Positions 1 through 64,000 of a stretch of 64,000 nucleotides of DNA are shown in pieces. The notes below the pieces were generated by a model. The model searched no databases. It saw nothing but the letters and a program-made list of their open reading frames with translations, and was not told the origin of the DNA. The stretch covers positions 264,712-328,711 of the forward strand of contig CAWJCO010000003.1 of NCBI GenBank assembly GCA_963841385.1. The letters run 5' to 3'. The number at the start of each line of letters is the position of its first letter. Within the stretch, counting starts at the first letter, position 1. The position numbers and the translations under genes were made by a program. Source of the DNA: an uncultured Chloroflexia bacterium. GTDB taxonomy: Bacteria; Chloroflexota; Dormibacteria; Aeolococcales; Aeolococcaceae.

Positions 1-135
1 AAAGAAGTGGTCCATCACGCTCACCCGGTCGAAGCCCGCCTCCTCGGCGGCCAGCCCCACCCGGGCCAGCTCGTGTCCCAGGCTTGCCGGCCCGCCCGGC
101 CAGGTGTAGTCGGGGATGTGCAGACCCAGCTTCAT
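1..135 (-). CDS. Luciferase-like (LLM class, probably F420-dependent) oxidoreductase, first 45 codons only; gene runs off the left edge
   Basis: Reverse translation from ATG at 135 gives MKLGLHIPDYTWPGGPASLGHELARVGLAAEEAGFDRVSVMDHFF, a typical LLM-family N-terminus. Its start overlaps the stop of the upstream gene (ATGA at 132-135). Confidence 0.6.
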   Translation of the reverse strand, partial: MKLGLHIPDYTWPGGPASLGHELARVGLAAEEAGFDRVSVMDHFF

Positions 136-1178
136 GGCGCGGACCCTCCGGTGCTGAGACCCGCGGCGTGGGCGGCGAGCAGACGGGCCGCGAGGCCTGG
201 ATCCACATTACCCCCGGACAGGATGGCGACGGTCCGCGTTCTCGCCGGCGCGGGAGCGATGCGCCCGGCCAGCAGCGCTGCCAGGCCCACCGCCCCGGAG
301 GGCTCGACCACCAGGTGAAGCCGGGTCCAGGCGGCGACCATCGCGCGTTCGATCTCGTCCTCGCTCACCGTCACCACGTCGTCCACCAGGCCACGCTCGA
401 CGATGACCTCGAAGCCCCGCTTCCCGACGCTCATGCTGCGCAGGCCGTCGGCGATGGTGGTGGAGGCCGTGGCCAGCCGCTCATGACGGCCGCTCCGCCG
501 CGACGCCGCCGCGTCGGCGGCGAGCTCTGGTTCCACCCCGACGACGCGGACCTCGGGCCGGGCCGCCTTCACCGCGAGGGCGCAGCCGGAGACGAGCCCA
601 CCGCCTCCCACCGGGGCGATCAGCAGGCCGAGGTCGGGGACGTCCTCCAGGAGCTCGAGCCCGATGGTGCCCTGCCCGTGGATGGTGTCCCAGGCGTCGA
701 AGGGATGGATGAGGGCGAGCCCGGTCCGCTCCTGCAGGGCCAGGACGCGCTCCTCGCGGTTGGCGGCGGTCACGCCCTCGCTGACCACGGTCGCGCCGAG
801 CGCGCGCACGGCGGCGACCTTGACCGGATTCGACCCCTCGGGCATCACCACGGTGCAGGCGAGCCCCAGGCTGCGCGCGGCCAGGGCGACCGCCTGGCCG
901 TGATTCCCGGAGCTGACCGTGATGACCCCGGGGGTGTCCGGCGAGAGCCGGCGCAGGCGGAGTGCGGCATTGAAGGCCCCGCGCACCTTGAAGGAGCCGG
1001 TCGGTTGCAGCAACTCCGGTTTGACGAGGGTGCCGGGGAGGATCTCGTCCGCGGGGAGCGTCGGAGTGCGGCGCACGTGTCCCGCGATGAGCGACGCCGC
1101 AGCGGCGATGGCCGCGGCGTGCTCGCTGAGGAAGGTGGAGTTGTCACGGTCGGCGGCTGGTGCGCTGCGCTCTGTCAC
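132..1178 (-). CDS. PLP-dependent threonine/serine dehydratase (threonine ammonia-lyase, short form without ACT regulatory domain)
   Basis: 348-aa ORF with the PLP-lysine motif SFKVRGA, SSGNHGQAVA and the glycine loop VGGGGLVSG. Confidence 0.85.
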   Translation of the reverse strand: MTERSAPAADRDNSTFLSEHAAAIAAAASLIAGHVRRTPTLPADEILPGTLVKPELLQPTGSFKVRGAFNAALRLRRLSPDTPGVITVSSGNHGQAVALAARSLGLACTVVMPEGSNPVKVAAVRALGATVVSEGVTAANREERVLALQERTGLALIHPFDAWDTIHGQGTIGLELLEDVPDLGLLIAPVGGGGLVSGCALAVKAARPEVRVVGVEPELAADAAASRRSGRHERLATASTTIADGLRSMSVGKRGFEVIVERGLVDDVVTVSEDEIERAMVAAWTRLHLVVEPSGAVGLAALLAGRIAPAPARTRTVAILSGGNVDPGLAARLLAAHAAGLSTGGSAP

Positions 1179-1363
1179 GTGCCCAGGCTACCCGTCCGCT
1201 GCTGCCCTCTGCCGTCACCGCGCCGGCGCGGCGATGGGCCCGACCTCGTGACGACGGTGCGGGGTGTCGCGCGGTGGGTGGTGGGTCAGGTGCTCGCCCC
1301 GACCCACCACCGCGAAGCCGGCTGCTCGCACTGGCCCACCATCCACCGCAGTGGTGACCGCTC

Positions 1364-1987
1364 TCAGTACCCGCCCGGGGCGCTCACGGTCGGCGTGGGG
1401 GTGGCGCTGCTGGCGGTGGCGCTGCTCATGGTCGGGGTGACCACGAACCAGACCCCACTGACACCCTGGCCATTGGACTGGTCGGGGCCGCTATCCCCCG
1501 AATAGGTGTAGACGGGGTGCCCGTCGTACTCGACCTGGCGCCCGTTGGCCCCGTTCACCACGCTGAGCGCCTCAGGCAGCGACGAGGAGGCGGTGGGCTG
1601 ACCGGAGGCGAGCAGGAGCGGTGGCCAGACCCCGGCGCACGACCCGGTGCAGCTGGCGTTGGTCGCGGTGTCCTTGGTCAGGTAGTAGAGGGTGTCGCCG
1701 TTGGTTGCGGTGAGCACCTGCTCGGAGGTGCCCTTCACGGTCACCATCGCCACCGCGACCACCGCGGCCGTCGCCGCCGTCGCCGGCGAGCTCGTACCCG
1801 CGGGAGTGTTGGTGCCGGTGGCTCCCTTCACGTTCCCGGTGCTCGGGGAGGACGTCGATCCGCAGGCCGCGAGCAGCGCCGAGGCGGCTCCCAGCACCAC
1901 CATGCGGGCGATCCCCGGGTGGGCTCGGCCCCCCCCACGGTGGCGTCGGGAGCGGGTGGTCTCGTCTGCCGCAGGTGCGTTCATCAT
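1364..1987 (-). CDS. Secreted repeat lipoprotein (COG4315-like, Y-x-Y-x-x-D repeats)
   Basis: Signal peptide with lipobox LLAAC. Two repeats, GDTLYYLTKD...CTGSCAGVWPPLL and GHPVYTYSGD...GVSGVWFVV, are characteristic of this lipoprotein family. The exact start is uncertain. Confidence 0.65.
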   Translation of the reverse strand: MMNAPAADETTRSRRHRGGGRAHPGIARMVVLGAASALLAACGSTSSPSTGNVKGATGTNTPAGTSSPATAATAAVVAVAMVTVKGTSEQVLTATNGDTLYYLTKDTATNASCTGSCAGVWPPLLLASGQPTASSSLPEALSVVNGANGRQVEYDGHPVYTYSGDSGPDQSNGQGVSGVWFVVTPTMSSATASSATPTPTVSAPGGY

Positions 1988-2119
1988 CTGTCTCCACTGC
2001 CACCTCAGCAGGTCCTCCCCGCCTCGGTGAGAATCATTCCGATGCCCATCACACGCGAGCCTGTGCAGCCCGGTTCACCCGGAGCTGAACCGCCCCTGGC
2101 CCTCGCCCGTGGTGGTGGT

Positions 2120-2668
2120 ATGCAGCCAGGAGCGGAGGCGAGCGCGCGCGCCGTGACCGGAGCGGACCCCGGCGAGGTGTTCGTGGGCGCGCTCTGGGAT
2201 GAGCATGGAGACGCGCTGTTGGGGTACGTGACCCGCTTGGTGGGCGACCCGGGGAGGGCCGAGGACATCGTCCAGGAGGTGATGCTCCGCGCCTGGCGGA
2301 ACGCCGACCGGCTGGACGCCGGCTCCCGGTCGCTCCGCCCCTGGCTCTTCACGGTCGCGGCCCACCTCGCCACCGACCAGCATCGGGCCCGGCGGAGCCG
2401 GCCGGAGATCCTCGGCTCCCCCGAGCTGGAGAGCCGGGCGGTCGGTGACGGCATCGACCGGGCGGTCGACGCCTGGGAGGTGAGCGCGGCCTTCGGGGCG
2501 CTGAGCCCGGAGCATCGCGGCGTGCTGGTCGAGACCTACTACCGTGGCCACACCGTCGCCGAGGCCTCGGTCACTCTGGGCATCCCGGAGGGGACGGTCA
2601 AGTCCCGCACCTACTACGCGCTCCGCGCCCTGCGTCTGGCGCTGGAGGAACGAGGTTGGAGACCATGA
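2120..2668 (+). CDS. ECF-type RNA polymerase sigma factor
   Basis: Region 2 AEDIVQEVMLRAWRNADRL and region 4 HTH TVAEASVTLGIPEGTVKSRTYYALRAL. The listed ORF (1517..) has an implausible Arg/Gly-rich N-terminus. ATG 2120 or GTG 2153 are the plausible starts. Confidence 0.85.
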   Translation: MQPGAEASARAVTGADPGEVFVGALWDEHGDALLGYVTRLVGDPGRAEDIVQEVMLRAWRNADRLDAGSRSLRPWLFTVAAHLATDQHRARRSRPEILGSPELESRAVGDGIDRAVDAWEVSAAFGALSPEHRGVLVETYYRGHTVAEASVTLGIPEGTVKSRTYYALRALRLALEERGWRP

Positions 2669-3342
2669 ACGACGCCTGCGGTGAGCGGCGGATCGCGCTG
2701 GGCGCGTACGCGGTCGGTGCCCTCGAGGCCGCGGAGCGCGACCAGGTCGAGGATCACCTGGCCCAGTGCGCGGGCTGCAGGGAGGAGCTCTCGGCGCTGG
2801 TCCAGCTGACACCGGTCCTGGGGAGGCTGACCCCGGAAGAGGCGGCGGCTGCCCGGCCTCCGCTCGCCGCCGGGTCGCGCGGATCCCTCGTCGAGCGGAC
2901 CCTGGCCGAGCTGGCCCGCCACCGCCGGAACGCGCGCCGGCGCTGGCAGGTGGCGATGGCGGGCGGGGTCGCGGCGGTCGCGGCCCTCGGGGTCGCGGTG
3001 GCCGTGCTGGTGGTCACCCGACCGGCGGTCGCTCCGGTGGAGGTGGCAGCCGCCCATCTGTCGGGCAGCGACGCGAGCACCGGGGTCAGCGCCAGCGCCC
3101 AGCTGTACGTCGAGTCCTGGGGGACCTGGATCCACCTCGACGTCTCCGGGGTCCAGCCCGGGGACCAGTGCGAGCTGGTGGCGGTGGGCAGGGACGGCTC
3201 GGAGCAGGTGGCGGGGACCTGGCGGGTCGGCTACACCGGTGGTGTCGACCTCAACGGGTCGACGGGGATCGGGGCGAGCCAGATCGCGTCGCTCAAGGTC
3301 GTGACCACCTCCGGCTCCGACCTCGTCGATCTGCAGACCTGA
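2656..3342 (+). CDS. Membrane-spanning anti-sigma factor (zf-HC2 type)
   Basis: N-terminal HLAQCAGC (H-x3-C-x2-C) motif and a single TM helix VAMAGGVAAVAALGVAVAVLVV. It overlaps the sigma gene by 13 nt. Confidence 0.75.
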   Translation: METMNDACGERRIALGAYAVGALEAAERDQVEDHLAQCAGCREELSALVQLTPVLGRLTPEEAAAARPPLAAGSRGSLVERTLAELARHRRNARRRWQVAMAGGVAAVAALGVAVAVLVVTRPAVAPVEVAAAHLSGSDASTGVSASAQLYVESWGTWIHLDVSGVQPGDQCELVAVGRDGSEQVAGTWRVGYTGGVDLNGSTGIGASQIASLKVVTTSGSDLVDLQT

Positions 3343-3426
3343 GCCCGCCGCCTCACATCGCGTCGATCCGCAGGCCTGAGCCGCTCGCGTCGTCACATCC
3401 GCGTAGGCCGGCCCGTCGTACTGGGC

Positions 3427-5784
3427 GTGAAGGTCCGCCTCGCCGTGCGCGCCAGGCTCGCCCGTGGCCGCGGCGGCGAGCCGGACCACTGGGCGATCCG
3501 CCGCGGGCCTCTCTGGGCCGCCCTGGCTCTCGCGGCGGCGGTGGCGGCGGCCTCGGCCGGAGTCGGCCTCCTGCTCCATCCCTGGCGCTCGGCGACCGGC
3601 GGGTCTGCCTCACCCGACGCCACCATGCCCGTGTCCTCCTCGCCGGGCATGCCGTCGCCGCGGGAGGGAGCGGCGATGGCGTACGACCCGGCCACCCGGA
3701 CGGTGGTCCTCTTCGGAGGCGACGATGGCGAGGACGCTCTCGGCGATACCTGGAGCTGGGGGGGCTCCGGATGGGCGCGCCTTGATCCGGCAGTGTCACC
3801 ACCGCCGCGCACCGGCGCGCTGATGGCGTATGACCCGGCCACCCGGCGCCTGGTGCTCACCGGCGGCCGCGCAATGAGCGGCGGTGGCGCGGCCGGCTCC
3901 GTTGACGTCGACACCTGGACGTGGGACGGCTTGGCGTGGTCCCCGGAGCCTTCGGGGAGCCTTCCCGCCTCCGCCTCGAGCGGCATGGGGGTGGCCCTCG
4001 CCACCGACGGCGCCACCGAGCAACTGGTCCTGGTCACGGGTCTCGAGCAGGCCGGCTGCCAAGCGGAGGAGACGTGGCTCTGGTCGGGGACCTCGTGGTC
4101 GCAGCTTCACCCCACCATCTCTCCCATCGGCGCCGAGGGGGGCCTGCTCGCCGACGACCCCGTCACCGGGCACCTCGACCTCTTCAGCAGCGCTGGGGGG
4201 TGCCCGGGAGACGGAGAACAGGGCACGGTGCTCTGGTCGTGGGATGGGCGGACCTGGAAGGCGGACGGAAGCTCCGCGGGGGCGGCCGGGCTGAACGTCC
4301 CCAAGATGATCGTCTCGGGTCAGCTGGTGGCATCCGCCATCGGTCCGCTGCTCGTCGTCTACGGCGGCACCTACGCCTGGCACGGTGACGCCGGGTGGGC
4401 GCAGCTGACCGGCGCGCCCGGAGGGCTGGGAGAGATGGCGGAGCCGCCCGCCACCGACCAGCGCGATGGTGAGGCCCTCGCGTTCGACTCCGCCCTCCAC
4501 GAGGCCGTGCTCTTCGGGGGCGAATGCGCCAGCTGCGATCCCGACGGCGTCGACTACCTCGGGGACACCTGGACCTTCGACGGGAGCTGGGCCCTCGCCG
4601 CCGCGGGGACGGCGATCACCCCGACGCCGACATCCGCGCCCACGCCCACACCCGCCCCGGTTCCCTGCGCCCCGCCCACGCCGCCGGGCGCCCCCGTGCT
4701 GATCGGCGACCTGAGCATGCTCAGCCCGACCACCGGGTGGGCCGAGGAGGGGGGTACCAGCACGATCCTGCGCACCACCTCCGGGGCGCAGCGGTGGGCG
4801 GTGGCGTCGCCGCCGCTCTCGGGCGACCAGCAGGTGCTGGCCGCGTCGTTCCTCGACTCCACCGCCGCGCAGGCGATCACCGGCACGCTGTGGAACTGCG
4901 ACGACCAGGGGCCCCCATCGGCCACCCTGGTCGCCTGGGGGACCGCGGACGGCGGGGCCACCTGGTCGAGTGAGGGGGCGTTCTCGGTGGCGTCTTTCGA
5001 CGGTGGCACCCTGGACTTCGTCAACGCTGAGGACGGCTGGCTCTCGGTCAGTGAAGGGGGGTGGGCCGGCGGGTCGGCGATGGCGCTGTACCGCACGGTC
5101 GACGCGGGCGCGTCGTGGGAGAAGGTGGCGAGCAGCGACGTCGACGGCGGCGCCTCGCCGGGCGCGGCAGGGGTCATCCCGGTCGCGGGCTACGTGGGGA
5201 CAGCGTCGTTCATCAACCCGAGCACCGGGTGGATCACGGAAACCAGCGGCGGCGGCGACGGTGCACTCTTCTACGTCAGCCACAACGGCGGGGTCACCTG
5301 GGCCGCGCAGACCCTGAGGGCTGCGGCGGGGCTCCTCCAACCCTCGACGACTGCTCCGCGATTCTGGTCCAGCCAGGGCGGCTGGGTCCTCGTCGATGCC
5401 TCGGACCAGGCGTCGTTGGTGTACCTGACCACCGACGGAGGTCAGGAGTGGAGCCTGGTGGCGCTGCCGGGTGGCGGTCAGCTGCCGGAGGCCGTCGACT
5501 TCATCGACGCGGCCGACGGGTGGCTGCTCGCCTTCACCGAGACGAGCACCGGCGCGGAGACGAGCCAGACCCTTTGGGAGACCAAGGACGGGGGCACCTC
5601 GTGGACCGCGATCTCCTCCGACACCGCACTCGCCACCCCCGACTTCGTCAACGCCGGCGACGGCTGGGCCACCACGACCGCGGGGAGCGGGGCCACGGTG
5701 CCCGCCCTGCTTCAGACCACCGACGGCGGCCGGACCTGGACGGCCGTGAACCTCGAGATCGGCGGCTCCCCGGCGTCATCCTGA
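3427..5784 (+). CDS. Membrane-anchored surface protein: N-terminal Kelch-like repeats plus C-terminal BNR/Asp-box (Ycf48/sortilin-like) beta-propeller
   Basis: N-terminal TM anchor. Repeated YDPATRxxVLFGG...DTWxW units (Kelch-like), a PT-rich linker, then six Asp-box-like motifs (DGGATWSS, DAGASWEK, NGGVTWAA, DGGQEWSL, DGGTSWTA, DGGRTWTA). Confidence 0.7.
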   Translation: MKVRLAVRARLARGRGGEPDHWAIRRGPLWAALALAAAVAAASAGVGLLLHPWRSATGGSASPDATMPVSSSPGMPSPREGAAMAYDPATRTVVLFGGDDGEDALGDTWSWGGSGWARLDPAVSPPPRTGALMAYDPATRRLVLTGGRAMSGGGAAGSVDVDTWTWDGLAWSPEPSGSLPASASSGMGVALATDGATEQLVLVTGLEQAGCQAEETWLWSGTSWSQLHPTISPIGAEGGLLADDPVTGHLDLFSSAGGCPGDGEQGTVLWSWDGRTWKADGSSAGAAGLNVPKMIVSGQLVASAIGPLLVVYGGTYAWHGDAGWAQLTGAPGGLGEMAEPPATDQRDGEALAFDSALHEAVLFGGECASCDPDGVDYLGDTWTFDGSWALAAAGTAITPTPTSAPTPTPAPVPCAPPTPPGAPVLIGDLSMLSPTTGWAEEGGTSTILRTTSGAQRWAVASPPLSGDQQVLAASFLDSTAAQAITGTLWNCDDQGPPSATLVAWGTADGGATWSSEGAFSVASFDGGTLDFVNAEDGWLSVSEGGWAGGSAMALYRTVDAGASWEKVASSDVDGGASPGAAGVIPVAGYVGTASFINPSTGWITETSGGGDGALFYVSHNGGVTWAAQTLRAAAGLLQPSTTAPRFWSSQGGWVLVDASDQASLVYLTTDGGQEWSLVALPGGGQLPEAVDFIDAADGWLLAFTETSTGAETSQTLWETKDGGTSWTAISSDTALATPDFVNAGDGWATTTAGSGATVPALLQTTDGGRTWTAVNLEIGGSPASS

Positions 5785-6900
5785 CTGCGACCACTCCTCC
5801 GGGTCGGGCTCCAGCGCCTCCAGGCGCAGCTCGCGGGGCGGATGGGTGGCGGCGATGACCCGGTCCCATCCCGACCGGCCCGGCTCCAGCTCGCCGAGCA
5901 GGCTCAGCGCGCGATGCAGGGCCTCGCCGCGTCCGGTCGCGCGCACCGCGGCGTCCGCCGCGTACTCCTGGCGGCGCGAACCCAGGGCGACGACCGGCTC
6001 GATGACCAGCCGGACCAGCAGCCACGCCGGCCAGAGCGCGATCCACCCGGCCAGGGCGATGAGCGCATTCCCCTGCTGCGCCATCCAGCAGCCGGCGTCA
6101 TAGAGGATGACCAGGGGCAGCCCGCAGCAGCGGACCCAGCGCAACCCCACGCCGTCGCCTGCCGCCCAGTGGTGGAGCGCGTGGCAGAGCACCGCCTCGA
6201 GCGTCGCGTCGCCGGCGGGGCCCGCGCCCAGCTCGTCGAGCAGGCTGCGTCCGACCACCAGGTGGCGGCTGTGGACGCGCACCCGGAGGTCGTCGCCGCC
6301 GGCCATCAGCAGCAGCGGCAGCGAGCTCAGTCCCAGGTCGGCGGCGGCCGCCTGGAGCAGGGGCGTGACCCGAGCGGCCTCGCGCCGGCTCAATCGCCGG
6401 CAACCGCTCCAGCGAAGCAGCCGCGGCTCCAACGCCACGCTGGCCGCGAGCAGGGCCATGGAGACCGCCAGCCCTCCGGCCAGGGCACCGAGGAATGCCA
6501 GCGGCTCCTCGCCGACCAGGGCCGCCACCCCGGAGACGAGGCCGCCAGCCGCCGCGCGGAGGGCGCCGCCCGCGACCGTGAGGGCGCCGCTCCCGGGGCC
6601 GGTGGAGCTGCCGGCCCCGGCCAGCGCCGCTCCGATGGCGGAGCCCAGCGCCGAGAGGACGGCCCCGGCGATGGCGTCGGCCACCACCAGCCACACCGCC
6701 AGCCACACCCCGGACCAGGCACAGACCAGGGCGACCAGGCCCGGCGCCCAGCGCCGGCGCACCGCGACGGCGATCCAGGCGACGGCGCCGGCCTGACCGG
6801 CTGGACGGCCGGACGGGTGCGGGGTCTCCGGGGCGGGCCGGGGAGGGGCGGCCGGCGAGGTGGCCATCGAAGGGGGGGCAGGGGGCAGCCGGGTGGTCAC
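5776..6900 (-). CDS. Polytopic membrane protein of the M48 (HtpX/Ste24-like) peptidase family with degenerate active site (HALHH instead of HExxH)
   Basis: Several N-terminal TM helices. M48-like core reads LEAVLCHALHHWAAGD ... EYAADAAV ... THPPRELRLEAL, but the catalytic Glu codon is GCG (Ala). The GTG start overlaps the stop of the upstream ATPase (GTGA, 6897-6900). Confidence 0.6.
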   Translation of the reverse strand: MTTRLPPAPPSMATSPAAPPRPAPETPHPSGRPAGQAGAVAWIAVAVRRRWAPGLVALVCAWSGVWLAVWLVVADAIAGAVLSALGSAIGAALAGAGSSTGPGSGALTVAGGALRAAAGGLVSGVAALVGEEPLAFLGALAGGLAVSMALLAASVALEPRLLRWSGCRRLSRREAARVTPLLQAAAADLGLSSLPLLLMAGGDDLRVRVHSRHLVVGRSLLDELGAGPAGDATLEAVLCHALHHWAAGDGVGLRWVRCCGLPLVILYDAGCWMAQQGNALIALAGWIALWPAWLLVRLVIEPVVALGSRRQEYAADAAVRATGRGEALHRALSLLGELEPGRSGWDRVIAATHPPRELRLEALEPDPEEWSQSG

Positions 6901-8303
6901 GGCTCACCCGCCGACTCAGGCCACGGCTCACCCGGCAGCTCAGGCCGCAGCACCCGGATGGTCGCCACCCGCCGGCCGCCGGCGACCCCGAGCACCACCG
7001 CCTCCCCGGTCGCGAGCTGCTTCATCACGTTGGGGTCCACGGCGTAGCGGTCCACCGCGCGCACCGAGCGGCGGACCGGCTCGCTGGCGTCGCTCAGGGT
7101 GCGGGTCACCTGCACGCCCCGCTCCGTGCCGATGACCCGGGCCACCGCCTCGGCGTCGTCGTGGCCGACCCGGTGGGCGATCAGCAGGCCGGCCCCGAGC
7201 AGCGCGCCGCGCAGCGCGTGGGCGGTGCGCGGGTCGGGGAGCTGCTGGGTGCTCACCACCGCACCCAGCCGGGCTTCGCGCGCCTGATGGAGCAGGTCGT
7301 TGATCTGCTCGGGGTCGTCCAGGGCGGCGAACTCGTCCAGGACCAGCATCGCCGGAGCCGCGTCCGGCTGCTGCAGGCGGAGGAAGGCCGCCTGCTTCAG
7401 GTCCTGGATCAATACCCGGGCCATCAGGGCGGTGTCCTGGCTGACCGCCAGCGCCGGCAGGCTGATGTAGGTGACGCCCGGGGAGGCCAGGGCGGTGGGC
7501 AGGTCGAGCTGCGGGCCGTCACTGTCGAAGATGCCGCCGTACTCGCCGTGGAGGAGAGCGCCGAGGCGTGCCCGCATCCCCTCGAACGCGTCGGCGGAGA
7601 CGCCGCCGCGACGGGAGAGCTCAGCCAGGTCGTCGGCCAGTTCCGGGGTGAGGTCGCGGGCCCGGTGGGCCAGACCGGGCATGCGGGTGCGGTCCAGCTC
7701 CCGGCGGAGCCGCCGGATGGTCACCGGCTCGTCCAGGGCCCGGAGGATCCCGACCAGGATCGAGATCGTCTCCAGGGCGATCACCCGGTACACCTGCCCG
7801 GCCGCCCCGTGGGTGAAGGCCGAGACCAGCTTGTCGGCGATCTGGGCCCGGCTGCCCACCGCGCAGGGGTTGTATCCCAATGTCCCCGGGGCACCGGGCA
7901 CCACCTCGTGGTGGTCGAGGCCACGGACGGCCGCCAGCCGCCGGGCCGCGGTCCGCAGGCCCGCCCCCTTGGCGTCGATCACGACCAGGCCGACCCCGGC
8001 GGCGACCGCGCCCTCGGCGAGCCGCTCCGCGGTGGTCGTCTTCCCGGACCCGGTCAGACCGAGGAGGGTCACGTGCTGGGCGATCCCCTCGGGGACCGCG
8101 ATGTCGAACGGCCTCCGGCTGACGGTGTCCATCCCGAGGCGGATGAAGCCGGAAGGGTGGACGGGATGGTCCGCTGCCGGCGGGGGGGAGGCAGCCGGAG
8201 ACAGCGGCGTGCGGCCGAGGGGTGGCATCTCGGCGGCGGATCGTCTCATGGACGCCGATCGTTCCGGGAGAGTGGCGATCGCATCATGGGCGGCATCACG
8301 CAC
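6897..8303 (-). CDS. TraD/VirD4/FtsK-HerA-like P-loop ATPase (coupling-protein-like), no TM segments seen
   Basis: Walker A LLGLTGSGKTTTAE followed by VVIDAKG. Walker B MLVLDEFAALDD, and a C-terminal LIAHRVGHDDAEAV block typical of TraG/TraD C-terminal domains. Start is uncertain (GTG 8303 or ATG 8249). Confidence 0.6.
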   Translation of the reverse strand: MRDAAHDAIATLPERSASMRRSAAEMPPLGRTPLSPAASPPPAADHPVHPSGFIRLGMDTVSRRPFDIAVPEGIAQHVTLLGLTGSGKTTTAERLAEGAVAAGVGLVVIDAKGAGLRTAARRLAAVRGLDHHEVVPGAPGTLGYNPCAVGSRAQIADKLVSAFTHGAAGQVYRVIALETISILVGILRALDEPVTIRRLRRELDRTRMPGLAHRARDLTPELADDLAELSRRGGVSADAFEGMRARLGALLHGEYGGIFDSDGPQLDLPTALASPGVTYISLPALAVSQDTALMARVLIQDLKQAAFLRLQQPDAAPAMLVLDEFAALDDPEQINDLLHQAREARLGAVVSTQQLPDPRTAHALRGALLGAGLLIAHRVGHDDAEAVARVIGTERGVQVTRTLSDASEPVRRSVRAVDRYAVDPNVMKQLATGEAVVLGVAGGRRVATIRVLRPELPGEPWPESAGEP

Positions 8304-8340
8304 TCGGATTGGGCGATTGGTGCGATGGGGCAGGCGCGCG

Positions 8341-9036
8341 TCAGAAACCGCGACGGCTGCGCCAGGCGCGGGGCTCGATCAGATGCTCCAGGCCCCTCGC
8401 GGCGACCAGCGCGCTCAGCCGCGAGACCGCCACCTGGCTGGGCAGGTACCACCAGACGGTGTCGACGTCGCGGTCGACCGCGTAGGCGCCGGCCAGGAGG
8501 TCCAGGCGCGCCGATCGCTTCGGGGTCAGGTCCAGCTCCACGGCGACCCGCTCGCCGCCGTCCAGCCGGAGCAGCCCGTCGGGGACCCGACGCTGCCGCT
8601 CCCAGGCGCCACCGGTCCGGGCGGCGCGCATCCGGTCCCGGCGCAGCTCGCGCTCGGTGGTCCAGGCGCTGCCGGGGTGGGTGACCAGCAATTCTTCCGA
8701 GAGATCGACCAGGGCCAAGTTGTGGTGGACACGGGCCAGGTCGAGCGACGCCGGAGCCAGGTCGCAGCCGGCCAGGCGGGCCCCGCGGGGGGTGGCGCGC
8801 ACCACCGCCGGCAGCGCGGCCAGCACGCGGTCGCGGACCAGCAGCCCGGCCACCTCCAGGGCCCGCAGGCGGCGCTGCGCGGGAACCGGCCCCGTGAGGA
8901 AGCGGTTGCTGAGCTGATCGGCGAGGACCATGCCGTGGCGCACCGCGAAGCGCAGCACGTCCAGGTCGCGGGGGGCGAGCCGGAGACCCCGAGGGGGAGG
9001 GGCGGGCGCGGTGCGGTCCATGCCGCCCGCGATCAT
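8341..9036 (-). CDS. Replication-relaxation family-like protein (wHTH plus PD-(D/E)xK-like C-terminal region)
   Basis: N-terminal wHTH PRDLDVLRFAVRHGMVLADQL...RRLRALEVAGLL. C-terminal HHNLALVD...PDGLLRL...VAVELDLTPK resembles the Replic_Relax (PF13814) signature. ATG 9036 overlaps the comF stop (ATGA, 9033-9036). Confidence 0.55.
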   Translation of the reverse strand: MIAGGMDRTAPAPPPRGLRLAPRDLDVLRFAVRHGMVLADQLSNRFLTGPVPAQRRLRALEVAGLLVRDRVLAALPAVVRATPRGARLAGCDLAPASLDLARVHHNLALVDLSEELLVTHPGSAWTTERELRRDRMRAARTGGAWERQRRVPDGLLRLDGGERVAVELDLTPKRSARLDLLAGAYAVDRDVDTVWWYLPSQVAVSRLSALVAARGLEHLIEPRAWRSRRGF

Positions 9037-9704
9037 GACCGCTGGGGTCGGGGTGCGGCGGGGCTCTCCGCCTGTTCGCGCCACGGCTGCCGGCAGAGCG
9101 CGAGCCCGCAGACCTCACGCGCTCCGCCCTGGAGGCGCAGCGCGCGGGCCACCTCGTCGAGGGTGCGGCCGTCGGTGAAGACGTCGTCCACCACCAGCAG
9201 GCGCTTGCCGGCGGTCCGCCGCGGGTCGGGGACGCGAAGGGCGGGACGGAGCCGTTGGGTGGCGAGGCGCCGCCGCTCGGCATGGCCGCGCCCGGCGAGG
9301 CGCGGCGTCGGCCCGGTCTTGACGATGGCGGGGACGCCCCCGAGGTCGAAAGGTGGCCCGTCCCCGGGCGCCGTCCGGAGGGCCGCCTCGGTGAGCATCA
9401 ACCGCACGTGGTCGAAGTCGCGGCCTCCCGGCCCGACGAAGGTGGGGCTGGCGACCACCAGGTCGAAGCCGCCGAGCAGCCGCCGCCGCTGGGCCAGGTA
9501 CCCGGCCAGCATGGTGCCGAAGACGCGGGCCCGGCTCCGATCTCCCTCGTACTTGTAGGCGTCGAGGGCGCGCTCCAGGAGGCCGCTCCGCTCGGCGACG
9601 GCGACGTTCCAGCGGAACCAGCGCGAGGCGCTGGCGCAGAGCGGGTTGCGGCAGCCGGTCGCCTCCGCCGCGAGCGGCCGCCCGCAGACGCCGCACCCGC
9701 TCAC
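9033..9704 (-). CDS. comF: ComF family protein (ComFC-like phosphoribosyltransferase-fold protein)
   Basis: N-terminal zinc-finger cysteines CGVCGRPL...CRNPLC and the PRPP-binding loop LLVVDDVFTDGRTL. The GTG start at 9704 overlaps the dprA stop (GTGA, 9701-9704). The listed 619-aa ORF is real only in its C-terminal 223 aa. Confidence 0.8.
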   Translation of the reverse strand: MSGCGVCGRPLAAEATGCRNPLCASASRWFRWNVAVAERSGLLERALDAYKYEGDRSRARVFGTMLAGYLAQRRRLLGGFDLVVASPTFVGPGGRDFDHVRLMLTEAALRTAPGDGPPFDLGGVPAIVKTGPTPRLAGRGHAERRRLATQRLRPALRVPDPRRTAGKRLLVVDDVFTDGRTLDEVARALRLQGGAREVCGLALCRQPWREQAESPAAPRPQRS

Positions 9705-10399
9705 GAACCCGCGCTCACCGCGAGCGCGAGCTGGACGGGGGCGGTGGGCGGACCTCCGGCCAGCTGCGCCAGCAGCGCCTCCAGGCCGGCATCGGGGGCG
9801 AGCCGGCGCCCTCCCGGCCGGGCGAGCAGAGCTCCCGCCCAGGGCTCCGCGGCCGCCAGGTCGGAGAGGAAGAGGTGCCTGCCGAGGTCGAGAGCGCAGC
9901 GTGCCGTGATGCGGGCCCCCGAGGTGGGCCCCGCCTCGACCACCACGGTCGCGGCGGCGAGGGCGGCGATGAGGGCGTTGCGCCGGCGGAGTGCCGCCGG
10001 CGACACCGGGGCCTCGGGGGGGAGCTGCGACACGACGGCGCCGTGAGCCGCGATCCGGTCGGCGAGCCCGGCGTTCTCGGGCGGGTAGATCTGCCCGATG
10101 CCGCAGCCGAGGACCGCGATGCTGCGCCCTCCGGCGTCGAGGCACGCCTCGTGGGCGGCGGTGTCGATGCCGCGGGCCAGCCCGGACACCACCGTCACCC
10201 CGGCACCGGCAAGCTCCCGGGCCAGGCTCCGGGCACGGGCGAACCCCGCCGGGCTCGGGGACCGCGTTCCCACCACGGCGACGCAGCGCTCGTCGTCCGG
10301 ACCGGCGGTCCCGCGCCACCAGAGCCGGGGCGCATGGCCCGCCAGGCGCAGCCCGGCCGGGTAGCTGGCGTCGAGCGGGCCCACCTGAAGCAAACGCAT
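9701..10399 (-). CDS. dprA: DNA-processing protein DprA/Smf, minimal Rossmann-fold-only form (about 232 aa)
   Basis: VAVVGTRSPS...VVSGLARGIDTAAHEACL...AVLGCGIGQIYPPEN...VVSQLPP...RNALIAALA is the canonical DprA core. Start taken at ATG 10399 (MRLLQVGPL). Confidence 0.85.
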   Translation of the reverse strand: MRLLQVGPLDASYPAGLRLAGHAPRLWWRGTAGPDDERCVAVVGTRSPSPAGFARARSLARELAGAGVTVVSGLARGIDTAAHEACLDAGGRSIAVLGCGIGQIYPPENAGLADRIAAHGAVVSQLPPEAPVSPAALRRRNALIAALAAATVVVEAGPTSGARITARCALDLGRHLFLSDLAAAEPWAGALLARPGGRRLAPDAGLEALLAQLAGGPPTAPVQLALAVSAGS

Positions 10400-10448
10400 G
10401 TTCGCAAGTGTAACCGGGGGCAGGGCGCCGCTGCCGTAGACTCGGCGC

Positions 10449-10805
10449 ATGGCGGTTCGCTGGCAGAGTGTGGTGGTCGATTGCCACGACCCGGAGCGGG
10501 TCGCGCGCTTCTGGAGCGCGGTGTTCGCACAGCCACTGCGCGGCCCGGAGGACGGCGAGTGGTGGCTGGAGTTCGGCGAGGGGATGCCGGACATCCTCTT
10601 CGAGCGGGTTCCCGACACCAAGGTGGGGAAGAACCGGCTCCACTTCGACCTCCGTCCCGATGATCAGGCCGCCGAGGTGGCGCGCCTGAACGGTCTGGGG
10701 GCGCGGGAGAAGGACATCGGCCAGGGCCAGGTGAGCTGGGTGGTGATGGCCGACCCGGAGGACAACGAGTTCTGCGTGCTGAGGGCGCTGCCGCCGACCC
10801 CGTGA
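10449..10805 (+). CDS. VOC/glyoxalase-like domain protein
   Basis: 118-aa ORF with VVVDCHDPERVARFW...KNRLHFDL...WVVMADPEDNEFCVL, typical of the small glyoxalase-like family. Confidence 0.7.
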   Translation: MAVRWQSVVVDCHDPERVARFWSAVFAQPLRGPEDGEWWLEFGEGMPDILFERVPDTKVGKNRLHFDLRPDDQAAEVARLNGLGAREKDIGQGQVSWVVMADPEDNEFCVLRALPPTP

Positions 10806-10875
10806 GTGACCAACGGCCACCGCTCCCCTATGCTGAGCGACGCTCACGCTGGGTCCGGTTCGAGGGAGGATCGCG

Positions 10876-11382
10876 ATGCCCGTCACGCGCATGAATCACG
10901 CCGTGCTGTACGTGCGGGACGCCGCGCGCACCGCGGCCTTCTACCGCGACGTGCTGGACTTCCGGGTGGTCTTCGAGATGGCCGGGGGGCGGGCGATGTT
11001 CCTCCAGGCCCCGGCCAGCACCAATGACCACGACCTCGGGCTCTTCACGGTCGGCGAGGGGGCGGCCGGCTCGGACGCCGGCCGGACCACGGTCGGTCTG
11101 TACCACATCGCCTGGGAGGTCGACACCCTGGACGAGCTGGAGCGCGTCCAGACCCGTCTCGTCGAGCGCGGGGCGCTGGTGGGCGCGACCGACCATGGCA
11201 CCACCAAGGCCCTCTACGCTCACGATCCGGACGGTCTGGAGTTCGAGGTCTCCTGGCTGGTCCCCGCGGATCGGATCACCGCCGGCATGCAGGCCCGGAT
11301 GGCACCTCTCGACATCGCCGCGGAGAAGGAGCGGTTCGGTGGCGCCACCCGCGGCGGGGTCGGCGTCTCGTCGCCGGCCTGA
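10876..11382 (+). CDS. VOC family protein (glyoxalase/bleomycin resistance/extradiol dioxygenase fold)
   Basis: MNHAVLYVRDAARTAAFYRDVLDF...LYHIAWEV...LYAHDPDGLEFEV, the paired beta-alpha-beta-beta-beta VOC signature. Confidence 0.75.
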   Translation: MPVTRMNHAVLYVRDAARTAAFYRDVLDFRVVFEMAGGRAMFLQAPASTNDHDLGLFTVGEGAAGSDAGRTTVGLYHIAWEVDTLDELERVQTRLVERGALVGATDHGTTKALYAHDPDGLEFEVSWLVPADRITAGMQARMAPLDIAAEKERFGGATRGGVGVSSPA

Positions 11383-11420
11383 GCCGTGAGCGCCGGCCCG
11401 AGGTCAGGGGGGATAGCCGG

Positions 11421-11846
11421 ATGAGCCCGGAGGCGGAGAGCCGTCATCCCGAGGTGCTCTTCGTCTGCATCCACAACGCCGGTCGCTCCCAGATGGCCGC
11501 CGCCCTGCTCGACGAGCACGCTCAGGGGCGGGTGCGGGTCCGCTCGGCGGGCTCGCAGCCCGCCGACCAGCTCAATCCCGCCGTGGTCGAGGCGATGGCC
11601 GAGATCGGGCTCGACATCTCGCGGCAATTCCCCAAGCCCCTGACGGACGGCGCGGTGCAGGGTGCGGACGTGGTCATCACCATGGGCTGCGGCGACGCCT
11701 GTCCCTTCTTCCCGGGGAAGCGATACCTCGACTGGGAGCTGGAGGATCCGGCGGGGAAGCCGCTCCCGGTGGTCCGGCGCATCCGCGACGAGATCGACGG
11801 GCGGGTGCGGGCACTGCTCGCCGAGCTGCTGGGGGGAGGCTCCTAG
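11421..11846 (+). CDS. arsC: Arsenate reductase, LMW protein-tyrosine-phosphatase family (thioredoxin-coupled type)
   Basis: P-loop VLFVCIHNAGRSQMA (C-x5-R-S) plus downstream cysteines in MGCGDACP. Confidence 0.8.
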   Translation: MSPEAESRHPEVLFVCIHNAGRSQMAAALLDEHAQGRVRVRSAGSQPADQLNPAVVEAMAEIGLDISRQFPKPLTDGAVQGADVVITMGCGDACPFFPGKRYLDWELEDPAGKPLPVVRRIRDEIDGRVRALLAELLGGGS

Positions 11847-11922
11847 CCACACCTCCTCCCGGCCCCCGGTGGCATGGCCGGCGAAACGGAGAGCCACCCC
11901 CGCGGCGCCCGGTGGCCGGACC

Positions 11923-12459
11923 TCAGCCGGCGGTCATCGAGAGCAGCTTGGTGACGGTCGTCCAGTTGCGGGTGGTGCCGGTGAGCTTCAGCGCTCGTCC
12001 CGCCAGCAGGGTCGCCAGCCGGGATCCGGCGATGCCCTGCGGGTGCCAGGCGTAGATCTCGCGACCGGCCACGGCGAATCGCTCGCCCGCGCCGGCCGCG
12101 CTGCTCAGCCGAGGGATGATCTCCGGGTCGGGTGGGGATTCCAGGAAGGTCACCTGGTAGCGGCGGGGATCGTCGGCCGCGCCGGGGAAAGGGTCGGCCC
12201 GCACCACAGCATCCAGCTCCGCATGGGTGCGCACCAGGGACCGGATGTCCAGACCGAAGCGCGCTGCGATGAGCGCCTCGCAGCGTCGCGCCACGGCCTC
12301 GGGCGTCCCGGCCGCCGAGACCGCGAGGTTTCCACTCTGGAGGTACGTCTCGACACCACCGAAACCCGCGCCGGTGAGCAGCGCGCGCAGCTCGCCCATG
12401 GGGACCAGGTTGTTCCCGCCCACGTTGACCCCGCGGAGCAGGATCACGCACCGGGTCAC
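11923..12459 (-). CDS. DUF1697 domain-containing protein
   Basis: ILLRGVNVGGNNLVPMGELRALL...ETYLQSGNL is the DUF1697 N-terminal signature. GTG start at 12459 (or 12465) abuts the stop of the upstream permease. Confidence 0.75.
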   Translation of the reverse strand: MTRCVILLRGVNVGGNNLVPMGELRALLTGAGFGGVETYLQSGNLAVSAAGTPEAVARRCEALIAARFGLDIRSLVRTHAELDAVVRADPFPGAADDPRRYQVTFLESPPDPEIIPRLSSAAGAGERFAVAGREIYAWHPQGIAGSRLATLLAGRALKLTGTTRNWTTVTKLLSMTAG

Positions 12460-12461
12460 GG

Positions 12462-13229
12462 TCACCCGGCGGCGCGCTGCGGCCGAGCGGAGGTGGCTCG
12501 CGCCCCGGTGAGCAGGCGTTCCCGGTCGAACATGGCCGAGACCACGCGCCACATCGCCACGTCGGCGACCAGCAGCACCGCCGCGAACGCCAGCGCGAGG
12601 CCGACGCTGGGGGTGAGGACCTGGAGATCGATGAGCACGACCACCAGCAGGGGCGGGAGGCTGGCGAGGGTCCCCAGCTGCTGGGCCACCCGGACGTCGC
12701 TCGCCCTTGACGAGATGGCGATGCCCACCCAGATCGACCATCCCGCGAGGAGTGGCGCGAAGAGGATCTCGCCGACCAGCTGCGAGCTCTGCAGGAGCGC
12801 CGTCGTCACGGCGGGGTCGGCGGCGAACAGCTTGGCGGCGATGGCGACGACGGCGAAGAGGAGGTAGGCGATGGCCACCGACGGGACGATCGCCGCGGCC
12901 GCCTTGCCGAGCAGCAGCTCCTCGCGGCGCACCGGGGTGGTGAGCAGCGGCTCCAGCGTCCCCTGCTCGCGCTCGCCCACCACCGAGTAGGCGGCGATGG
13001 CGGCCGGCACCACCACCGGGATGATCAGCAGGAGGAGAAACGTCGAGCCCGCGAGCCTCTGCACCACGGTCTCGGGGATCCCCGGGCTGAGCCGGAAGAT
13101 CTCGATCATCGGGGTGATCAGGAAGACGATGGGGAGCACCGTCATCGTCCCGATGATGAAGCGGTTCCGGCGCAGCGCCCGGAACTCCTTGCGGACCACG
13201 GCGAGGATGCGTCCGGCGTCCAATCTCAT
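12462..13229 (-). CDS. ABC-2 type transporter permease
   Basis: 255 aa with six hydrophobic helices and an N-terminal KEFRALRRNRF motif. It overlaps the upstream ATPase stop by 4 nt. Confidence 0.75.
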   Translation of the reverse strand: MRLDAGRILAVVRKEFRALRRNRFIIGTMTVLPIVFLITPMIEIFRLSPGIPETVVQRLAGSTFLLLLIIPVVVPAAIAAYSVVGEREQGTLEPLLTTPVRREELLLGKAAAAIVPSVAIAYLLFAVVAIAAKLFAADPAVTTALLQSSQLVGEILFAPLLAGWSIWVGIAISSRASDVRVAQQLGTLASLPPLLVVVLIDLQVLTPSVGLALAFAAVLLVADVAMWRVVSAMFDRERLLTGARATSARPQRAAG

Positions 13230-14584
13230 CGCGCTGCCGCCTCCGGGTCCTCGTCGATCAACTCCAGGTAGACGTCCTCCAGGGAGTGCCGGGACTCGAC
13301 GATGGAGAGCACGTCGGCTCCGGCGGCGACCAGGGCGCGGGTGACCGCCGGCGCGGCGACCCTCGGATCGGTGACGCTCAGCACGTAGCTGGAGTCGCCA
13401 TTCGCCCGCCAGCTCTCCACGCCGGTCGCGCCGTCGAAGACGCCGTCGGGCGCGGCGAGCGGGGCGGCCGTCTCCACGGCCAGGGAGCGGCTGAAGAGGT
13501 TCTCGCGGAGCTCGTCGGTGCGTCCCACCGAGCGCAGCCGGGTGTTGAGGATCGCCACCCGGTCGCAGAGGCGCTCCGCCTCCTCGAGGCGGTGGGTGGT
13601 CAGGAAGACGGTGACCCCGCGCTGGCGCAGGTCGTTGATCAGGTCGTGCACCTCGCGCGCGGCCACCGGGTCGAGACCGGAGGTCGGCTCGTCGAGGAAC
13701 ATGATCGCCGGGTCGCTGAGCAGGGCACGGGCCAGGCCGACCCGCTGACGCAAGCCCTTGGAGAGGCTGCCGCAGAGGTCCCGGCCGCGCGCGCCGAGGT
13801 TGACCGCCTCCAGCGCCGCATCGATGCGGGGACCGGCGTGGCGCAGGCCGTACAGGCCGGCGAAGAGCTCGAGGTTCTCGATCACCGTGAGGCGGAGGTA
13901 GAGGCCGGGGTTCTCGGGCATGATCGAGATGCGCTTTCGGATCTCGGTGCCGTTCTCGGGGAGCAGCGGGATGCCGGCGACCAGGGCGGTTCCCGAGGTC
14001 GGGGCGATCAGCGTGCCGAGGGTCCGGACCGTGGTCGTCTTGCCCGCTCCGTTGGGGCCGAGGAAGCCGAAGACCTCGCCCGGCGCGATCGTGAAGGAGA
14101 CGTCCTCGAAGGCGGTGCGCTCACCGAACCGCTTGGTCAGGTGGTCGACCACGAGCGCCGCACCGTCGGGGGAGGGGAGCCCGGCGCTCGGGAGCGCGGG
14201 TGGGGCCACCTGCGCCGGCGCGGTGGCGACGGAGGGAGTGAACGGCGTGGGACGCGAGGTGGCGGGCGGCAGCGGGGGCGAGGTGGCGGGCGGCGCAGGG
14301 GGCGAGGTGGAGCGCCGAGCCGGCGGATCAGGCGCCGGCGCGGGCCCGGCCCGGGGAACCCCGCCCAGCAGGGCCGCGGTGCCGAGGTAGACGGCGAGGA
14401 CGACCACGGCCGCTGCGATCCCGACGACCCTCGAGCTCCTGAGCAGGATCAGGAGCACGACGACGAGAGCGACCGCCACAGCGGTGATCAGCCAGCCCTG
14501 CCAGGTGACCGGCCGGAAGCCGAATCCCACCTGGCGTCGGGTGAACCAGCGCACCCCGCCTACCGGCTGCATCGAACCTCTCAT
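13226..14584 (-). CDS. ABC transporter ATP-binding protein with an extra N-terminal two-helix membrane segment and Pro-rich linker
   Basis: Walker A GPNGAGKTT, signature LSKGLRQR, Walker B MFLDEPTSGLD. These are preceded by WLITAVAVALVVVLLILL / VGIAAAVVVLAVYLGTAALL and a PPAPPATSPPLPPATS linker. Start chosen at ATG 14584 rather than 14761. Confidence 0.8.
   Translation of the reverse strand: MRGSMQPVGGVRWFTRRQVGFGFRPVTWQGWLITAVAVALVVVLLILLRSSRVVGIAAAVVVLAVYLGTAALLGGVPRAGPAPAPDPPARRSTSPPAPPATSPPLPPATSRPTPFTPSVATAPAQVAPPALPSAGLPSPDGAALVVDHLTKRFGERTAFEDVSFTIAPGEVFGFLGPNGAGKTTTVRTLGTLIAPTSGTALVAGIPLLPENGTEIRKRISIMPENPGLYLRLTVIENLELFAGLYGLRHAGPRIDAALEAVNLGARGRDLCGSLSKGLRQRVGLARALLSDPAIMFLDEPTSGLDPVAAREVHDLINDLRQRGVTVFLTTHRLEEAERLCDRVAILNTRLRSVGRTDELRENLFSRSLAVETAAPLAAPDGVFDGATGVESWRANGDSSYVLSVTDPRVAAPAVTRALVAAGADVLSIVESRHSLEDVYLELIDEDPEAAAR
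14253..14316. repeat. 24-bp tandem repeat (about 2.6 copies) inside the ABC ATPase linker
   Basis: GCGAGGTGGCGGGCGGC recurs at 14254 and 14278, with a partial copy at 14302 (period 24). It encodes the PPATS-type linker repeats on the minus strand. Confidence 0.7.
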
Positions 14585-14594
14585 CTCCCTTCGG

Positions 14595-15356
14595 TCAGAG
14601 TCCCAGGTGCGACTGGGCCAGGATGAAGAAGCCCGCCACCCGGGCGAAGTCGTCGAAGACGACGCGGCCGCTGACCTGAACCCGCTTGAAGCCGCGCTTG
14701 AAGCTGAGCGGCACGTCGACGACGGTGTGCTCTCCGAGCTGGGTGACCCGAGGCTCGGCACCCCCGGGGGCGGTCTCCACGATCAGCGGCAGGCGCGCCC
14801 GCACCGAGGCGAGCAGGACCACGGAGCACGCATCCAGCATCCGCTGGTCGAAGTGGGCGCGCAGCTCGTCCCAGCGCCGGTCGAGGAAGTCGTCCAGAAG
14901 CACGATCGCGAGGGCCGCGGCACCCGGGAGCGGTCGCACCGGTACCTCCTCGGGGGTCTCGGGGTCGGGATGTGGCCCGCCGAACCGCTGCAGAGCCGCC
15001 TGCCGGGTCACGTGGAGGACCTCACCGATCTCGGCCCAGGTCCGCCCGTCCGCGCGGGCCCGGACCACGAGGCCGTGGAGGATGTCGTCGACCACGACCC
15101 CGAGGCTGCGGGCGGCGGCCAGCGCGACCATCGCCGGGTCCCCGGCGACCGTCTCCTCTCCCCGGAGCACCCGCACCAGCAGCTCCGCGTTGGCCTGGGC
15201 CATCCGCGCCATCACCTGGCGGTCCACGTCGGCCGCCGTCGCGCTGGCGGGCTCCTCCGCGGGGCTCGGGTCGCTGGGCGGTGGGACCGCTTCGGCCACG
15301 CGCCGCCGGCCGGCTCTCGCAACCGCATCGACAACTGGCTGCGCCACGGTTGTCAA
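14595..15356 (-). CDS. Hypothetical protein with a putative HTH and a DUF3887-like C-terminal domain
   Basis: RTWAEIGEVLHVTRQAALQRF resembles a sigma region-4-type HTH. The C-terminus (DDFLDRRWDELRAHFD...VVFDDFARVAGFFI) resembles DUF3887. Lies upstream of the ABC pair on the same strand. Confidence 0.4.
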   Translation of the reverse strand: MTTVAQPVVDAVARAGRRRVAEAVPPPSDPSPAEEPASATAADVDRQVMARMAQANAELLVRVLRGEETVAGDPAMVALAAARSLGVVVDDILHGLVVRARADGRTWAEIGEVLHVTRQAALQRFGGPHPDPETPEEVPVRPLPGAAALAIVLLDDFLDRRWDELRAHFDQRMLDACSVVLLASVRARLPLIVETAPGGAEPRVTQLGEHTVVDVPLSFKRGFKRVQVSGRVVFDDFARVAGFFILAQSHLGL

Positions 15357-15430
15357 CGTACCTTACCCTCGGGGTCATGTCAAGGTGCCTTACCAAAGGG
15401 CGCGTGGACCAGGCGTGGCGCCACACGCCA

Positions 15431-15480
15431 TTGACGCGATTCCCGGTGGTGCGTATTATTGAACCGACAGTCGGTCGGTT
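15431..15480 (+). promoter_or_regulatory. Sigma-70-like promoter plus palindromic operator upstream of the TetR gene
   Basis: TTGACG (15431-15436), a 17-nt spacer, then TATTAT (15454-15459). Immediately downstream are AACCGAC-N5-GTCGGTT (15462-15480) and the nested perfect palindrome CCGACAGTCGG (15464-15474). The GTG start is at 15497. Confidence 0.5.
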
Positions 15481-15496
15481 ATTGAGGCGGACCCCG

Positions 15497-16219
15497 GTGG
15501 CACGTACCGTCAACGTCGAAGCCCGCGCCATCCGGCGCGAGGCCTTCGTGAAGGCCGGGCTGCGCCTCATCCAGAGCCGTGGCTACGAGCAGATGAGCGT
15601 CCAGGACGTGCTCGATGAGCTCGGGGTCTCGCGGGGCGCCTTCTACTACTACTTCAGCTCGAAGCGAGCGCTGCTCGAGGCGGTGGTCGACCACGTGGTG
15701 GTCGCGGCGCTGGCCGCGGTCGCGCCCATCGCCGCCGACCCGCAGCTCTCCGCCGTCGCCAAGCTGCAGGGGATCTTCACCGGCATCGCCGGATGGAAGG
15801 CGGAGCGCCGGGAGCTGATGCTCGCGCTGATCCGGGTCTGGTACTCGGACGACAACGTGCTGACCCGGGACAAGCTGCGCCTTAACCTGGTGGGCTCGCT
15901 GGTGCCGATGCTGGCCGAGGTCATCAGGCAGGGCACGGAGCAGGGCGTGATGTCCGCCAGCTCTCCGGAGGGCGCCGCCCGCGCTGTCGTCTCCCTCCTC
16001 CTCGGCGCCCAGGACGTGGCCATCGAGCTGTTCGTCGCGCGCCAGGAGGGCAGCGTCTCGGCCGAGACGGTCATGTCGACTTTCGCCGGGTACACGGAGG
16101 CGATGGAGAGGATCCTGGGGATCCGCCCGGGATCCCTGACCCTGCTGGACGACCACATATTGGAGCTCTGGTTCGGCGCGGGCGCCGAGACCGGCCCGCC
16201 GATCACTATCAGGAGGTAG
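15497..16219 (+). CDS. TetR/AcrR family transcriptional regulator
   Basis: N-terminal HTH RREAFVKAGLRLIQSRGYEQMSVQDVLDELGVSRGAFYYYFSSKRALL. Confidence 0.85.
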   Translation: MARTVNVEARAIRREAFVKAGLRLIQSRGYEQMSVQDVLDELGVSRGAFYYYFSSKRALLEAVVDHVVVAALAAVAPIAADPQLSAVAKLQGIFTGIAGWKAERRELMLALIRVWYSDDNVLTRDKLRLNLVGSLVPMLAEVIRQGTEQGVMSASSPEGAARAVVSLLLGAQDVAIELFVARQEGSVSAETVMSTFAGYTEAMERILGIRPGSLTLLDDHILELWFGAGAETGPPITIRR

Positions 16220-16225
16220 CTGGGC

Positions 16226-17149
16226 ATGGCTATCGCGATCCGCACCGAGGGGCTGACCAAGGACTACGGGGAGGGTCACGGCCTCTTCGACCTCGACCTG
16301 GAGGTCGCGGCGGGGGAGGTCTTCGGCTACCTCGGGCCCAACGGGGCGGGCAAGACCACCACCATCCGGCTGCTCATGGACATGGTCCGTCCCACCCGTG
16401 GCCGGGGCGAGATCTTCGGCGTCGACTGCCACCTCCATCCCGTCGAGGTGAAGCGGATGGTGGGCTACCTCTCCGGCGAGATGCCCCAGTGGGGCGGCCT
16501 GCGCGGTCGAGACGTGGTGGCCTTCGTCGGCGGGCTGCGCGGCGGGGTCGACTCCGCCCGGGTCAGCAGTCTCGCGGAACGCCTCGACCTCGACCTGGGC
16601 CGTCGCTACCGGGAGTACTCGTCGGGCAACAAACGCAAGCTGGGGCTGGTGCTCGCCTTCATGCACCCGTCGCGGCTGCTGGTGCTCGACGAGCCGACCA
16701 ACGGGCTCGACCCCCTGATCCAGCAGGAGTTCTACCGGCTGGTCGAGGCGGCGGCGGCGGGCGGGGGCACCGTCTTCCTCTCCTCGCACGTCCTCTCCGA
16801 GGTGGAGCGGGCGTGCCAGAGGGTGGGCATCCTCCGTCAGGGCCGGCTGGTCCAGGTCGCCCGGCTCGACGAGCTCCACCACCTCCGCTATCACCGCCTC
16901 GAGGCCGACTTCAGCGGGGAGGTGCCGCTGGAGGCGGTGCGCGCCCTGGCCGGCGTGGAGGACGTGGCGGTCGAGGACCACCACCTGAGCTGCGCCGTCC
17001 GGGGCGGCTTCGGGCCGCTGCTGGAGGTGCTGGGGCGCGGCCAGATCCTCAACCTGGTGACCCACGAGCCCACCCTGGAGGAGGTGTTCCTCGCCTACTT
17101 CCGCGACCAGGGCGAGCCGGCCGCGGCACCCGCGGGAAGCACCCGATGA
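16226..17149 (+). CDS. ABC transporter ATP-binding protein (ABC-2/drug-export type)
   Basis: Walker A GPNGAGKTT, signature YSSGNKRK, Walker B LVLDEPTNGLD. Confidence 0.85.
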   Translation: MAIAIRTEGLTKDYGEGHGLFDLDLEVAAGEVFGYLGPNGAGKTTTIRLLMDMVRPTRGRGEIFGVDCHLHPVEVKRMVGYLSGEMPQWGGLRGRDVVAFVGGLRGGVDSARVSSLAERLDLDLGRRYREYSSGNKRKLGLVLAFMHPSRLLVLDEPTNGLDPLIQQEFYRLVEAAAAGGGTVFLSSHVLSEVERACQRVGILRQGRLVQVARLDELHHLRYHRLEADFSGEVPLEAVRALAGVEDVAVEDHHLSCAVRGGFGPLLEVLGRGQILNLVTHEPTLEEVFLAYFRDQGEPAAAPAGSTR

Positions 17150-18837
17150 CCGCGGTCCCGGCCGCCTCCAGCTCACCCGTTTCACTGGTGAACGGCCGGT
17201 CCCGGGACGGCATCATGACCACGGTGCGGTACGGGCTCCGCGCCCACCGCTGGGCCTTCGCGGGCGTCGCCTTCCTCGGCTTCGTCTCGCCGTATGCGAG
17301 CGGCGCCTCCTACCTGGCCGCCGCCGGGACGGCGGCGGCGCGGGCCACCTTCGGGCGCCAGACGATCGCCCTCGGCCCGCAGCTCGCCTACCTGATCCCC
17401 CTGCCGCTCCGCCCCGACACCGTCGACGGGTACCTCTGGTGGAAGGGGCTCACCTGGTTGACCCTGGTGTTCGCTGCCTGGGGGCTGGCCGCCGCCACCG
17501 GGCTGATCCGCAACGAGGAGGAGCGCGGCCTGATGGAGACCTGGCTGGCCTCGCCGTTGGGTCGAGGCCGGCTGGTGCTCTCCCGGGCGGCCGCCTTCGC
17601 GCTGGCGGCGGCGGGCGCGGTGGTGATCACCGGCCTGGGCACCGCCGCCGGGGTCGCCTCCGCGAAGGCATCGATCAGCTTCGCCGCTCTCCTCGAGCAG
17701 GGGCTCCCATTGCTGGGGATCGCCCTCGTCTGCTTCGGGGTCGGTCTGGCGGCCGCGCAGCTCGCCACCACCCGGCGTGGGGCCCTGGCCCTGGGCGGGG
17801 CGGTGCTGCTCGCCCTCTACACCCTCGACGCGGTGGCCAGGGTGAACCCGGGGCTGGACGGCGTGGCGGCCATCTCGCCCTTCCACCTGACCGACCTCAC
17901 CACCGCGATCGTCCCCGGGGGCCGGTTCGACGGCGGGGCGACCCTGGTCCTCTACCTGATCGCGGCCGTGCTGATCGGCCTCGCGACCGCAGCCTTCCGG
18001 GAGCGGGACCTGATGGGCAGCCTGCTGCGCGGGCGGGTCACCGCCGGCCCGGTGGTGCGTTCCCCCTCGGACAACCCGCTGCTGCGCCTGCCGGTGCTGC
18101 GCAACCTCTGGCAGCTGCGGATCGGGCTGATCGGCTGGGTGGTGGGGACCATGGTGGGGGCGACTCTGATCGTCTCCCTGGCCCACGGCACCGGCAAGAT
18201 GCTGGCCTCGCTCTCGGGTTTCAATCGCTACGTCCAGGACGCCGGCACCACCTCGGCGGCGACCGCCGTGGTCAGCTCCATCTGGCTCGGGATCGCGGCG
18301 CTCATCGTGGCCGCCTACGCCATCAACCAGACCTCGCACTGGGCGGCTGACGACGCCGAGGGCAGGCTGGAGATGGAGATCGCCCAACCCTGGCCGCGCT
18401 GGGCGGTGGTCGCCGAGCGCTGCGCCACCCTCACCGTCGGTGCGCTGCTGATGACCGCGCTCGGCTCCCTGGTGACCGCCGCGGTCGCCCCGGGTCAGGG
18501 GGTGCATCTCGACACCGGCCGGCTCCTGATCGCGACCGGCCTGCTGGCGCTGCTGGCGCTCACCTTCGGCGCCGTGGGCGCCCTGGTGATCGCGCGCTTC
18601 CCGCGGGTGGCGGTGCCGGTGCTGGGGGTCGTCGCCGTGGCCAGCTTCTACATCCCCTTGCTATCACCGCTCTTCCGGTGGCCGGGCTGGGTCCTCGACC
18701 TCTCCCTCTTCCACCTCTACGGCACCCCGCTCACCACCGGCGTCTACTGGACCGGCCTGTGGGTGATGGTGGCGATCGTGGTGGTGGGCTTCGGCGGGTC
18801 GATGGCCGCGATGCGGGTGCGCGAGGTGGGCCGCTGA
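17146..18837 (+). CDS. ABC-2 family transporter permease (about 12 TM helices)
   Basis: ATG 17146 overlaps the ATPase stop (ATGA). 563 aa, hydrophobic throughout. The upstream part of the listed ORF (16489..) is an out-of-frame artefact over the ATPase gene. Confidence 0.7.
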   Translation: MTAVPAASSSPVSLVNGRSRDGIMTTVRYGLRAHRWAFAGVAFLGFVSPYASGASYLAAAGTAAARATFGRQTIALGPQLAYLIPLPLRPDTVDGYLWWKGLTWLTLVFAAWGLAAATGLIRNEEERGLMETWLASPLGRGRLVLSRAAAFALAAAGAVVITGLGTAAGVASAKASISFAALLEQGLPLLGIALVCFGVGLAAAQLATTRRGALALGGAVLLALYTLDAVARVNPGLDGVAAISPFHLTDLTTAIVPGGRFDGGATLVLYLIAAVLIGLATAAFRERDLMGSLLRGRVTAGPVVRSPSDNPLLRLPVLRNLWQLRIGLIGWVVGTMVGATLIVSLAHGTGKMLASLSGFNRYVQDAGTTSAATAVVSSIWLGIAALIVAAYAINQTSHWAADDAEGRLEMEIAQPWPRWAVVAERCATLTVGALLMTALGSLVTAAVAPGQGVHLDTGRLLIATGLLALLALTFGAVGALVIARFPRVAVPVLGVVAVASFYIPLLSPLFRWPGWVLDLSLFHLYGTPLTTGVYWTGLWVMVAIVVVGFGGSMAAMRVREVGR

Positions 18838-18846
18838 TGCGCGGCT

Positions 18847-18885
18847 GAGGCGAGGGCCCCGGCCGGACCCGGGACCCTCGGCCTC
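18847..18885 (+). terminator. GC-rich imperfect hairpin downstream of the permease (possible intrinsic terminator without a U-tract)
   Basis: GAGGCGAGGGCCCCGG ... CCGGGACCCTCGGCCTC pairs with two single-nt bulges, 10 nt after the stop codon. Confidence 0.3.
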
Positions 18886-19221
18886 ACCCTGACCTCGATG
18901 CTGTGCGCATCAGGGGTTCTCCAGGGTCATCCCCGATGGTGGACCGCGCTCGGCGTCCCTAGCATCGCGGCCATGACGACTCTCCGAGATGCAGGGCGCC
19001 GCCGGTCGCGCGGTGAGCCGACCGCCGCCGGCATGGTCGCCGGGTACACCGCGGTCAGGCCAACCCCCCGAGCAACTGGTGGGGTGGCCGGCTGGAGGCG
19101 GCGGACGCTTCTTCGTAGGGTTGACAGCGTGATACAGGCCAGCTTCGGAGCGCGCACCGCGTGAGCGGTCGGGCGCGATCCGCGGCGAGCCGACCATCCG
19201 GCAACAGGGGAGCTGACTGAC

Positions 19222-20412
19222 GTGGAGATCCTTCGCAACCTGTGGCGCCGCAAGGTGCGCACCTCGCTCACCGTGATCGGCATCGTCATGGGCATCTTCG
19301 CCCTCACCACCATGGGCGCCATGGCAGAGCATTTCGACACCCTGCTGGCCGGGGGCATCACCTACTACAGCAACACGGTGCAGGTCGCGGATGCCAACTC
19401 GTCGAGCGGCTTCGGCGGCGGCTACATGGACCTCTCGACACTCGACCGGATCCAGCGTGTGCAGGGTGTGGAGGCCGTCTCCCCCGGGGTCTACGACACG
19501 GCCAAACCGGGCCAGGCGTCGGTGGTGAGCATGGGCGTGCCCGACTTCATCAACAACTTCGACCCCAACTGGAACCGCTACTCGCCGCTCAAGCTCACGC
19601 TCGCCGGCGGCCGGTGGGTGGGGGACGGCTCGCGCCTGCAGGTCGACCTGGGTTCGTCGTTCGCGGCCGAGTTCCACATGAAGGTGGGCGACACCATCGC
19701 CCTGCCGGTGCGCCCCAGTGATGCCCAGCCCGGCTTCGTCAACCACCGGTTCACAGTGGTCGGCATCCTCAACCCGACCCTCACCGCGCCGGACACCGGG
19801 GCCTACGTCAGCCTCCACGACGCTCAGATGATCGACGGCGAGAGCCTGCCGACCGCACTGCTGGGCCATGTCGACCCCTATCAGCTCATCACCGGAGCGG
19901 TGGTGTACGCCAAGCCCGGGACGAACCTCGACGCCCTCGCCGCCAGGATCAATGCCCAGGTGCCGACGGTGAAGGCGACCAAGCCGAGCACCCTGGTCAG
20001 CGCCTTCAAGTCGGGAGGGGCCGTGTTCACCTTCATGACCACCGCCGCCGCCCTGCTGGCCCTGATCATCGGCGGCCTCTCGGTGGTCAACACCATGCTG
20101 ATGTCGGTGAGCGAGCGGGTCCGGGAGATCGGGCTCAAGAAGGCGATCGGTGCCCGCACCCGCCACATCCTCAGCGAGTTCCTCGCCGAGGCGGCGCTGA
20201 TCGGGTTGATCGGCGGGGTGGTCGGCTACCTGCTGGGTCTGGCCCTCACCACGCTGCTCAACGGCAGCAACCCCAGCGGCCTGTTCCTGGTGACCCCAGG
20301 ACTGACCGCTCTGGCCATCGGCTTCGCGGTGGCGCTGGGCGCGGTGGCCGGGCTGCTGCCCGCCATCCGAGCCGCCCGGATGGACCCCGTCCGCGCGCTC
20401 CGGGCCCAGTAG
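19222..20412 (+). CDS. ABC transporter permease, FtsX/MacB-like
   Basis: N-terminal LRNLWRRKVRTSLTVIGIVMGIFAL, a large periplasmic-type loop, and a C-terminal FtsX block RVREIGLKKAIGARTRHI... Confidence 0.8.
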   Translation: MEILRNLWRRKVRTSLTVIGIVMGIFALTTMGAMAEHFDTLLAGGITYYSNTVQVADANSSSGFGGGYMDLSTLDRIQRVQGVEAVSPGVYDTAKPGQASVVSMGVPDFINNFDPNWNRYSPLKLTLAGGRWVGDGSRLQVDLGSSFAAEFHMKVGDTIALPVRPSDAQPGFVNHRFTVVGILNPTLTAPDTGAYVSLHDAQMIDGESLPTALLGHVDPYQLITGAVVYAKPGTNLDALAARINAQVPTVKATKPSTLVSAFKSGGAVFTFMTTAAALLALIIGGLSVVNTMLMSVSERVREIGLKKAIGARTRHILSEFLAEAALIGLIGGVVGYLLGLALTTLLNGSNPSGLFLVTPGLTALAIGFAVALGAVAGLLPAIRAARMDPVRALRAQ

Positions 20413-20442
20413 CCGCCCCACCTCACGTCCAATCCGAGATCG

Positions 20443-20504
20443 CTCAGCCGTTCGTTCCGAAGCTGACTCAGTCGTTCATTCCGAAGCTCACTCAGTAGGA
20501 GAAG
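20443..20504 (+). repeat. 24-nt tandem direct repeat (2 full copies plus a partial copy) in the intercistronic spacer between the FtsX-like permease and its ATPase
   Basis: CTCAGCCGTTCGTTCCGAAGCTGA (20443-20466) and CTCAGTCGTTCATTCCGAAGCTCA (20467-20490) match at 21/24 positions. A third copy, CTCAGTAGGAGAAG, runs into the RBS before ATG 20507. Confidence 0.8.
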
Positions 20505-20506
20505 AG

Positions 20507-21247
20507 ATGCCCACGCTGCGGTTGGAAGGCCTCACCAAGCACTACGTCCGCGCCTCCCAGGTGGTCAAGGCCCTGGATGCGGTGACCCTGGAGATCGAGC
20601 AGGGCGAGTTCGCCGCCGTGGTCGGCCGCTCCGGGAGCGGCAAGACCACCATGCTCGACTGCGCGGGTCTGCTGATGCGGCCCACCGCGGGACGGGTGCT
20701 CCTCGACGGGGTGGACACCGGCCGCCTCGGGGAACGCGAGCGGGCCGAGCTGCGCAGCCGGCGGATCGGCTTCATCTTTCAGGAGTTCAACCTGCTGCCC
20801 ACGCTCTCGGCGATCGAGAACGTGCTCCTGCCGCTCCGTTACTCGGGCGCCGACCGCAGGGCGGGACGCCGCCGGGCGGAGATGCTGCTCGAGGAGATGG
20901 GCCTCGCCGCGCGGATGGGGCATCGCCCCGCGGAGCTCTCGGGGGGTCAGCAGCAGCGGGTGGCGATCGCCCGCTCGCTGATCGGCGAGCCCACCCTCGT
21001 GCTCGGCGACGAGCCGATGGGAGAGGTGGACACCGAGACCGCGGAGATGCTGCTCTCCCTGATGCGGCGGATCAATCGGGAGAGCCGGGTCACCTTCCTG
21101 ATCGTGACCCACGACCTGGACCTGGCCGCCCGCGCCGACCGCATCATCCACCTCCGCGACGGCCGACTGGACGCCGACCACCTGGTGGAGCGGGACGGAG
21201 CCCCGCGCAGGGTCGCGGCCGTGGCCGCGTTTGGCGCCGCCGGGTGA
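20507..21247 (+). CDS. ABC transporter ATP-binding protein (MacB/LolD-like)
   Basis: Walker A GRSGSGKTT, Q-loop IFQEFNLLP, signature LSGGQQQRVAIAR, Walker B LVLGDEPMGEVD. Confidence 0.85.
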   Translation: MPTLRLEGLTKHYVRASQVVKALDAVTLEIEQGEFAAVVGRSGSGKTTMLDCAGLLMRPTAGRVLLDGVDTGRLGERERAELRSRRIGFIFQEFNLLPTLSAIENVLLPLRYSGADRRAGRRRAEMLLEEMGLAARMGHRPAELSGGQQQRVAIARSLIGEPTLVLGDEPMGEVDTETAEMLLSLMRRINRESRVTFLIVTHDLDLAARADRIIHLRDGRLDADHLVERDGAPRRVAAVAAFGAAG

Positions 21248-21514
21248 ACGGCCGGCGGCGCGAGCCCCCGGGCGGAGGCCCGGGGGCAGTCGTCTCAATC
21301 GCCGCGTGACCGGGCTCCTGGAGGCCTTCGGGTGCTTCTGTGCGGGCGTCCTCCTGCACATGTGCGTCCTTCATTTCTTCTCCTGGAGGGAGACCGCCAC
21401 GTCGGCTTCTGTCTCTGGGGCATCCTCGGGGCGGCGCTGTGGAGCGGCGATCGGGGCGGAGACGGACCCACCTGAGCGTGTGCCTCTCCACCGGCAGGGC
21501 TGCCACCTGCCTCC

Positions 21515-22525
21515 TCAGCAGCTCCGTCCTTCGGCCGTGTACCGCGGAAGTCGCCGGCATCCCGCGACCTTGAGGGCCGCCGTCCGCGCGGCGATCGCCG
21601 CCGCCTCCTCGGCGCCGACGCGGCCGAGGACTCCGATGAGCAGGCCGGCGGTGGCGGCATCGCCGGCGCCCGTCGTGAAGACGGGGCCGCTGGTGGATGC
21701 CGGCTGGTAGAGCACGCGATCCGCCCACACCGCGGCGCTCTGGGAGAGACAGTGCCCGGCCGCCGCCAGACGATCCTGGCCTGCGGTCAAGAGGTGCATC
21801 CCCCGTTCTCCATCGGTGAGCAGCACCACGGCGGAGCCCATCCCCAGCAGGCGCAGCCCCAGGTCCCGCACCTCTGCGACTGAGTGCGGTCTCGGGACGT
21901 CCAGCGCGCTCACGACGTCGTCGACGCTCGGGGTGAGGAGATCAACCAGTGGGGCGGTGCGCTCGAGCAGGAGGTGCCAGTCCACCTGAGCCGCGGGCGA
22001 CTCGGGCGTCACGACCGAGAGGTCGAGCGAGGTCGTGGCTCCCGCCTGGCGTGCCCGGGCCAGGAGTTCCTGAAGGCGGGCTCCACCGTCCGCGTACATC
22101 AGCGGCAGCAGCGCCGGGTAGCCGACATGCACGAGATCCACACCGTCAGGCTGCACGCGACTCCCGTCGAACCAAGCGTTGGCTCCCACGTGGTGCCAGA
22201 AGGATCGGTCCGTGCCGGGCCACTCGAAGACCAACGAGTACGAGGTCGACCTGCCCGAGACCTGCCGGATGCCGCCGCAGTCGGCGCCGGCCGGCAGCAG
22301 GGCGCGCAGCACGGTCGCCCCCAGCTCGTCGTCGCCCATATCGGCGACCAGGAGCACGTCGGCCCCGAGCTCGGCCAGGTCGGTCCCCGTGTTGGCCACC
22401 GAGCCACCGGGCCGAATCTCGAGCGGGCCCACGTCGGCGATTGCACCGGGAACGATGCGCTCCACTCCGCGCAGCCCTGGCCGCAGGTCGGCGCAGATGT
22501 GACCCGCGACGATGCAGCGCCGCAT
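21515..22525 (-). CDS. PfkB-family carbohydrate/nucleoside kinase
   Basis: Start MRRCIVAGHICADL. GGSVANTG and the C-terminal TTGAGDAATAG anion-hole motif. The upstream part of the listed 508-aa ORF is implausible. Confidence 0.75.
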   Translation of the reverse strand: MRRCIVAGHICADLRPGLRGVERIVPGAIADVGPLEIRPGGSVANTGTDLAELGADVLLVADMGDDELGATVLRALLPAGADCGGIRQVSGRSTSYSLVFEWPGTDRSFWHHVGANAWFDGSRVQPDGVDLVHVGYPALLPLMYADGGARLQELLARARQAGATTSLDLSVVTPESPAAQVDWHLLLERTAPLVDLLTPSVDDVVSALDVPRPHSVAEVRDLGLRLLGMGSAVVLLTDGERGMHLLTAGQDRLAAAGHCLSQSAAVWADRVLYQPASTSGPVFTTGAGDAATAGLLIGVLGRVGAEEAAAIAARTAALKVAGCRRLPRYTAEGRSC

Positions 22526-23082
22526 TCTGGTCAACCGCCCTCCACAGGCGAGTGGAGCGTCGGACTGGTCAGATCGGCATCGACCATGGGCTCCGAGACA
22601 GTACCGCGCCCGGGGCTCAGCCGACGTGGTGTGCCGGCGGATCGTGCGCAGCCCGCCGGGGGCGCCAGCCAAGCCGGGCCCCCCCATGGCCATCAGCACC
22701 GGGCCGAGCGGAACGGCGGGCCCGCCTCCCGCGGCGGCCCTGGTGCCGGGTACATTCAGGAACCGAGATCGCTGATGGATTCCTGACATCCATAGCCGGG
22801 TTGTCGCTATATCCCCCGTCCACGCTGTGACCGGGCCCCCCCGGGATCGCCCCACATCGTCACCCTCAGGGCGCGGAGTTGCCGGTCTGCCCAACCCCGG
22901 CGGGACGGCGGACCTGGGGGTGAGCGAAACCCTGGGCGGTACCGCCTGCGTTGTCCCTATGGGCACTGTGGCCGTGGTGGTCGCCATCGCCCGTCCGTGA
23001 GGGAGGACCTGGACGGGGAGGTCGTGATCGCCGTGAGCCATGTCGGCCGCCTCGCCGAGCTTCGCCCCACGAGGTAGTCAGC

Positions 23083-25404
23083 ATGAGGTTGGATGGTCTG
23101 GGGGAGGGCGCCGACCCGGCGGAGCGGGGACCGGCCCACGACGTCGCCCGTGAGGCGGCGTCGGAGCGTGGTGCGATGCGGCCGGCCACCGTCGGGTCGG
23201 GACGCGTGACGGTCAGGCCGCATCGCCGTCGAGCCGGCCTGCGGCCGGGCCCGCGCGGGCGCGTGGGGCGCTGGTGGCGCGGCCGATCCCCCCTGCGCCG
23301 CGGGCTCTGGCTCTCCGGAGGCGCGATCGCGGGCATCGTCGCCATCCTCGGGGGACTGGTCCTCTATGCGGCGCTGACCCTCCCCAGCCTCGACGCCATC
23401 GGAGCCGCGACCGGCACCATCCGGATCCTGGATCGCGACGGAAGGCTGCTGGGCGAGGTCGGCGACAACGGGGAGCAGCGCGCCGACGTCCCGCTCCAGC
23501 AGATCGCCCCGATCATGCAGGAGGCGATCGTCGCCGCCGAAGACCGGAACTTCTACTCCGAGGGTGCCTTCGACGCCCCGCGGATCCTCCAGGCGCTGGT
23601 GGTCGATGTCATCCTCCGCAGCCCCGCCCAGGGCGCGAGCACGATCACCGAGCAGGTCGCCAAGGAGGCGTTCTACGGCCAGGGGGCCGACAAGTCGGTG
23701 CTGCTCAAGGTGCGCGAGGCGCTGCTCGCGCAGGAGCTGACCGGCCACTACTCGAAGGCTCAGATCCTCGACATGTACCTGAACCTGACCTACTTCGGGG
23801 AGGACGCCTACGGCATCCAGGAGGCGGCAGAGCGCTATTTCGGCAAGCCGGCCTCCGAACTCACCCTGAGTGAGGCGGCGATGCTCGCCGGCCTCCCCCA
23901 GGCGCCGTCGTCGTACGACCCCTACGTCAACCCCGACGGCGCCTACAGCCGCATGGACTACGTGCTCGACGCGCTGGTCGCGTCCGGCAAGATCAGCCGG
24001 TCCGCGGCTCGGGCGGTCGACCCCCTCAACTCCGATGGCAGCCCCGACCCGACCAACCAGGCAGCGATCCAGGCCGATCTGGCGCATGGACAGGCGCCGC
24101 AGGTCGGCCCCGCCCCCCACTTCGTGCAGTACGTCGAGGACGAGCTGCCCCAGCTCCTTCAGGATGAGCCGGGCGCCTTCCACGGAAGCCTGACGGTGAC
24201 GACCACCCTCGACCTGACCTACCAGGAGGACGCAGACAGCGCGGTGGAGGAGGGGCTCCCCAGGATGGGTGGCGGGGCCAACAACGCGGCCCTGCTGATG
24301 ATGGATCCGAGCAACGGCCAGGTGCTGGCCTGGGTGGGATCGGCGGATTACGACGACCCGGCGATCGACGGCCAGGACGACTTCGTCACCCTGGACGGGT
24401 TGCAGCCGGGGTCGTCCTTCAAACCCTACGTCTACGAGACCGGCTTCCAGGACGGCACCATCACCCCGGACACCATCCTCCAGGACACCGCCGCGGAGTC
24501 CAGGGCCCTCGGCGGGGTCCAGGACTGGGACCGCGAGTACGAGGGCGACGTCACCGCGGCCACAGCTCTGCTCCACTCTCGCAACATCCCGACCGAGCAG
24601 GCCGCCCAGATGGTCGGGATGGCCAAGATCATCGCCTTCGCTCACTCGGTGGGGGTGACCACACCGATCACGGACGACCTGAGCTCGGCGATCGGGACCT
24701 CGGCGACGTCGGTGCTCGACCAGGCGGTCGGCTACTCCGCGTTCGCCAACGGCGGGCACACGGTGACACCGCAGACGATCCTGAAGGTCACCGACGCCAG
24801 CGGCGACGTGCTCTGGAGCGCCCCCGCAACCGATCCCGGTCAGCGTCAGGTGATGACCGCTCCCCAGGCGTGGGCCATCACTCAGATCCTGCTTCACTAC
24901 CCCGCCTACTGGGGGTTGGGCTTCCGCTGGACCACGGCCGGGAAGTCGGGAACGACCGACAGCTACATGGACGCGTGGTACATGGCGTACACGCCGAGCT
25001 GGGTGGTGGCCACCTGGGTGGGCAACACGGATGGGGCCCAGAACCGGCAGGTGCCGATGGATGGCATCTTCGGGACCACCGGGCCGGCGCGGTACATCGA
25101 CGAGCCTTTCATCAACTCGCTGCCGCGGCCGGCGGCCTTCAAGCCGCCCGCCGGAGCCCTCCCCGACTGCTCCGGCGGCGGATCATCGACCTGCTCCACT
25201 CCCACTCCCTCGCTCACGGCGAGCCCCAGCCCGACGGTCTCGCCCAGCACCGGGGCGACCCCCACCGGCTCTCCGACCGCGTCGCCCAGCCCATCGTCGT
25301 CCGCCACACCCAGCCCCACTCCCGCGCCCACGCCGACCCCGGCGGTTGTCCCGTCCACGGTGACGAGCTACGAAACCCGGGCGGCCGGGAGGCCGAGGTT
25401 CTGA
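23083..25404 (+). CDS. Class A penicillin-binding protein (bifunctional glycosyltransferase GT51 / transpeptidase) with PT/S-rich C-terminal tail
   Basis: GT51 motifs EDRNFYSEGAFD and GASTITEQVAKE. Transpeptidase motifs SSFKP (SxxK), SRN and KSGTT. RBS GAGG lies before ATG 23083. Confidence 0.9.
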   Translation: MRLDGLGEGADPAERGPAHDVAREAASERGAMRPATVGSGRVTVRPHRRRAGLRPGPRGRVGRWWRGRSPLRRGLWLSGGAIAGIVAILGGLVLYAALTLPSLDAIGAATGTIRILDRDGRLLGEVGDNGEQRADVPLQQIAPIMQEAIVAAEDRNFYSEGAFDAPRILQALVVDVILRSPAQGASTITEQVAKEAFYGQGADKSVLLKVREALLAQELTGHYSKAQILDMYLNLTYFGEDAYGIQEAAERYFGKPASELTLSEAAMLAGLPQAPSSYDPYVNPDGAYSRMDYVLDALVASGKISRSAARAVDPLNSDGSPDPTNQAAIQADLAHGQAPQVGPAPHFVQYVEDELPQLLQDEPGAFHGSLTVTTTLDLTYQEDADSAVEEGLPRMGGGANNAALLMMDPSNGQVLAWVGSADYDDPAIDGQDDFVTLDGLQPGSSFKPYVYETGFQDGTITPDTILQDTAAESRALGGVQDWDREYEGDVTAATALLHSRNIPTEQAAQMVGMAKIIAFAHSVGVTTPITDDLSSAIGTSATSVLDQAVGYSAFANGGHTVTPQTILKVTDASGDVLWSAPATDPGQRQVMTAPQAWAITQILLHYPAYWGLGFRWTTAGKSGTTDSYMDAWYMAYTPSWVVATWVGNTDGAQNRQVPMDGIFGTTGPARYIDEPFINSLPRPAAFKPPAGALPDCSGGGSSTCSTPTPSLTASPSPTVSPSTGATPTGSPTASPSPSSSATPSPTPAPTPTPAVVPSTVTSYETRAAGRPRF

Positions 25405-25541
25405 TCGTCCTGCTGGTCTGGTCGACACTCGGCTCTGCAGTGTTGCAGCGGGAGGCGGGGCCCGAAGCCGAGACGTGAGGATGTGGCTGAGTGCCCACTG
25501 AAAGGAGCTGGGATCAGGCACCCCGTTGCAGTTGCCGCCGC

Positions 25542-25988
25542 ATGGCTGATACGATGGCGCCGATGCGGCCGATGAGAGTCATTGGAGCTTTCGCAGTTGT
25601 CCTGCTAGGAATTGCTGGTGCCGGGTGCGGCGGCGGGAGCACCGCTCAGCAGTTCTGCGCCGGCACCGGAATCGCCGACACCGGTGCCGCTGCGAACGTC
25701 GACCTGGGTGACCTGGTGGGAAGCCCCGCCACGATCTCCGTCAGCCTCAACGTCGGCCAGCTGCTCTTCGTGGGAGCCAATGACTGTGCGCACTACCAAC
25801 TGACGCCAGCAGCTCAGCTCGCGCCTGTGCTGCAGCAGGAACTGGGTTTGCCGACGCCCTCCGGTGCTCACAGCCTTGCCGTCGTATATGAGGCGGAGAG
25901 CCCCGGCACCGCGGTCATCCACATCGAGTGCTCGCCCAGCGACTTCTGCGACCGCGCGACGATGGCCATCGACGTTTCGGTGGGGTGA
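25542..25988 (+). CDS. Small secreted lipoprotein, unknown function
   Basis: Signal peptide with lipobox GIAGAGCGG. No recognisable domain. The start among several Met codons is uncertain. Confidence 0.45.
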   Translation: MADTMAPMRPMRVIGAFAVVLLGIAGAGCGGGSTAQQFCAGTGIADTGAAANVDLGDLVGSPATISVSLNVGQLLFVGANDCAHYQLTPAAQLAPVLQQELGLPTPSGAHSLAVVYEAESPGTAVIHIECSPSDFCDRATMAIDVSVG

Positions 25989-26082
25989 GCAGGTCGACGA
26001 TCGCCGATGACATCGAGCGGCGCCGCCCCTGGTACGCTCTGTGTGCCGACGATGGGCGGGTGCTTCCGGGGGGGAGTGGAGA

Positions 26083-27303
26083 GTGGCCGGCGAGTACGGG
26101 GTCCGGACGAGCGGGACCAGCGGTCGCCTATTTGCCGACCCCCAGCCCGGGCCCGACGAGACCAGCTTCCAGGTCGACAACACCAGCGAGCAGTACTACA
26201 ACTCGGCCTACTACAAGCTGCACCAGAGTCAGCTCCAGCCGGTGCCGCCGCCGCGCGTCGACCCGCCGCGCATGCAGCTGGCGGGCGTCCTGTCCGCCGA
26301 GATGATCGGCCAGATCCAGGCGGCCGGTCGCATCACCTTCCACGCCGTCGGTGACACCGGCGCCGCCCAGGCGCGGGCGATCCCCAACGAGACAGGCGTC
26401 GCCGATGCCATGGCCAGGGATGTGGCAGCGGGCGGCCCGGACACGCCCGCGTTCTTCTTCCACCTCGGCGACGTCGTCTACAGCTTCGGCGAGGCCCAGT
26501 ACTACTACGACCAGTTCTACGAGCCCCTTCGCGCGTACGATCGGCCGGTCTTCGCGATCCCCGGCAACCACGACGGTTTCCCGGAATCGGCGGCGGTCAC
26601 CACGCTGGCGGCGTTCCTCACCAACTTCTGCGCCGCGAGTCCGGGCCCCTCGCCCAATGCCGGGGGCCTGGTGCGGAGCACCATGACCCAGCCGGGCGTG
26701 TACTTCACCCTGGACGCGCCCTTGGTCTCGATCATCGGCCAGTACACCAACGTGCTCGAGGGGCCCGGGGTGATCTCCACCCAGGGCGGGACGTACTCCA
26801 GCCCGATGAACGACGACCAGCTCGCCTTCCTCACCTCCGAGCTGACCCGGCTCAGGGCCGACCCCGATCGGCTGGCCAACCGCCGCGCCGTGGTGATCGC
26901 CTGCCATCACCCTCCCGCCTCCGCCGACCAGAGTCACGGCGGCTCGACCGGGCTGTCTGCGGACATCGACCGTGCCTGCCAGGCCGCGGGCATCTGGCCG
27001 GATGCGGTTCTCTCCGGCCACGCCCATCTCTACCAGCGCTTCACTCGAAGCACCGGCACCGTGGAGATTCCCTATGTGGTGTCGGGGAGCGGCGGGTACG
27101 GCCTCACCCCGCCGCGGAGCCAGTACCCATCGGGGTCGGCGGGAGGCTTCACGCTGTCGGCCGGACCGCTGATGGACTACGGCTACCTGGTGGTCACCGT
27201 CGACGTCACCGCGAGCCCGGTGATGACCGTCACCTTTCGCGCCACCAGCGGTCCGGGTGACCGGGACAGCGTCACCGTCGACCTGACCAGGCATTCCATC
27301 TGA
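26083..27303 (+). CDS. Calcineurin-like metallophosphoesterase
   Basis: Motifs FHAVGDTG, FHLGDVVY, IPGNHDG, ACHHPP, SGHAHLYQR. Start is uncertain (GTG 26083 after GGGAG, or GTG 26041). Confidence 0.8.
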   Translation: MAGEYGVRTSGTSGRLFADPQPGPDETSFQVDNTSEQYYNSAYYKLHQSQLQPVPPPRVDPPRMQLAGVLSAEMIGQIQAAGRITFHAVGDTGAAQARAIPNETGVADAMARDVAAGGPDTPAFFFHLGDVVYSFGEAQYYYDQFYEPLRAYDRPVFAIPGNHDGFPESAAVTTLAAFLTNFCAASPGPSPNAGGLVRSTMTQPGVYFTLDAPLVSIIGQYTNVLEGPGVISTQGGTYSSPMNDDQLAFLTSELTRLRADPDRLANRRAVVIACHHPPASADQSHGGSTGLSADIDRACQAAGIWPDAVLSGHAHLYQRFTRSTGTVEIPYVVSGSGGYGLTPPRSQYPSGSAGGFTLSAGPLMDYGYLVVTVDVTASPVMTVTFRATSGPGDRDSVTVDLTRHSI

Positions 27304-27673
27304 GGGGACGGGGTGACGTCGGGAGAAGCGACAAGGATCGAGCTCAGTGGAGCGATACTGGGGCCAAGCGACTCTGGCCCAAGTCCGGAGGCTGCGATTC
27401 GCCGAGCGGCGGGACATCGGAGTGTGGAGCAGGGAGCCTGATCCTTCTCTGGCCATTCAAGCCGGAGACCACGAGCAGCGGTGCCGCGGCTGGCGGCGGC
27501 GGCCGGGATGACGGTGGAGCGGGATGCCTCCATCCCTCGAAGCTATCTGGCCCCCGTCTGCCTCGAGGTCGGCCAGGTCGGCTGGCCACCTCGGCCAGCG
27601 CACTGGAAGGGGGATGATCTGATCCCGAACGGCGGCAGGCCCGAGCCGGCCAGCGCCGACGGAGCGGCAGGAG

Positions 27674-28552
27674 ATGGAAAGCATCAAACTCAACAATGGC
27701 GTTGAGATTCCCGCCCTCGGTCTGGGGGTCTTCCAGACACCCCCCGACGAGACCCGGGACGCTGTCCGCAGCGCCCTCGGCGCCGGGTACCGGCACATCG
27801 ACACCGCGGCGGCGTACGGCAACGAGCGCCAGGTCGGCGAGGCGGTCCAGAGTGCCGACCTGGACCGGTCAGAGGTCTTCCTGGAGACCAAGGTCTGGAT
27901 CAGCGACTACGGATATGACGAGACGCTGCACGCCTTCGAGAAGAGCGCCCGCAAGCTCGGCGTCGACCAGATCGACCTGCTGATCCTGCACCAGGCGCTG
28001 CCTTCGGCATTCGACCGGACCCTCGAGGCCTACCGTGCCCTGGAGGCGCTGCTCGACGGCGGCAGGGTCCGCGCCATCGGGGTCAGCAACTTCATGGTCG
28101 AGCACCTCGCGGCGCTCCTCGAACGCGCGACGGTGGTGCCGGCGGTCAACCAGATCGAGGTGCACCCCTACTTCGCGCAGCGACAGGTGCAGAACTTCGG
28201 CGCCCAGCATGGCATCGTCACCCAGGCCTGGTCACCGATCGGCGGCATCACCTTCTACCGCGACAGTGGCCACGGCAGCACGCTCGAGGACCCGGTCAGC
28301 GGAGACGTTGCCAGGGCCCACGGCAAGACCCCGGCCCAGGTGATGCTGCGCTGGGGTCTGCAGCAAGGCCGTTCGGTGATTCCGAAGTCCACCAAGCCCA
28401 GCCGCATCGCAGAGAACATCGACGTGTTCGACTTCGAGCTGTCGGCGGACGAGATGGCCGCGATCGACAGTCTGGACACTGGCCGTCGCGGCGGCCCCGA
28501 GCCCGACGCGATCACCTTGGAGGCGTTCGGCCGCGAGATCCCGGAGGCCTGA
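27674..28552 (+). CDS. Aldo/keto reductase (2,5-diketo-D-gluconate reductase-like)
   Basis: IDTAAAYGNE, ETKVW, LLILHQ, and the C-terminal SVIPKSTKPSRIAENIDVFDFEL. Confidence 0.9.
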   Translation: MESIKLNNGVEIPALGLGVFQTPPDETRDAVRSALGAGYRHIDTAAAYGNERQVGEAVQSADLDRSEVFLETKVWISDYGYDETLHAFEKSARKLGVDQIDLLILHQALPSAFDRTLEAYRALEALLDGGRVRAIGVSNFMVEHLAALLERATVVPAVNQIEVHPYFAQRQVQNFGAQHGIVTQAWSPIGGITFYRDSGHGSTLEDPVSGDVARAHGKTPAQVMLRWGLQQGRSVIPKSTKPSRIAENIDVFDFELSADEMAAIDSLDTGRRGGPEPDAITLEAFGREIPEA

Positions 28553-28721
28553 GAGCCTTCGCCTCGCCGTGGCGAAGCACGCGTCGGGTGGGTGACCGGC
28601 TGGATCTCGGCGCGCCGGCCGGACAGGGGCCGGGTGTTCACCCCAGAACCCGTGCCTGCTGCGGGTCCCGACGCCTCCGACTCGATTCGCTGACGCCGTG
28701 CCGCCACCGCGGCGTCGAGCG

Positions 28722-29300
28722 TCAGTGCGGTGGCTGCCAGCCGGGGTCGCGGCCGAAGAGCGCGACCAGCCGCGACTGGAGGGCGGCGTCCTCTGGCACC
28801 GGGACCGGAGGAGCGAAGAGGCCGCTCGCCTGCATGCCCTTCACGTCGGGCAGGGTGTTCTCGTAGACCGCCTCGGCCAGCTCGGGATCGAAGCGCACGA
28901 GGGCGCCGGTGGCGGCCCCGAGATCCCAGGAATGGATGAGCTCGTCGGCCCCCACCTGCCGAAGATAGGCGTCGTTGCTCACGTCGGCGTAAGAGAGATG
29001 GGCGATGGCGACGGGGTCGCAGCGGTCGACGGCGATGAGCGCGGCGTCCGCAGCGCGCCGCCAGCTCGCCGCGAGGTCGTCGCCGATGAGGTCCCCGTCG
29101 TAGCGGTCGCCGACCTCGGCGATGGTGGCTCCCAGGGTGAGGTCGGGAACCCAGCTCAGCTCGTAGAGCATGTGGCCCGCCAGAGCCCGCACATCCCACG
29201 CCGTGCAGGGCGTGGCCAGGCCGAGCTGGGAAGGGCGGACGCCCCCGATGAGCGCCGTTGCTTGCTCCAGAGCTCGGCGGAAGAGCTGCGCACCATCCAT
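28722..29300 (-). CDS. TIGR03086-like protein (mycothiol-dependent maleylpyruvate isomerase N-terminal / DinB-fold)
   Basis: PTPCTAWDVRALAGHM...YLRQVGADELIHSWDLGAATG...LVALFGRDP. Start at ATG 29300 (MDGAQLF). Confidence 0.65.
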   Translation of the reverse strand: MDGAQLFRRALEQATALIGGVRPSQLGLATPCTAWDVRALAGHMLYELSWVPDLTLGATIAEVGDRYDGDLIGDDLAASWRRAADAALIAVDRCDPVAIAHLSYADVSNDAYLRQVGADELIHSWDLGAATGALVRFDPELAEAVYENTLPDVKGMQASGLFAPPVPVPEDAALQSRLVALFGRDPGWQPPH

Positions 29301-29642
29301 GATCGAGGAGTAGTCTGCCACCTCTGAGCACCCCGCGATCGCCGGAGCGCCGCGACTTTGGGGAAATGGAGAACATCGAAAGGGGGTCTGAAAGGGGGAC
29401 GTCCAGCCGGGCCACGCGTGGTGGAGGACTCCGTGGCCAACTGCGCCGTGCTCATGCGGGAGGGGGCGCTTGACTGAGTCTCCTGGCGGTGCCAGGGCCG
29501 CCGGACATCGCTCCGAGCCGACCTGATCCTCCCTCAAGGAGGCGATGGCGAGATGAGCATGTCCTCCCAGCTACACCAGCGAGAAGTTCTGCCATGTCAA
29601 GACACAGGCCGGCCGGTCCCTCTCCAGGGAGAGGGCTGTGGC

Positions 29643-32600
29643 ATGCTCTTCTCGATGCGTTGCCCGAGTTGCGGGTGGGCGGCCGAGCCCGACCACCGGT
29701 TCTGCGCTCGCTGCGGGGCGCCGCTGGGGGACCGTCCGGCAAAGGGCGAGGAGCGCAAGGTCGTCACCGTGGTCTTCGCCGACCTGTTCGGCTTCACCTC
29801 GCGCGCCGAGCGGCTCGACCCCGAGGATGTGCACGCACTGCTGAAGCCCTACTACGCGCGCCTGCGCTCGGAGCTCGAGCGCTTCGGTGGCACCGTCGAG
29901 AAGTTCATCGGGGATGCGGTGATGGCCGTGTTCGGCGCTCCGACGGCCCACGAGGACGACCCCGAACGAGCCGTGCGTGCGGCGCTCGCGATCCGCGACT
30001 GGCTGCTGGAGCAGCCTGAGCTGCAGGTGCGCATCGCCGTCAACACCGGTGAGGCACTGGTGGCACTCGATGCCAGACCAGAGGCCGGCGAGGGGATGGT
30101 TTCGGGCGACGTGATCAACACGGCGGCGCGACTGCAGGCGACTGCCCTGGTCAACGGGATCCTGGTCGGTGAGGCGGCGTACCGCGCCAGCGCGCGCGTG
30201 ATCCGGTACCGGGATGCGGAGCCCGTGCTGGCCAAGGGCAAGAGGGCGCCGCTTGCGGTCTGGGAAGCGATCGAGGCCAGGTCGCGGCTCGGCAGCGAGG
30301 TCGGCTCGGTGATCCGAACTCCTCTGGTGGGCCGCGACCGCGAGCTGCGCTTGCTCACCGACAGCCTGGCGCGCGTGGGCCAGGATCGCACCGCCCAGCT
30401 GGTCACCGTGGTGGGCGTGCCCGGGATCGGCAAGAGCCGGCTGATCGCCGAGCTGTTTCGTGCCATCGAGCATGATCCGACCGAGATCATTCAGTGGCGT
30501 CAGGGTCGCTCGCTTCCCTACGGTGACGGCGTCACCTTCTGGGTCCTGGCCGAGATGGTCAAGGCGCAGGCCGGCGTCCTGGAGACCGACGCGCCGGACC
30601 AGGCCGCTGCCAAGCTGCGCACGTCGATCGCCGGCGTGATCCCCGACACCGCGGAGGCCGGCTGGATCGAGAGCCACCTCCGGCCCCTGGCCGGACTGGG
30701 GGCCGCCGACCCCGGCCGAGGAGACCGTCGAGACGAGTCCTTCACCGCCTGGCGTCGCTTCTTCGAGCGGCTGGCGGACCAGCATCCGCTGGCGCTGATC
30801 TTCGAGGATGTTCATTGGGCGGACGACAACCTCCTCGACTTCATCGATTCCTTGGTGGAGCTCTCCGTAGACGTGCCGCTCCTCGTCGTCTGCGGCGCGC
30901 GCCCCGAGCTGCTGGAACGCCGTTCCGGTTGGGGCGGGGGCAAGCGCAACGCGGTCACGCTCTCGCTGTCGCCGCTCTCGGATGCGGAGACGGCGGCGCT
31001 CATCAGCGGCCTGGCCCGTCGACCGCTGATCCCGGCCGACACCCGGCGCACCCTGCTGACGAGGGCGGGTGGCAACCCTCTCTATGCCGAGCAGTACGTG
31101 CGCATGCTGGTTGAGCGCGGTGACGCCGCAGACCTACCACTGCCCGAGACGGTGCAGGGGATCATCGCCGCGCGCATCGACGGCCTGGCACTGGCGGAGA
31201 AGCAGGTGCTGCAGGACGCCGCGGTGATCGGCAAGGTGTTCTGGCCCGGTGCCGCGGCGGCGGTCGGCGAGCGTACGCCCGCCGATGTGGAGGCCTGCCT
31301 CAAGACCCTGCAACGCAGGGAGTTCGTGCAGCGTTCGCGACGGTCATCCGCTGCCTCGGAGGCCGAGTACAGCTTTCTGCACGTGCTGATGCGCGACGTC
31401 GCGTACGGCGAGATACCAAGGGCGCAGCGCGCCGAGAAGCATCGTCGGGCCGCAGGCTGGCTGACGTCCTTCGGACGCGCCGAGGACAACGCCGAGATGG
31501 TCGCCCATCATTATCAGAGCGCCGTGGAGCTGCGCCGTACCGCCGCTGAGCCCGTCGACCCGGACCTGGCCGCCGAGGCGCGCGTCAGCCTCCAGGAGGC
31601 TGGCGCCCACGCCTTCGCCCTCAGCGCCTACCACAACGCGGGCCCGATATTACGAGTCGGCGCTGGGGCTGGCCCTGGCGGGCTCCCGCGAGCGGGCCCG
31701 GCTGCTGCTCCTGCTGGGACGTGCTCAACTCTTCCTTGGGCAGTTCGATGGCACCACGCTGGCGGCCGCCGCCGAGGAGCTCATCGCCCTTGGAGAGAAC
31801 GAGGCCGCCGCCGAGGCGGAGGCGGCGTTGGGGAACGCCTGCTGGCTGCGCGGCGACCGTGACCTCGCCGACGAGCATCTCGCCCGGGCGCGCGATCTGG
31901 TCGAGCACTCGGCGCCCTCTCCGGTCAAGGCGCAGGTGATGGCCGAGGGGTCACGCTTCTTCATCCTCGCCGGGGACTACCGGGCGGCGATCGCGCTCGG
32001 CGGCGAGGCGCTGGCCATGGCGGAGCAGTTGGGGCTCCCCACGCCGGAGGCCGCCACGCTCAACAACATCGGCTCCGCCACGGCCTTCATGGGGAACAGC
32101 GCGGGCGGCATCGAGAAGCTCGAGCGCAGTGTCGCCGTCGCCACCCGGCAGAACGCAGCCTATGAGGCCTGCCGCGCGCTCAACAACCTTGCCACCGCGC
32201 TCTGGGGCGCGGGTCAGCTGATTCGGAGCCGCGACACCGGGCGCGAGTTTGAGGCGGCGATCGTTCGCTACGGTGAGACGCTCTTCGCCCGCTGGGCCAG
32301 GGCCTCCCCGGCAGCATGGGACTTCGCCATCGGTCTCTGGGACGATGCTCTGCGCCGTGCGAACGCGGTCATCGCGGAGGTCGAATCGGGATCGCCTCAC
32401 TATCTCGCGGCGGAGACCTATGTGACGCGTGCCTCCATCCTCCTGGCGCGATCCGAGGTTGCCAGGGTACTGGAGGACGTCGACACGGCGATCGATGGGG
32501 CTCATCGGGCCAAGGACCCGCAGTTGCTGATCGCCGTGATCGCGACATCCGCCCACGTCCTCATGGAGCTCGGAGACACGCAGCGCGCCGACGCGCTGGC

Positions 32601-32982
32601 GAGCGAGAGTTTGGCGGTGTTGCGGCAGCACGGGCTCCAGGGGTACGTTGCCTGGCCCACGCATCGGCTGGCCTGGACGCTCGCCTCGCTGGGACGCAGC
32701 GAGGAGCTCATCCGGCTCGAGCCAGTCGACCCCTCACCCTGGGTCACGGCGGCGCTGCAATTCGCCCGCGGCGACATCGAGGCCTCGGCCGAGACGTGCG
32801 CCGCCATGGGTGCGGTGAGCGAGGCGGCACGCGACCGTCTCTGGCTGGCCGAGCGGCTCGTCGCCGAGGACCGCCGGCCTGAGGCCGATGCTCAGGCGCA
32901 GCGCGCCCTCGCCTTCTACCGCTCGGTGGGCGCCACCCGATACAGCCGCATGGCTGGGTCGCTGCTCGGTATGTCGCCGTGA
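29643..32982 (+). pseudogene. Large signalling protein (double zinc ribbon, class III adenylate cyclase, AAA/STAND ATPase, TPR-like C-terminus) interrupted by a single +1 frameshift near 31640-31646
   Basis: Zinc ribbon CPSCG...CARCG. Cyclase motifs VVFADLFGFT, KFIGDAVMAVFGAP, VINTAARLQ. P-loop VVGVPGIGKSRL. The sensible translation switches frame at AFALSAYHNA | ARYYESALGLALAGSRERARLLL, and the downstream frame has no start codon before TTG 31828. Confidence 0.7.
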
Positions 32983-33084
32983 TTCGGGAGCCAGAGCGCT
33001 CACATCGCTGTAGGTCGGCCGTCCCCAGCTTTGGGGGGGCCGGCGACACCGACCGGACCAGCGTCGGCGAGAATGCGAACCAGC

Positions 33085-33107
33085 GCTGGAGCGCGAGGCG
33101 GAGCTGG
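33085..33107. repeat. Distal copy of a 23-nt imperfect direct repeat matching the 3' end of tRNA-Gly
   Basis: GCTGGAGCGCGAGGCGGAGCTGG matches GCTGGAGCGGGAGGCGGGGCTCG (34353-34375) at 20 of 23 positions (hand count), in the same orientation. Confidence 0.55.
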
Positions 33108-33216
33108 CTGGGCGCTCTTTGAGGGGCCGCGCTCGCCACGTTGGTCGTCCCCGCCATCGCCTCTATCTCCGCGCTTGCTCAATGGCTGTTGAGGACCTGG
33201 CTGCTGGTACGAGGCG

Positions 33217-34119
33217 TCAATACCCAGGGGTGGGCAGAGCCGACAAGGAGGCGCACCTTCTCTGATCTGATCTGTCGCGTGGATCAGATGATTGAGAGGC
33301 TTGAACGTCGGTAGTTGCTCCGAAGGCAAATGGCGCAGCTCGCATCCGCGAGCCCAGTAGCTGCACTTCCGCCGCGAAGTCGGAGACGGGTGGGAGGCCG
33401 CAGCAGGTCCAGAGATCGAGGATGGCTCGGTAGTGACCATACGCGAGCCAGATCACGGAGTTGTAGTTGGTCTTGGTCTCGCCAAGGTAAAGGTATGGAA
33501 AGGTGAACAGACGCATAACGCTAGGCACACCGGCGTCGATGGTCTCGGCCAGCTGGGTGACCGGTCCCGCCATCGATGCCCCAGTGCCTGCGATGTCGCC
33601 GTCCACCTGACCGGCGTAGCAGTCGGAATACGCTGACGTGGCCACCTGAGCCTGCTCGGCGGTGACGGCAGCCGCGCTCTCCTGAGCGAACACGTCCAGG
33701 ACTCCATGGCCCTCCTCACCGTCATTCGGTTCGAGATCATAGCTGTAGGCCCGATACTAGCCAGCTGTGTATGGGGACAGCACTTGGAGACACCCGGGGC
33801 TGGTTTGATGCGCGAAGTCGAGAGGTTCATCGGCAATCATGGTCCATCCCGACGGCGCGGCTCCGGGAACGGCAGCTATGGGCGCGTGGACGGAGAACGG
33901 GCTGAGCTCGGCGGCAGTCAGGGCGATCGCCTGAACGGTGGCCTGATCCTGGGCGTTCGGGGCCGATGGGACCGCCGGGACGGAGGCGGAAGGCGTGGAT
34001 GGCGGCAGGGTTGGGCTTGTGGCAGCGGTGGGCTTGGCCGTGGTCGAGGGCGACGCACACGCCGCAATCAGTGGCGCAAGGACAGCCACGGCCAGCAGCA
34101 CGGGCCGGCGTCGATCCAC
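33217..34119 (-). pseudogene. Lipoprotein (possibly with a PknH-like extracellular sensor domain) split by an in-frame TAG at 33757-33759
   Basis: Signal peptide with lipobox LIAAC and a PT/S-rich linker. ORFs 33757..34305 and 33217..33693 are in the same frame, and sensible sequence continues across the TAG (..CLQVLSPYTAG*YRAYSYDLEPNDG..). The domain assignment is a weak recollection. Confidence 0.5.
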
Positions 34120-34354
34120 CAATTCGTAAGACCTTTGCGGATAGCCGCCTCCGGAGTAGTCACCGGGGCGGAGACGCGGGTGGCCCGGTGCTTGTGGCAC
34201 TGGCCCATCCTGGCAGGCTGACGCCGAAGGTACAACAAGAGGGTCGCCCGGGGATTGACCCCTCATATGAGGATCTACGCCGCCAACACTGCAGAGGCGT
34301 TTCACCCCTCGGGGGTGAGTTCCCCGAGCTCAAATGAACTCGCCTCAAGCCGGC

Positions 34355-34429
34355 TGGAGCGGGAGGCGGGGCTCGAACCCGTGACCCCTACCTTGGCAAG
34401 GTAGTGCTCTACCACTGAGCTACTCCCGC
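34355..34429 (-). tRNA. tRNA-Gly (anticodon GCC), CCA encoded
   Basis: Reverse complement GCGGGAGTAGCTCAGTGGTAGAGCACTACCTTGCCAAGGTAGGGGTCACGGGTTCGAGCCCCGCCTCCCGCTCCA folds as a cloverleaf. The anticodon loop is TTGCCAA. Confidence 0.9.
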
Positions 34430-34539
34430 GCGCCGCCGAGTATATCGCGGCTGCGGGACCGGGCCAGCCCTCGAGAGAGGCCGCCGCCGCGAGTTCCGCT
34501 CCCGGCAGGGGAGGGGAGGAGCCGCGACCTCGGGGAGGG

Positions 34540-34875
34540 CTACGTCACCCCGGCCCTCTCCCCCAGCTCGCGCAGCCGCTCGAAGGTGTAGATGCCGGTC
34601 GAGTGGCCGTCCGCCCAGACGGCGTTGAGCCCGTAGGCGCCCACCAGGCCGATGTCGGCAAGGTCGTCCTCGCCGGCCCCGAGCTCGGGGCCGGCGGCGA
34701 AGCGTCCCGCGCTTCCCATCTCCCCGGCGCAGACCGCGCAGGGGCAGGCGCGGCGGAGCACCGGGAAGGGGATGCGGTGAACGGTCCCGTCGGCCCACTC
34801 CACGAGCAGGGCGCGCCGGGGCTCGTCGTAGTCGAATCGGAGCGGCCGGGTGCGGTCCGGGGCGGGGATCGGCAT
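34540..34875 (-). CDS. DUF971 domain-containing protein (gamma-butyrobetaine hydroxylase N-terminal-like)
   Basis: LLVEWADGTVHRIPFPVLRRACPCAVC...LNAVWADGHSTGIYTFERL matches the DUF971 pattern. Confidence 0.7.
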   Translation of the reverse strand: MPIPAPDRTRPLRFDYDEPRRALLVEWADGTVHRIPFPVLRRACPCAVCAGEMGSAGRFAAGPELGAGEDDLADIGLVGAYGLNAVWADGHSTGIYTFERLRELGERAGVT

Positions 34876-34920
34876 CAGCTTGAATCGGCCTGGTGGCGCG
34901 AGTCGCGGTCCCGGCCGGTC

Positions 34921-35241
34921 CTAGCGGAGCACGTTCTGGAGCTTCATGGCCAGGGCCATATCCCCCCGGACCTTCAGCCTGCCGGTCATGAACGCCATGG
35001 TGGGATCCAGCTTGCCGGTGGCCAGCCCCACGAAGTCGTCGGCTGACATCGAGATCGTGGTGTTCGGGTTCTCGGTGGCGCCGGCCCCCGCCTCACCCAC
35101 TCCGTCTCTGAGCACGATGTGGAACGGGCCGCCGTCGTCGCCGCTCAGGTCGAACTGGTAGGCACCGGTGGTATTGCCGGCCTTGCCCGGCTCGGCCAGG
35201 CGGCTGTTGACCTCGGCGAAGATCTCGGTGACGGTGGGCAC
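34921..35241 (-). CDS. SCP2 sterol-binding domain protein
   Basis: 106 aa with YQFDLSGDDGGPFHIVL...DFVGLATGKLDPTMAFMTGRLKVRGDMALAMKL. Confidence 0.8.
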   Translation of the reverse strand: MPTVTEIFAEVNSRLAEPGKAGNTTGAYQFDLSGDDGGPFHIVLRDGVGEAGAGATENPNTTISMSADDFVGLATGKLDPTMAFMTGRLKVRGDMALAMKLQNVLR

Positions 35242-35297
35242 GGACTACCACCTCCTTGCGGTCGCAACGGGCTCTGCCGCCAGTCTACGTCCGGCCG

Positions 35298-35582
35298 TCA
35301 GAGGAGTGTCTCGGCCTGCTCCGCGCGTGTCCGGCGGTGCCGCGACGACTCCTCCGCGCCCACCGGCTCGTCACTGGCCGGGTGCTCGACCAGGGCGATG
35401 ACCCGGGTGGCCATGAACCGCCCGGTGCGGACCGCCTGCCCGGCGCGGGTCACCTCGCTGACCTCGACCACCCCGCGGGCGGTGCTCACCTCGACCTTGC
35501 GTCCCGCCCGGGTGGCGACGATCTCGTAGGTCTCGGCCGCCCCCCCGGTGTCGATGACGATCTCTACCCGGTCTCCCTTCAT
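35298..35582 (-). CDS. Hypothetical small protein
   Basis: 94-aa ORF with ordinary composition and no motif recognised. Confidence 0.35.
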   Translation of the reverse strand: MKGDRVEIVIDTGGAAETYEIVATRAGRKVEVSTARGVVEVSEVTRAGQAVRTGRFMATRVIALVEHPASDEPVGAEESSRHRRTRAEQAETLL

Positions 35583-35676
35583 AGCCGGGATCGTACTCCG
35601 GTGGCGGTCCGAGCGCAGCGCCAGGTGCGATCGGTGGGCTCTGGCCGCGGCTCCCGCGTACTACACTTCGGCGCAG

Positions 35677-36138
35677 ATGGCGTGGTGGTTGTTCTGGGTG
35701 GTGGTGGCGGTCCTGCTGGCCGCGGGTGAGATCCATACCCAGGCGCTCTATCTGCTCTTCCTGGCGGTGGGCGCGGCTGTGGCCGCCATCCTCGGCGCAC
35801 TCGGCCTCGCTCTCTGGCTCCAGGTGGTCGCCGGCGCCGCGGCGGCGGTCGGAGGGGTGTTCGCGGTGCGGCCCGTGCTCAAGCAGGCGATGGAGGGCCG
35901 GCTCTCCGCCCCCTACCGGTTCCCGGGCCTGGCCGGCGGGCTGGTGGGCGCTCGTGCGGTCACCGTCGACCCCGTTGGCGACGAGCACCACCCGGGTCAC
36001 GCCCTGCTCGCCAACGAGAAATGGCTGGCGATCACCGACGCCCCCGAGCCGATCCCCACCGACACCCCGGTGGTCGTCGCCGCGGTGCGGGGCACCACCC
36101 TTCTGGTGCGCGCCAGCGGCGCGCCTCGTCTGCAATAG
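35677..36138 (+). CDS. NfeD family membrane protein
   Basis: Three N-terminal TM helices and a C-terminal OB-like domain (GARAVTVDPVG...GHALLANEKWLAI...VVVAAVRGTTLLV). Lies directly upstream of an SPFH gene. Confidence 0.7.
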   Translation: MAWWLFWVVVAVLLAAGEIHTQALYLLFLAVGAAVAAILGALGLALWLQVVAGAAAAVGGVFAVRPVLKQAMEGRLSAPYRFPGLAGGLVGARAVTVDPVGDEHHPGHALLANEKWLAITDAPEPIPTDTPVVVAAVRGTTLLVRASGAPRLQ

Positions 36139-36184
36139 GCCGGGTTCCGCTGAGCATCCCGACCGACACCTGAGGAGCTGACCC

Positions 36185-37147
36185 ATGGGCGCCCTGATTG
36201 CACTGGCCGTCGTCGTCGTCCTCCTGCTGGTCGGGCTCGGCACCGCCGTGAACCTGGTCCAGCAGGGCTTCAACGGAGTGGTGACGCGGTTCGGCCGGTA
36301 CCACCGCGAGGTCGGCTCCGGCATCTGCCTGATCTGGCCGTTCTTCGACAAGCTGGTCCGGGTCGACATGCGCGAGACGCCGCGCACCGGGGACCGCCAG
36401 GATGTGATCACCCGTGACAACGTCGCCGTCGCCGTTAACGCCACCATCTTCAGCCAGGTGATCGACGCCAAGGCCGCCCTCTTCAACGTCTCCAACTACT
36501 TCATCGCCATCGACCAGCAGGCGCGCACCACCCTCCGCAACGCCTTCGGCAACGTCTCCCTGGACGATGCCCTCTCCCAGCGCGAGCAGATCAACGCGGC
36601 GATGCAGCAGCAGATGGAGCAGGTCACCGACAAGTGGGGGATCCGGATCAACCGGATCGAGATCGTCGACATCAGCCCCCCGGGGCAGATCCTCCAGGCG
36701 ATGGCGCTGCAGAAGCAGGCCGACCAGGAGAAGCGGGCTCGGATCCTCCAGTCCGAGGGGCAGCAGCAGCAGGCGATCAACATCGCCGAGGGCAACCGGC
36801 AGGCGGCTATCAAGCAGGCGGAGGGCGAGCGGCAGGCGACCATCCTCCGGGCCGAGGGAGCGCGGCAGGCGGCGATCCTGGAGGCCGAGGGGCGGGCCCT
36901 CGCGATCACCAACGTCTACCAGTCGATCAAGGCGGCGGCGCCCGACCCCACCCTGGTCGCCATCCTCCAGCTCGACACGCTGAGCAAGTTCGCCGACAGC
37001 GACAACACGACCATCGTGGTCCCCGCCGAATCCGCCGCCCTGATGGGCGCGGCTCAGGCGCTCCGCGGTGTCCTGGGCGCCGTCCCGTCGGAGGGTGCCC
37101 CGCCGGTGAAGCTGCCGGCCGTGCAGGGACCGCCGCCCGCGAGGTGA
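36185..37147 (+). CDS. SPFH/band 7 (stomatin-like) protein
   Basis: N-terminal TM helix. SPFH core VVTRFGRYHR...ITRDNVAVAVNA...WGIRINRIEIVDISPP, followed by an AEG-repeat coiled coil. Confidence 0.9.
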   Translation: MGALIALAVVVVLLLVGLGTAVNLVQQGFNGVVTRFGRYHREVGSGICLIWPFFDKLVRVDMRETPRTGDRQDVITRDNVAVAVNATIFSQVIDAKAALFNVSNYFIAIDQQARTTLRNAFGNVSLDDALSQREQINAAMQQQMEQVTDKWGIRINRIEIVDISPPGQILQAMALQKQADQEKRARILQSEGQQQQAINIAEGNRQAAIKQAEGERQATILRAEGARQAAILEAEGRALAITNVYQSIKAAAPDPTLVAILQLDTLSKFADSDNTTIVVPAESAALMGAAQALRGVLGAVPSEGAPPVKLPAVQGPPPAR

Positions 37148-37196
37148 CGGCGTGCTGACGCCCCGCCCGGTCGCCGCGGCGTAGCGTTGCCGGGAG

Positions 37197-38660
37197 ATGA
37201 CTGATCGACCCTCCCCTCAGGACGACCTCTTCGGAGGCATCGGGGGGGAGGGCGGTCGGCCGGCGGACGGGTCGCGCGTCCCGGGCGGGAGCCCGGGCGC
37301 ACCCGGGGAGACCTCCCCGCGGGCGGGGGCGAGGTGGTCCGCCGGGCCGGGTGACGCGCCCTCGCTGGCGGTCGGACCGTCTGCGCCGCTGGCCACCCGG
37401 ATGCGGCCCCAGAGCCTCGATGAGCTGCTCGGCCAGGACGCGGTCATCGGGCCCGGCAGCGTCCTCCGGGAGGCGGTGGAGGCGGATCAGCTGCCCTCGC
37501 TGATCCTCTGGGGACCCCCCGGGAGCGGCAAGACGACGCTCGCCATGCTGCTGGCGGCCAGCACCCAGGCCAGCTTCGAGCCGGTGAGCGCGGTCGCGGC
37601 CGGGGTGGCCGACCTCCGCCAGATCGTGGCCCGGGCGCGGGAGCGCCGGCGCCTGGGGCGGGAGACCGTGCTCTTCATCGACGAGATCCATCGGTTCAAC
37701 AAGGCGCAGCAGGACGCCGTTCTCCCCTATGTGGAGAGCGGCCTGGTCCATCTGCTGGGCGCCACCACCGAGAACCCGAGCTTCGAGGTCAACGCGGCCC
37801 TGCTCTCGCGGGCCCGGGTGGTCCGGCTCGAGGCGCTCGACGCCGAGGCGCTCCGAACCCTGGTCCGCCGTGCTCTCGCGGATGGTGATCGGGGCCTCGC
37901 CCGCCACCGTGTCGGCCTGAACCCCGCGGCCGAGACCCGACTCGTGGGTCTCGCGGGCGGGGATGCGCGCATCGCGCTCGACGCCCTGGAGCTGGCCGTG
38001 GTCGCGGTGGCCCGCCGAGGAGGGGAGACGGTCGGGGTCGCCGATGTCGAGGGTGCGCTGCAATCGCCGGCGCTCCTCTACGACAAGGCGGGGGACCAGC
38101 ACTACTGGCTGATCTCGGCCTTCATCAAGTCGATCCGGGGCTCGGATCCGGACGCCGGGATCTACTGGCTGGCTCGGATGCTGGAGGCAGGCGAGGACCC
38201 TCTGTTCGTGGCGCGCCGCCTGGTGGTGCTCGCCGCCGAGGACGTCGGCCTGGCCGACCCCCAGGCGCTCTCGGTGGCGGTCGCGGCCCAGCAGGCGGCG
38301 CACTTCGTGGGGATGCCCGAGGGCTACCTCCCGCTCGCCGAGGCCACCCTCTACCTGGCGCTCGCTCCCAAGAGCAACTCCGCCCTGCGGGCCTACGGCG
38401 CCGCCCGCCAGGACGTGCTCGACACCCTCCATGAGCCGGTGCCCCTCCACCTCCGCAATGCGGTCACCGCCATGGGCCGGGCGATGGGATTCGGCGCCGG
38501 CTACCGCTACGCCCACGACGAGCCGGGTGGCGTGGCTGAGCAGCAGCACCTGCCCGACCGCCTCGCCGGCCGGCGCTACTACGAGCCCGGGGAGCGCGGG
38601 GCGGAGGCCGCCATCGCGCTGCGCCTGACCGAGATCCGGCGGCGCCTGCGGGGCGAGTAG
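37197..38660 (+). CDS. rarA: Replication-associated recombination protein A (RarA/MgsA AAA+ ATPase)
   Basis: Walker A LWGPPGSGKTTLA, Walker B LFIDEIHRFNKAQQD, and the MgsA C-terminal block HYWLISAFIKSIRGSDPDAGIYWLARML. Confidence 0.9.
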   Translation: MTDRPSPQDDLFGGIGGEGGRPADGSRVPGGSPGAPGETSPRAGARWSAGPGDAPSLAVGPSAPLATRMRPQSLDELLGQDAVIGPGSVLREAVEADQLPSLILWGPPGSGKTTLAMLLAASTQASFEPVSAVAAGVADLRQIVARARERRRLGRETVLFIDEIHRFNKAQQDAVLPYVESGLVHLLGATTENPSFEVNAALLSRARVVRLEALDAEALRTLVRRALADGDRGLARHRVGLNPAAETRLVGLAGGDARIALDALELAVVAVARRGGETVGVADVEGALQSPALLYDKAGDQHYWLISAFIKSIRGSDPDAGIYWLARMLEAGEDPLFVARRLVVLAAEDVGLADPQALSVAVAAQQAAHFVGMPEGYLPLAEATLYLALAPKSNSALRAYGAARQDVLDTLHEPVPLHLRNAVTAMGRAMGFGAGYRYAHDEPGGVAEQQHLPDRLAGRRYYEPGERGAEAAIALRLTEIRRRLRGE

Positions 38661-38797
38661 CCGTACCCAGTCCGGCGCGCTGCCGGAATAGCGAAGCAGG
38701 GTGCGCGGCCGGGCCTCGCGTACCATGAACCTGCTTCTCCATTCAGTCTCGGAGCCCACCGACTGATGCACCCGGCTGCCCGCCCGGTCTGAAGGCC

Positions 38798-39754
38798 ATG
38801 CCCCAGAGTCCTCGGACTCCCGCGCCCCGCGCCCGCCCCGGCTCCGCGCCGGCACAACTGGCGGGTCGCCCGCTCACCAAGAAGCAGCGCCGGCGCCAGG
38901 CCCAGCGGGCGGTCACCGTGTCGGCGCGCCCCTGGTGGCTGGGGCCGTACGCGCTGGGCGGCGGAGCCGCGGCGGTGATAGCGGTGATCGTGGTCGTAGT
39001 CGTGCTGCTCACCGGCAGCAGCGTCCAGGCGGTGTCCGTGCCGACCCCGGTGCCGGCGTCGGTCCTGGCGGCGGTCACCCACCCCAGCGCTGGCCTCTTC
39101 TCCACGGTCGGCTCCGGCGGCCAGGGTGGGCAGCTCAGCCGGCTCAGCGGCACCACCGTCCTCAAGGACTCGAGCGGCAAGCCGGAGGTGATCTTCGTGG
39201 GCGCGGAGTACTGCCCCTACTGCGCCGCCGAACGCTGGAGCATGATCATGGCCCTCTCCCGGTTCGGCACCTTCACGGGGCTCAAGGAGATGTCGTCGGA
39301 GAGCAACGACGTCGATCCCGACACCAGCACGTTCACCTTCGTGGACAGCTCCTACACCAGCCAGTGGGTCGACTTCAGCTCGACCGAGCTGTACGACCGG
39401 AACGACAATCCGCTGCAGACGCCGGACTCGCAGGTGGAGCAGATCTACACCACCTACGATCAGCCGCCCTACACGGCGTCCAACGGCTTCCCCTTCCTCT
39501 ACATCGCGGGGAGGTTCGTCCTCTTCCAGACCAGCTACGACCCCTCCATCCTCCAGGGGCTGAGCTGGAAGCAGATCGCGGCCGACCTCGGCGACCCGAC
39601 CAGCAGCGTCGCCCAGGCCATCGTGGGCAACGCCAACTACCTGACGGCGGCGATCTGCTACGCCACCGGGAACCAGCCGGTCTCGATCTGCACGTCCGGG
39701 TCGATCCCGCGCATCGAGACGAGCATCAACGGTCAGGCCGCCGTCGGCAGCTGA
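38798..39754 (+). CDS. DUF929 domain-containing, membrane-anchored thioredoxin-fold protein (CPYC motif)
   Basis: N-terminal TM anchor. [27 protein letters not shown] matches the DUF929 signature with a CxxC redox motif. Confidence 0.7.
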
Positions 39755-39791
39755 GCGTGCTCTCCGACCCCCGCCGGGGGCGCTCCGCCCG

Positions 39792-40373
39792 ATGACACTG
39801 CTGGGGGTCGCCACCCCCCTGGCGGTGCTGGCGCTGATCGCCGACGCCATCGTCCTGGCGGCGCTGCTGGGCCTGCTGCTCAGCCGGGTCTCCGCCACCG
39901 CGCGGGGATGGTGGGACGGACTGCGCGACCTGGTGGCGCCGCTCGCGCTCCCCGGCGCCTTCCTGGTGTCTCTGATCGCGGTCTCGGGCAGCCTCTACTT
40001 CCAGTTCGGAGCCGATCTGGTCCCCTGCCAGCTCTGCTGGTTCCAGCGGATCTGCATGTACCCGATGGTGGTCCTGCTCGGCGTCTCCACGGTGCGGCGT
40101 GACCTGGTGAGCGCCCGGCTGTACGCGCTGCCGCTCGGGATCGTGGGGCTCGGCCTCTCCATCTACCACTACCTGCTGGAGCGCTTCCCCGGGCAGATCC
40201 ACCTCAACTGCGGTGCCGGGCAGCCCGACTGCGCGGTGACGCCCTTCAACATCTTCGGTTTCGTCTCCATCCCCTACCTGGCGCTGGCGGCGTTCCTGCT
40301 CATCCTCACCCTGCTGCTCTTCGCCCGCTCCGATGACCAGGAGGGGTGGGAGGAGGCGCCGGCCGCGTCCTGA
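39792..40373 (+). CDS. Disulfide bond formation protein B (DsbB/BdbC-like)
   Basis: Four TM helices, a first-loop CQLCWFQRICMYP motif and a second cysteine pair NCGAGQPDC. Confidence 0.8.
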   Translation: MTLLGVATPLAVLALIADAIVLAALLGLLLSRVSATARGWWDGLRDLVAPLALPGAFLVSLIAVSGSLYFQFGADLVPCQLCWFQRICMYPMVVLLGVSTVRRDLVSARLYALPLGIVGLGLSIYHYLLERFPGQIHLNCGAGQPDCAVTPFNIFGFVSIPYLALAAFLLILTLLLFARSDDQEGWEEAPAAS

Positions 40374-40434
40374 TCTCGGGGACGGAGCGCGCTTTCCCTC
40401 GTCCGCGGCTCGGTCCGATGCGGGCCCGTTGCGC

Positions 40435-41208
40435 TCACCCCGGCCGTGCCAGCAGGAGGCCGGCCCGCGCCGCCCGCTCCTCGCGCCGGTCACCCGTTGG
40501 GTCGCGGGCGTCCCGCCACCCGGTGGCCGCGAGCAGCGCGCCGGCGCCGTCGGCGGTGAGCACGGTGCGAACCGGCTCGCCCACCGCCGTGACCCTCGCC
40601 TGGAAACGCTCGCGGCGCTCTCCCGAGGCGTCGCCGACCGAGAGGCTGATCGCCAGCAGGCTCTCCGGCGCCGCCCGGGCGCGCAGCCCGCGCAGGAGTT
40701 CTTCGAGGACGTCCGTCTCCAGGTAGACGGCGACGCCCTCGCAGAGGAAGAGGGTGGCGACGTCGGGACGCTGGCCGGCGGCGGCGAGCCCACCGGCGAC
40801 GTCATCGACGGCGAAATCGGCGGCGACGAAGGCAATCCCCGCCGCCGGCAGGTCCAGCCGGGTCAGTCGCTCGAGCTTGTCGGCCTGGGTGGCCGGGTGG
40901 TCCACCTCGAACCAGCTCACTCCCGGCTTGGCGTAGCGGAGGGCCCGACCGTCGTAGCCGGCCCCGGCGATGACCACCTGGGTCACGCCCCGCTGGAGGG
41001 AGCGGACCACGACCGAGTCGAAGAATCGGGTGCGCGCGGCGAGGTACGCGAACATCGGGCTCTGCGGGTCGACGGGCTGGTCACCGGCGACGTCGCGGCC
41101 GAGGCGATCGTCCGCGGCCGGATCGCCGTGGTCAGCCGGGACGCGGGCGAAGAGGGCACGCTGGGCGGCCACGCGCTGCGCGGTGAGCGACGCCTGCTCC
41201 CGCCTCAC
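40435..41208 (-). CDS. Class I SAM-dependent methyltransferase (TIGR00027 / leucine carboxyl methyltransferase-like)
   Basis: TAQRVAAQRALF... and the motif I block QVVIAGAGYDGRALRY. Confidence 0.75.
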   Translation of the reverse strand: MRREQASLTAQRVAAQRALFARVPADHGDPAADDRLGRDVAGDQPVDPQSPMFAYLAARTRFFDSVVVRSLQRGVTQVVIAGAGYDGRALRYAKPGVSWFEVDHPATQADKLERLTRLDLPAAGIAFVAADFAVDDVAGGLAAAGQRPDVATLFLCEGVAVYLETDVLEELLRGLRARAAPESLLAISLSVGDASGERRERFQARVTAVGEPVRTVLTADGAGALLAATGWRDARDPTGDRREERAARAGLLLARPG

Positions 41209-41297
41209 GGGGTCGAGATGGTGACGGGCGGCATGTCTCGCAGGGGAGCGTGTGAGGTTTCAGTACCCGCCTCGCTGGGGAAGCTGGGGGAGCGAGT

Positions 41298-41371
41298 TGG
41301 AGGCGACGGTGGGAATCGAACCCACGATCAGGGTTTTGCAGACCCGTGCCTTACCACTTGGCTACGTCGCC
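41298..41371 (-). tRNA. tRNA-Cys (anticodon GCA), CCA encoded
   Basis: Reverse complement GGCGACGTAGCCAAGTGGTAAGGCACGGGTCTGCAAAACCCTGATCGTGGGTTCGATTCCCACCGTCGCCTCCA. Anticodon loop CTGCAAA, discriminator U. Confidence 0.85.
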
Positions 41372-41733
41372 GTACAGGGGATTCTCGCGTACCAGGTGTC
41401 TCTCCTGGCACCTTGATGGCGTGCGCGGTGCTGATGTGAAGCCCCCGGCATGGTGGGGGGAGCGTCGGGCGCGACCAGCCCGGCGCGGCGGGCTGACCTG
41501 GACGAGGATACCGGGAACGGGGCCGGGGAGACCGGCCGTCGCCGCCCGAAGGTGTCAGGGAGGGTGTCGGCACGGCGAGGCACCCGTCGTGACGCGCGCC
41601 ACGGGGCTGCACACCACATCCATCCAGGGTGGCCTTGCGCCAGCGATCGAGGCTTCACCGGAAGGAGCGATGGTGTGCATCGACGGACTTGCCCGGATCG
41701 TGCGGTTCCGGGATTGCCGGTCGGTGGGCGCGA

Positions 41734-42948
41734 TCAGCGGGCTTGGGGCACCCGCTCCTCACACCCCCAGGGGGCACCGTGGGAATTGAGCAGGTCCAGG
41801 AAGGGGTCCGCCGGGAAGGCCTCGGGGCCGAGGACGCCCGCTCCCTTCCAGGCCCCGGAATCGAGCAGTTCCAGCGCGGCCAGCGGGTTCACCGCCGTCT
41901 GCCACACCACCGCCTGCGAGCCGTACTCGGCCATGCAGGTCGCGTTGTCGACCACGTGGTAAAGGTAGACCTCCCTCGGTTGGCCGTCCTTGCCGGTGCC
42001 GCGGACCCAGGTGCCGGCGCAGGTCAGCCCGGACATGCGGTCGCCGAGCTCGGCCGGCTCGGGCAGGCAGGCGGCCACCAGGTCGCGCGGCGACACCCGG
42101 GCGTCACCGACACTCACGGGCGCCGTCGAGTCCAGGCCCAGCTTGTGGAGGGTCTGGAGGACACCGATGAACTCGTCGCCCAGCCCGTACTTGAAGGTGA
42201 CCCGGCCGCAGTCGATCCAGCGCGGCACCAGGAGCACCTCCTCATGCTCGACGTTGACGCACTCGACCGCGCCGATCCCTGCGGGGAAGGTGAACACCTC
42301 GGGCTCACTGAAGGGCGGAGTGGTGAACCACCCCTTGCCGCGCTCGAAGATTATGGGAGGGTTGAGACATTCCTCGATGGTCGTCCAGATCGAGAACGTG
42401 GGCGCGAACTCGTAGCCCTCGACGACCAGGTTGGCGCCGTCCCGCACCCCGATCTCGTCGATGGTGGAGAAGAGCCGATCCGAGGCGTAGCGGGAGAAGA
42501 CGTCGGCCAAGCCGGGCTCCACCCCCATCCCCACCAGGGCCAGCAGCCCCTTGCTCTCCCATTCCTGGTCGAGGGCGAACTGCTCGTCGCCGAGCTTCAC
42601 GCCGGGCTTCGCGTAGGGGTCGTCCGGATGGGGGTGGGAGAGCGACATCGCCATGTCCAGGTAGGTGACCCGGGAGGCCAGGGCCGCCCGGAAGAGGGGC
42701 ATGACGAATCGTGGGTCGACGGCGTTCACCAGCACGTCGCACCTCTCCGCCTCCAGCAGTTGCGATACCGCCTTCTCGTCCCCGGCGTCGAGATGCACGG
42801 CGCGGAAACGCTCCCCGGCCGCGGCGGCACGCTGAGCTCGCGCCACGTCATAGTCGGCGACCACCACCCTCTCGAAGAGGTTCCAGCGCGCCGCCGTGCG
42901 CGCGATCGCGGTTCCGACTCCACCAGCTCCGACAAGCAGTACGCGCAT
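41734..42948 (-). CDS. Saccharopine dehydrogenase family protein (carboxynorspermidine/homospermidine-type NAD(P) oxidoreductase)
   Basis: Rossmann N-terminus [16 protein letters not shown]. The 404-aa length and overall pattern fit the saccharopine dehydrogenase-like family. Confidence 0.7.
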
Positions 42949-43043
42949 GGCAGAAAACCCTCCAGGGCGGCGATTATACTGGCCGCCAAACAGGACCGGG
43001 TGGGCGCGCCCGGCAGGAGGCGCGGGTAGCTGGGGAGGCGGTC

Positions 43044-44486
43044 GTGAGCGGCATACGCGACAGGTGGGGGAACTTCGTTGGCGGTGAGTACATCGACCCC
43101 AGGGATGGTGCCTTTAGTCATCTGATCGACCCGGTCAATGGAGAGGTGTTCACCTCAGTGCCGCTCTCGAAGCCAGAGGATGTCGACCACGCCTGCCAGG
43201 TGGCGGAGAAGGCGTTCGAGGTTTGGCGTGAGACCACGCCGTCAGAGCGGAGCCTGGCTCTGTTGCGCCTCGCCGACGCCATGGAGAGGCGGGGCGACGA
43301 GATCGTCGACCTGGAGTGCCGGAACACCGGCAAGCCACGAGCGCTGACCGCGTCCGAGGAGCTGCCCCCCGTCCTCGACCAGATCCGCTTCTTCGCCGGC
43401 GCCTGCCGGCTTCTCGAGGGTCGCGCCGCCGCCGAGTACATGCACGGCTACACGTCCTTCGTGCGCCGCGAGCCGGTCGGGGTCTGCGCTCAGGTGACCC
43501 CCTGGAACTACCCGATGATGATGGCGGTCTGGAAGTTCGCCCCCGCCATCGCCGCCGGCAACACGGTGGTCCTCAAGCCGGCCCACACCACCCCGCTGAC
43601 CAGCCTGCTGATGGCAGAGATCGCTGCCGAATTCCTCCCCGCTGGAGTGCTCAACGTGGTCTGCGGCAGCAACCGCGACATGGGCAGCGCCCTGATCGGC
43701 CATCCCATCCCCCGGATGGTCTCCATCACCGGCAGCGTGCGGGCCGGACGCGAGGTCGCCCTCGCCGCCGCCGCCGATATCAAGCGGGTGCACCTGGAGC
43801 TGGGGGGAAAGGCTCCGGTGGTCGTCTTCGACGACGTCGATGTCGAGAAGGCGGCCGCGGGCATCGCCATGGCCGGCTTCTTCAACGCCGGCCAGGACTG
43901 CACGGCGGCGACCCGGGTGATCGCCGGCCCGCGCGTCTACGGCGACTTCGTGGAGGCGCTCACGGAGCGGGCGAAGGCGCAGGTGGTGGGCGCGCCCGAC
44001 CTGCCCAATGTGGACTTCGGTCCGCTCAACAGCGAGAGCCAGCTCAAGGTCGTGACCGGCTACGTCGACCGGCTCCCCGCCCATGCCGAGGTGCGCCACG
44101 GCGGCCACCGGATCGGAGACCGGGGCTTCTTCTACGAACCCACCGTGGTCACCGGGGTGGAGCAGTCCGACGAGATCATCCAGGAGGAGGTGTTCGGCCC
44201 GGTCATCACCGTGCAGCGCTTCTCCGACGAGGACCAGGCGGTCGCCTGGGCTAACGGGGTGGAGTACGGACTGGCATCGTCGGTATGGACTCGTGACCAC
44301 GGCCGGGCGATGCGCATGGCCAAGCGGCTGGACTTCGGCTGCGTGTGGATCAACACCCACATCCCGCTGGTGGCCGAGATGCCCCATGGCGGGTTCCGGC
44401 ACTCCGGCTACGGCAAGGATCTGTCCGTGTACGGATTCGAGGACTACACCCGGGTCAAGCACGTGATGACGGCGCTCGACTTCTGA
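43044..44486 (+). CDS. NAD-dependent aldehyde dehydrogenase (gamma-aminobutyraldehyde dehydrogenase-like)
   Basis: VTPWNYP, ELGGKAP, and the catalytic Cys in [16 protein letters not shown] 43044 follows GGGGAGG. Confidence 0.85.
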
Positions 44487-44500
44487 GCTGAGGTAGGGTC

Positions 44501-45820
44501 ATGACAGCCATTCCCGATAACCTCTCGCCGACACGCCACCTGGTCACCGAGATCCCCGGCCCGCGGTCGCTGGAGCTGATGTCACGCCGCCAGCGCGCCA
44601 TCCCCAGCGGGGTCGGCACCACCCTGCCGGTGTTCGTCACCCGGGCCGGTCCCGGGATCCTGGAGGACGTCGACGGCAACCGCCTGATCGACTTCGGCTC
44701 CGGGATCTCCACCACCAACGTGGGCAACAGCGCCCCGCTGGTGGTCGCCGCCATCCAGGAGCAGGCGGCGCTCTTCACCCACACCTGCTTCCAGGTGACC
44801 CCGTACGCGAGCTACGTCGAGGTGTGCGAGCGGCTCAACGAGCTGACCCCGGGGAGTCACGAGAAGCGCTCCTTCCTGGTCAACTCGGGGGCCGAGGCGG
44901 TGGAGAACGCGGTCAAGGTCGCCCGCTACGCCACCGGTCGGCCCGGCATCGTCGCCTTTGACCATGGCTTTCACGGTCGCACCCTGCTGGCCCTGACCCT
45001 CACCGGCAAGGTCCATCCCTACAAGCAGGGGTTCGGTCCCTTCGTCCCCGAGATCCACCGCGCCCCGTACTCCGATCCCTTCCGCGAGACCGGCCGGCTG
45101 GGCGACACCATCACCATGCTGGAGACCACGGTCGGGGTGGAGAGCATCGCCGCCGTGCTGGTCGAGCCGATCGCCGGTGAGGGGGGCGTGGTGGTGCCCG
45201 AGCCGGGGTGGCTCGCCGGCCTCGCCGACTGGTGCCGGGAGCAGGGCATCCTGCTCATCGCGGATGAGGTGCAGACCGGGTTCGGGCGCACCGGCGCCTG
45301 GTTCGCGTGCGAGCACGAGGGGGTGGTGCCCGACCTGATCACCACCGCCAAGAGCCTGGGGGGCGGGCTGCCCATCGGCGGCATCACTGGCCGCGCCGAG
45401 ATCATGAACGCGGTGCACAGCGGCGGCCTGGGCGGGACCTTCGGCGGCAACCCGGTGGCCTGCGCCGCCGCTCTGGCGGCGATCCGCACCATCGAGTCGG
45501 AGGGACTGCTGGCCCGGGCCCGCGCCATCGGCGAGACCATGATGCGCCGGCTCCGCCGGCTCTCCGCCGGCGCCCCGGCGATCGGCAACGTGCGCGGCAG
45601 GGGGGCGATGGTGGGGATTGAGTTCGTGGGCGCAGACGGCATCGCCCCAGACCGCGAGACCACCGGCCGGGTCCTGCGCCGGTGCCACCAGGACGGGCTG
45701 ATGGTGCTCGGCGCCGGGACCTACGGCAACGTGATCCGCCTCCTCCCTCCCTTGGTCATCTCGGACGGGCTGCTCGACGAGGGCCTGGGGATCCTCGAGC
45801 GAGCGGTGACGGCGCCATGA
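44501..45820 (+). CDS. gabT: 4-aminobutyrate--2-oxoglutarate transaminase (class III aminotransferase)
   Basis: NSGAEAVENAVK, DEVQTGFGRTG, and the PLP-Lys in TTAKSLGGGLP. Confidence 0.85.
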   Translation: MTAIPDNLSPTRHLVTEIPGPRSLELMSRRQRAIPSGVGTTLPVFVTRAGPGILEDVDGNRLIDFGSGISTTNVGNSAPLVVAAIQEQAALFTHTCFQVTPYASYVEVCERLNELTPGSHEKRSFLVNSGAEAVENAVKVARYATGRPGIVAFDHGFHGRTLLALTLTGKVHPYKQGFGPFVPEIHRAPYSDPFRETGRLGDTITMLETTVGVESIAAVLVEPIAGEGGVVVPEPGWLAGLADWCREQGILLIADEVQTGFGRTGAWFACEHEGVVPDLITTAKSLGGGLPIGGITGRAEIMNAVHSGGLGGTFGGNPVACAAALAAIRTIESEGLLARARAIGETMMRRLRRLSAGAPAIGNVRGRGAMVGIEFVGADGIAPDRETTGRVLRRCHQDGLMVLGAGTYGNVIRLLPPLVISDGLLDEGLGILERAVTAP

Positions 45821-45872
45821 GAGCCCTTTGCCAGTCAGAGTCGGCGGTGCACTGAAGCGTAAGGAGACACTC

Positions 45873-47462
45873 ATGGCGGCGGCTGTCATCAGCGAGGCCC
45901 AGGTGGACAAGGGCCTCAAGTCGGGTGCCCTCTCGCTGGTCTCCAGCATCGTCATCGGGGTCGCATCCACGGCCCCGGCCTACAGCCTCGCGGCCACCCT
46001 GGGTGCCATCGCCGCCTTCTGCGGCCTGATCTCGCCGCTGGTGGTGCTGATCGCCTTCGTGCCCATGCTCTTCGTCTCGATCGGCTACAGCGAGCTGAAC
46101 AAGGCTGATCCCGACTGCGGCACCACCTTCACCTGGGCCACCCGGGCCTTCGGTCCGAGGACCGGCTGGCTGGGAGGCTGGGGGATCCTGGCTTCGGACA
46201 TCCTGGTCATGGCCAGCCTGTCACAGGTGGCGTCGGTGTACACCTTCCACCTGTTCAACGCCGACAGCATCGCCAACGACGCCACCGGTGGCTGGGTCCT
46301 GCTCCTCGGCCTGGCCTTCCTCGCCGTGATGACCTGGGTCTGCTACCGCGGCATCGAGATCTCGGCGCGGCTGCAGCGCGTGCTGCTCTCGGTCGAGGTC
46401 ACCATCCTCATGGTTTTCGGCCTGGTGGCGCTGATCCGGGTGCTCACCGGCAACGCCCCCGCCGGCCACGTTACTCCGAGCATCAACTGGTTCAACCCCG
46501 CATCGGTGTCCTTCTCGAGCCTGATCAGCGGGCTCCTGCTCATGCTCTTCATCTACTGGGGCTGGGACACGTCGGTGTCGATCAACGAGGAGACCGCCGA
46601 CCGAACCCGCAACCCGGGGCGAGCGGCGATCATCTCCACCGTCCTTCTGCTGGTGATGTACTTCGTGGTCACCCTGGGCGTCCAGTCTTTCGCCGGGGTC
46701 GGGACCACCGGCACCGGGCTGGCCAACCCCAACAACGTGGGTGACGTCATCTCAGTGCTGGGCACGGCGGTCTTCGGCACCTCGTGGTTCGGCCAGCTCT
46801 TCTTCCACCTGCTCATTCTGATGGTGCTCTCCTCGGCGGCCGCCTCGGCCCAGACCACCATCCTGCCCACCGCCCGGACCATGCTCTCCATGGCGGTCTA
46901 CAAGGCACTTCCCGACTCCTTCGCCCGCATGCACCCGCGCTACTTCACCCCCAGTGTGTCGACGCTGGTGATGGGGGGCGTTTCTGCCGTGGTGTACGTC
47001 ATCATGAACTACTTGTCCAACGGGTTGGTGATCGCCGACGCGGTCACCGCCATCGGGGTCTGGATCGCCTTCTACTACGGGCTCACCGGCTTCACCTGCG
47101 CCTGGTACTACCGCAAGACGCTGTTCAGCAGCGCGCGCAACTTCTTGATGCGCGGCCTCATCCCGTTGCTCGGCGGCCTGATGCTGTACTTCGCCCTGGT
47201 GTGGAGCATCGGGTCCGATTTCAACTTCGCGAGCGGGGTCAGCTACACCTCATGGACCCTGCCCTTCGGGCCGCGCTGGGTGATCGGCGGCGTCTTCCTG
47301 ATCGCCCTCGTCTCGGTGGTGGTCGGTCTCGTCATCATGGTGGCGTGGTGGCTCGCCCGCCCGCCCTTCTTCCAGGGCAAGGTGCTCAACCGCTCGACGC
47401 CCACCCTGGTGCCAGAATCGGGGCTGCCGGACGTGGCCGCTCCTCCAGCGATCCCGTCGTGA
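45873..47462 (+). CDS. APC-family amino acid/polyamine permease
   Basis: AAGGAG RBS before ATG 45873. 12 TM helices, and the motif ELNKADPDCGTTFTW typical of APC transporters. Confidence 0.8.
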   Translation: MAAAVISEAQVDKGLKSGALSLVSSIVIGVASTAPAYSLAATLGAIAAFCGLISPLVVLIAFVPMLFVSIGYSELNKADPDCGTTFTWATRAFGPRTGWLGGWGILASDILVMASLSQVASVYTFHLFNADSIANDATGGWVLLLGLAFLAVMTWVCYRGIEISARLQRVLLSVEVTILMVFGLVALIRVLTGNAPAGHVTPSINWFNPASVSFSSLISGLLLMLFIYWGWDTSVSINEETADRTRNPGRAAIISTVLLLVMYFVVTLGVQSFAGVGTTGTGLANPNNVGDVISVLGTAVFGTSWFGQLFFHLLILMVLSSAAASAQTTILPTARTMLSMAVYKALPDSFARMHPRYFTPSVSTLVMGGVSAVVYVIMNYLSNGLVIADAVTAIGVWIAFYYGLTGFTCAWYYRKTLFSSARNFLMRGLIPLLGGLMLYFALVWSIGSDFNFASGVSYTSWTLPFGPRWVIGGVFLIALVSVVVGLVIMVAWWLARPPFFQGKVLNRSTPTLVPESGLPDVAAPPAIPS

Positions 47463-47542
47463 CCCCGTGACCGGGATGCTCTGACCGCTCCGCCCGCCTG
47501 CTCCGGCGATCGCCGCCCAATCCGGGCGGCTGGGAGATCCAT

Positions 47543-48922
47543 ATGGCCGTCACCGTCGACGAGATCGTCACAGTCAACCCCGCCACCGAGGCCGAGCTCC
47601 ACCGCTATCCGGTGATGTCGGAAGCGGAGGTCGGCGCCGTGCTGGACTCGGTCCGGGCCAGCTCCCCCGCCTGGCGCGGGGTGCCCATCCGGCACCGCGC
47701 CGAGCTGATGCACGCCGCCGCCGGGGTGCTCCGCCGCCGTGTCGACGAGCTCGCCGGCCTGATCACCGCCGAGATGGGCAAGGCTCTGGCCGAGGCCCGG
47801 GCCGAGGTCGAGAAGTGCGCCGGCTGCTTCGACCACTTCGGCGACCACGCCGAGGAGTACCTGGCCGACCAGGATGCACCGTCGGATGGATCCCGGAGCT
47901 TCGTGGCCTTCGAACCGCTGGGCACCGTGCTCGCGATCATGCCCTGGAACTTCCCCTTCTGGCAGGTGACGCGCTTCGCCGCGCCCGCCCTGATGGCGGG
48001 CAACACCGGCGTGCTCAAGCACGCCAGCAACACCACCGGCTGCGCCCTGGCGATCGAGTCCGTGTTCCGCGAGGCCGGCTTCCCGGATTCGGTCTTCCGC
48101 ACCCTGGTGATCCCGGGGCGCAGGGTGGCCCCGGTGATCGAGGACCCGCGGGTCGCCGCCATCACCCTCACCGGCAGCGACGACACCGGCGCTCAGGCCG
48201 CCGCCGTGGCTGGTCGCTGCCTCAAGAAGTCGGTGCTGGAGCTGGGCGGGTCGGATGCCTTCGTGGTCCTGGAGGACGCCGACCTCGAGGCCGCCGCGCG
48301 GGTCGGGGTCAGGGCGCGCTTCCAGAACTGTGGGCAGAGCTGCATCGCCGCCAAGCGGTTCATCGTGGTGGAGAAGGTCGCCGACGGCTTCGAGGAGGCC
48401 TTCGTCGCCGAGGCCCGACGACTTCGGGTCGGCGATCCCACCGAGCCTGCGACCCAGATGGGCCCGCTGGCCCGCGACGACCTCCGCCAGGATCTGGAGC
48501 GCCAGCTCCGGCAATCGCTGGACGCGGGGGCCCGCCTGCTCACCGGTGGGCGGTGTCTCGACCGCAAGGGTTGGTTCTTCGAGCCCACCGTGCTGGCCGG
48601 CTGCGCTCCGGGGATGCCCGCCTTCGACGAGGAGACCTTCGGACCGCTGGCGTCGGTGACGCGAGTCGCCGGCGAGGACCAGGCCCGCGACCTCGCCAAC
48701 CACTCCAGCTTCGGCCTGGGCGGCAACGTCTGGACCGGGGACCTGGAGCGCGGGGTTCGGTTTGCCCGCAGCCTGGAGACCGGAGGCGTCTTCGTCAACG
48801 GGATGACCCACTCGGATTCCCGGCTTCCCTTCGGCGGGGTGAAGCGCAGCGGCTATGGCCGCGAGCTGCACGCCTTCGGTATTCGCGAGTTCGTCAACAT
48901 CAAGACGATCTGGGTGGGCTAG
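47543..48922 (+). CDS. gabD: NAD(P)-dependent succinate-semialdehyde dehydrogenase
   Basis: MPWNFPFWQV, ELGGSDA, and the catalytic Cys in FQNCGQSCIAAKR. Confidence 0.8.
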   Translation: MAVTVDEIVTVNPATEAELHRYPVMSEAEVGAVLDSVRASSPAWRGVPIRHRAELMHAAAGVLRRRVDELAGLITAEMGKALAEARAEVEKCAGCFDHFGDHAEEYLADQDAPSDGSRSFVAFEPLGTVLAIMPWNFPFWQVTRFAAPALMAGNTGVLKHASNTTGCALAIESVFREAGFPDSVFRTLVIPGRRVAPVIEDPRVAAITLTGSDDTGAQAAAVAGRCLKKSVLELGGSDAFVVLEDADLEAAARVGVRARFQNCGQSCIAAKRFIVVEKVADGFEEAFVAEARRLRVGDPTEPATQMGPLARDDLRQDLERQLRQSLDAGARLLTGGRCLDRKGWFFEPTVLAGCAPGMPAFDEETFGPLASVTRVAGEDQARDLANHSSFGLGGNVWTGDLERGVRFARSLETGGVFVNGMTHSDSRLPFGGVKRSGYGRELHAFGIREFVNIKTIWVG

Positions 48923-49017
48923 GGTCCGCCCGCCGAGCGCGGCCGATCGAGCGTTTCGAGCTCGCCGGGACCGTCAACAGCCAGCCCGGGCATGTGCGGT
49001 CGGACGAGCCGAAGCGG

Positions 49018-49584
49018 CTATCCGACCGGCTCGGGCCCCTCGCCCGGTCGCGCCGGGCTCACGTCGGGATCGGGCGGCATGACGAACCCCACCTCCAATG
49101 CATCCGCCAGCCCCCTGAGCCGGGCGAAGAAGCCCGCGGTGTGATACGAGCGCGGCAGCCGCAGGCCGTGGAAGTCGTAGTGGTGGAGCCATTCGTGGAG
49201 CAGGGTGTTGAGGAAGACCTTGGACGAGATCACCTGCTGCTTCACGGCGGTGCGGTGGTAGATGCGGATGCGCGCCCAGGTCACACCGCCCTGCGCGTCG
49301 ACGCGGTAGGTGTAGTAGCCGTAGGTCTTGGACTGCAGGCGGCGGCCGTCGTGGCGGTGGACCTGCGGCCGGTCGGGGACCACCACCTGGCAGGGGGGGA
49401 GGCCCGCCTCCCGGCTCAGCTCGTCCACCAGCAGCTGGGCGACACGCTGGCGTTCGGCGGAGTCGTCACCCGCGTCCAGCACCCGGAGGGTGAGGCCCCG
49501 CGCGATCGGCGTGGGGCGCACCGGCACGCCGGTGGCCCGCTGGCTGCGTCGGTAGCTGGCCTCGGAGGACCACCTGGCGAACAT
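49018..49584 (-). CDS. Putative zinc metallopeptidase with HExxH motif (SprT/WLM-like)
   Basis: 188 aa with LLHEWLHHYDFHG (HExxH plus a downstream His). The family assignment is tentative. Confidence 0.45.
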   Translation of the reverse strand: MFARWSSEASYRRSQRATGVPVRPTPIARGLTLRVLDAGDDSAERQRVAQLLVDELSREAGLPPCQVVVPDRPQVHRHDGRRLQSKTYGYYTYRVDAQGGVTWARIRIYHRTAVKQQVISSKVFLNTLLHEWLHHYDFHGLRLPRSYHTAGFFARLRGLADALEVGFVMPPDPDVSPARPGEGPEPVG

Positions 49585-49626
49585 CCGTCCGCAGTATAAG
49601 ACCTGGGACTAGACTGAGAAGCCCGC

Positions 49627-49711
49627 GCCGGGTTGGCGGAATCGGTAGACGCAGCGGTCCTAAACACCGCGGGGGCGATGCCCCGTCCGGGTTCGATCCC
49701 CGGGCCCGGCA
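49627..49711 (+). tRNA. tRNA-Leu (anticodon UAA), class II with long variable arm; CCA not encoded; unusual C at position 33
   Basis: GCCGGGT TG GCGG AATCGGTAGA CGC A GCGGT CCTAAAC ACCGC GGGGGCGATGCCCCGT CCGGG TTCGATC CCCGG GCCCGGC A. The architecture parallels E. coli tRNA-Leu, with discriminator A73. Confidence 0.8.
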
Positions 49712-49946
49712 CGGCAGCGGTGACGGGAGGGGGCTGAGCGAGCAGCCGCGAGCTTCTCGCTCCAGGTGCCGGCCGGCGCGTACACGGTCACCGGGAGGAC
49801 CCCGCTGTACCAGAGCGGAGCGGTGAGCTGCGAATCGCGTCGGAAGACGCCGCCGCGGCGGTTATCAGCGGGGCCGAGATCAGCACCCACCCGCGTGACG
49901 CTTCGCCCGGCCGGCCCGGGGGTACATTGCAGACGGGCGGACATCG

Positions 49947-51056
49947 ATGAAGGGACCGTCTCTTCTCCGGGGGACAGGTGTGTTCGATCGGCTCGGGGCG
50001 CTGGTCGCGCGCGGGATGGACGCGGGGGTGCGCTGGCAGCTGGCGCGTCTCCCCATCGAGCTGCCCGTGCCCGAGAGCTGGACGCCGGCCGACCCGCAGG
50101 AGTTCTGGGCGGCGAGCCGCGTCCATGACCCCGCGCCGATCACCGCCGGGCCGGTGCAGCACCGGCGCCGCGGTGGGGTGGAGGTGCGCACCCTCACCGG
50201 CCCCAGCCAGGGGCCCGGTGGCGACCCGGGCAGCCGGCACCTGGCGGCCACGGCACTGCTGCGGCCCGACCGGCGCGACCTCCCCTTCGTCCTCGTCGTC
50301 CACGGTCTCCTGGCGCCGGGCCCCTGGTACGAGGAGCGGCGCTGCCGCGCCCTGGTCGCGGAGGGCGCCCAGGCCGCCCGCATCGACCTGCCCCTGCACC
50401 TGCGCCGCCACAGGCCCGGCCGCAGGAGCGGAGAGGGCTTCATCCAGGCGGACCTGGCCTGGACGCGCGAGATCGTCCGCCAGTCGGTGGAGGACTGCGC
50501 GGCGGTGCTCGCCTGGGCTCGGCGCGAGGTCAGCGACCGGGTCGAGGTCTGCGGCACCTCGCTGGGTGGGCTGATCGCCGTGCTGCTCGCGGCCCACCTG
50601 GAGCTCGACGCGGTGGTCGCGCTCGCCCCGTTCTGCGACCCTGCCGCGACGATCATCGAGCACCTGCCGGATCGCACCCGCCGGGCGCTCGGACTGGAAG
50701 GGGAGAGCGGGGGAGTGTGGGGCCCCGATCGCGAAGCCGCCCGGGTGGTGGTGAGGGCGGCGCTCGCCCCCATCGTGGGCCGCACCTTCCGCCCCCCGAT
50801 GACCCCCGGAGAGCGGATCGCGATCGTCCGGCCGACCCTCGACGGGGTGGTCGGCGACGCCCCCATGGCCGAGCTGGCGGAGGCGTGGGGCGCCGAGCTG
50901 TGGAGCTACCCGCAGGGCCACGTCTCCGTGCTCAACGCCCCGGGGCTGAACGCCCGGGTCAACGACTGGTTGGTGACCCCGCATGCGGGGGTCGCCGGGA
51001 CTGACGGTCGCGGAAGCCTGGCGGGGGCGCCCCGGACGACCTGGGCCGCCACCTGA
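49947..51056 (+). CDS. Alpha/beta hydrolase fold protein
   Basis: Nucleophile elbow VCGTSLGG (GxSxG) and an HG-type oxyanion region LVVHGLL. Start is uncertain. Confidence 0.6.
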   Translation: MKGPSLLRGTGVFDRLGALVARGMDAGVRWQLARLPIELPVPESWTPADPQEFWAASRVHDPAPITAGPVQHRRRGGVEVRTLTGPSQGPGGDPGSRHLAATALLRPDRRDLPFVLVVHGLLAPGPWYEERRCRALVAEGAQAARIDLPLHLRRHRPGRRSGEGFIQADLAWTREIVRQSVEDCAAVLAWARREVSDRVEVCGTSLGGLIAVLLAAHLELDAVVALAPFCDPAATIIEHLPDRTRRALGLEGESGGVWGPDREAARVVVRAALAPIVGRTFRPPMTPGERIAIVRPTLDGVVGDAPMAELAEAWGAELWSYPQGHVSVLNAPGLNARVNDWLVTPHAGVAGTDGRGSLAGAPRTTWAAT

Positions 51057-51078
51057 GCGGTGCTCGCATACTGAGCCG

Positions 51079-52461
51079 ATGGCCGTCCCCGAACCGCTGT
51101 CGCCGGCGGCTCCTCCCTTCGTCCCGGGTGCGGTCCGCCGCTTCCGCTTCCTGGGGTGGGGCCTCGACCTCACCGCGGGCCGGGTGGATCTCGGTTACGC
51201 ACTCGACGGCGAGGAGCTGCACGAGCGAGTGGACCTGGGGATGGCGCTCAGCGGCCTCGGCCCGGCGCGCATCGGGGCGCTGGAGCGGGCCGTCGCCCTG
51301 CTCCACCTGGTCGCGGGGGTCAGCTACTACAAGGCGTGCTTCGCCCCCGAGATCGCCGTGGAGGCCGACCTCCCGGACCCGGACCTGGCCGGCTTCGTCC
51401 ACCACCTCTACACCCAGGGCCTCGCCGAATGCCGCTACGTCAACGATCTTCGGGGTCGCGAGATACCGCCGTTCCCCAGCGCCGCAGCCGGCTCCCCCGA
51501 AGCCGGCGGGGCCCGGCCCGCGGGCCTCGGCGACCGGCCCCTGGTCCCGGTCGGCGGGGGCAAGGACTCGATCGTGACCCTGGAGGCCGTGCGCCGCGTC
51601 GCGGACCGGCCGCTGCTCTTCAGCGTGGGGACGGCTCCCGCGGTGCAGCGCACCGTCGCAGTGGCCGGCCTGCCCCACGTATCGGTGACCCGGACCCTGG
51701 ACCCCCGGCTGCTCGAGCTGAACCGCGAGGGCGCCATCAACGGCCACGTCCCGGTGACCGCCATCGTCTCCTGCCTGGCGGTGATCGCCGCCCTGGTCCA
51801 TGGCGCCGGCCGGGTGGTGATGGCCGACGAGCGCTCGGCGTCCGCCCCCAACCTGGTCTGGGACGGGGCCGAGGTCAATCACCAGTACAGCAAGAGCTGG
51901 GACTTCGAGCGCCGCTTCGCCGCCGCGGTCGCCCGGCACGTCGCCCCCGACCTCGGCTGCTTCTCGCTGCTCCGACCGTGGTCGGAGCTGGCCATCGCCC
52001 GGCGCTTCGCGGAGCTCCCCGCCTATCACCGCGCCTTCGTCAGCTGCAACCGCGCCTTCCTGCTCGACACCGACCGCCGCACCCCCAGCTGGTGCGGCGA
52101 CTGCCCCAAGTGCCGATTCGTGGCCCTGGCCCTGGCCCCCTTCCTCGATAGGGACAGAATTGTCTCGATCATGGGATGCGACCTGCTCGGCGACGCCGCC
52201 CAGATCCCGGGCTTCGCGGCCCTGCTCGGGCTGGACGCCGACAAGCCCCTGGAGTGCGTGGGTGAGGTGGGGGAGGCGCGGGTGGCCATGCGTCTGCTCG
52301 GCGCCGCGGCCGGCTGGAGGGAGAGCGCGGTGGTGGCGGTCCTGGGCCCCGACCCGCGGGTCGCGGGCCTCCCGGACGCGGCGGTCGCCGCGGTCTTCGC
52401 GCCCTCGCCGGAGCACGCGCTCCCCGACCCCTACCGGGGCTTCGCCGATGCGCTCGAGTGA
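51079..52461 (+). CDS. PP-loop-like ATP-utilising protein; candidate MurL (UDP-MurNAc-L-Ala-L-Glu epimerase)
   Basis: 460 aa with LVPVGGGKDSIV (SGGxDS-like PP-loop) and SWCGDCPKCRF. Overlaps a MurD-family ligase gene outside any dcw cluster by 14 nt. The subtype call rests on context and my recollection of the Xanthomonas MurD2/MurL pair. Confidence 0.5.
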   Translation: MAVPEPLSPAAPPFVPGAVRRFRFLGWGLDLTAGRVDLGYALDGEELHERVDLGMALSGLGPARIGALERAVALLHLVAGVSYYKACFAPEIAVEADLPDPDLAGFVHHLYTQGLAECRYVNDLRGREIPPFPSAAAGSPEAGGARPAGLGDRPLVPVGGGKDSIVTLEAVRRVADRPLLFSVGTAPAVQRTVAVAGLPHVSVTRTLDPRLLELNREGAINGHVPVTAIVSCLAVIAALVHGAGRVVMADERSASAPNLVWDGAEVNHQYSKSWDFERRFAAAVARHVAPDLGCFSLLRPWSELAIARRFAELPAYHRAFVSCNRAFLLDTDRRTPSWCGDCPKCRFVALALAPFLDRDRIVSIMGCDLLGDAAQIPGFAALLGLDADKPLECVGEVGEARVAMRLLGAAAGWRESAVVAVLGPDPRVAGLPDAAVAAVFAPSPEHALPDPYRGFADALE

Positions 52462-53878
52462 GCTGGGCGGTCTGAGCGTCGGGCTCTGGGGCTTCGGCCG
52501 CGAGGGCCGCGCCTCGCTGGCGGTGCTCACCGCGCAGCCGACCCCTCCGCGCGAGCTGGTCATCGTCACCGACGCCCCGCCCGCGGAGGCGGAGCGGGCC
52601 GCCGCCGCGACCGTCCCCTGGTTGCACGGCGCCGAGGGGATCGAGCGGCTGTGCACCCTCGACGTGGTGGTCCGCTCGCCCGGGATCAGCCGCTATCGGG
52701 AGGACGCCGAGCGGGTCGCCGCGGCCACCCGGGTCACCACCGCGACCAACCTCTGGTTCGCCGAGCACGCCGGTGAGCCGATCATCGCCGTGACCGGCTC
52801 CAAGGGGAAGAGCACCACCAGCTCGCTGATCGACCATCTCGCCCGCGCCGCCGGGCTCCGCACGGTGCTCGCCGGCAACATCGGGGTCCCCCTGCTCGAG
52901 CACCTCCACCCGGACCCGCCGCCCGAGCTCTGGGTGCTGGAGCTCTCGAGCCACCAGACCAGCGACCTCGAGTGGTCGCCGCGCATCGGGGTCCTGCTCA
53001 ACCTCTACCGCGAGCACCTGGACTGGCACCGGAGCGAGGAGAGGTACATCGAGGACAAGCTCAACCTCTTCGCCCATCGCCGGGATGGGGTGGCGGTCCT
53101 CAACCGTGAGGACCTGGGGACCCAGGCGCGGGCGGACCGGCTGCCGGGCCGGCATGTCTGGTTCGGCGACGCGGCCGGGTACCACACCGACGGCCGCTCG
53201 ATCATCTGGCGCGCCGAGCGCCTGATCGGCGCCGACCGGCTTCAGCTCCGGGGCCGGCACAACCTGCTCAACGCCTGCGCGGCCCTCACCGCCCTCGAGG
53301 AGGCCGGGGTCGAGGTGCGCTCGCGGGTCTCCTCGCTGAGCGGCTTCCACCCCCTCCGCCACCGCCTCGAGCCGGTGGCCGAGGCCGGGGGGGTGAGCTT
53401 CGTCAACGACAGCATCGCGACCATCCCGGAGGCCGCGATCGCGGCGCTGGACGCCCTGGCGGGGCGACCGGTGGTGCTGATCGCGGGGGGATTCGACCGC
53501 GGGCAGGACCACGGCCCGCTGGTGCGCCGCTGCCGCCCGGAGCGGGGGGTCCTCGCCGTGGTCACCCTGCCTCCCAGCGGGGTCCGGCTGGCCGCCGAGC
53601 TGGCCCAGGTCGCGGGGAGCGCCCCGGTGGTCGCGGCCGCCGACCTGGACCAGGCCGTCCGCCTGGCCCTCGAGTGGAGCCGCCCGGGATCGGTGGTGCT
53701 CCTCTCCCCGGCCGCGGCCAGCTACGGTCCATTCCGCGACTTCGAGGCCCGGGGGGATGCCTTCCGCGCCGCCGTGGCGGGGTTGTGGACGGCGGCCACT
53801 GATATCCTCGTTCCCCAGATGGACGCGAGCGGAGCCCTCCGTCAGCCGGCGAACCCGAACCCGGAGGCCGGGGCGTGA
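52448..53878 (+). CDS. murD: MurD-family UDP-N-acetylmuramoyl-L-alanine--glutamate ligase (candidate L-Glu-adding MurD2)
   Basis: N-terminal Rossmann VGLWGFGREGRA, Mur ligase P-loop AVTGSKGKSTTSSL, GNIGVP, and a C-terminal DSIATIPEAA...GGFDRGQD block. Confidence 0.8.
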   Translation: MRSSELGGLSVGLWGFGREGRASLAVLTAQPTPPRELVIVTDAPPAEAERAAAATVPWLHGAEGIERLCTLDVVVRSPGISRYREDAERVAAATRVTTATNLWFAEHAGEPIIAVTGSKGKSTTSSLIDHLARAAGLRTVLAGNIGVPLLEHLHPDPPPELWVLELSSHQTSDLEWSPRIGVLLNLYREHLDWHRSEERYIEDKLNLFAHRRDGVAVLNREDLGTQARADRLPGRHVWFGDAAGYHTDGRSIIWRAERLIGADRLQLRGRHNLLNACAALTALEEAGVEVRSRVSSLSGFHPLRHRLEPVAEAGGVSFVNDSIATIPEAAIAALDALAGRPVVLIAGGFDRGQDHGPLVRRCRPERGVLAVVTLPPSGVRLAAELAQVAGSAPVVAAADLDQAVRLALEWSRPGSVVLLSPAAASYGPFRDFEARGDAFRAAVAGLWTAATDILVPQMDASGALRQPANPNPEAGA

Positions 53879-54873
53879 AGGCCGACGCCGTCAGCCCGGC
53901 GCCCAGCCAGACGCAGCTGCTCTTCGAGCCGATCCTCGACGAGCTGGCCGAGTTCGAGGATCGCCTGGATGCGGCGGTCGCGGCCGACCTCGGACCGATG
54001 GCGGAGGCGATGCGGCACATCGTGCGCGCCGGCGGGAAGCGGATCCGTCCCGCGCTGGTCATCCTCAGCTCGCGCCTCGGTGATCCGGTCATGGACCACG
54101 TCTACGACCTGGCCATGGGGATCGAGTTCATCCACACCGCCACCCTGGTGCACGACGACCTCATCGACAGGTCGCCGACCCGACGGGGGATGACCACCCT
54201 CCACGAGACCATGGGGCCGGCCCCGGCGATCATCATCGGTGACTACTACTTCGCCAAGGGCGCGAACCTCACCGCCGGCATCGGTGAGCCGGCCATCGAC
54301 GTCGCCATCAGCAACACGGTGATGACCATCTGCATGGGCGAGCTGCTCCAGATGACCAGCAAGGACGACTACTACCAGTCGCTCGCCGACTACCACCGCA
54401 AGATCGAGCGCAAGACGGCCACGCTGGTCGCCACCTGCTGCTTCTGCGGGGCGGTCGTGGGCGGCCTCGAGCCGGTCCAGCGGGCGGCCCTGCAGCGCTA
54501 CGGCCACAAGCTGGGGATGGCCTTCCAGATCGCCGACGACCTGCTCGACTACGTCGCCACCGAGGCGGAGCTTGGCAAGCCGGTCGGGGCCGACCTCCGC
54601 CAGGGAACGGTGACCCTGCCCTTCATGCTGGCCCTCCAGGACCCGGTGGTGGGCCCTGAGCTCGCCCGTGTCCTGGAGCGCCAGCCCCGGGGCGACCCGG
54701 ACTACGAGCTGGTCGTCGAGCTGGTCCGGTGCAGCGGCGCGGTCGCGGCCACCGAGAGCGCCGCCCAGGAGTTCGCCCGCGACGCTCGCGCCGAGCTGGC
54801 CGGCTTCGCCCCCTCGCCGGCCCTGCACACCCTGGAGGCCGCCTGCGACTACGTGGTCGGGCGCCGGATCTGA
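53875..54873 (+). CDS. trans-Polyprenyl diphosphate synthase (medium/long-chain, HepT/IspB-like)
   Basis: FARM LVHDDLIDRS and SARM FQIADDLLD. The GTG start overlaps the murD-family stop (GTGA, 53875-53878). Confidence 0.85.
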   Translation: MKADAVSPAPSQTQLLFEPILDELAEFEDRLDAAVAADLGPMAEAMRHIVRAGGKRIRPALVILSSRLGDPVMDHVYDLAMGIEFIHTATLVHDDLIDRSPTRRGMTTLHETMGPAPAIIIGDYYFAKGANLTAGIGEPAIDVAISNTVMTICMGELLQMTSKDDYYQSLADYHRKIERKTATLVATCCFCGAVVGGLEPVQRAALQRYGHKLGMAFQIADDLLDYVATEAELGKPVGADLRQGTVTLPFMLALQDPVVGPELARVLERQPRGDPDYELVVELVRCSGAVAATESAAQEFARDARAELAGFAPSPALHTLEAACDYVVGRRI

Positions 54874-54906
54874 GCGCGGTGGCGCTCGCCCGGCACCCGT
54901 CCCGGG

Positions 54907-55578
54907 TCAGTCCGGCGGGGCGCCCGGTGGTCGCCGGATGTGGGGTGCGCGCAGCGCACCGATGCGTTCGAGCTGCGCGCGGAAGCTGAGCAGCCAGACG
55001 GTGAGGGCGATGGTGGCGGCGACCAGGCCCCCGGCCTCGACCCCCATCCAGACCAGCCCGTCGCCGGCTCCGGCCACGGCGACGAGCGCGCTCACCCCGC
55101 TGACGGCGAGGCGGGCCAGGTCGGCGAGGGTCAGCACGGCGAGCGCCACCAGGGCCCCGCGGGCGCCCGTGTACTCGCGGCGCAGGCCGGCCCGCAGCTC
55201 CCCGGCGGTCAGCTCGCGGGGGCTGCTGCGGCCGGCGGGCGGCTCCAGGCCACCCCGGCGCAGACGCGCCCCGCTGAGGCCGAGGATGGCGGCGATCGCC
55301 CAACCCGGCCAGGCGGTGAGCGGAGACGATGCGTCCGCGAAGAGCGTTCCCATCGGGCTGAGCGCGTTCCCGGCGTTCCGGAGGTCGAGCTCGTGCTCGT
55401 GGATGGCCAGGGCGGCGAACCCCCAGCCGGCCGCGACACCGACGGCCAGCAGGCCTGCCGTCAAGCGGCCGATCCAGGGCAGGCGGTCGAGCAGGAGCAG
55501 CTCGGCCGGCAGGGCCAGGCGGCCGGGTGCGCCGGCGCTCTCGCGGTCCCGCATCGGCTCGAATTCTATTCGCGCCAC
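54907..55578 (-). CDS. Hypothetical integral membrane protein
   Basis: 223 aa with 4-5 hydrophobic helices and no motif recognised. Confidence 0.4.
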   Translation of the reverse strand: MARIEFEPMRDRESAGAPGRLALPAELLLLDRLPWIGRLTAGLLAVGVAAGWGFAALAIHEHELDLRNAGNALSPMGTLFADASSPLTAWPGWAIAAILGLSGARLRRGGLEPPAGRSSPRELTAGELRAGLRREYTGARGALVALAVLTLADLARLAVSGVSALVAVAGAGDGLVWMGVEAGGLVAATIALTVWLLSFRAQLERIGALRAPHIRRPPGAPPD

Positions 55579-55601
55579 AGCCGTGGTCGAGGGTGAGGCC
55601 G

Positions 55602-56600
55602 GTGTCCCCCCGCGCTGAGCCCGGGGACGGGTCGACGATCCGGATCCTCACCTACAACGTCCTGCTCGGCGGGGAGCGGCGCGAGGAGCGGATCGCCGGG
55701 GTCCTGGCCCGGGCCGGCGCCGACCTCATCGCCCTCCAGGAGGTCCGCGACGACGGCATGGTCGAGCGCCTGGCCGTCCGCCTCGGGATGACCTCGGTGT
55801 CCGGGGCGCCGAGCGACCGCGGCCCGCTGGGGCTCGCGGTGCTCACCCGGCTGCCGATCGCGGCCCACCGCAACCGCCGCCACCCCGGGATGCTGCGGAG
55901 CCATCTCCAGGTCACCGTCCGGCCGCGGCCGGGGGAACGCCTGTGCTTCCACGTCGTCCACCTCGCCGCCCGCTTCGGCGAGAAGGCCAAGGGCGAGGTC
56001 CGCCGGCTGCGGGAGCTGGAGGCCGTGCTCCAGGACATCGCCGGTGAGCCCCGCCTGCCCCATCTCATCCTGGGCGATTTCAACTCGCTCAGCCCCGGCG
56101 ACCACCTGGAGGCGACCCGCTTCTTCCGGCGGATGAATGAGCTGCGCCGGGCCCGGCTGCTGGTGCGCGGAGCCGACGGCTGGATGGGCCCGGCGGCCGG
56201 TGCGGAGGAGGCGCTCGACGCCCGCTGGCTGGCCCAGGGGATTGATCCGCGGCTCCAGGGCGGGGTGCCGTCGCTGCCCTGGGTGGTCGGGCCGCTGACC
56301 GGCCTGCTGCCGGAGCGCCCGGCGGTGGACCGGGTGCTCGGCCGGGCCATCGAGCGCTGGACGGTGCCGCGCCTGCTCGAGGCGGGGTACACGGACTGCT
56401 TCCGCCACCTCCATCCCCGCGCCCACGGCTACACCTGCGCCACCTGGCTCCCGGCGGCGCGCATCGATTACATCTTTGCGAGCTCCGAGGTGGTCCCCCG
56501 GGTGGCCGGCTGCGACGTGATGACCGGGCGTGGCCGCGCCGCCCGCGAGGTGGCGACCGCGTCGGACCATTTCCCGGTCACCGCCGAGCTCCGTCTCTGA
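55602..56600 (+). CDS. Endonuclease/exonuclease/phosphatase (EEP) family protein
   Basis: IRILTYNVL, LIALQEV, ILGDFNS, and the C-terminal SDHFPVTAEL. Start is uncertain (GTG 55593, GTG 55602 or 55527). Confidence 0.8.
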   Translation: MSPRAEPGDGSTIRILTYNVLLGGERREERIAGVLARAGADLIALQEVRDDGMVERLAVRLGMTSVSGAPSDRGPLGLAVLTRLPIAAHRNRRHPGMLRSHLQVTVRPRPGERLCFHVVHLAARFGEKAKGEVRRLRELEAVLQDIAGEPRLPHLILGDFNSLSPGDHLEATRFFRRMNELRRARLLVRGADGWMGPAAGAEEALDARWLAQGIDPRLQGGVPSLPWVVGPLTGLLPERPAVDRVLGRAIERWTVPRLLEAGYTDCFRHLHPRAHGYTCATWLPAARIDYIFASSEVVPRVAGCDVMTGRGRAAREVATASDHFPVTAELRL

Positions 56601-56606
56601 CCCCGG

Positions 56607-57125
56607 TTACGACGCTGGAGGTTCGCCCGCCGGCTCCGGAGGCTCGCCGGCCGGCCGGCTGGTCACCACCAGGTAGTAGAGGACGGCGGCGACCACCAGC
56701 CAGAACACGAAGATGACGATCGACCCGGCGCCGAGCCGGTAGTAGAGCGAGTTGGCGCCCACGAAGACGATGTTCCCCACCAGTGAGACCACGTCGCCCA
56801 CGGCAGCCACGGCCAGCCCGTACACGGCCACTGCCCGGCCGCCGCCGGTCAGGGTCAGCATCATCACCACGCCGACCGTCATGACCACCCATCCCGCGGT
56901 CAGGAGCACGGTGCCGGCCACGTTGACGGTGGGGAAGCTGCAGAGGACCAGCCCGTTGCAGAGGCCGGAGACTCCGAGCACGTAGAGCAGCGAGACGACC
57001 GCGGCGACGATCCCGAGGACCGCCAGCACCAGACCCAGCAGGCGGGTGTCCAGGTTGAGCCGGATCGGGGGCCTCTCCGCGAAAGGGGGCCTCACCAGGC
57101 CGTTGTCGCTCAGGCGATGAGGCAT
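56607..57125 (-). CDS. Hypothetical integral membrane protein (4 TM helices)
   Basis: Start at ATG 57125 (MPHRLSDNG). Hydrophobic core and a Pro/Glu-rich C-terminal tail. Confidence 0.4.
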   Translation of the reverse strand: MPHRLSDNGLVRPPFAERPPIRLNLDTRLLGLVLAVLGIVAAVVSLLYVLGVSGLCNGLVLCSFPTVNVAGTVLLTAGWVVMTVGVVMMLTLTGGGRAVAVYGLAVAAVGDVVSLVGNIVFVGANSLYYRLGAGSIVIFVFWLVVAAVLYYLVVTSRPAGEPPEPAGEPPAS

Positions 57126-57201
57126 GGGGTCTCCTGGTCGGGGCGGCGCCCGGAGGTGGCCCCCCGGTTCGGATGAGGCGGCGGGCCACCTCGGGAATGC
57201 A

Positions 57202-58116
57202 TCACTGGCTGCCGGTGTCTTCCGCGGGCGGGGCACGGCGGCGCCTTCTGCCGCCGCGGCGCCGGCGTGCCGAGTCGTCTCGACGGCTGCCGGTCTCGCC
57301 GTCCACCCAGCGCGGTGGCGGCGGCTGGCCGTCGGCGAGCAGGTCGCCCAGGGTGCGCCAGCCGAAGGGCTCGCGGCCGCGCTGAACCAGCTCGAGGAAG
57401 CACCCCATGGTCGCCTCGGCGTCGGCCAGCGCGTGGTGCGGACGGCGATGGGGCACGCCCAGCTCGACGCAGAGCCGCTCCAGGCCGATGGTGTCGCGAA
57501 GGTCGTAGAGCTTGGCGGCGAGCCGCGAGGTGTCGAGGTTGTCAGCCTCCAGGCTCTCGCCGAGGGTCGCCGCGATCAGCCGGCTGTCGAAGGCGTCGGC
57601 GCTGTGCTCGACCAGCACCGCCCCCCGGCAGAAGCGGCGAAACCGCTCCAGCACCGGCCGCACCGGCGGGGCGCCCCCCAGGGTCTCGCTGGAGATGCCG
57701 TGGATGCGCCGGGCGAACGGGTTGATCCGGTCGTTGCTGTGGACCAGCGTCTCCAGGGAGATCAGGTGCCGCTCGAGGGTGAAGGCGACCGCCCCCAGCT
57801 CGACCAGGCGGTGCGGTGACTGGCCCGTGGTCTCGCAGTCCACCGCCACGAAGCGGAGCAGCTCGATCGGTGTCTCGGGGGCGGGGCGGGGGCGGTGCGG
57901 CTCGTCGTCGGGATCGTCGATCGCCGCGAAGCGCTCGTCGCCGGCGGGGCCGAGTCGAGCCACGAAGCTGTCCCCGATCGGCACCGAGCCCCGCCGCCGC
58001 CCATAGTGGCGCCGCCCGTGAGGAAGCGGCTCGCCGCCGCCCGCGGAGGGTGGCTCGGATCCCCCCGTCGAAGAATCAGGCGACAGCGGCGCCGGCATGG
58101 GTGTGGAGAGGGACAT
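57202..58116 (-). CDS. DEDDh 3'-5' exonuclease (DnaQ/epsilon-like) with a roughly 95-aa low-complexity N-terminal extension
   Basis: Exo I VAVDCETTG, Exo II HSADAFDSRL, Exo III HHALADAEA. Confidence 0.8.
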   Translation of the reverse strand: MSLSTPMPAPLSPDSSTGGSEPPSAGGGEPLPHGRRHYGRRRGSVPIGDSFVARLGPAGDERFAAIDDPDDEPHRPRPAPETPIELLRFVAVDCETTGQSPHRLVELGAVAFTLERHLISLETLVHSNDRINPFARRIHGISSETLGGAPPVRPVLERFRRFCRGAVLVEHSADAFDSRLIAATLGESLEADNLDTSRLAAKLYDLRDTIGLERLCVELGVPHRRPHHALADAEATMGCFLELVQRGREPFGWRTLGDLLADGQPPPPRWVDGETGSRRDDSARRRRGGRRRRRAPPAEDTGSQ

Positions 58117-58177
58117 GTGCGAGTCTCCGGCCATCCTAACCGCTTCGGGTACCGGAGCGAACCTATACTCGGAAGAG

Positions 58178-59452
58178 ATGCGCCTCATCGCCGCCGGGAT
58201 CACCTTCCGCACGGCTCCCGTGGAGGTCCGGGAGCGCGCCGCCCTCTCCGACCCAGCGGCACGGCACCTGCTCCGATTCCTGGTCGGGCACGGCGGCCTG
58301 GGCGGCGCAGCCGCGATCTCGACCTGCAACCGCACCGAGCTCTACGTCAGCGTCCACGACGACCCGGACCCGGAGGCGCTCATCCCCCGGCTGCGCCGGT
58401 ACCTCGACCCGGAGGGAGAGGCGCCGGTGCGCGAGCACGTCACCATCTTCCGTGGCGAGGAGGCGGTGGAGCACCTCTTCCGGGTGGCCACCGGGCTGGA
58501 CTCGATGGTGGTCGGCGAGACCCAGGTCCTCGGCCAGGTCAAGGCGGCGCATCGCCTGGCCCTGGAGACGGGGACGCTCGACGCCCAGCTCGACTTCGTC
58601 TTCCGGCGGGCCATCGGAGCCGCCAGGCTTGCCCGCTCCCAGACCGGGATCGGCCGCGCCGCCGGCAGCATCAGTGAGGCGGCCATCGCGGTGGCCGAGA
58701 AGGTGCTGGGGAATCTCGAGGGCCGCACCGCGCTGCTCATCGGTGCCGGCAAGATGAGCGCCCTGGCGGCCCGCCGGCTCAAGCGTCAGGGCGCGCTTCT
58801 CCGAGTGAGCTCACGGGGTGGTGAGTCCGCCGCCGCCCTGGCCACCCAGCTGGGGGCGTCGGTGGTCGGCACCGATGACCTGGCCGCGGCGATGCTGGAA
58901 TGCGACCTGGTGGTGACCGCCACCACCAGCTTCGAGCCGGTGCTGGATCGTGTTCTCTGCGGCGCGGTCCAGGAACAGCGCTCCGGGCGGCCGCTCTGCC
59001 TCATCGATCTGGCGGTGCCCCGCGACGTCGCCCCCGATGTCGCCGGCCTCCCGGGGGTGACCCTGATCGACATCGACGAGCTGGGCCGCCGGCTCCAGGA
59101 CGGTGCCCACGACCACGGCCGGGCGATCGCGGCGGCATCCCAGGTGGTGGCCGAGGAGGTGCGCCGCACCCTCGATGTGCTCGACCGGCGAGACGCGTCG
59201 GTGCCCACCATCCGGGCCCTGCTGGAGCGCGCCGAGATCATCCGGCTCCGGGAGGTCGAGCGGACCCTGGCCCGCTTGCCCGCCGCGGACGCCGAGCTGA
59301 CCGAGCGCATCGACGCCCTCAGCCGGAGCCTGGTGCGCAAGCTGCTCCACGCGCCGATCACCCATCTCCGGGCGGCCTCCGACGACCCGGGAGTGGTCCT
59401 CCGGCTCCGGGAGGCTTTCAGCCTGGACGATCCCGGCACCGGCGAGCGGTGA
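58178..59452 (+). CDS. hemA: Glutamyl-tRNA reductase
   Basis: STCNRTELY (catalytic Cys), GETQVLGQVK, and NADPH-binding LLIGAGKMS. Confidence 0.9.
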   Translation: MRLIAAGITFRTAPVEVRERAALSDPAARHLLRFLVGHGGLGGAAAISTCNRTELYVSVHDDPDPEALIPRLRRYLDPEGEAPVREHVTIFRGEEAVEHLFRVATGLDSMVVGETQVLGQVKAAHRLALETGTLDAQLDFVFRRAIGAARLARSQTGIGRAAGSISEAAIAVAEKVLGNLEGRTALLIGAGKMSALAARRLKRQGALLRVSSRGGESAAALATQLGASVVGTDDLAAAMLECDLVVTATTSFEPVLDRVLCGAVQEQRSGRPLCLIDLAVPRDVAPDVAGLPGVTLIDIDELGRRLQDGAHDHGRAIAAASQVVAEEVRRTLDVLDRRDASVPTIRALLERAEIIRLREVERTLARLPAADAELTERIDALSRSLVRKLLHAPITHLRAASDDPGVVLRLREAFSLDDPGTGER

Positions 59453-60324
59453 GCGGCGGGGCCCTCCGGCTCGCCACCCGCGGCAGCCGCCTGGCCCTCG
59501 CCCAGGCCGCCCTGGCGGCGGATGCGCTGCGTGCCGGCGGGGTCGGGGCCGTCGCGACCGTCGTGGTCAGGACCCAGGGAGATCGGGAGGCTGCCACCCC
59601 GGTCACGCGGCTGGAGGGGGAGGGCTGGTTCAGCGCCGCCCTGGAGCGGGAGCTCGTCGAGGGGCGGGCTGACGCGGCGGTCCACAGTGCCAAGGACCTG
59701 CCCAGCCGGCTCGGCGGCGGGCTGGCGGTCGCCGCGTTCCTGGAGCGGGCCGACTGCCGCGACGGCCTGGTGACCCGAGACGGGAGCGGGCTGGAGGCGC
59801 TGAGACCCGGCGCCACGCTGGGCACCAGCAGCGCGCGCCGCGCCGCCTTCCTCCGGCTGCTCCGCCCCGACCTGGTCGCGGTGCCGATCCGCGGCAACGT
59901 CGACACCCGGCTCCGCAAGCTGGAGGGCGGCGAGGTCGCCGGCCTCCTGATCGCCTGCGCCGGTCTCGATCGCATCGGGGCGTCCGACCGGCTCAGCGAG
60001 CGGTTCGACCCCCGCCTGTTCGTGCCCGCCCCCTGCCAGGGCGCGATCGCCATCGAGGCGGCCATCGGCAGCCCGGCGGAGGCCGCCTGCGCTCCGGCGG
60101 ACCACCGGGACACCCGCGCCGCGGCCGTCGCCGAGCGCGCCGTGCTCGCCGCCCTGGGTGGCGGCTGCCTGCTGCCGCTCGGCGCCTGGGCCCGGGTGGA
60201 GGAGGGGCGCCTGGTCCTGACCGCCGCCCTCGACGCCGGCGGCGAGGAGCGCAGGGCCGAGCTGAGCGGCGACGCCGACGCCCCGGAGGAGCTGGGGACA
60301 CGGGTGGCAGCGAGGCTCCGATGA
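59449..60324 (+). CDS. hemC: Hydroxymethylbilane synthase (porphobilinogen deaminase)
   Basis: LRLATRGSRLALAQA, AVHSAKDLP, GNVDTRLRKL, and the cofactor Cys in PAPCQGAIAIE. The GTG start overlaps the hemA stop. Confidence 0.9.
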   Translation: MSGGALRLATRGSRLALAQAALAADALRAGGVGAVATVVVRTQGDREAATPVTRLEGEGWFSAALERELVEGRADAAVHSAKDLPSRLGGGLAVAAFLERADCRDGLVTRDGSGLEALRPGATLGTSSARRAAFLRLLRPDLVAVPIRGNVDTRLRKLEGGEVAGLLIACAGLDRIGASDRLSERFDPRLFVPAPCQGAIAIEAAIGSPAEAACAPADHRDTRAAAVAERAVLAALGGGCLLPLGAWARVEEGRLVLTAALDAGGEERRAELSGDADAPEELGTRVAARLR

Positions 60325-61097
60325 GCCCGCTGAGCCCGCCGACAGCGCGGCCGCTCGCCGGCCGCCGGGTCATGGTGACCCGGGCCGCGGCTCAGGCCGC
60401 GGCGCTGAATCAGGAGCTGCGCCAGCTCGGAGCGGCCGTCGTCGAGGTCCCCGCCATCGCCATCGAGCCGGTGGGTTCGCCCGAGGAGCTCCGTCATGCC
60501 GCGCGCCGGCTCCGGACCCGTCGCCCGCCGCGCTGGCTGGCCGTGACCAGCGCCAACGCGGCGGAGCGGCTCCGCGAGCTCGACCTCCCCGGGGACCTCG
60601 CCGGCGTCCGGGCGGCGGCGGTGGGGGAGGGGACCGCCCGGGCCCTGCGCGACCTCGGGATCAACGTCGACCTGGTGGCACCCGGGACCGGGGCGGTTGC
60701 GCTCGCCGATGGTCTGGTCGCCGCGGGAGCCGGGGACGGCGCGGTCTGGCTCCCCCAGGCGGAGGCGGCCCTGAGCGAGCTGGGCGAGCGGCTGCGGCAG
60801 GCCGGCGCGGAGGTCACGGTGACCGTCTGCTACCGGACCGTACCGGTCCCCGGGCTGCACGACCTGCTGGTCGCGGCTGGCGCCGGCGGGATCGATGCGG
60901 TCACCCTGCTGAGCCCGAGCGCTGCCGAGGCGGTGATCGCGGCGGTGGGCGCCGAGTGGCTGGATGGGGTGAGCGTGGTCTGCGTCGGCGCCACGACCGC
61001 CACCGCCCTGCATCGTCACGGGATCCTGCCGGTGGTGGCGGCGCGGGGTGACGCGGCGGGCGTGGCGGCGGCGGTGGCGGGGGCGTTGCGCAGGTGA
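60321..61097 (+). CDS. hemD: Uroporphyrinogen-III synthase
   Basis: 258 aa in the HemD position between hemC and hemB. VMVTRAAAQAAAL...TSANAAE...VGEGTARAL pattern. ATGA overlap with hemC. Confidence 0.8.
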   Translation: MSPLSPPTARPLAGRRVMVTRAAAQAAALNQELRQLGAAVVEVPAIAIEPVGSPEELRHAARRLRTRRPPRWLAVTSANAAERLRELDLPGDLAGVRAAAVGEGTARALRDLGINVDLVAPGTGAVALADGLVAAGAGDGAVWLPQAEAALSELGERLRQAGAEVTVTVCYRTVPVPGLHDLLVAAGAGGIDAVTLLSPSAAEAVIAAVGAEWLDGVSVVCVGATTATALHRHGILPVVAARGDAAGVAAAVAGALRR

Positions 61098-61113
61098 GTA
61101 ACCTGGGACGGCC

Positions 61114-62097
61114 ATGCCCTTCCCCGCCGAACGCCCCCGGAGGCTGCGGCGCACGCCGGCGCTGCGCCGGCTCGCCGGCGAGACCCGGCTGAGCCCGGCC
61201 GACCTGGTCCATCCCCTCTTCCTCCGCGAGGGCATCGACGCGCCGGTCTCCATCGCCAGCCTGCCCGGGCATCGACAGGAGACGGTCGACAGCGCCGTCG
61301 GCGCGGTCGCGGGCGCTCTCCAGGTCGGGGTGAGCGCCGTGCTCCTCTTCGGGGTCCCGGCGCGCAAGGACGCGGTCGGCTCCGAGGCCTGGAACGACGA
61401 GGCGATCGTACAGACGGCGCTCCGTTCCCTGCGGAGGCAGTTCGGCGCCGACTGCGTCCTGATCGCCGACTGCTGCCTGGACGAGTACACCGACCACGGC
61501 CACTGCGGCGTGCTGCGCGAGGACGGCTCGGTGGACAACGACGCCACCCTCGAGCTCTACGCGCGGGCGGCGGTCTCCCAGGCTCGGGCGGGGGCGGACG
61601 TGATCGCCCCCAGCGGGATGATGGACGGCCAGGTCGGCGCGATCCGGAAAGCCCTGGACGGCGCCGGCTTCGCCGACACCGCCATCCTCGCCTACAGCGC
61701 CAAGTACGCATCGGTCATGTACGGGCCGTTCCGCGACGCGGCCGACTGCGCCCCGCGCAGCGGCGACCGGCGCGGCTACCAGATGGACCCCGCCAACGCC
61801 AACGAGGCACTGCGCGAGGTGGCGCTCGACGTCGCCGAGGGCGCCGACATGGTCATGGTCAAGCCGGCGCTCACCTACCTCGACGTGATCCGCCGGGTGC
61901 GCGCGGCCGTCGACGTGCCCGTCGCCGCCTACAACGTGAGTGGCGAGTACGCGATGATCGCCCACGGCGCCCGCGCCGGTGCCTTCGACGAGCGCGCCGC
62001 GGCCCTCGAGGTCCTGACCGCCATCCGCCGGGCCGGCGCCGACATCATCATCAGCTACCACGCGCTCCAGGCAGCGCGCTGGCTTCGCGAGGAGTAA
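61114..62097 (+). CDS. hemB: Porphobilinogen synthase (delta-aminolevulinate dehydratase), Zn-type
   Basis: RPRRLR N-terminus, the cysteine-rich metal site DCCLDEYTDHGHCG, and the active-site Lys regions MVMVKPA and APSGMMDG. Confidence 0.9.
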   Translation: MPFPAERPRRLRRTPALRRLAGETRLSPADLVHPLFLREGIDAPVSIASLPGHRQETVDSAVGAVAGALQVGVSAVLLFGVPARKDAVGSEAWNDEAIVQTALRSLRRQFGADCVLIADCCLDEYTDHGHCGVLREDGSVDNDATLELYARAAVSQARAGADVIAPSGMMDGQVGAIRKALDGAGFADTAILAYSAKYASVMYGPFRDAADCAPRSGDRRGYQMDPANANEALREVALDVAEGADMVMVKPALTYLDVIRRVRAAVDVPVAAYNVSGEYAMIAHGARAGAFDERAAALEVLTAIRRAGADIIISYHALQAARWLREE

Positions 62098-62108
62098 CCC
62101 AGACCAGG

Positions 62109-62882
62109 ATGAAGCCCCCCACCAGCCCACGCCGACTCCCCTTCGTGATCGCCGCGACCGTGGTCCTGGTGGTGGCGGCCGTCGCCGGCGCGGTGGCGCT
62201 GGACCAGGCCGACGGGCCCAGGCCCGTCGGCGCGGTGGCGCCGACTCCGACGCCGACCGCGACGCCGTCGCCGACCCCGACGCCGACGATCATCCCCTAC
62301 GCGGATTGCGCGTCGGCCACCTTCGGTTCCCCGCTGGGTCCGCTCAACCCGCCCTCCGACGTCCACGTCTACTCGGCGGCGCCGGCGATGACCATCGACC
62401 AGAGCAAGCTCTACGAGGCGACCATCGAGACCAGCAAGGGCAACATCGTCATCTGCCTCCAGCCCGACCTGGCCCCGGTGACCGTCAACAACTTCGTCAC
62501 CCTCGTCCGCAACGGCTTCTACAACGGCATCCCGTTCGCCCGGGTGGTCTCCGGCTTCGTCATCCAGGGCGGCGACCCGGACTGCATCGGCAACGTTCCG
62601 TCGGCCCCGGCCACCCCCTCCGGGACCTGCGGACAAGGTGGACCGGGCTACCAGTTCGACGACGAGCCCGTCCACGAGAAGTACATCGCGGGCGCCGTGG
62701 CCATGGCCAACGGCGGGCCCAACACCAACGGCTCCCAGTTCTTCATCTGCATCGCCGACGACACCAGCAGCCTGGCCCTCAGCTACAACCTCTTCGGGCA
62801 GGTGGTCAGCGGCCTCAGCGTGGCCCAGTCGATCGTCCAGGGTGACGTCATGGAGCAGGTCACCGTCACCGAGCAGACGTGA
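62109..62882 (+). CDS. Membrane-anchored/secreted cyclophilin-type peptidyl-prolyl cis-trans isomerase
   Basis: TM anchor and a PT-rich linker. Cyclophilin core FHRV-like [38 protein letters not shown]. Confidence 0.9.
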
Positions 62883-64000
62883 GGGCGGACCGGGAGCCCG
62901 GCCCAGGCCCATCGACGGCCGGCCCCGGCCCCGGCACCGGTCCGGCGGCCGGCACCGGCTCGGCCCGCCTGCGTGAACGCGCCAGCCGGGTGATGCCCGG
63001 AGGGGTCTCCAGCCCGGTGCGGGCCTACGCGGCGGTGGGCGGTGAGCCCCCGGTGATCGCGGCGGCGGAGGGGGCCCACCTGGTGGACGCCGACGGGTCT
63101 CGATTCGTCGATTTCGTGCTCGCCTACGGTCCCCTGATCCTCGGCCATGGCCACCCGGCGGTGGTCGAGGCGCTGCGGGGTCAATTGATCCGGGGAGTGG
63201 CTTACGGCCACACCGCGGAGCCGGAGGTGGAGCTGGCCGAGCGGATCTGCGCGGCCCTTCCCAGCGTGGAGATGGTCCGCTTCGTCAACTCCGGGACCGA
63301 GGCCACCATGTCGGCGCTGCGGCTGGCCCGGGCGGCGACCGGCCGGGACCTGGTGGTCAAGTTCGCGGGCGCCTACCACGGCCACGCCGACGCCCTGCTG
63401 GCCGCCGCCGGGAGCGGCGTGGCGACCCTGGGCCTCCCGGGGTCCTCGGGGGTCCCGGGAGGTGCTGTCGCCGACACCCTGGTGCTCCCCTACAACTCCG
63501 CGGGCGCGATCGCGGAGGCGTTCGCGGTCCACGGCGGCCGGATCGCCGCCGTGATCGTGGAGCCGGTGGCCGGCAACATGGGCTGCGTCCCGCCGCTGCC
63601 CGGCTACCTGGAGGAGCTGCGGCGGCTGACCCGCGAGGACGGCGCCCTGCTGGTCTTCGACGAGGTGATGACCGGCTTCCGGGTGGCCTACGGGGGAGCC
63701 CAGGGGCTGTACGGCATCGAGCCCGACCTGACCTGCCTCGGGAAGGTGATCGGCGGGGGCCTCCCGGTCGGCGCCTACGGTGGGCGGCGCGACCTGATGG
63801 AGCGGGTGGCGCCACTCGGCCCCGTCTACCAGGCGGGAACCCTCTCCGGCAACCCGCTCGCCATGGCGGCGGGGGTCGCGACCCTCGACGTGCTGCGCGA
63901 CGGAGACGCCTACGCCCGGCTGGAGGCCCTCGCCGGCCGGCTCGGGGACGGGCTGCGCACCGCCGCGGTGGCCGCCTCGGTCCCCTGCGCCGTCAACCGG
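62879..64000 (+). CDS. hemL: Glutamate-1-semialdehyde 2,1-aminomutase, 5' part (runs off the right edge)
   Basis: Not in the ORF track because no stop is reached. The frame from GTG 62879 (GTGA overlap with the PPIase stop) gives [36 protein letters not shown], and the PLP-Lys in [10 protein letters not shown]. Confidence 0.9.

Follow-up and report, generated by a model that had tools for sequence, protein, structure and literature searches.

The operon described here lies on the chromosome of a soil bacterium from the uncultured phylum Dormibacterota and consists of five genes in the order A-B-C-D-E (Table 1). All five are co-directional minus-strand ORFs that are coding and under purifying selection (Ka/Ks 0.16-0.39), and the GC content at third codon positions (0.90-0.96) backs exactly these frames. 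Direct reading bears out the layout given in a first-pass annotation of this DNA, with three start/stop overlaps (GTGA at 9701-9704, ATGA at 9033-9036 and GTGA at 6897-6900) and one gap of 37 nt (8304-8340); an alternative ATG of D at 8249 gives the 450-aa form present in the database. About 10 independent lineages share this gene order and its overlaps, with proteins that are 47-93% identical. Because of this recurrence and of the Ka/Ks values, the arrangement is confirmed to be more than chance. Within the window, i.e., the whole 64-kb stretch analysed, no integrase, T4SS gene, tRNA or att-like repeat flanks the operon, which upholds the earlier remark on integrases, T4SS genes and att repeats, and no other competence genes were found near it. 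Its composition had been called host-like, which is roughly right: the operon has 76.6% GC against 72.2% for the window, slightly higher rather than lower.

Table 1. Genes and putative control elements at the locus (positions in the window).
Feature	Position	Strand	Description
Gene A	9701-10399	-	232 aa; truncated DprA-like, Rossmann/SLOG domain only
Gene B	9033-9704	-	223 aa; ComF-family phosphoribosyltransferase (PRTase), zinc ribbon + PRTase
Gene C	8341-9036	-	231 aa; Replic_Relax (MOBC superfamily), N-terminal winged helix + PD-(D/E)xK-type domain
Gene D	6897-8303	-	468 aa; VirD4/TrwB/DotL-type coupling-protein ATPase
Gene E	5776-6900	-	374 aa; M48-like polytopic membrane protein
Kelch/BNR gene	3427-5784		convergent to E, 9-nt overlap with E
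Glyoxalase_6 gene	start 10449		divergent from the operon
Candidate -10 hexamer TACACT	10407..10412	-	7 nt upstream of the ATG of A; direct reading
LexA-box-like palindrome GAACATGCGTTT, extended GCGAACATGCGTTTGC	10392..10403	-	overlaps the start codon of A

Gene A matches DprA (PF02481) at 7.5e-53, the PADLOC model of ShosA at 3e-56 and that of PsyrA at 1.3e-23, and has a weak match to SLOG cluster 4 (9e-5). It scores 172 bits with TIGR00732 (dprA), below the cut-off of 191, and lacks both the N-terminal SAM domain and the C-terminal domain; DprA and ShosA are equally good PDB matches. Gene B falls far below the cut-off of the comF model TIGR00201 (6.7e-9; 36 bits against 234), matches PF00156 at 5.5e-6, the PADLOC model of ShosT at 1.4e-6 and PsyrT at 2.4e-4, and is only 30-35% identical to canonical ComF proteins. 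It has one zinc ribbon of four cysteines and a PRTase domain whose PRPP loop (VVDDVFTDGRT) is intact, and C4, C7, C18, C23, K51 and the loop are invariant. The top PDB match of its AF2 model (pLDDT 91) is H. pylori ComF (7p0h), with ShosT lower. The DprA-to-ComF overlap seen in A-B is also found on Streptomyces and Mycobacterium plasmids, and a cassette of the same type adjoins an otherwise unrelated UvrD/PD-(D/E)xK cluster (L021), where the 314-aa DprA and the PRTase are 52% and 48% identical to A and B. Judging from these matches, A-B is a portable, co-inherited cassette of a DprA and a ComF-like PRTase, of the Shosta/RqlHI kind, and as a pair it is not novel. Where A is absent, B remains under purifying selection, which argues against a simple toxin-antitoxin relation.

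The other three genes resemble a plasmid-transfer module. PF13814 (Replic_Relax) is matched by 13 of the 24 homologues of C; C of the window is itself sub-threshold and matches the NCBIfam model 'MobC replication-relaxation' at 5e-4. The earlier statement that the locus has no relaxase of a classical MOB family was wrong, since Replic_Relax proteins make up the MOBC relaxase superfamily, whose pairing with a VirD4 coupling protein for mobilisation is already known (PMC5357655). The assignment of the family of C to MOBC and to PD-(D/E)XK is taken from the literature; H105, E128, D153, E167, D169 and K173 are invariant, the N-terminal part of the AF2 model (pLDDT 88) resembles MarR-type wHTH folds, and a structure search with that model matched wHTH only and did not confirm the nuclease fold. 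Gene D matches the Pfam families TrwB_AAD_bind and DUF87, SXT_TraD at 4.5e-10 and, with the profile of its family, DotL (2.6e-13) and TrwB (5e-8), and its Walker A (GSGKTT) and Walker B (LDEF) motifs are conserved. It has no hydrophobic segment; relatives of about 580 aa have two or three. On these grounds D is a coupling-protein ATPase minus its N-terminal transmembrane domain. Gene E matches M48 (PF01435) at 2.1e-8 and has about four hydrophobic segments; HALHH replaces HExxH and the third-ligand motif EYAAD is retained, as are the catalytic motifs of B, C and D. The families first proposed for the five products (DprA, ComF, Replic_Relax, a TraD/VirD4-like ATPase and a degenerate M48 protein) thus hold, with the caveats given.

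Distant relatives of C-D-E (about 40-46% identity) always lie in integrative elements, together with genes for SSB, ArdA, a primase and integrases. In the contexts covered, four retrieved through their proteins plus about 40 loci from metagenomes, neither A nor B was ever present and no T4SS genes were seen. The element-borne ATPases keep the transmembrane domain and the M48 proteins keep HExxH (17 of 17 relatives); both features are lost in the chromosomal Dormibacteria clade, where all 26 E orthologues have H[AGD]xxH. In the tree this clade is single and monophyletic, on a long stem. Its members share a site with conserved housekeeping synteny, in which ABC2, DUF1697, LMWPc and glyoxalases lie on one side of the operon and anti-sigma/sigma, Lipoprotein_15 and PALP on the other. 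The losses in D and E, together with this synteny, indicate that C-D-E is probably a mobilisation module domesticated from an integrative element. At the same site, A-B-C-D-E is found in about 10 lineages, B-C-D-E in about 10 and C-D-E in one (L019), where A-B was cleanly lost and a 53-aa remnant of B remains; A and B are therefore facultative, with A missing in about half of the lineages and both in one. L055 has A-C alone. One locus has a D-E deletion, and a prophage-like element interrupts D.

These results leave standing part of the first-pass annotation, which had proposed an undescribed DNA-handling operon: the families, the chromosomal, non-island setting, now confirmed by synteny, and the linkage of dprA/comF to the three downstream genes, which is conserved in a clade and so is not confined to this genome. 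The concern that relatives might sit in a standard ICE proved partly founded for the ancestry of C-D-E, given the integrases, SSB, ArdA and primase around the distant relatives (without visible T4SS genes), and unfounded for the window locus itself.

The region upstream of A suggests how the operon may be controlled. Every locus with A has, across the start of that gene, a CGAAC-N4-GTTCG palindrome that is perfect or nearly so (kept in L017, L018, L023, L024, L026, L028, L029, L032, L039, L047, L049 and L055), and that of the window is its sole match to GAAC-N4-GTTY. In 1.05 Mb of fetched DNA, 14 of the 24 palindrome matches are at the start of A. The DprA gene of L021 has a perfect CGAACATGCGTTCG in its non-coding leader, so the box accompanies A through unrelated contexts, and it was not found in operons beginning with B. 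CGAAC-N4-GTTCG is the consensus of the Gram-positive LexA box (PMC3323433), from which we infer that the palindrome is a LexA operator and that the operon is apparently switched on by DNA damage. A TAnAnT hexamer occurs at the equivalent position in all A-bearing loci; this conservation is what makes TACACT a candidate promoter hexamer of A, a generic sigma-70 scan having returned no promoter in the region, and its distance from the ATG would imply a leaderless transcript. Neither the LexA-type box nor the loss of the transmembrane domain of D had featured in the first-pass annotation.

Our best reading is that the operon is inherited vertically in Candidatus Dormibacteria and consists of two modules, C-D-E and A-B. 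It would combine a DprA/ComF pair with a stripped-down plasmid-transfer module (nuclease, DNA-pumping ATPase and membrane protein), a combination previously undescribed, in which the pair appears to be coupled to a new kind of motor. We give a probability of about 0.5 to the view that this is an SOS-inducible, membrane-tethered DNA-processing system in which an A-B cassette joined a domesticated C-D-E; its mechanism might be as follows. C-D-E would derive from a Replic_Relax/MOBC winged-helix nuclease, a hexameric VirD4-type DNA-translocating ATPase and a constant M48-like membrane partner. On becoming chromosomal, D would have lost its own transmembrane domain and E its catalytic glutamate, and E would therefore now most plausibly be a non-proteolytic membrane anchor or scaffold for D. 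The A-B module would bring its own promoter with a LexA-type operator. The predicted course is then that 1) RecA becomes active in response to DNA damage or invading ssDNA, and LexA comes off its box; 2) one transcript, largely translationally coupled, yields all five proteins; 3) E tethers D to the membrane; 4) D pumps or remodels DNA, to which C binds and in which it makes nicks or cuts; 5) the substrate of B is the ssDNA processed by C and D, or else nucleotides; and 6) A passes ssDNA to RecA and keeps B in check. The system would thereby process damaged or foreign DNA, in repair or against mobile DNA, and would not transfer plasmids.

There are precedents for such a partnership. ShosTA, PsyrTA/RqlHI and ComFC/DprA each bring together, on ssDNA, a PRTase that binds PRPP, a DNA motor and a RecA mediator of the DprA type. 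PRTase, helicase and DprA form a recurrent theme tied to SOS and genotoxicity, and ShosA acts via ssDNA and RecA. RqlH/RqlI (PsyrT/PsyrA), a RecQ-like helicase-PRTase fusion with a DprA-like partner, has the same triad and the same tie to SOS and genotoxic stress, but the motor of our locus is a separate FtsK/HerA-superfamily coupling-protein ATPase instead of a fused SF2 helicase, and a nuclease and a membrane protein are added. The L021 cluster (LexA box-DprA-PRTase-UvrD (GajB-like)-x-x-PDDEXK_1) shares the cassette, its gene order, overlap and operator palindrome, and again places a DNA motor and a PD-(D/E)xK nuclease after it. It differs in that the motor is an SF1 UvrD helicase, the nuclease is of AddB/RecB type, no membrane protein is present and its surroundings resemble a defence or TA island (Xre-RES, SNF2). 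Several points weigh against our reading: operons that begin with B lack the box, the nuclease fold of C drew no structural match, defence systems seldom show such stable vertical inheritance within housekeeping synteny, and the dispensability of A-B at the site (B without A in about 10 lineages, neither in L019, A-C alone in L055) means that the modules may not be functionally interdependent.

An explanation that is unlikely, but less so than those that follow, is that two unrelated neighbours share an operon by an accident of insertion: A-B as a self-contained Shosta-like TA or abortive-infection pair and C-D-E as what is left of an integrative mobilisable element, either working on its own or in slow decay. 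Each module does occur without the other, A resembles ShosA closely, L019 lost A-B cleanly, and the prophage-like insertion in D and the D-E deletion would fit decay. Yet B co-diverged with C-D-E from the base of the chromosomal clade (L001 65-67%, L007 70-80%), appears exactly where C-D-E became chromosomal, and conserves its start/stop overlap with C, and Ka/Ks, taken over Ks values that reach about 1, shows that C, D and E are not decaying. The likeness to ShosTA, a DprA-like protein beside a PRPP-binding PRTase with a link to RecA, ssDNA and DNA damage, also has limits: characterised ShosT has 424 aa with an N-terminal pyrophosphatase-like domain that B, of the zinc-ribbon ComF type, lacks, ShosA has the SAM domain missing from A, B persists without A in many lineages, and three more genes are translationally coupled to A-B.

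More doubtful is a device for DNA transfer, in which C would nick a chromosomal or element-borne oriT, D anchored by E would feed a helper T4SS encoded elsewhere to mobilise the chromosome or an island, and DprA and ComF would establish the DNA in the recipient. The nearest counterparts are the MOBC + VirD4 modules (CloDF13 MobC/MobB type; streptococcal IME class 8), which share with C and D their families and their adjacent, co-directional genes and, with the element-borne relatives, the company of integrases. C retains its catalytic residues and D its Walker motifs, and SSB and ArdA of the related elements are leading-region genes. Integrative elements are, moreover, commonly SOS-induced. 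The window locus, however, shows no integrase, att repeats, T4SS or evidence of an oriT, is fixed in housekeeping synteny across lineages and has been fused to a PRTase/DprA cassette; D lacks the transmembrane domain through which coupling proteins operate at the T4SS, E lacks the catalytic Glu, and similar genes are on no PLSDB plasmid. The constant M48-like third partner is one that we have not found described for such modules.

That these are ordinary transformation genes, A being dprA, B comFC, and D and E an unusual ComFA/ComEC-like uptake motor and channel, is highly improbable. ComFC, a motor ATPase and DprA do act together in ssDNA uptake (PMC9005727), B has the zinc ribbon and PRTase of ComF and its top structural match in H. 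pylori ComF, D is a DNA translocase and E is polytopic. Against this, A and B miss the curated dprA and comF equivalog/subfamily cut-offs, A lacks the flanking domains of DprA and is missing from about half of the sister lineages, B is distant from canonical ComF, and the locus has no ComFA-type DEAD helicase, ComEC/ComEA or other competence gene nearby and a control predicted to be of LexA type, not competence type. Least probable of all is the first-pass alternative of a nucleotide-signal conflict system, in which B would make a PRPP-derived signal sensed by the SLOG domain of A with C-D-E as effectors: comparative-genomic proposals offer a precedent, and the SLOG match of A and the intact PRPP loop of B agree with it, but the partners bound by the characterised ShosA and DprA are ssDNA and RecA, not a small ligand, and A can be dispensed with at loci that keep B, C, D and E.

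The five consecutive minus-strand coding regions delineated by listing ORFs mechanically and plotting GC by codon position are read here as one composite, domesticated operon with cooperating products, in which a DprA-ComF-like PRTase cassette (genes A and B) adjoins a mobilisation-type module (genes C, D and E). We give this reading a probability of about 0.5. Its structural and evolutionary part is very probable, and its mechanistic part is tentative. The start/stop junctions GTGA, ATGA and GTGA and the 37-nt gap listed in the first-pass annotation are seen in the sequence as claimed, and A and B are adjacent and overlapping. A convergent Kelch/BNR gene, sharing 9 nt with E, bounds the operon on one side; on the other, at 49 nt from A, lies a divergent Glyoxalase_6 gene. 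The GC content of the operon is 76.6%, against 72.2% for the window, and the named homologues of its genes come from Candidatus Dormibacterota/Dormibacteria MAGs. Neither att-like repeats nor a tRNA were found beside the locus, and a generic promoter/terminator scan and Rfam returned nothing in its surroundings. The Kelch/BNR gene encodes a predicted secreted protein with N-terminal Kelch repeats and C-terminal BNR/Sortilin-Vps10/PSII_BNR repeats; because sister genomes carry other gene sets in its place (Peptidase_M73/S26/NHL, phosphoesterase, amine oxidase), this slot beside the operon is a variable spot.

Genes of the operon and associated features, with positions in the window
Feature	Position	Strand	Product	Assignment or motif
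A	9701-10399	-	232 aa	DprA-like
B	9033-9704	-	223 aa	ComF-like PRTase
C	8341-9036	-	231 aa	Replic_Relax/MOBC
D	6897-8303	-	468 aa; 450 aa from ATG at 8249	coupling-protein ATPase
E	5776-6900	-	374 aa	M48-like membrane protein
Neighbour of E	3427-5784	+	785 aa	Kelch/BNR
Palindrome at A start	10390-10405			GCGAACATGCGTTTGC
-10-like element	10407-10412			TACACT

Related loci were gathered by protein-based look-ups and by a metagenome scan with the C profile (80 loci), both read by tblastn, and the two sources give a consistent picture. The window locus belongs to a monophyletic chromosomal clade on a long stem, in which the operon lies between ABC transporter, DUF1697, LMWPc and glyoxalase genes on one side and anti-sigma/ECF sigma, Lipoprotein_15, PALP and luciferase-like genes on the other. 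Gene content at this site varies: A-B-C-D-E occurs in about ten lineages including that of the window (A being 47-83% identical), B-C-D-E in about ten, among them the basal L001, and single lineages have C-D-E with a 53-aa remnant of B (L019/L020), D-E (L010), A-C only (L055) or an internal D-E deletion (L049). The linkage of dprA and comF with C-D-E in other genomes, on which the first-pass annotation had made its proposal depend, therefore holds in about ten lineages and is incomplete in about ten more, where A is absent. Since B is kept without A in the latter, a strict toxin-antitoxin dependence is argued against. Compared with relatives at Ks of 0.2-1.0, each of the five genes has a Ka/Ks between 0.16 and 0.39, and the B remnant one of 0.72. 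B, C and D keep their catalytic motifs under purifying selection.

The A-B pair is a portable cassette. Orthologues aside, the closest relative of B (48% identity) is encoded at locus L021, where its DprA partner is 52% identical to A and the DprA-to-PRTase order and overlap are as in A-B. This cluster (L021:7030-13229) contains a LexA-type box, genes for DprA (314 aa), a ComF-like PRTase, a GajB-like UvrD helicase, proteins of 280 aa and 124 aa and a PDDEXK_1 nuclease, and is adjoined by Xre-RES and SNF2 helicase genes. It looks like a sister system, with another motor and another nuclease joined to an A-B-type cassette. One DprA-to-PRTase cassette, with a putative LexA operator, is accompanied by two motor/nuclease sets, a coupling-protein ATPase with MOBC and a UvrD helicase with PD-(D/E)xK; such a swap in nature suggests a PRTase/DprA pair that can serve, as a general module, any motor generating ssDNA, and points to DNA-damage control. 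In the literature, triads of a PRTase, a DNA motor and a DprA-like protein recur in ComFA/ComFC/DprA, RqlH/RqlI (= PsyrTA) and ShosTA, where genotoxicity, SOS induction and RecA/ssDNA dependence are described. On the linear plasmid of Streptomyces sp. NBC_01304 (L103:5541-7261), an annotated DprA gene overlaps a 'ComF family protein' gene by 4 nt and the pair adjoins DNA ligase and dnaE. On a plasmid of M. intracellulare (L104:5586-7234), a DprA gene has the same 4-nt overlap with a gene for a 253-aa hypothetical protein in which no similarity to B is detectable.

Two systems, A-B and C-D-E, could be merely adjacent. This is rather unlikely, and is the alternative that survives best: it can draw on the portability of the cassette and on the absence of A and B from all element-borne loci (0/47), and has to be weighed against the purifying selection on C, D and E.

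In the mobilisation-type module, C of the window has no Pfam match at E<=0.1 and reaches the NCBIfam MobC replication-relaxation model at 5e-4, far under its cut-off; PF13814 is matched by 13 of 24 C homologues (down to 58-77% identity to C), at best with 5e-8. The winged helix (wHTH) at its N-terminus is supported by Foldseek and PDB profile matches, and for the C-terminal (nuclease) fold Foldseek on the model returned nothing significant, the wHTH alone being matched. H105, E128, P152-D153, E167-x-D169 and K173 are invariant in 24 C sequences, and the PD-(D/E)xK catalytic residues among them (E128, D153, E167/D169, K173) recur throughout about 90 loci. In the literature, Replic_Relax counts among the PD-(D/E)XK families (PMC3424549). 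It also corresponds to the MOBC relaxase superfamily, which usually occurs together with a VirD4 coupling protein (PMC5357655), so that, judged by the homologues of C, the earlier statement that no classical MOB relaxase is present probably does not hold.

Gene D had been called a TraD/VirD4-like ATPase, rightly so: its family profile matches TrwB at 5e-8 and, across most of the domain, DotL/IcmO at 2.6e-13, the protein matches the TrwB_AAD_bind and SXT_TraD models, and Walker A (GSGKTT) and Walker B (LDEF) are conserved. What is absent is the N-terminal transmembrane domain of coupling proteins, as neither D nor its close relatives have a hydrophobic segment, whereas element-borne relatives are about 580 aa long with 2-3 N-terminal transmembrane helices. 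Two other candidates were rejected. The MADS defence system is represented by a match of D to the mad8 model alone (5e-16), and no other mad gene is present, although the system joins methylase and kinase genes to mad6, mad7 and mad8; the match of D is generic, since the model was built from alignments of HHpred/PDB homologues and detects coupling-protein and HerA ATPases generally. The 773-aa database protein P0056, considered as an ATPase-M48 fusion and Rosetta-stone evidence, is a frameshift or assembly artefact, because its Arg-rich linker is an out-of-frame read-through.

E is polytopic, with about four hydrophobic segments, and the proposal of a degenerate M48 membrane protein stands: the PF01435 match (2.1e-8) is above the cut-off, and HALHH replaces HExxH. 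The Glu of HExxH is replaced by A, G or D in 26/26 E orthologues of the chromosomal clade and the motif is intact in 17/17 element-borne relatives, which are proteins of about 540 aa; the distal Glu ligand motif E-[YF]-x-x-D is kept in all (E-Y-x-x-D in the window).

The element-borne relatives form a distant clade in which C (37-47%) and D (about 40-46%) are less closely identical to the window proteins and C, D and E always occur together. They are embedded in integrative elements with SSB, ArdA, DnaG-type primase and tyrosine or serine recombinases, and with pAgo, Shedu, type I R-M, AbiJ and TA pairs as cargo. At least two distant loci were among the matches listed in the D ATPase profile search of genome contigs, and C, D and E are without close relatives in the plasmid and phage collections. 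One such family is seen in soil and peat metagenomes (L003, L014, L015, L016, L065-L102; e.g., L003:7316-13355): its core comprises SSB, ArdA, a DnaG-zinc-ribbon primase, Replic_Relax/MOBC, a full-length coupling protein and a large HExxH M48 protease, its cargo includes pAgo+DpnII-MboI, Shedu, type I R-M, AbiJ and HipAB, and no VirB4 was seen within 10 kb. This is a new integrative-element family in which relaxase and coupling protein are always accompanied by an M48-type membrane protease, and we found no description in the literature of M48 as a third component of such mobilisation modules.

In the chromosomal clade the transmembrane domain of D is gone, the catalytic Glu of E is gone and B has been gained. 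C-D-E is of element-borne ancestry and was then fixed in the chromosome with two coincident reductive changes. A mobilisation module that is still active is, in our view, an improbable explanation: the retained nuclease and Walker motifs would suit it, and against it stand these reductive changes and the lack of T4SS genes (VirB4 and others) in the flanks in the window, a scope under which the genome may carry one elsewhere. T4SS genes were likewise missing within 10 kb in every Pfam-annotated related locus, and no oriT was identified.

The assignment of A to DprA (PF02481) was confirmed at 7.5e-53 over residues 9-178, with matches to PDB DprA chains at 1e-22 and to PADLOC ShosA at 3e-56. Its score against the curated dprA equivalog TIGR00732 (172 bits) is under the cut-off of 191. 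A is a Rossmann domain only: its 232 aa align just to the Rossmann part of DprA/ShosA chains of 288-382 aa, and the full DprA architecture, with N-terminal SAM domain and C-terminal domain, is not present. B has one N-terminal Cys4 zinc ribbon and a PRTase domain with an intact PRPP loop (VVDDVFTDGRT); C4, C7, C18, C23, K51 and VDDVxTxGxT are invariant in the alignment of its homologues (A4). The best PDB match of its predicted structure (AF2 model, pLDDT 91) is H. pylori ComF (7p0h; E 3e-4, TM 0.47), with ShosT lower, and its sequence retrieved generic PRTases only from the PDB. It scores 35.9 bits against comF TIGR00201 (cut-off 233.55), is only 30-35% identical to canonical ComF, and matches PADLOC ShosT at only 1.4e-6, over 62/237 profile positions. 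The operon also differs from Shosta (PMC11961720), in which ShosA has a SAM domain that A lacks, and the characterised ShosT combines an N-terminal pyrophosphatase-like hydrolase with a PRTase, whereas B has no hydrolase domain and carries a zinc ribbon.

That A and B are housekeeping competence genes would agree with their DprA and ComF resemblance and is very unlikely, given the sub-threshold scores against both curated models and flanks in which no competence genes (comFA, comEC) were found. A nucleotide-signal system, which could draw on the PRPP loop of B, is the most improbable reading of all.

The palindrome at the start of A overlaps its ATG and immediately follows the -10-like element. 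All A-bearing loci have the 14-mer CRAACATSCGTTYG at the start of A, surrounded by intergenic DNA that cannot be aligned, and the leader of the L021 DprA gene, which is not translated, contains a perfect palindrome, CGAACATGCGTTCG. In the 1.05 Mb of DNA compared, GAAC-N4-GTTY matches 24 times: 14 matches lie at A starts, and one adjoins the integrase gene of a prophage-like element. In Firmicutes and Actinobacteria the LexA box has the consensus GAAC-N4-GTTC (PMC3323433), and the A-start motif equals this box. By its sequence, the palindrome may be bound by the LexA of Dormibacteria; neither lexA nor recA occurs in the DNA compared. The box is specific to the Dormibacteria/L021 group, because GAAC-N4-GTTC is absent upstream of the plasmid DprA genes of Streptomyces (L103) and M. 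intracellulare (L104). Operons that begin with B (L007:8400-8520, L030, L031, L033, L035, L037, L041 and L044) share a different conserved leader upstream of B, TACCAT-N5-CTGTGTAT(T/C)CGC-N-CACCATG, which agrees with the LexA consensus of neither E. coli nor Gram-positive bacteria.

Under the reading of a composite, domesticated operon, we infer that the five products cooperate in a membrane-tethered DNA-processing system that is SOS-inducible. E would anchor D, D would move DNA, C would bind and cut it, B would work on ssDNA or nucleotides, and A would mediate RecA loading and moderate B. It is possible, if doubtful, that the chromosome has exapted a coupling protein, a MOBC nuclease and a membrane partner to supply an SOS-controlled ComF-PRTase/DprA system with its motor, nuclease and anchor arm. 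If so, membrane-tethered machines for ssDNA surveillance or repair would include a class not recognised before, and the ComF-type PRTase would be a generic partner of interchangeable motors (ComFA, RecQ-like, UvrD-like and T4CP ATPases). The locus bears on the role that the PRTase domains of ComFC, ShosT and RqlH have on DNA. It is also a clean case of the domestication of conjugation genes, in which an ATPase lost its membrane domain and a metalloprotease its Glu, while purifying selection still acts on both, as on the nuclease. Already known as kinds are the MOBC/coupling-protein mobilisation pair and the DprA/PRTase cassette. As far as we found in the literature searched, what is new is 1) the fusion of both kinds into one conserved chromosomal operon; 2) a transmembrane-less coupling-protein ATPase as motor; 3) an M48-like third partner; and 4) the predicted LexA-type control.

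Several members of the chromosomal clade depart from the intact operon in detail. At L055:9019-10657, a 270-aa DprA gene with the box directly precedes a Replic_Relax gene; the locus lacks B, D and E and continues with an Nramp transporter gene on the opposite strand. One lineage has a decayed copy of the module beside retained A, B and C genes: at L049:10742-11507, D has kept its N-terminal third (residues about 49-181) and E its C-terminal third (residues about 247-368), the two being joined by a deletion that looks in-frame. D of L020 (6750-8178) is recovered by tblastn as two pieces that lie in different frames (residues 6-289 and 288-468), on a contig otherwise nearly identical to L019, and is either a long-read assembly frameshift error or a recent pseudogene. 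In two separate lineages a tyrosine-integrase-led element lies inside D, at different codons (about 151 and about 304): one at L032:11190-20669, by comparison with the intact L039, and the other in L025 and L026, by comparison with position 11644 of L023. The L032 element looks like a prophage, since it also carries a terminase large subunit, and has its own GAAC-N4-GTTT box beside a -10-like TACAAT.
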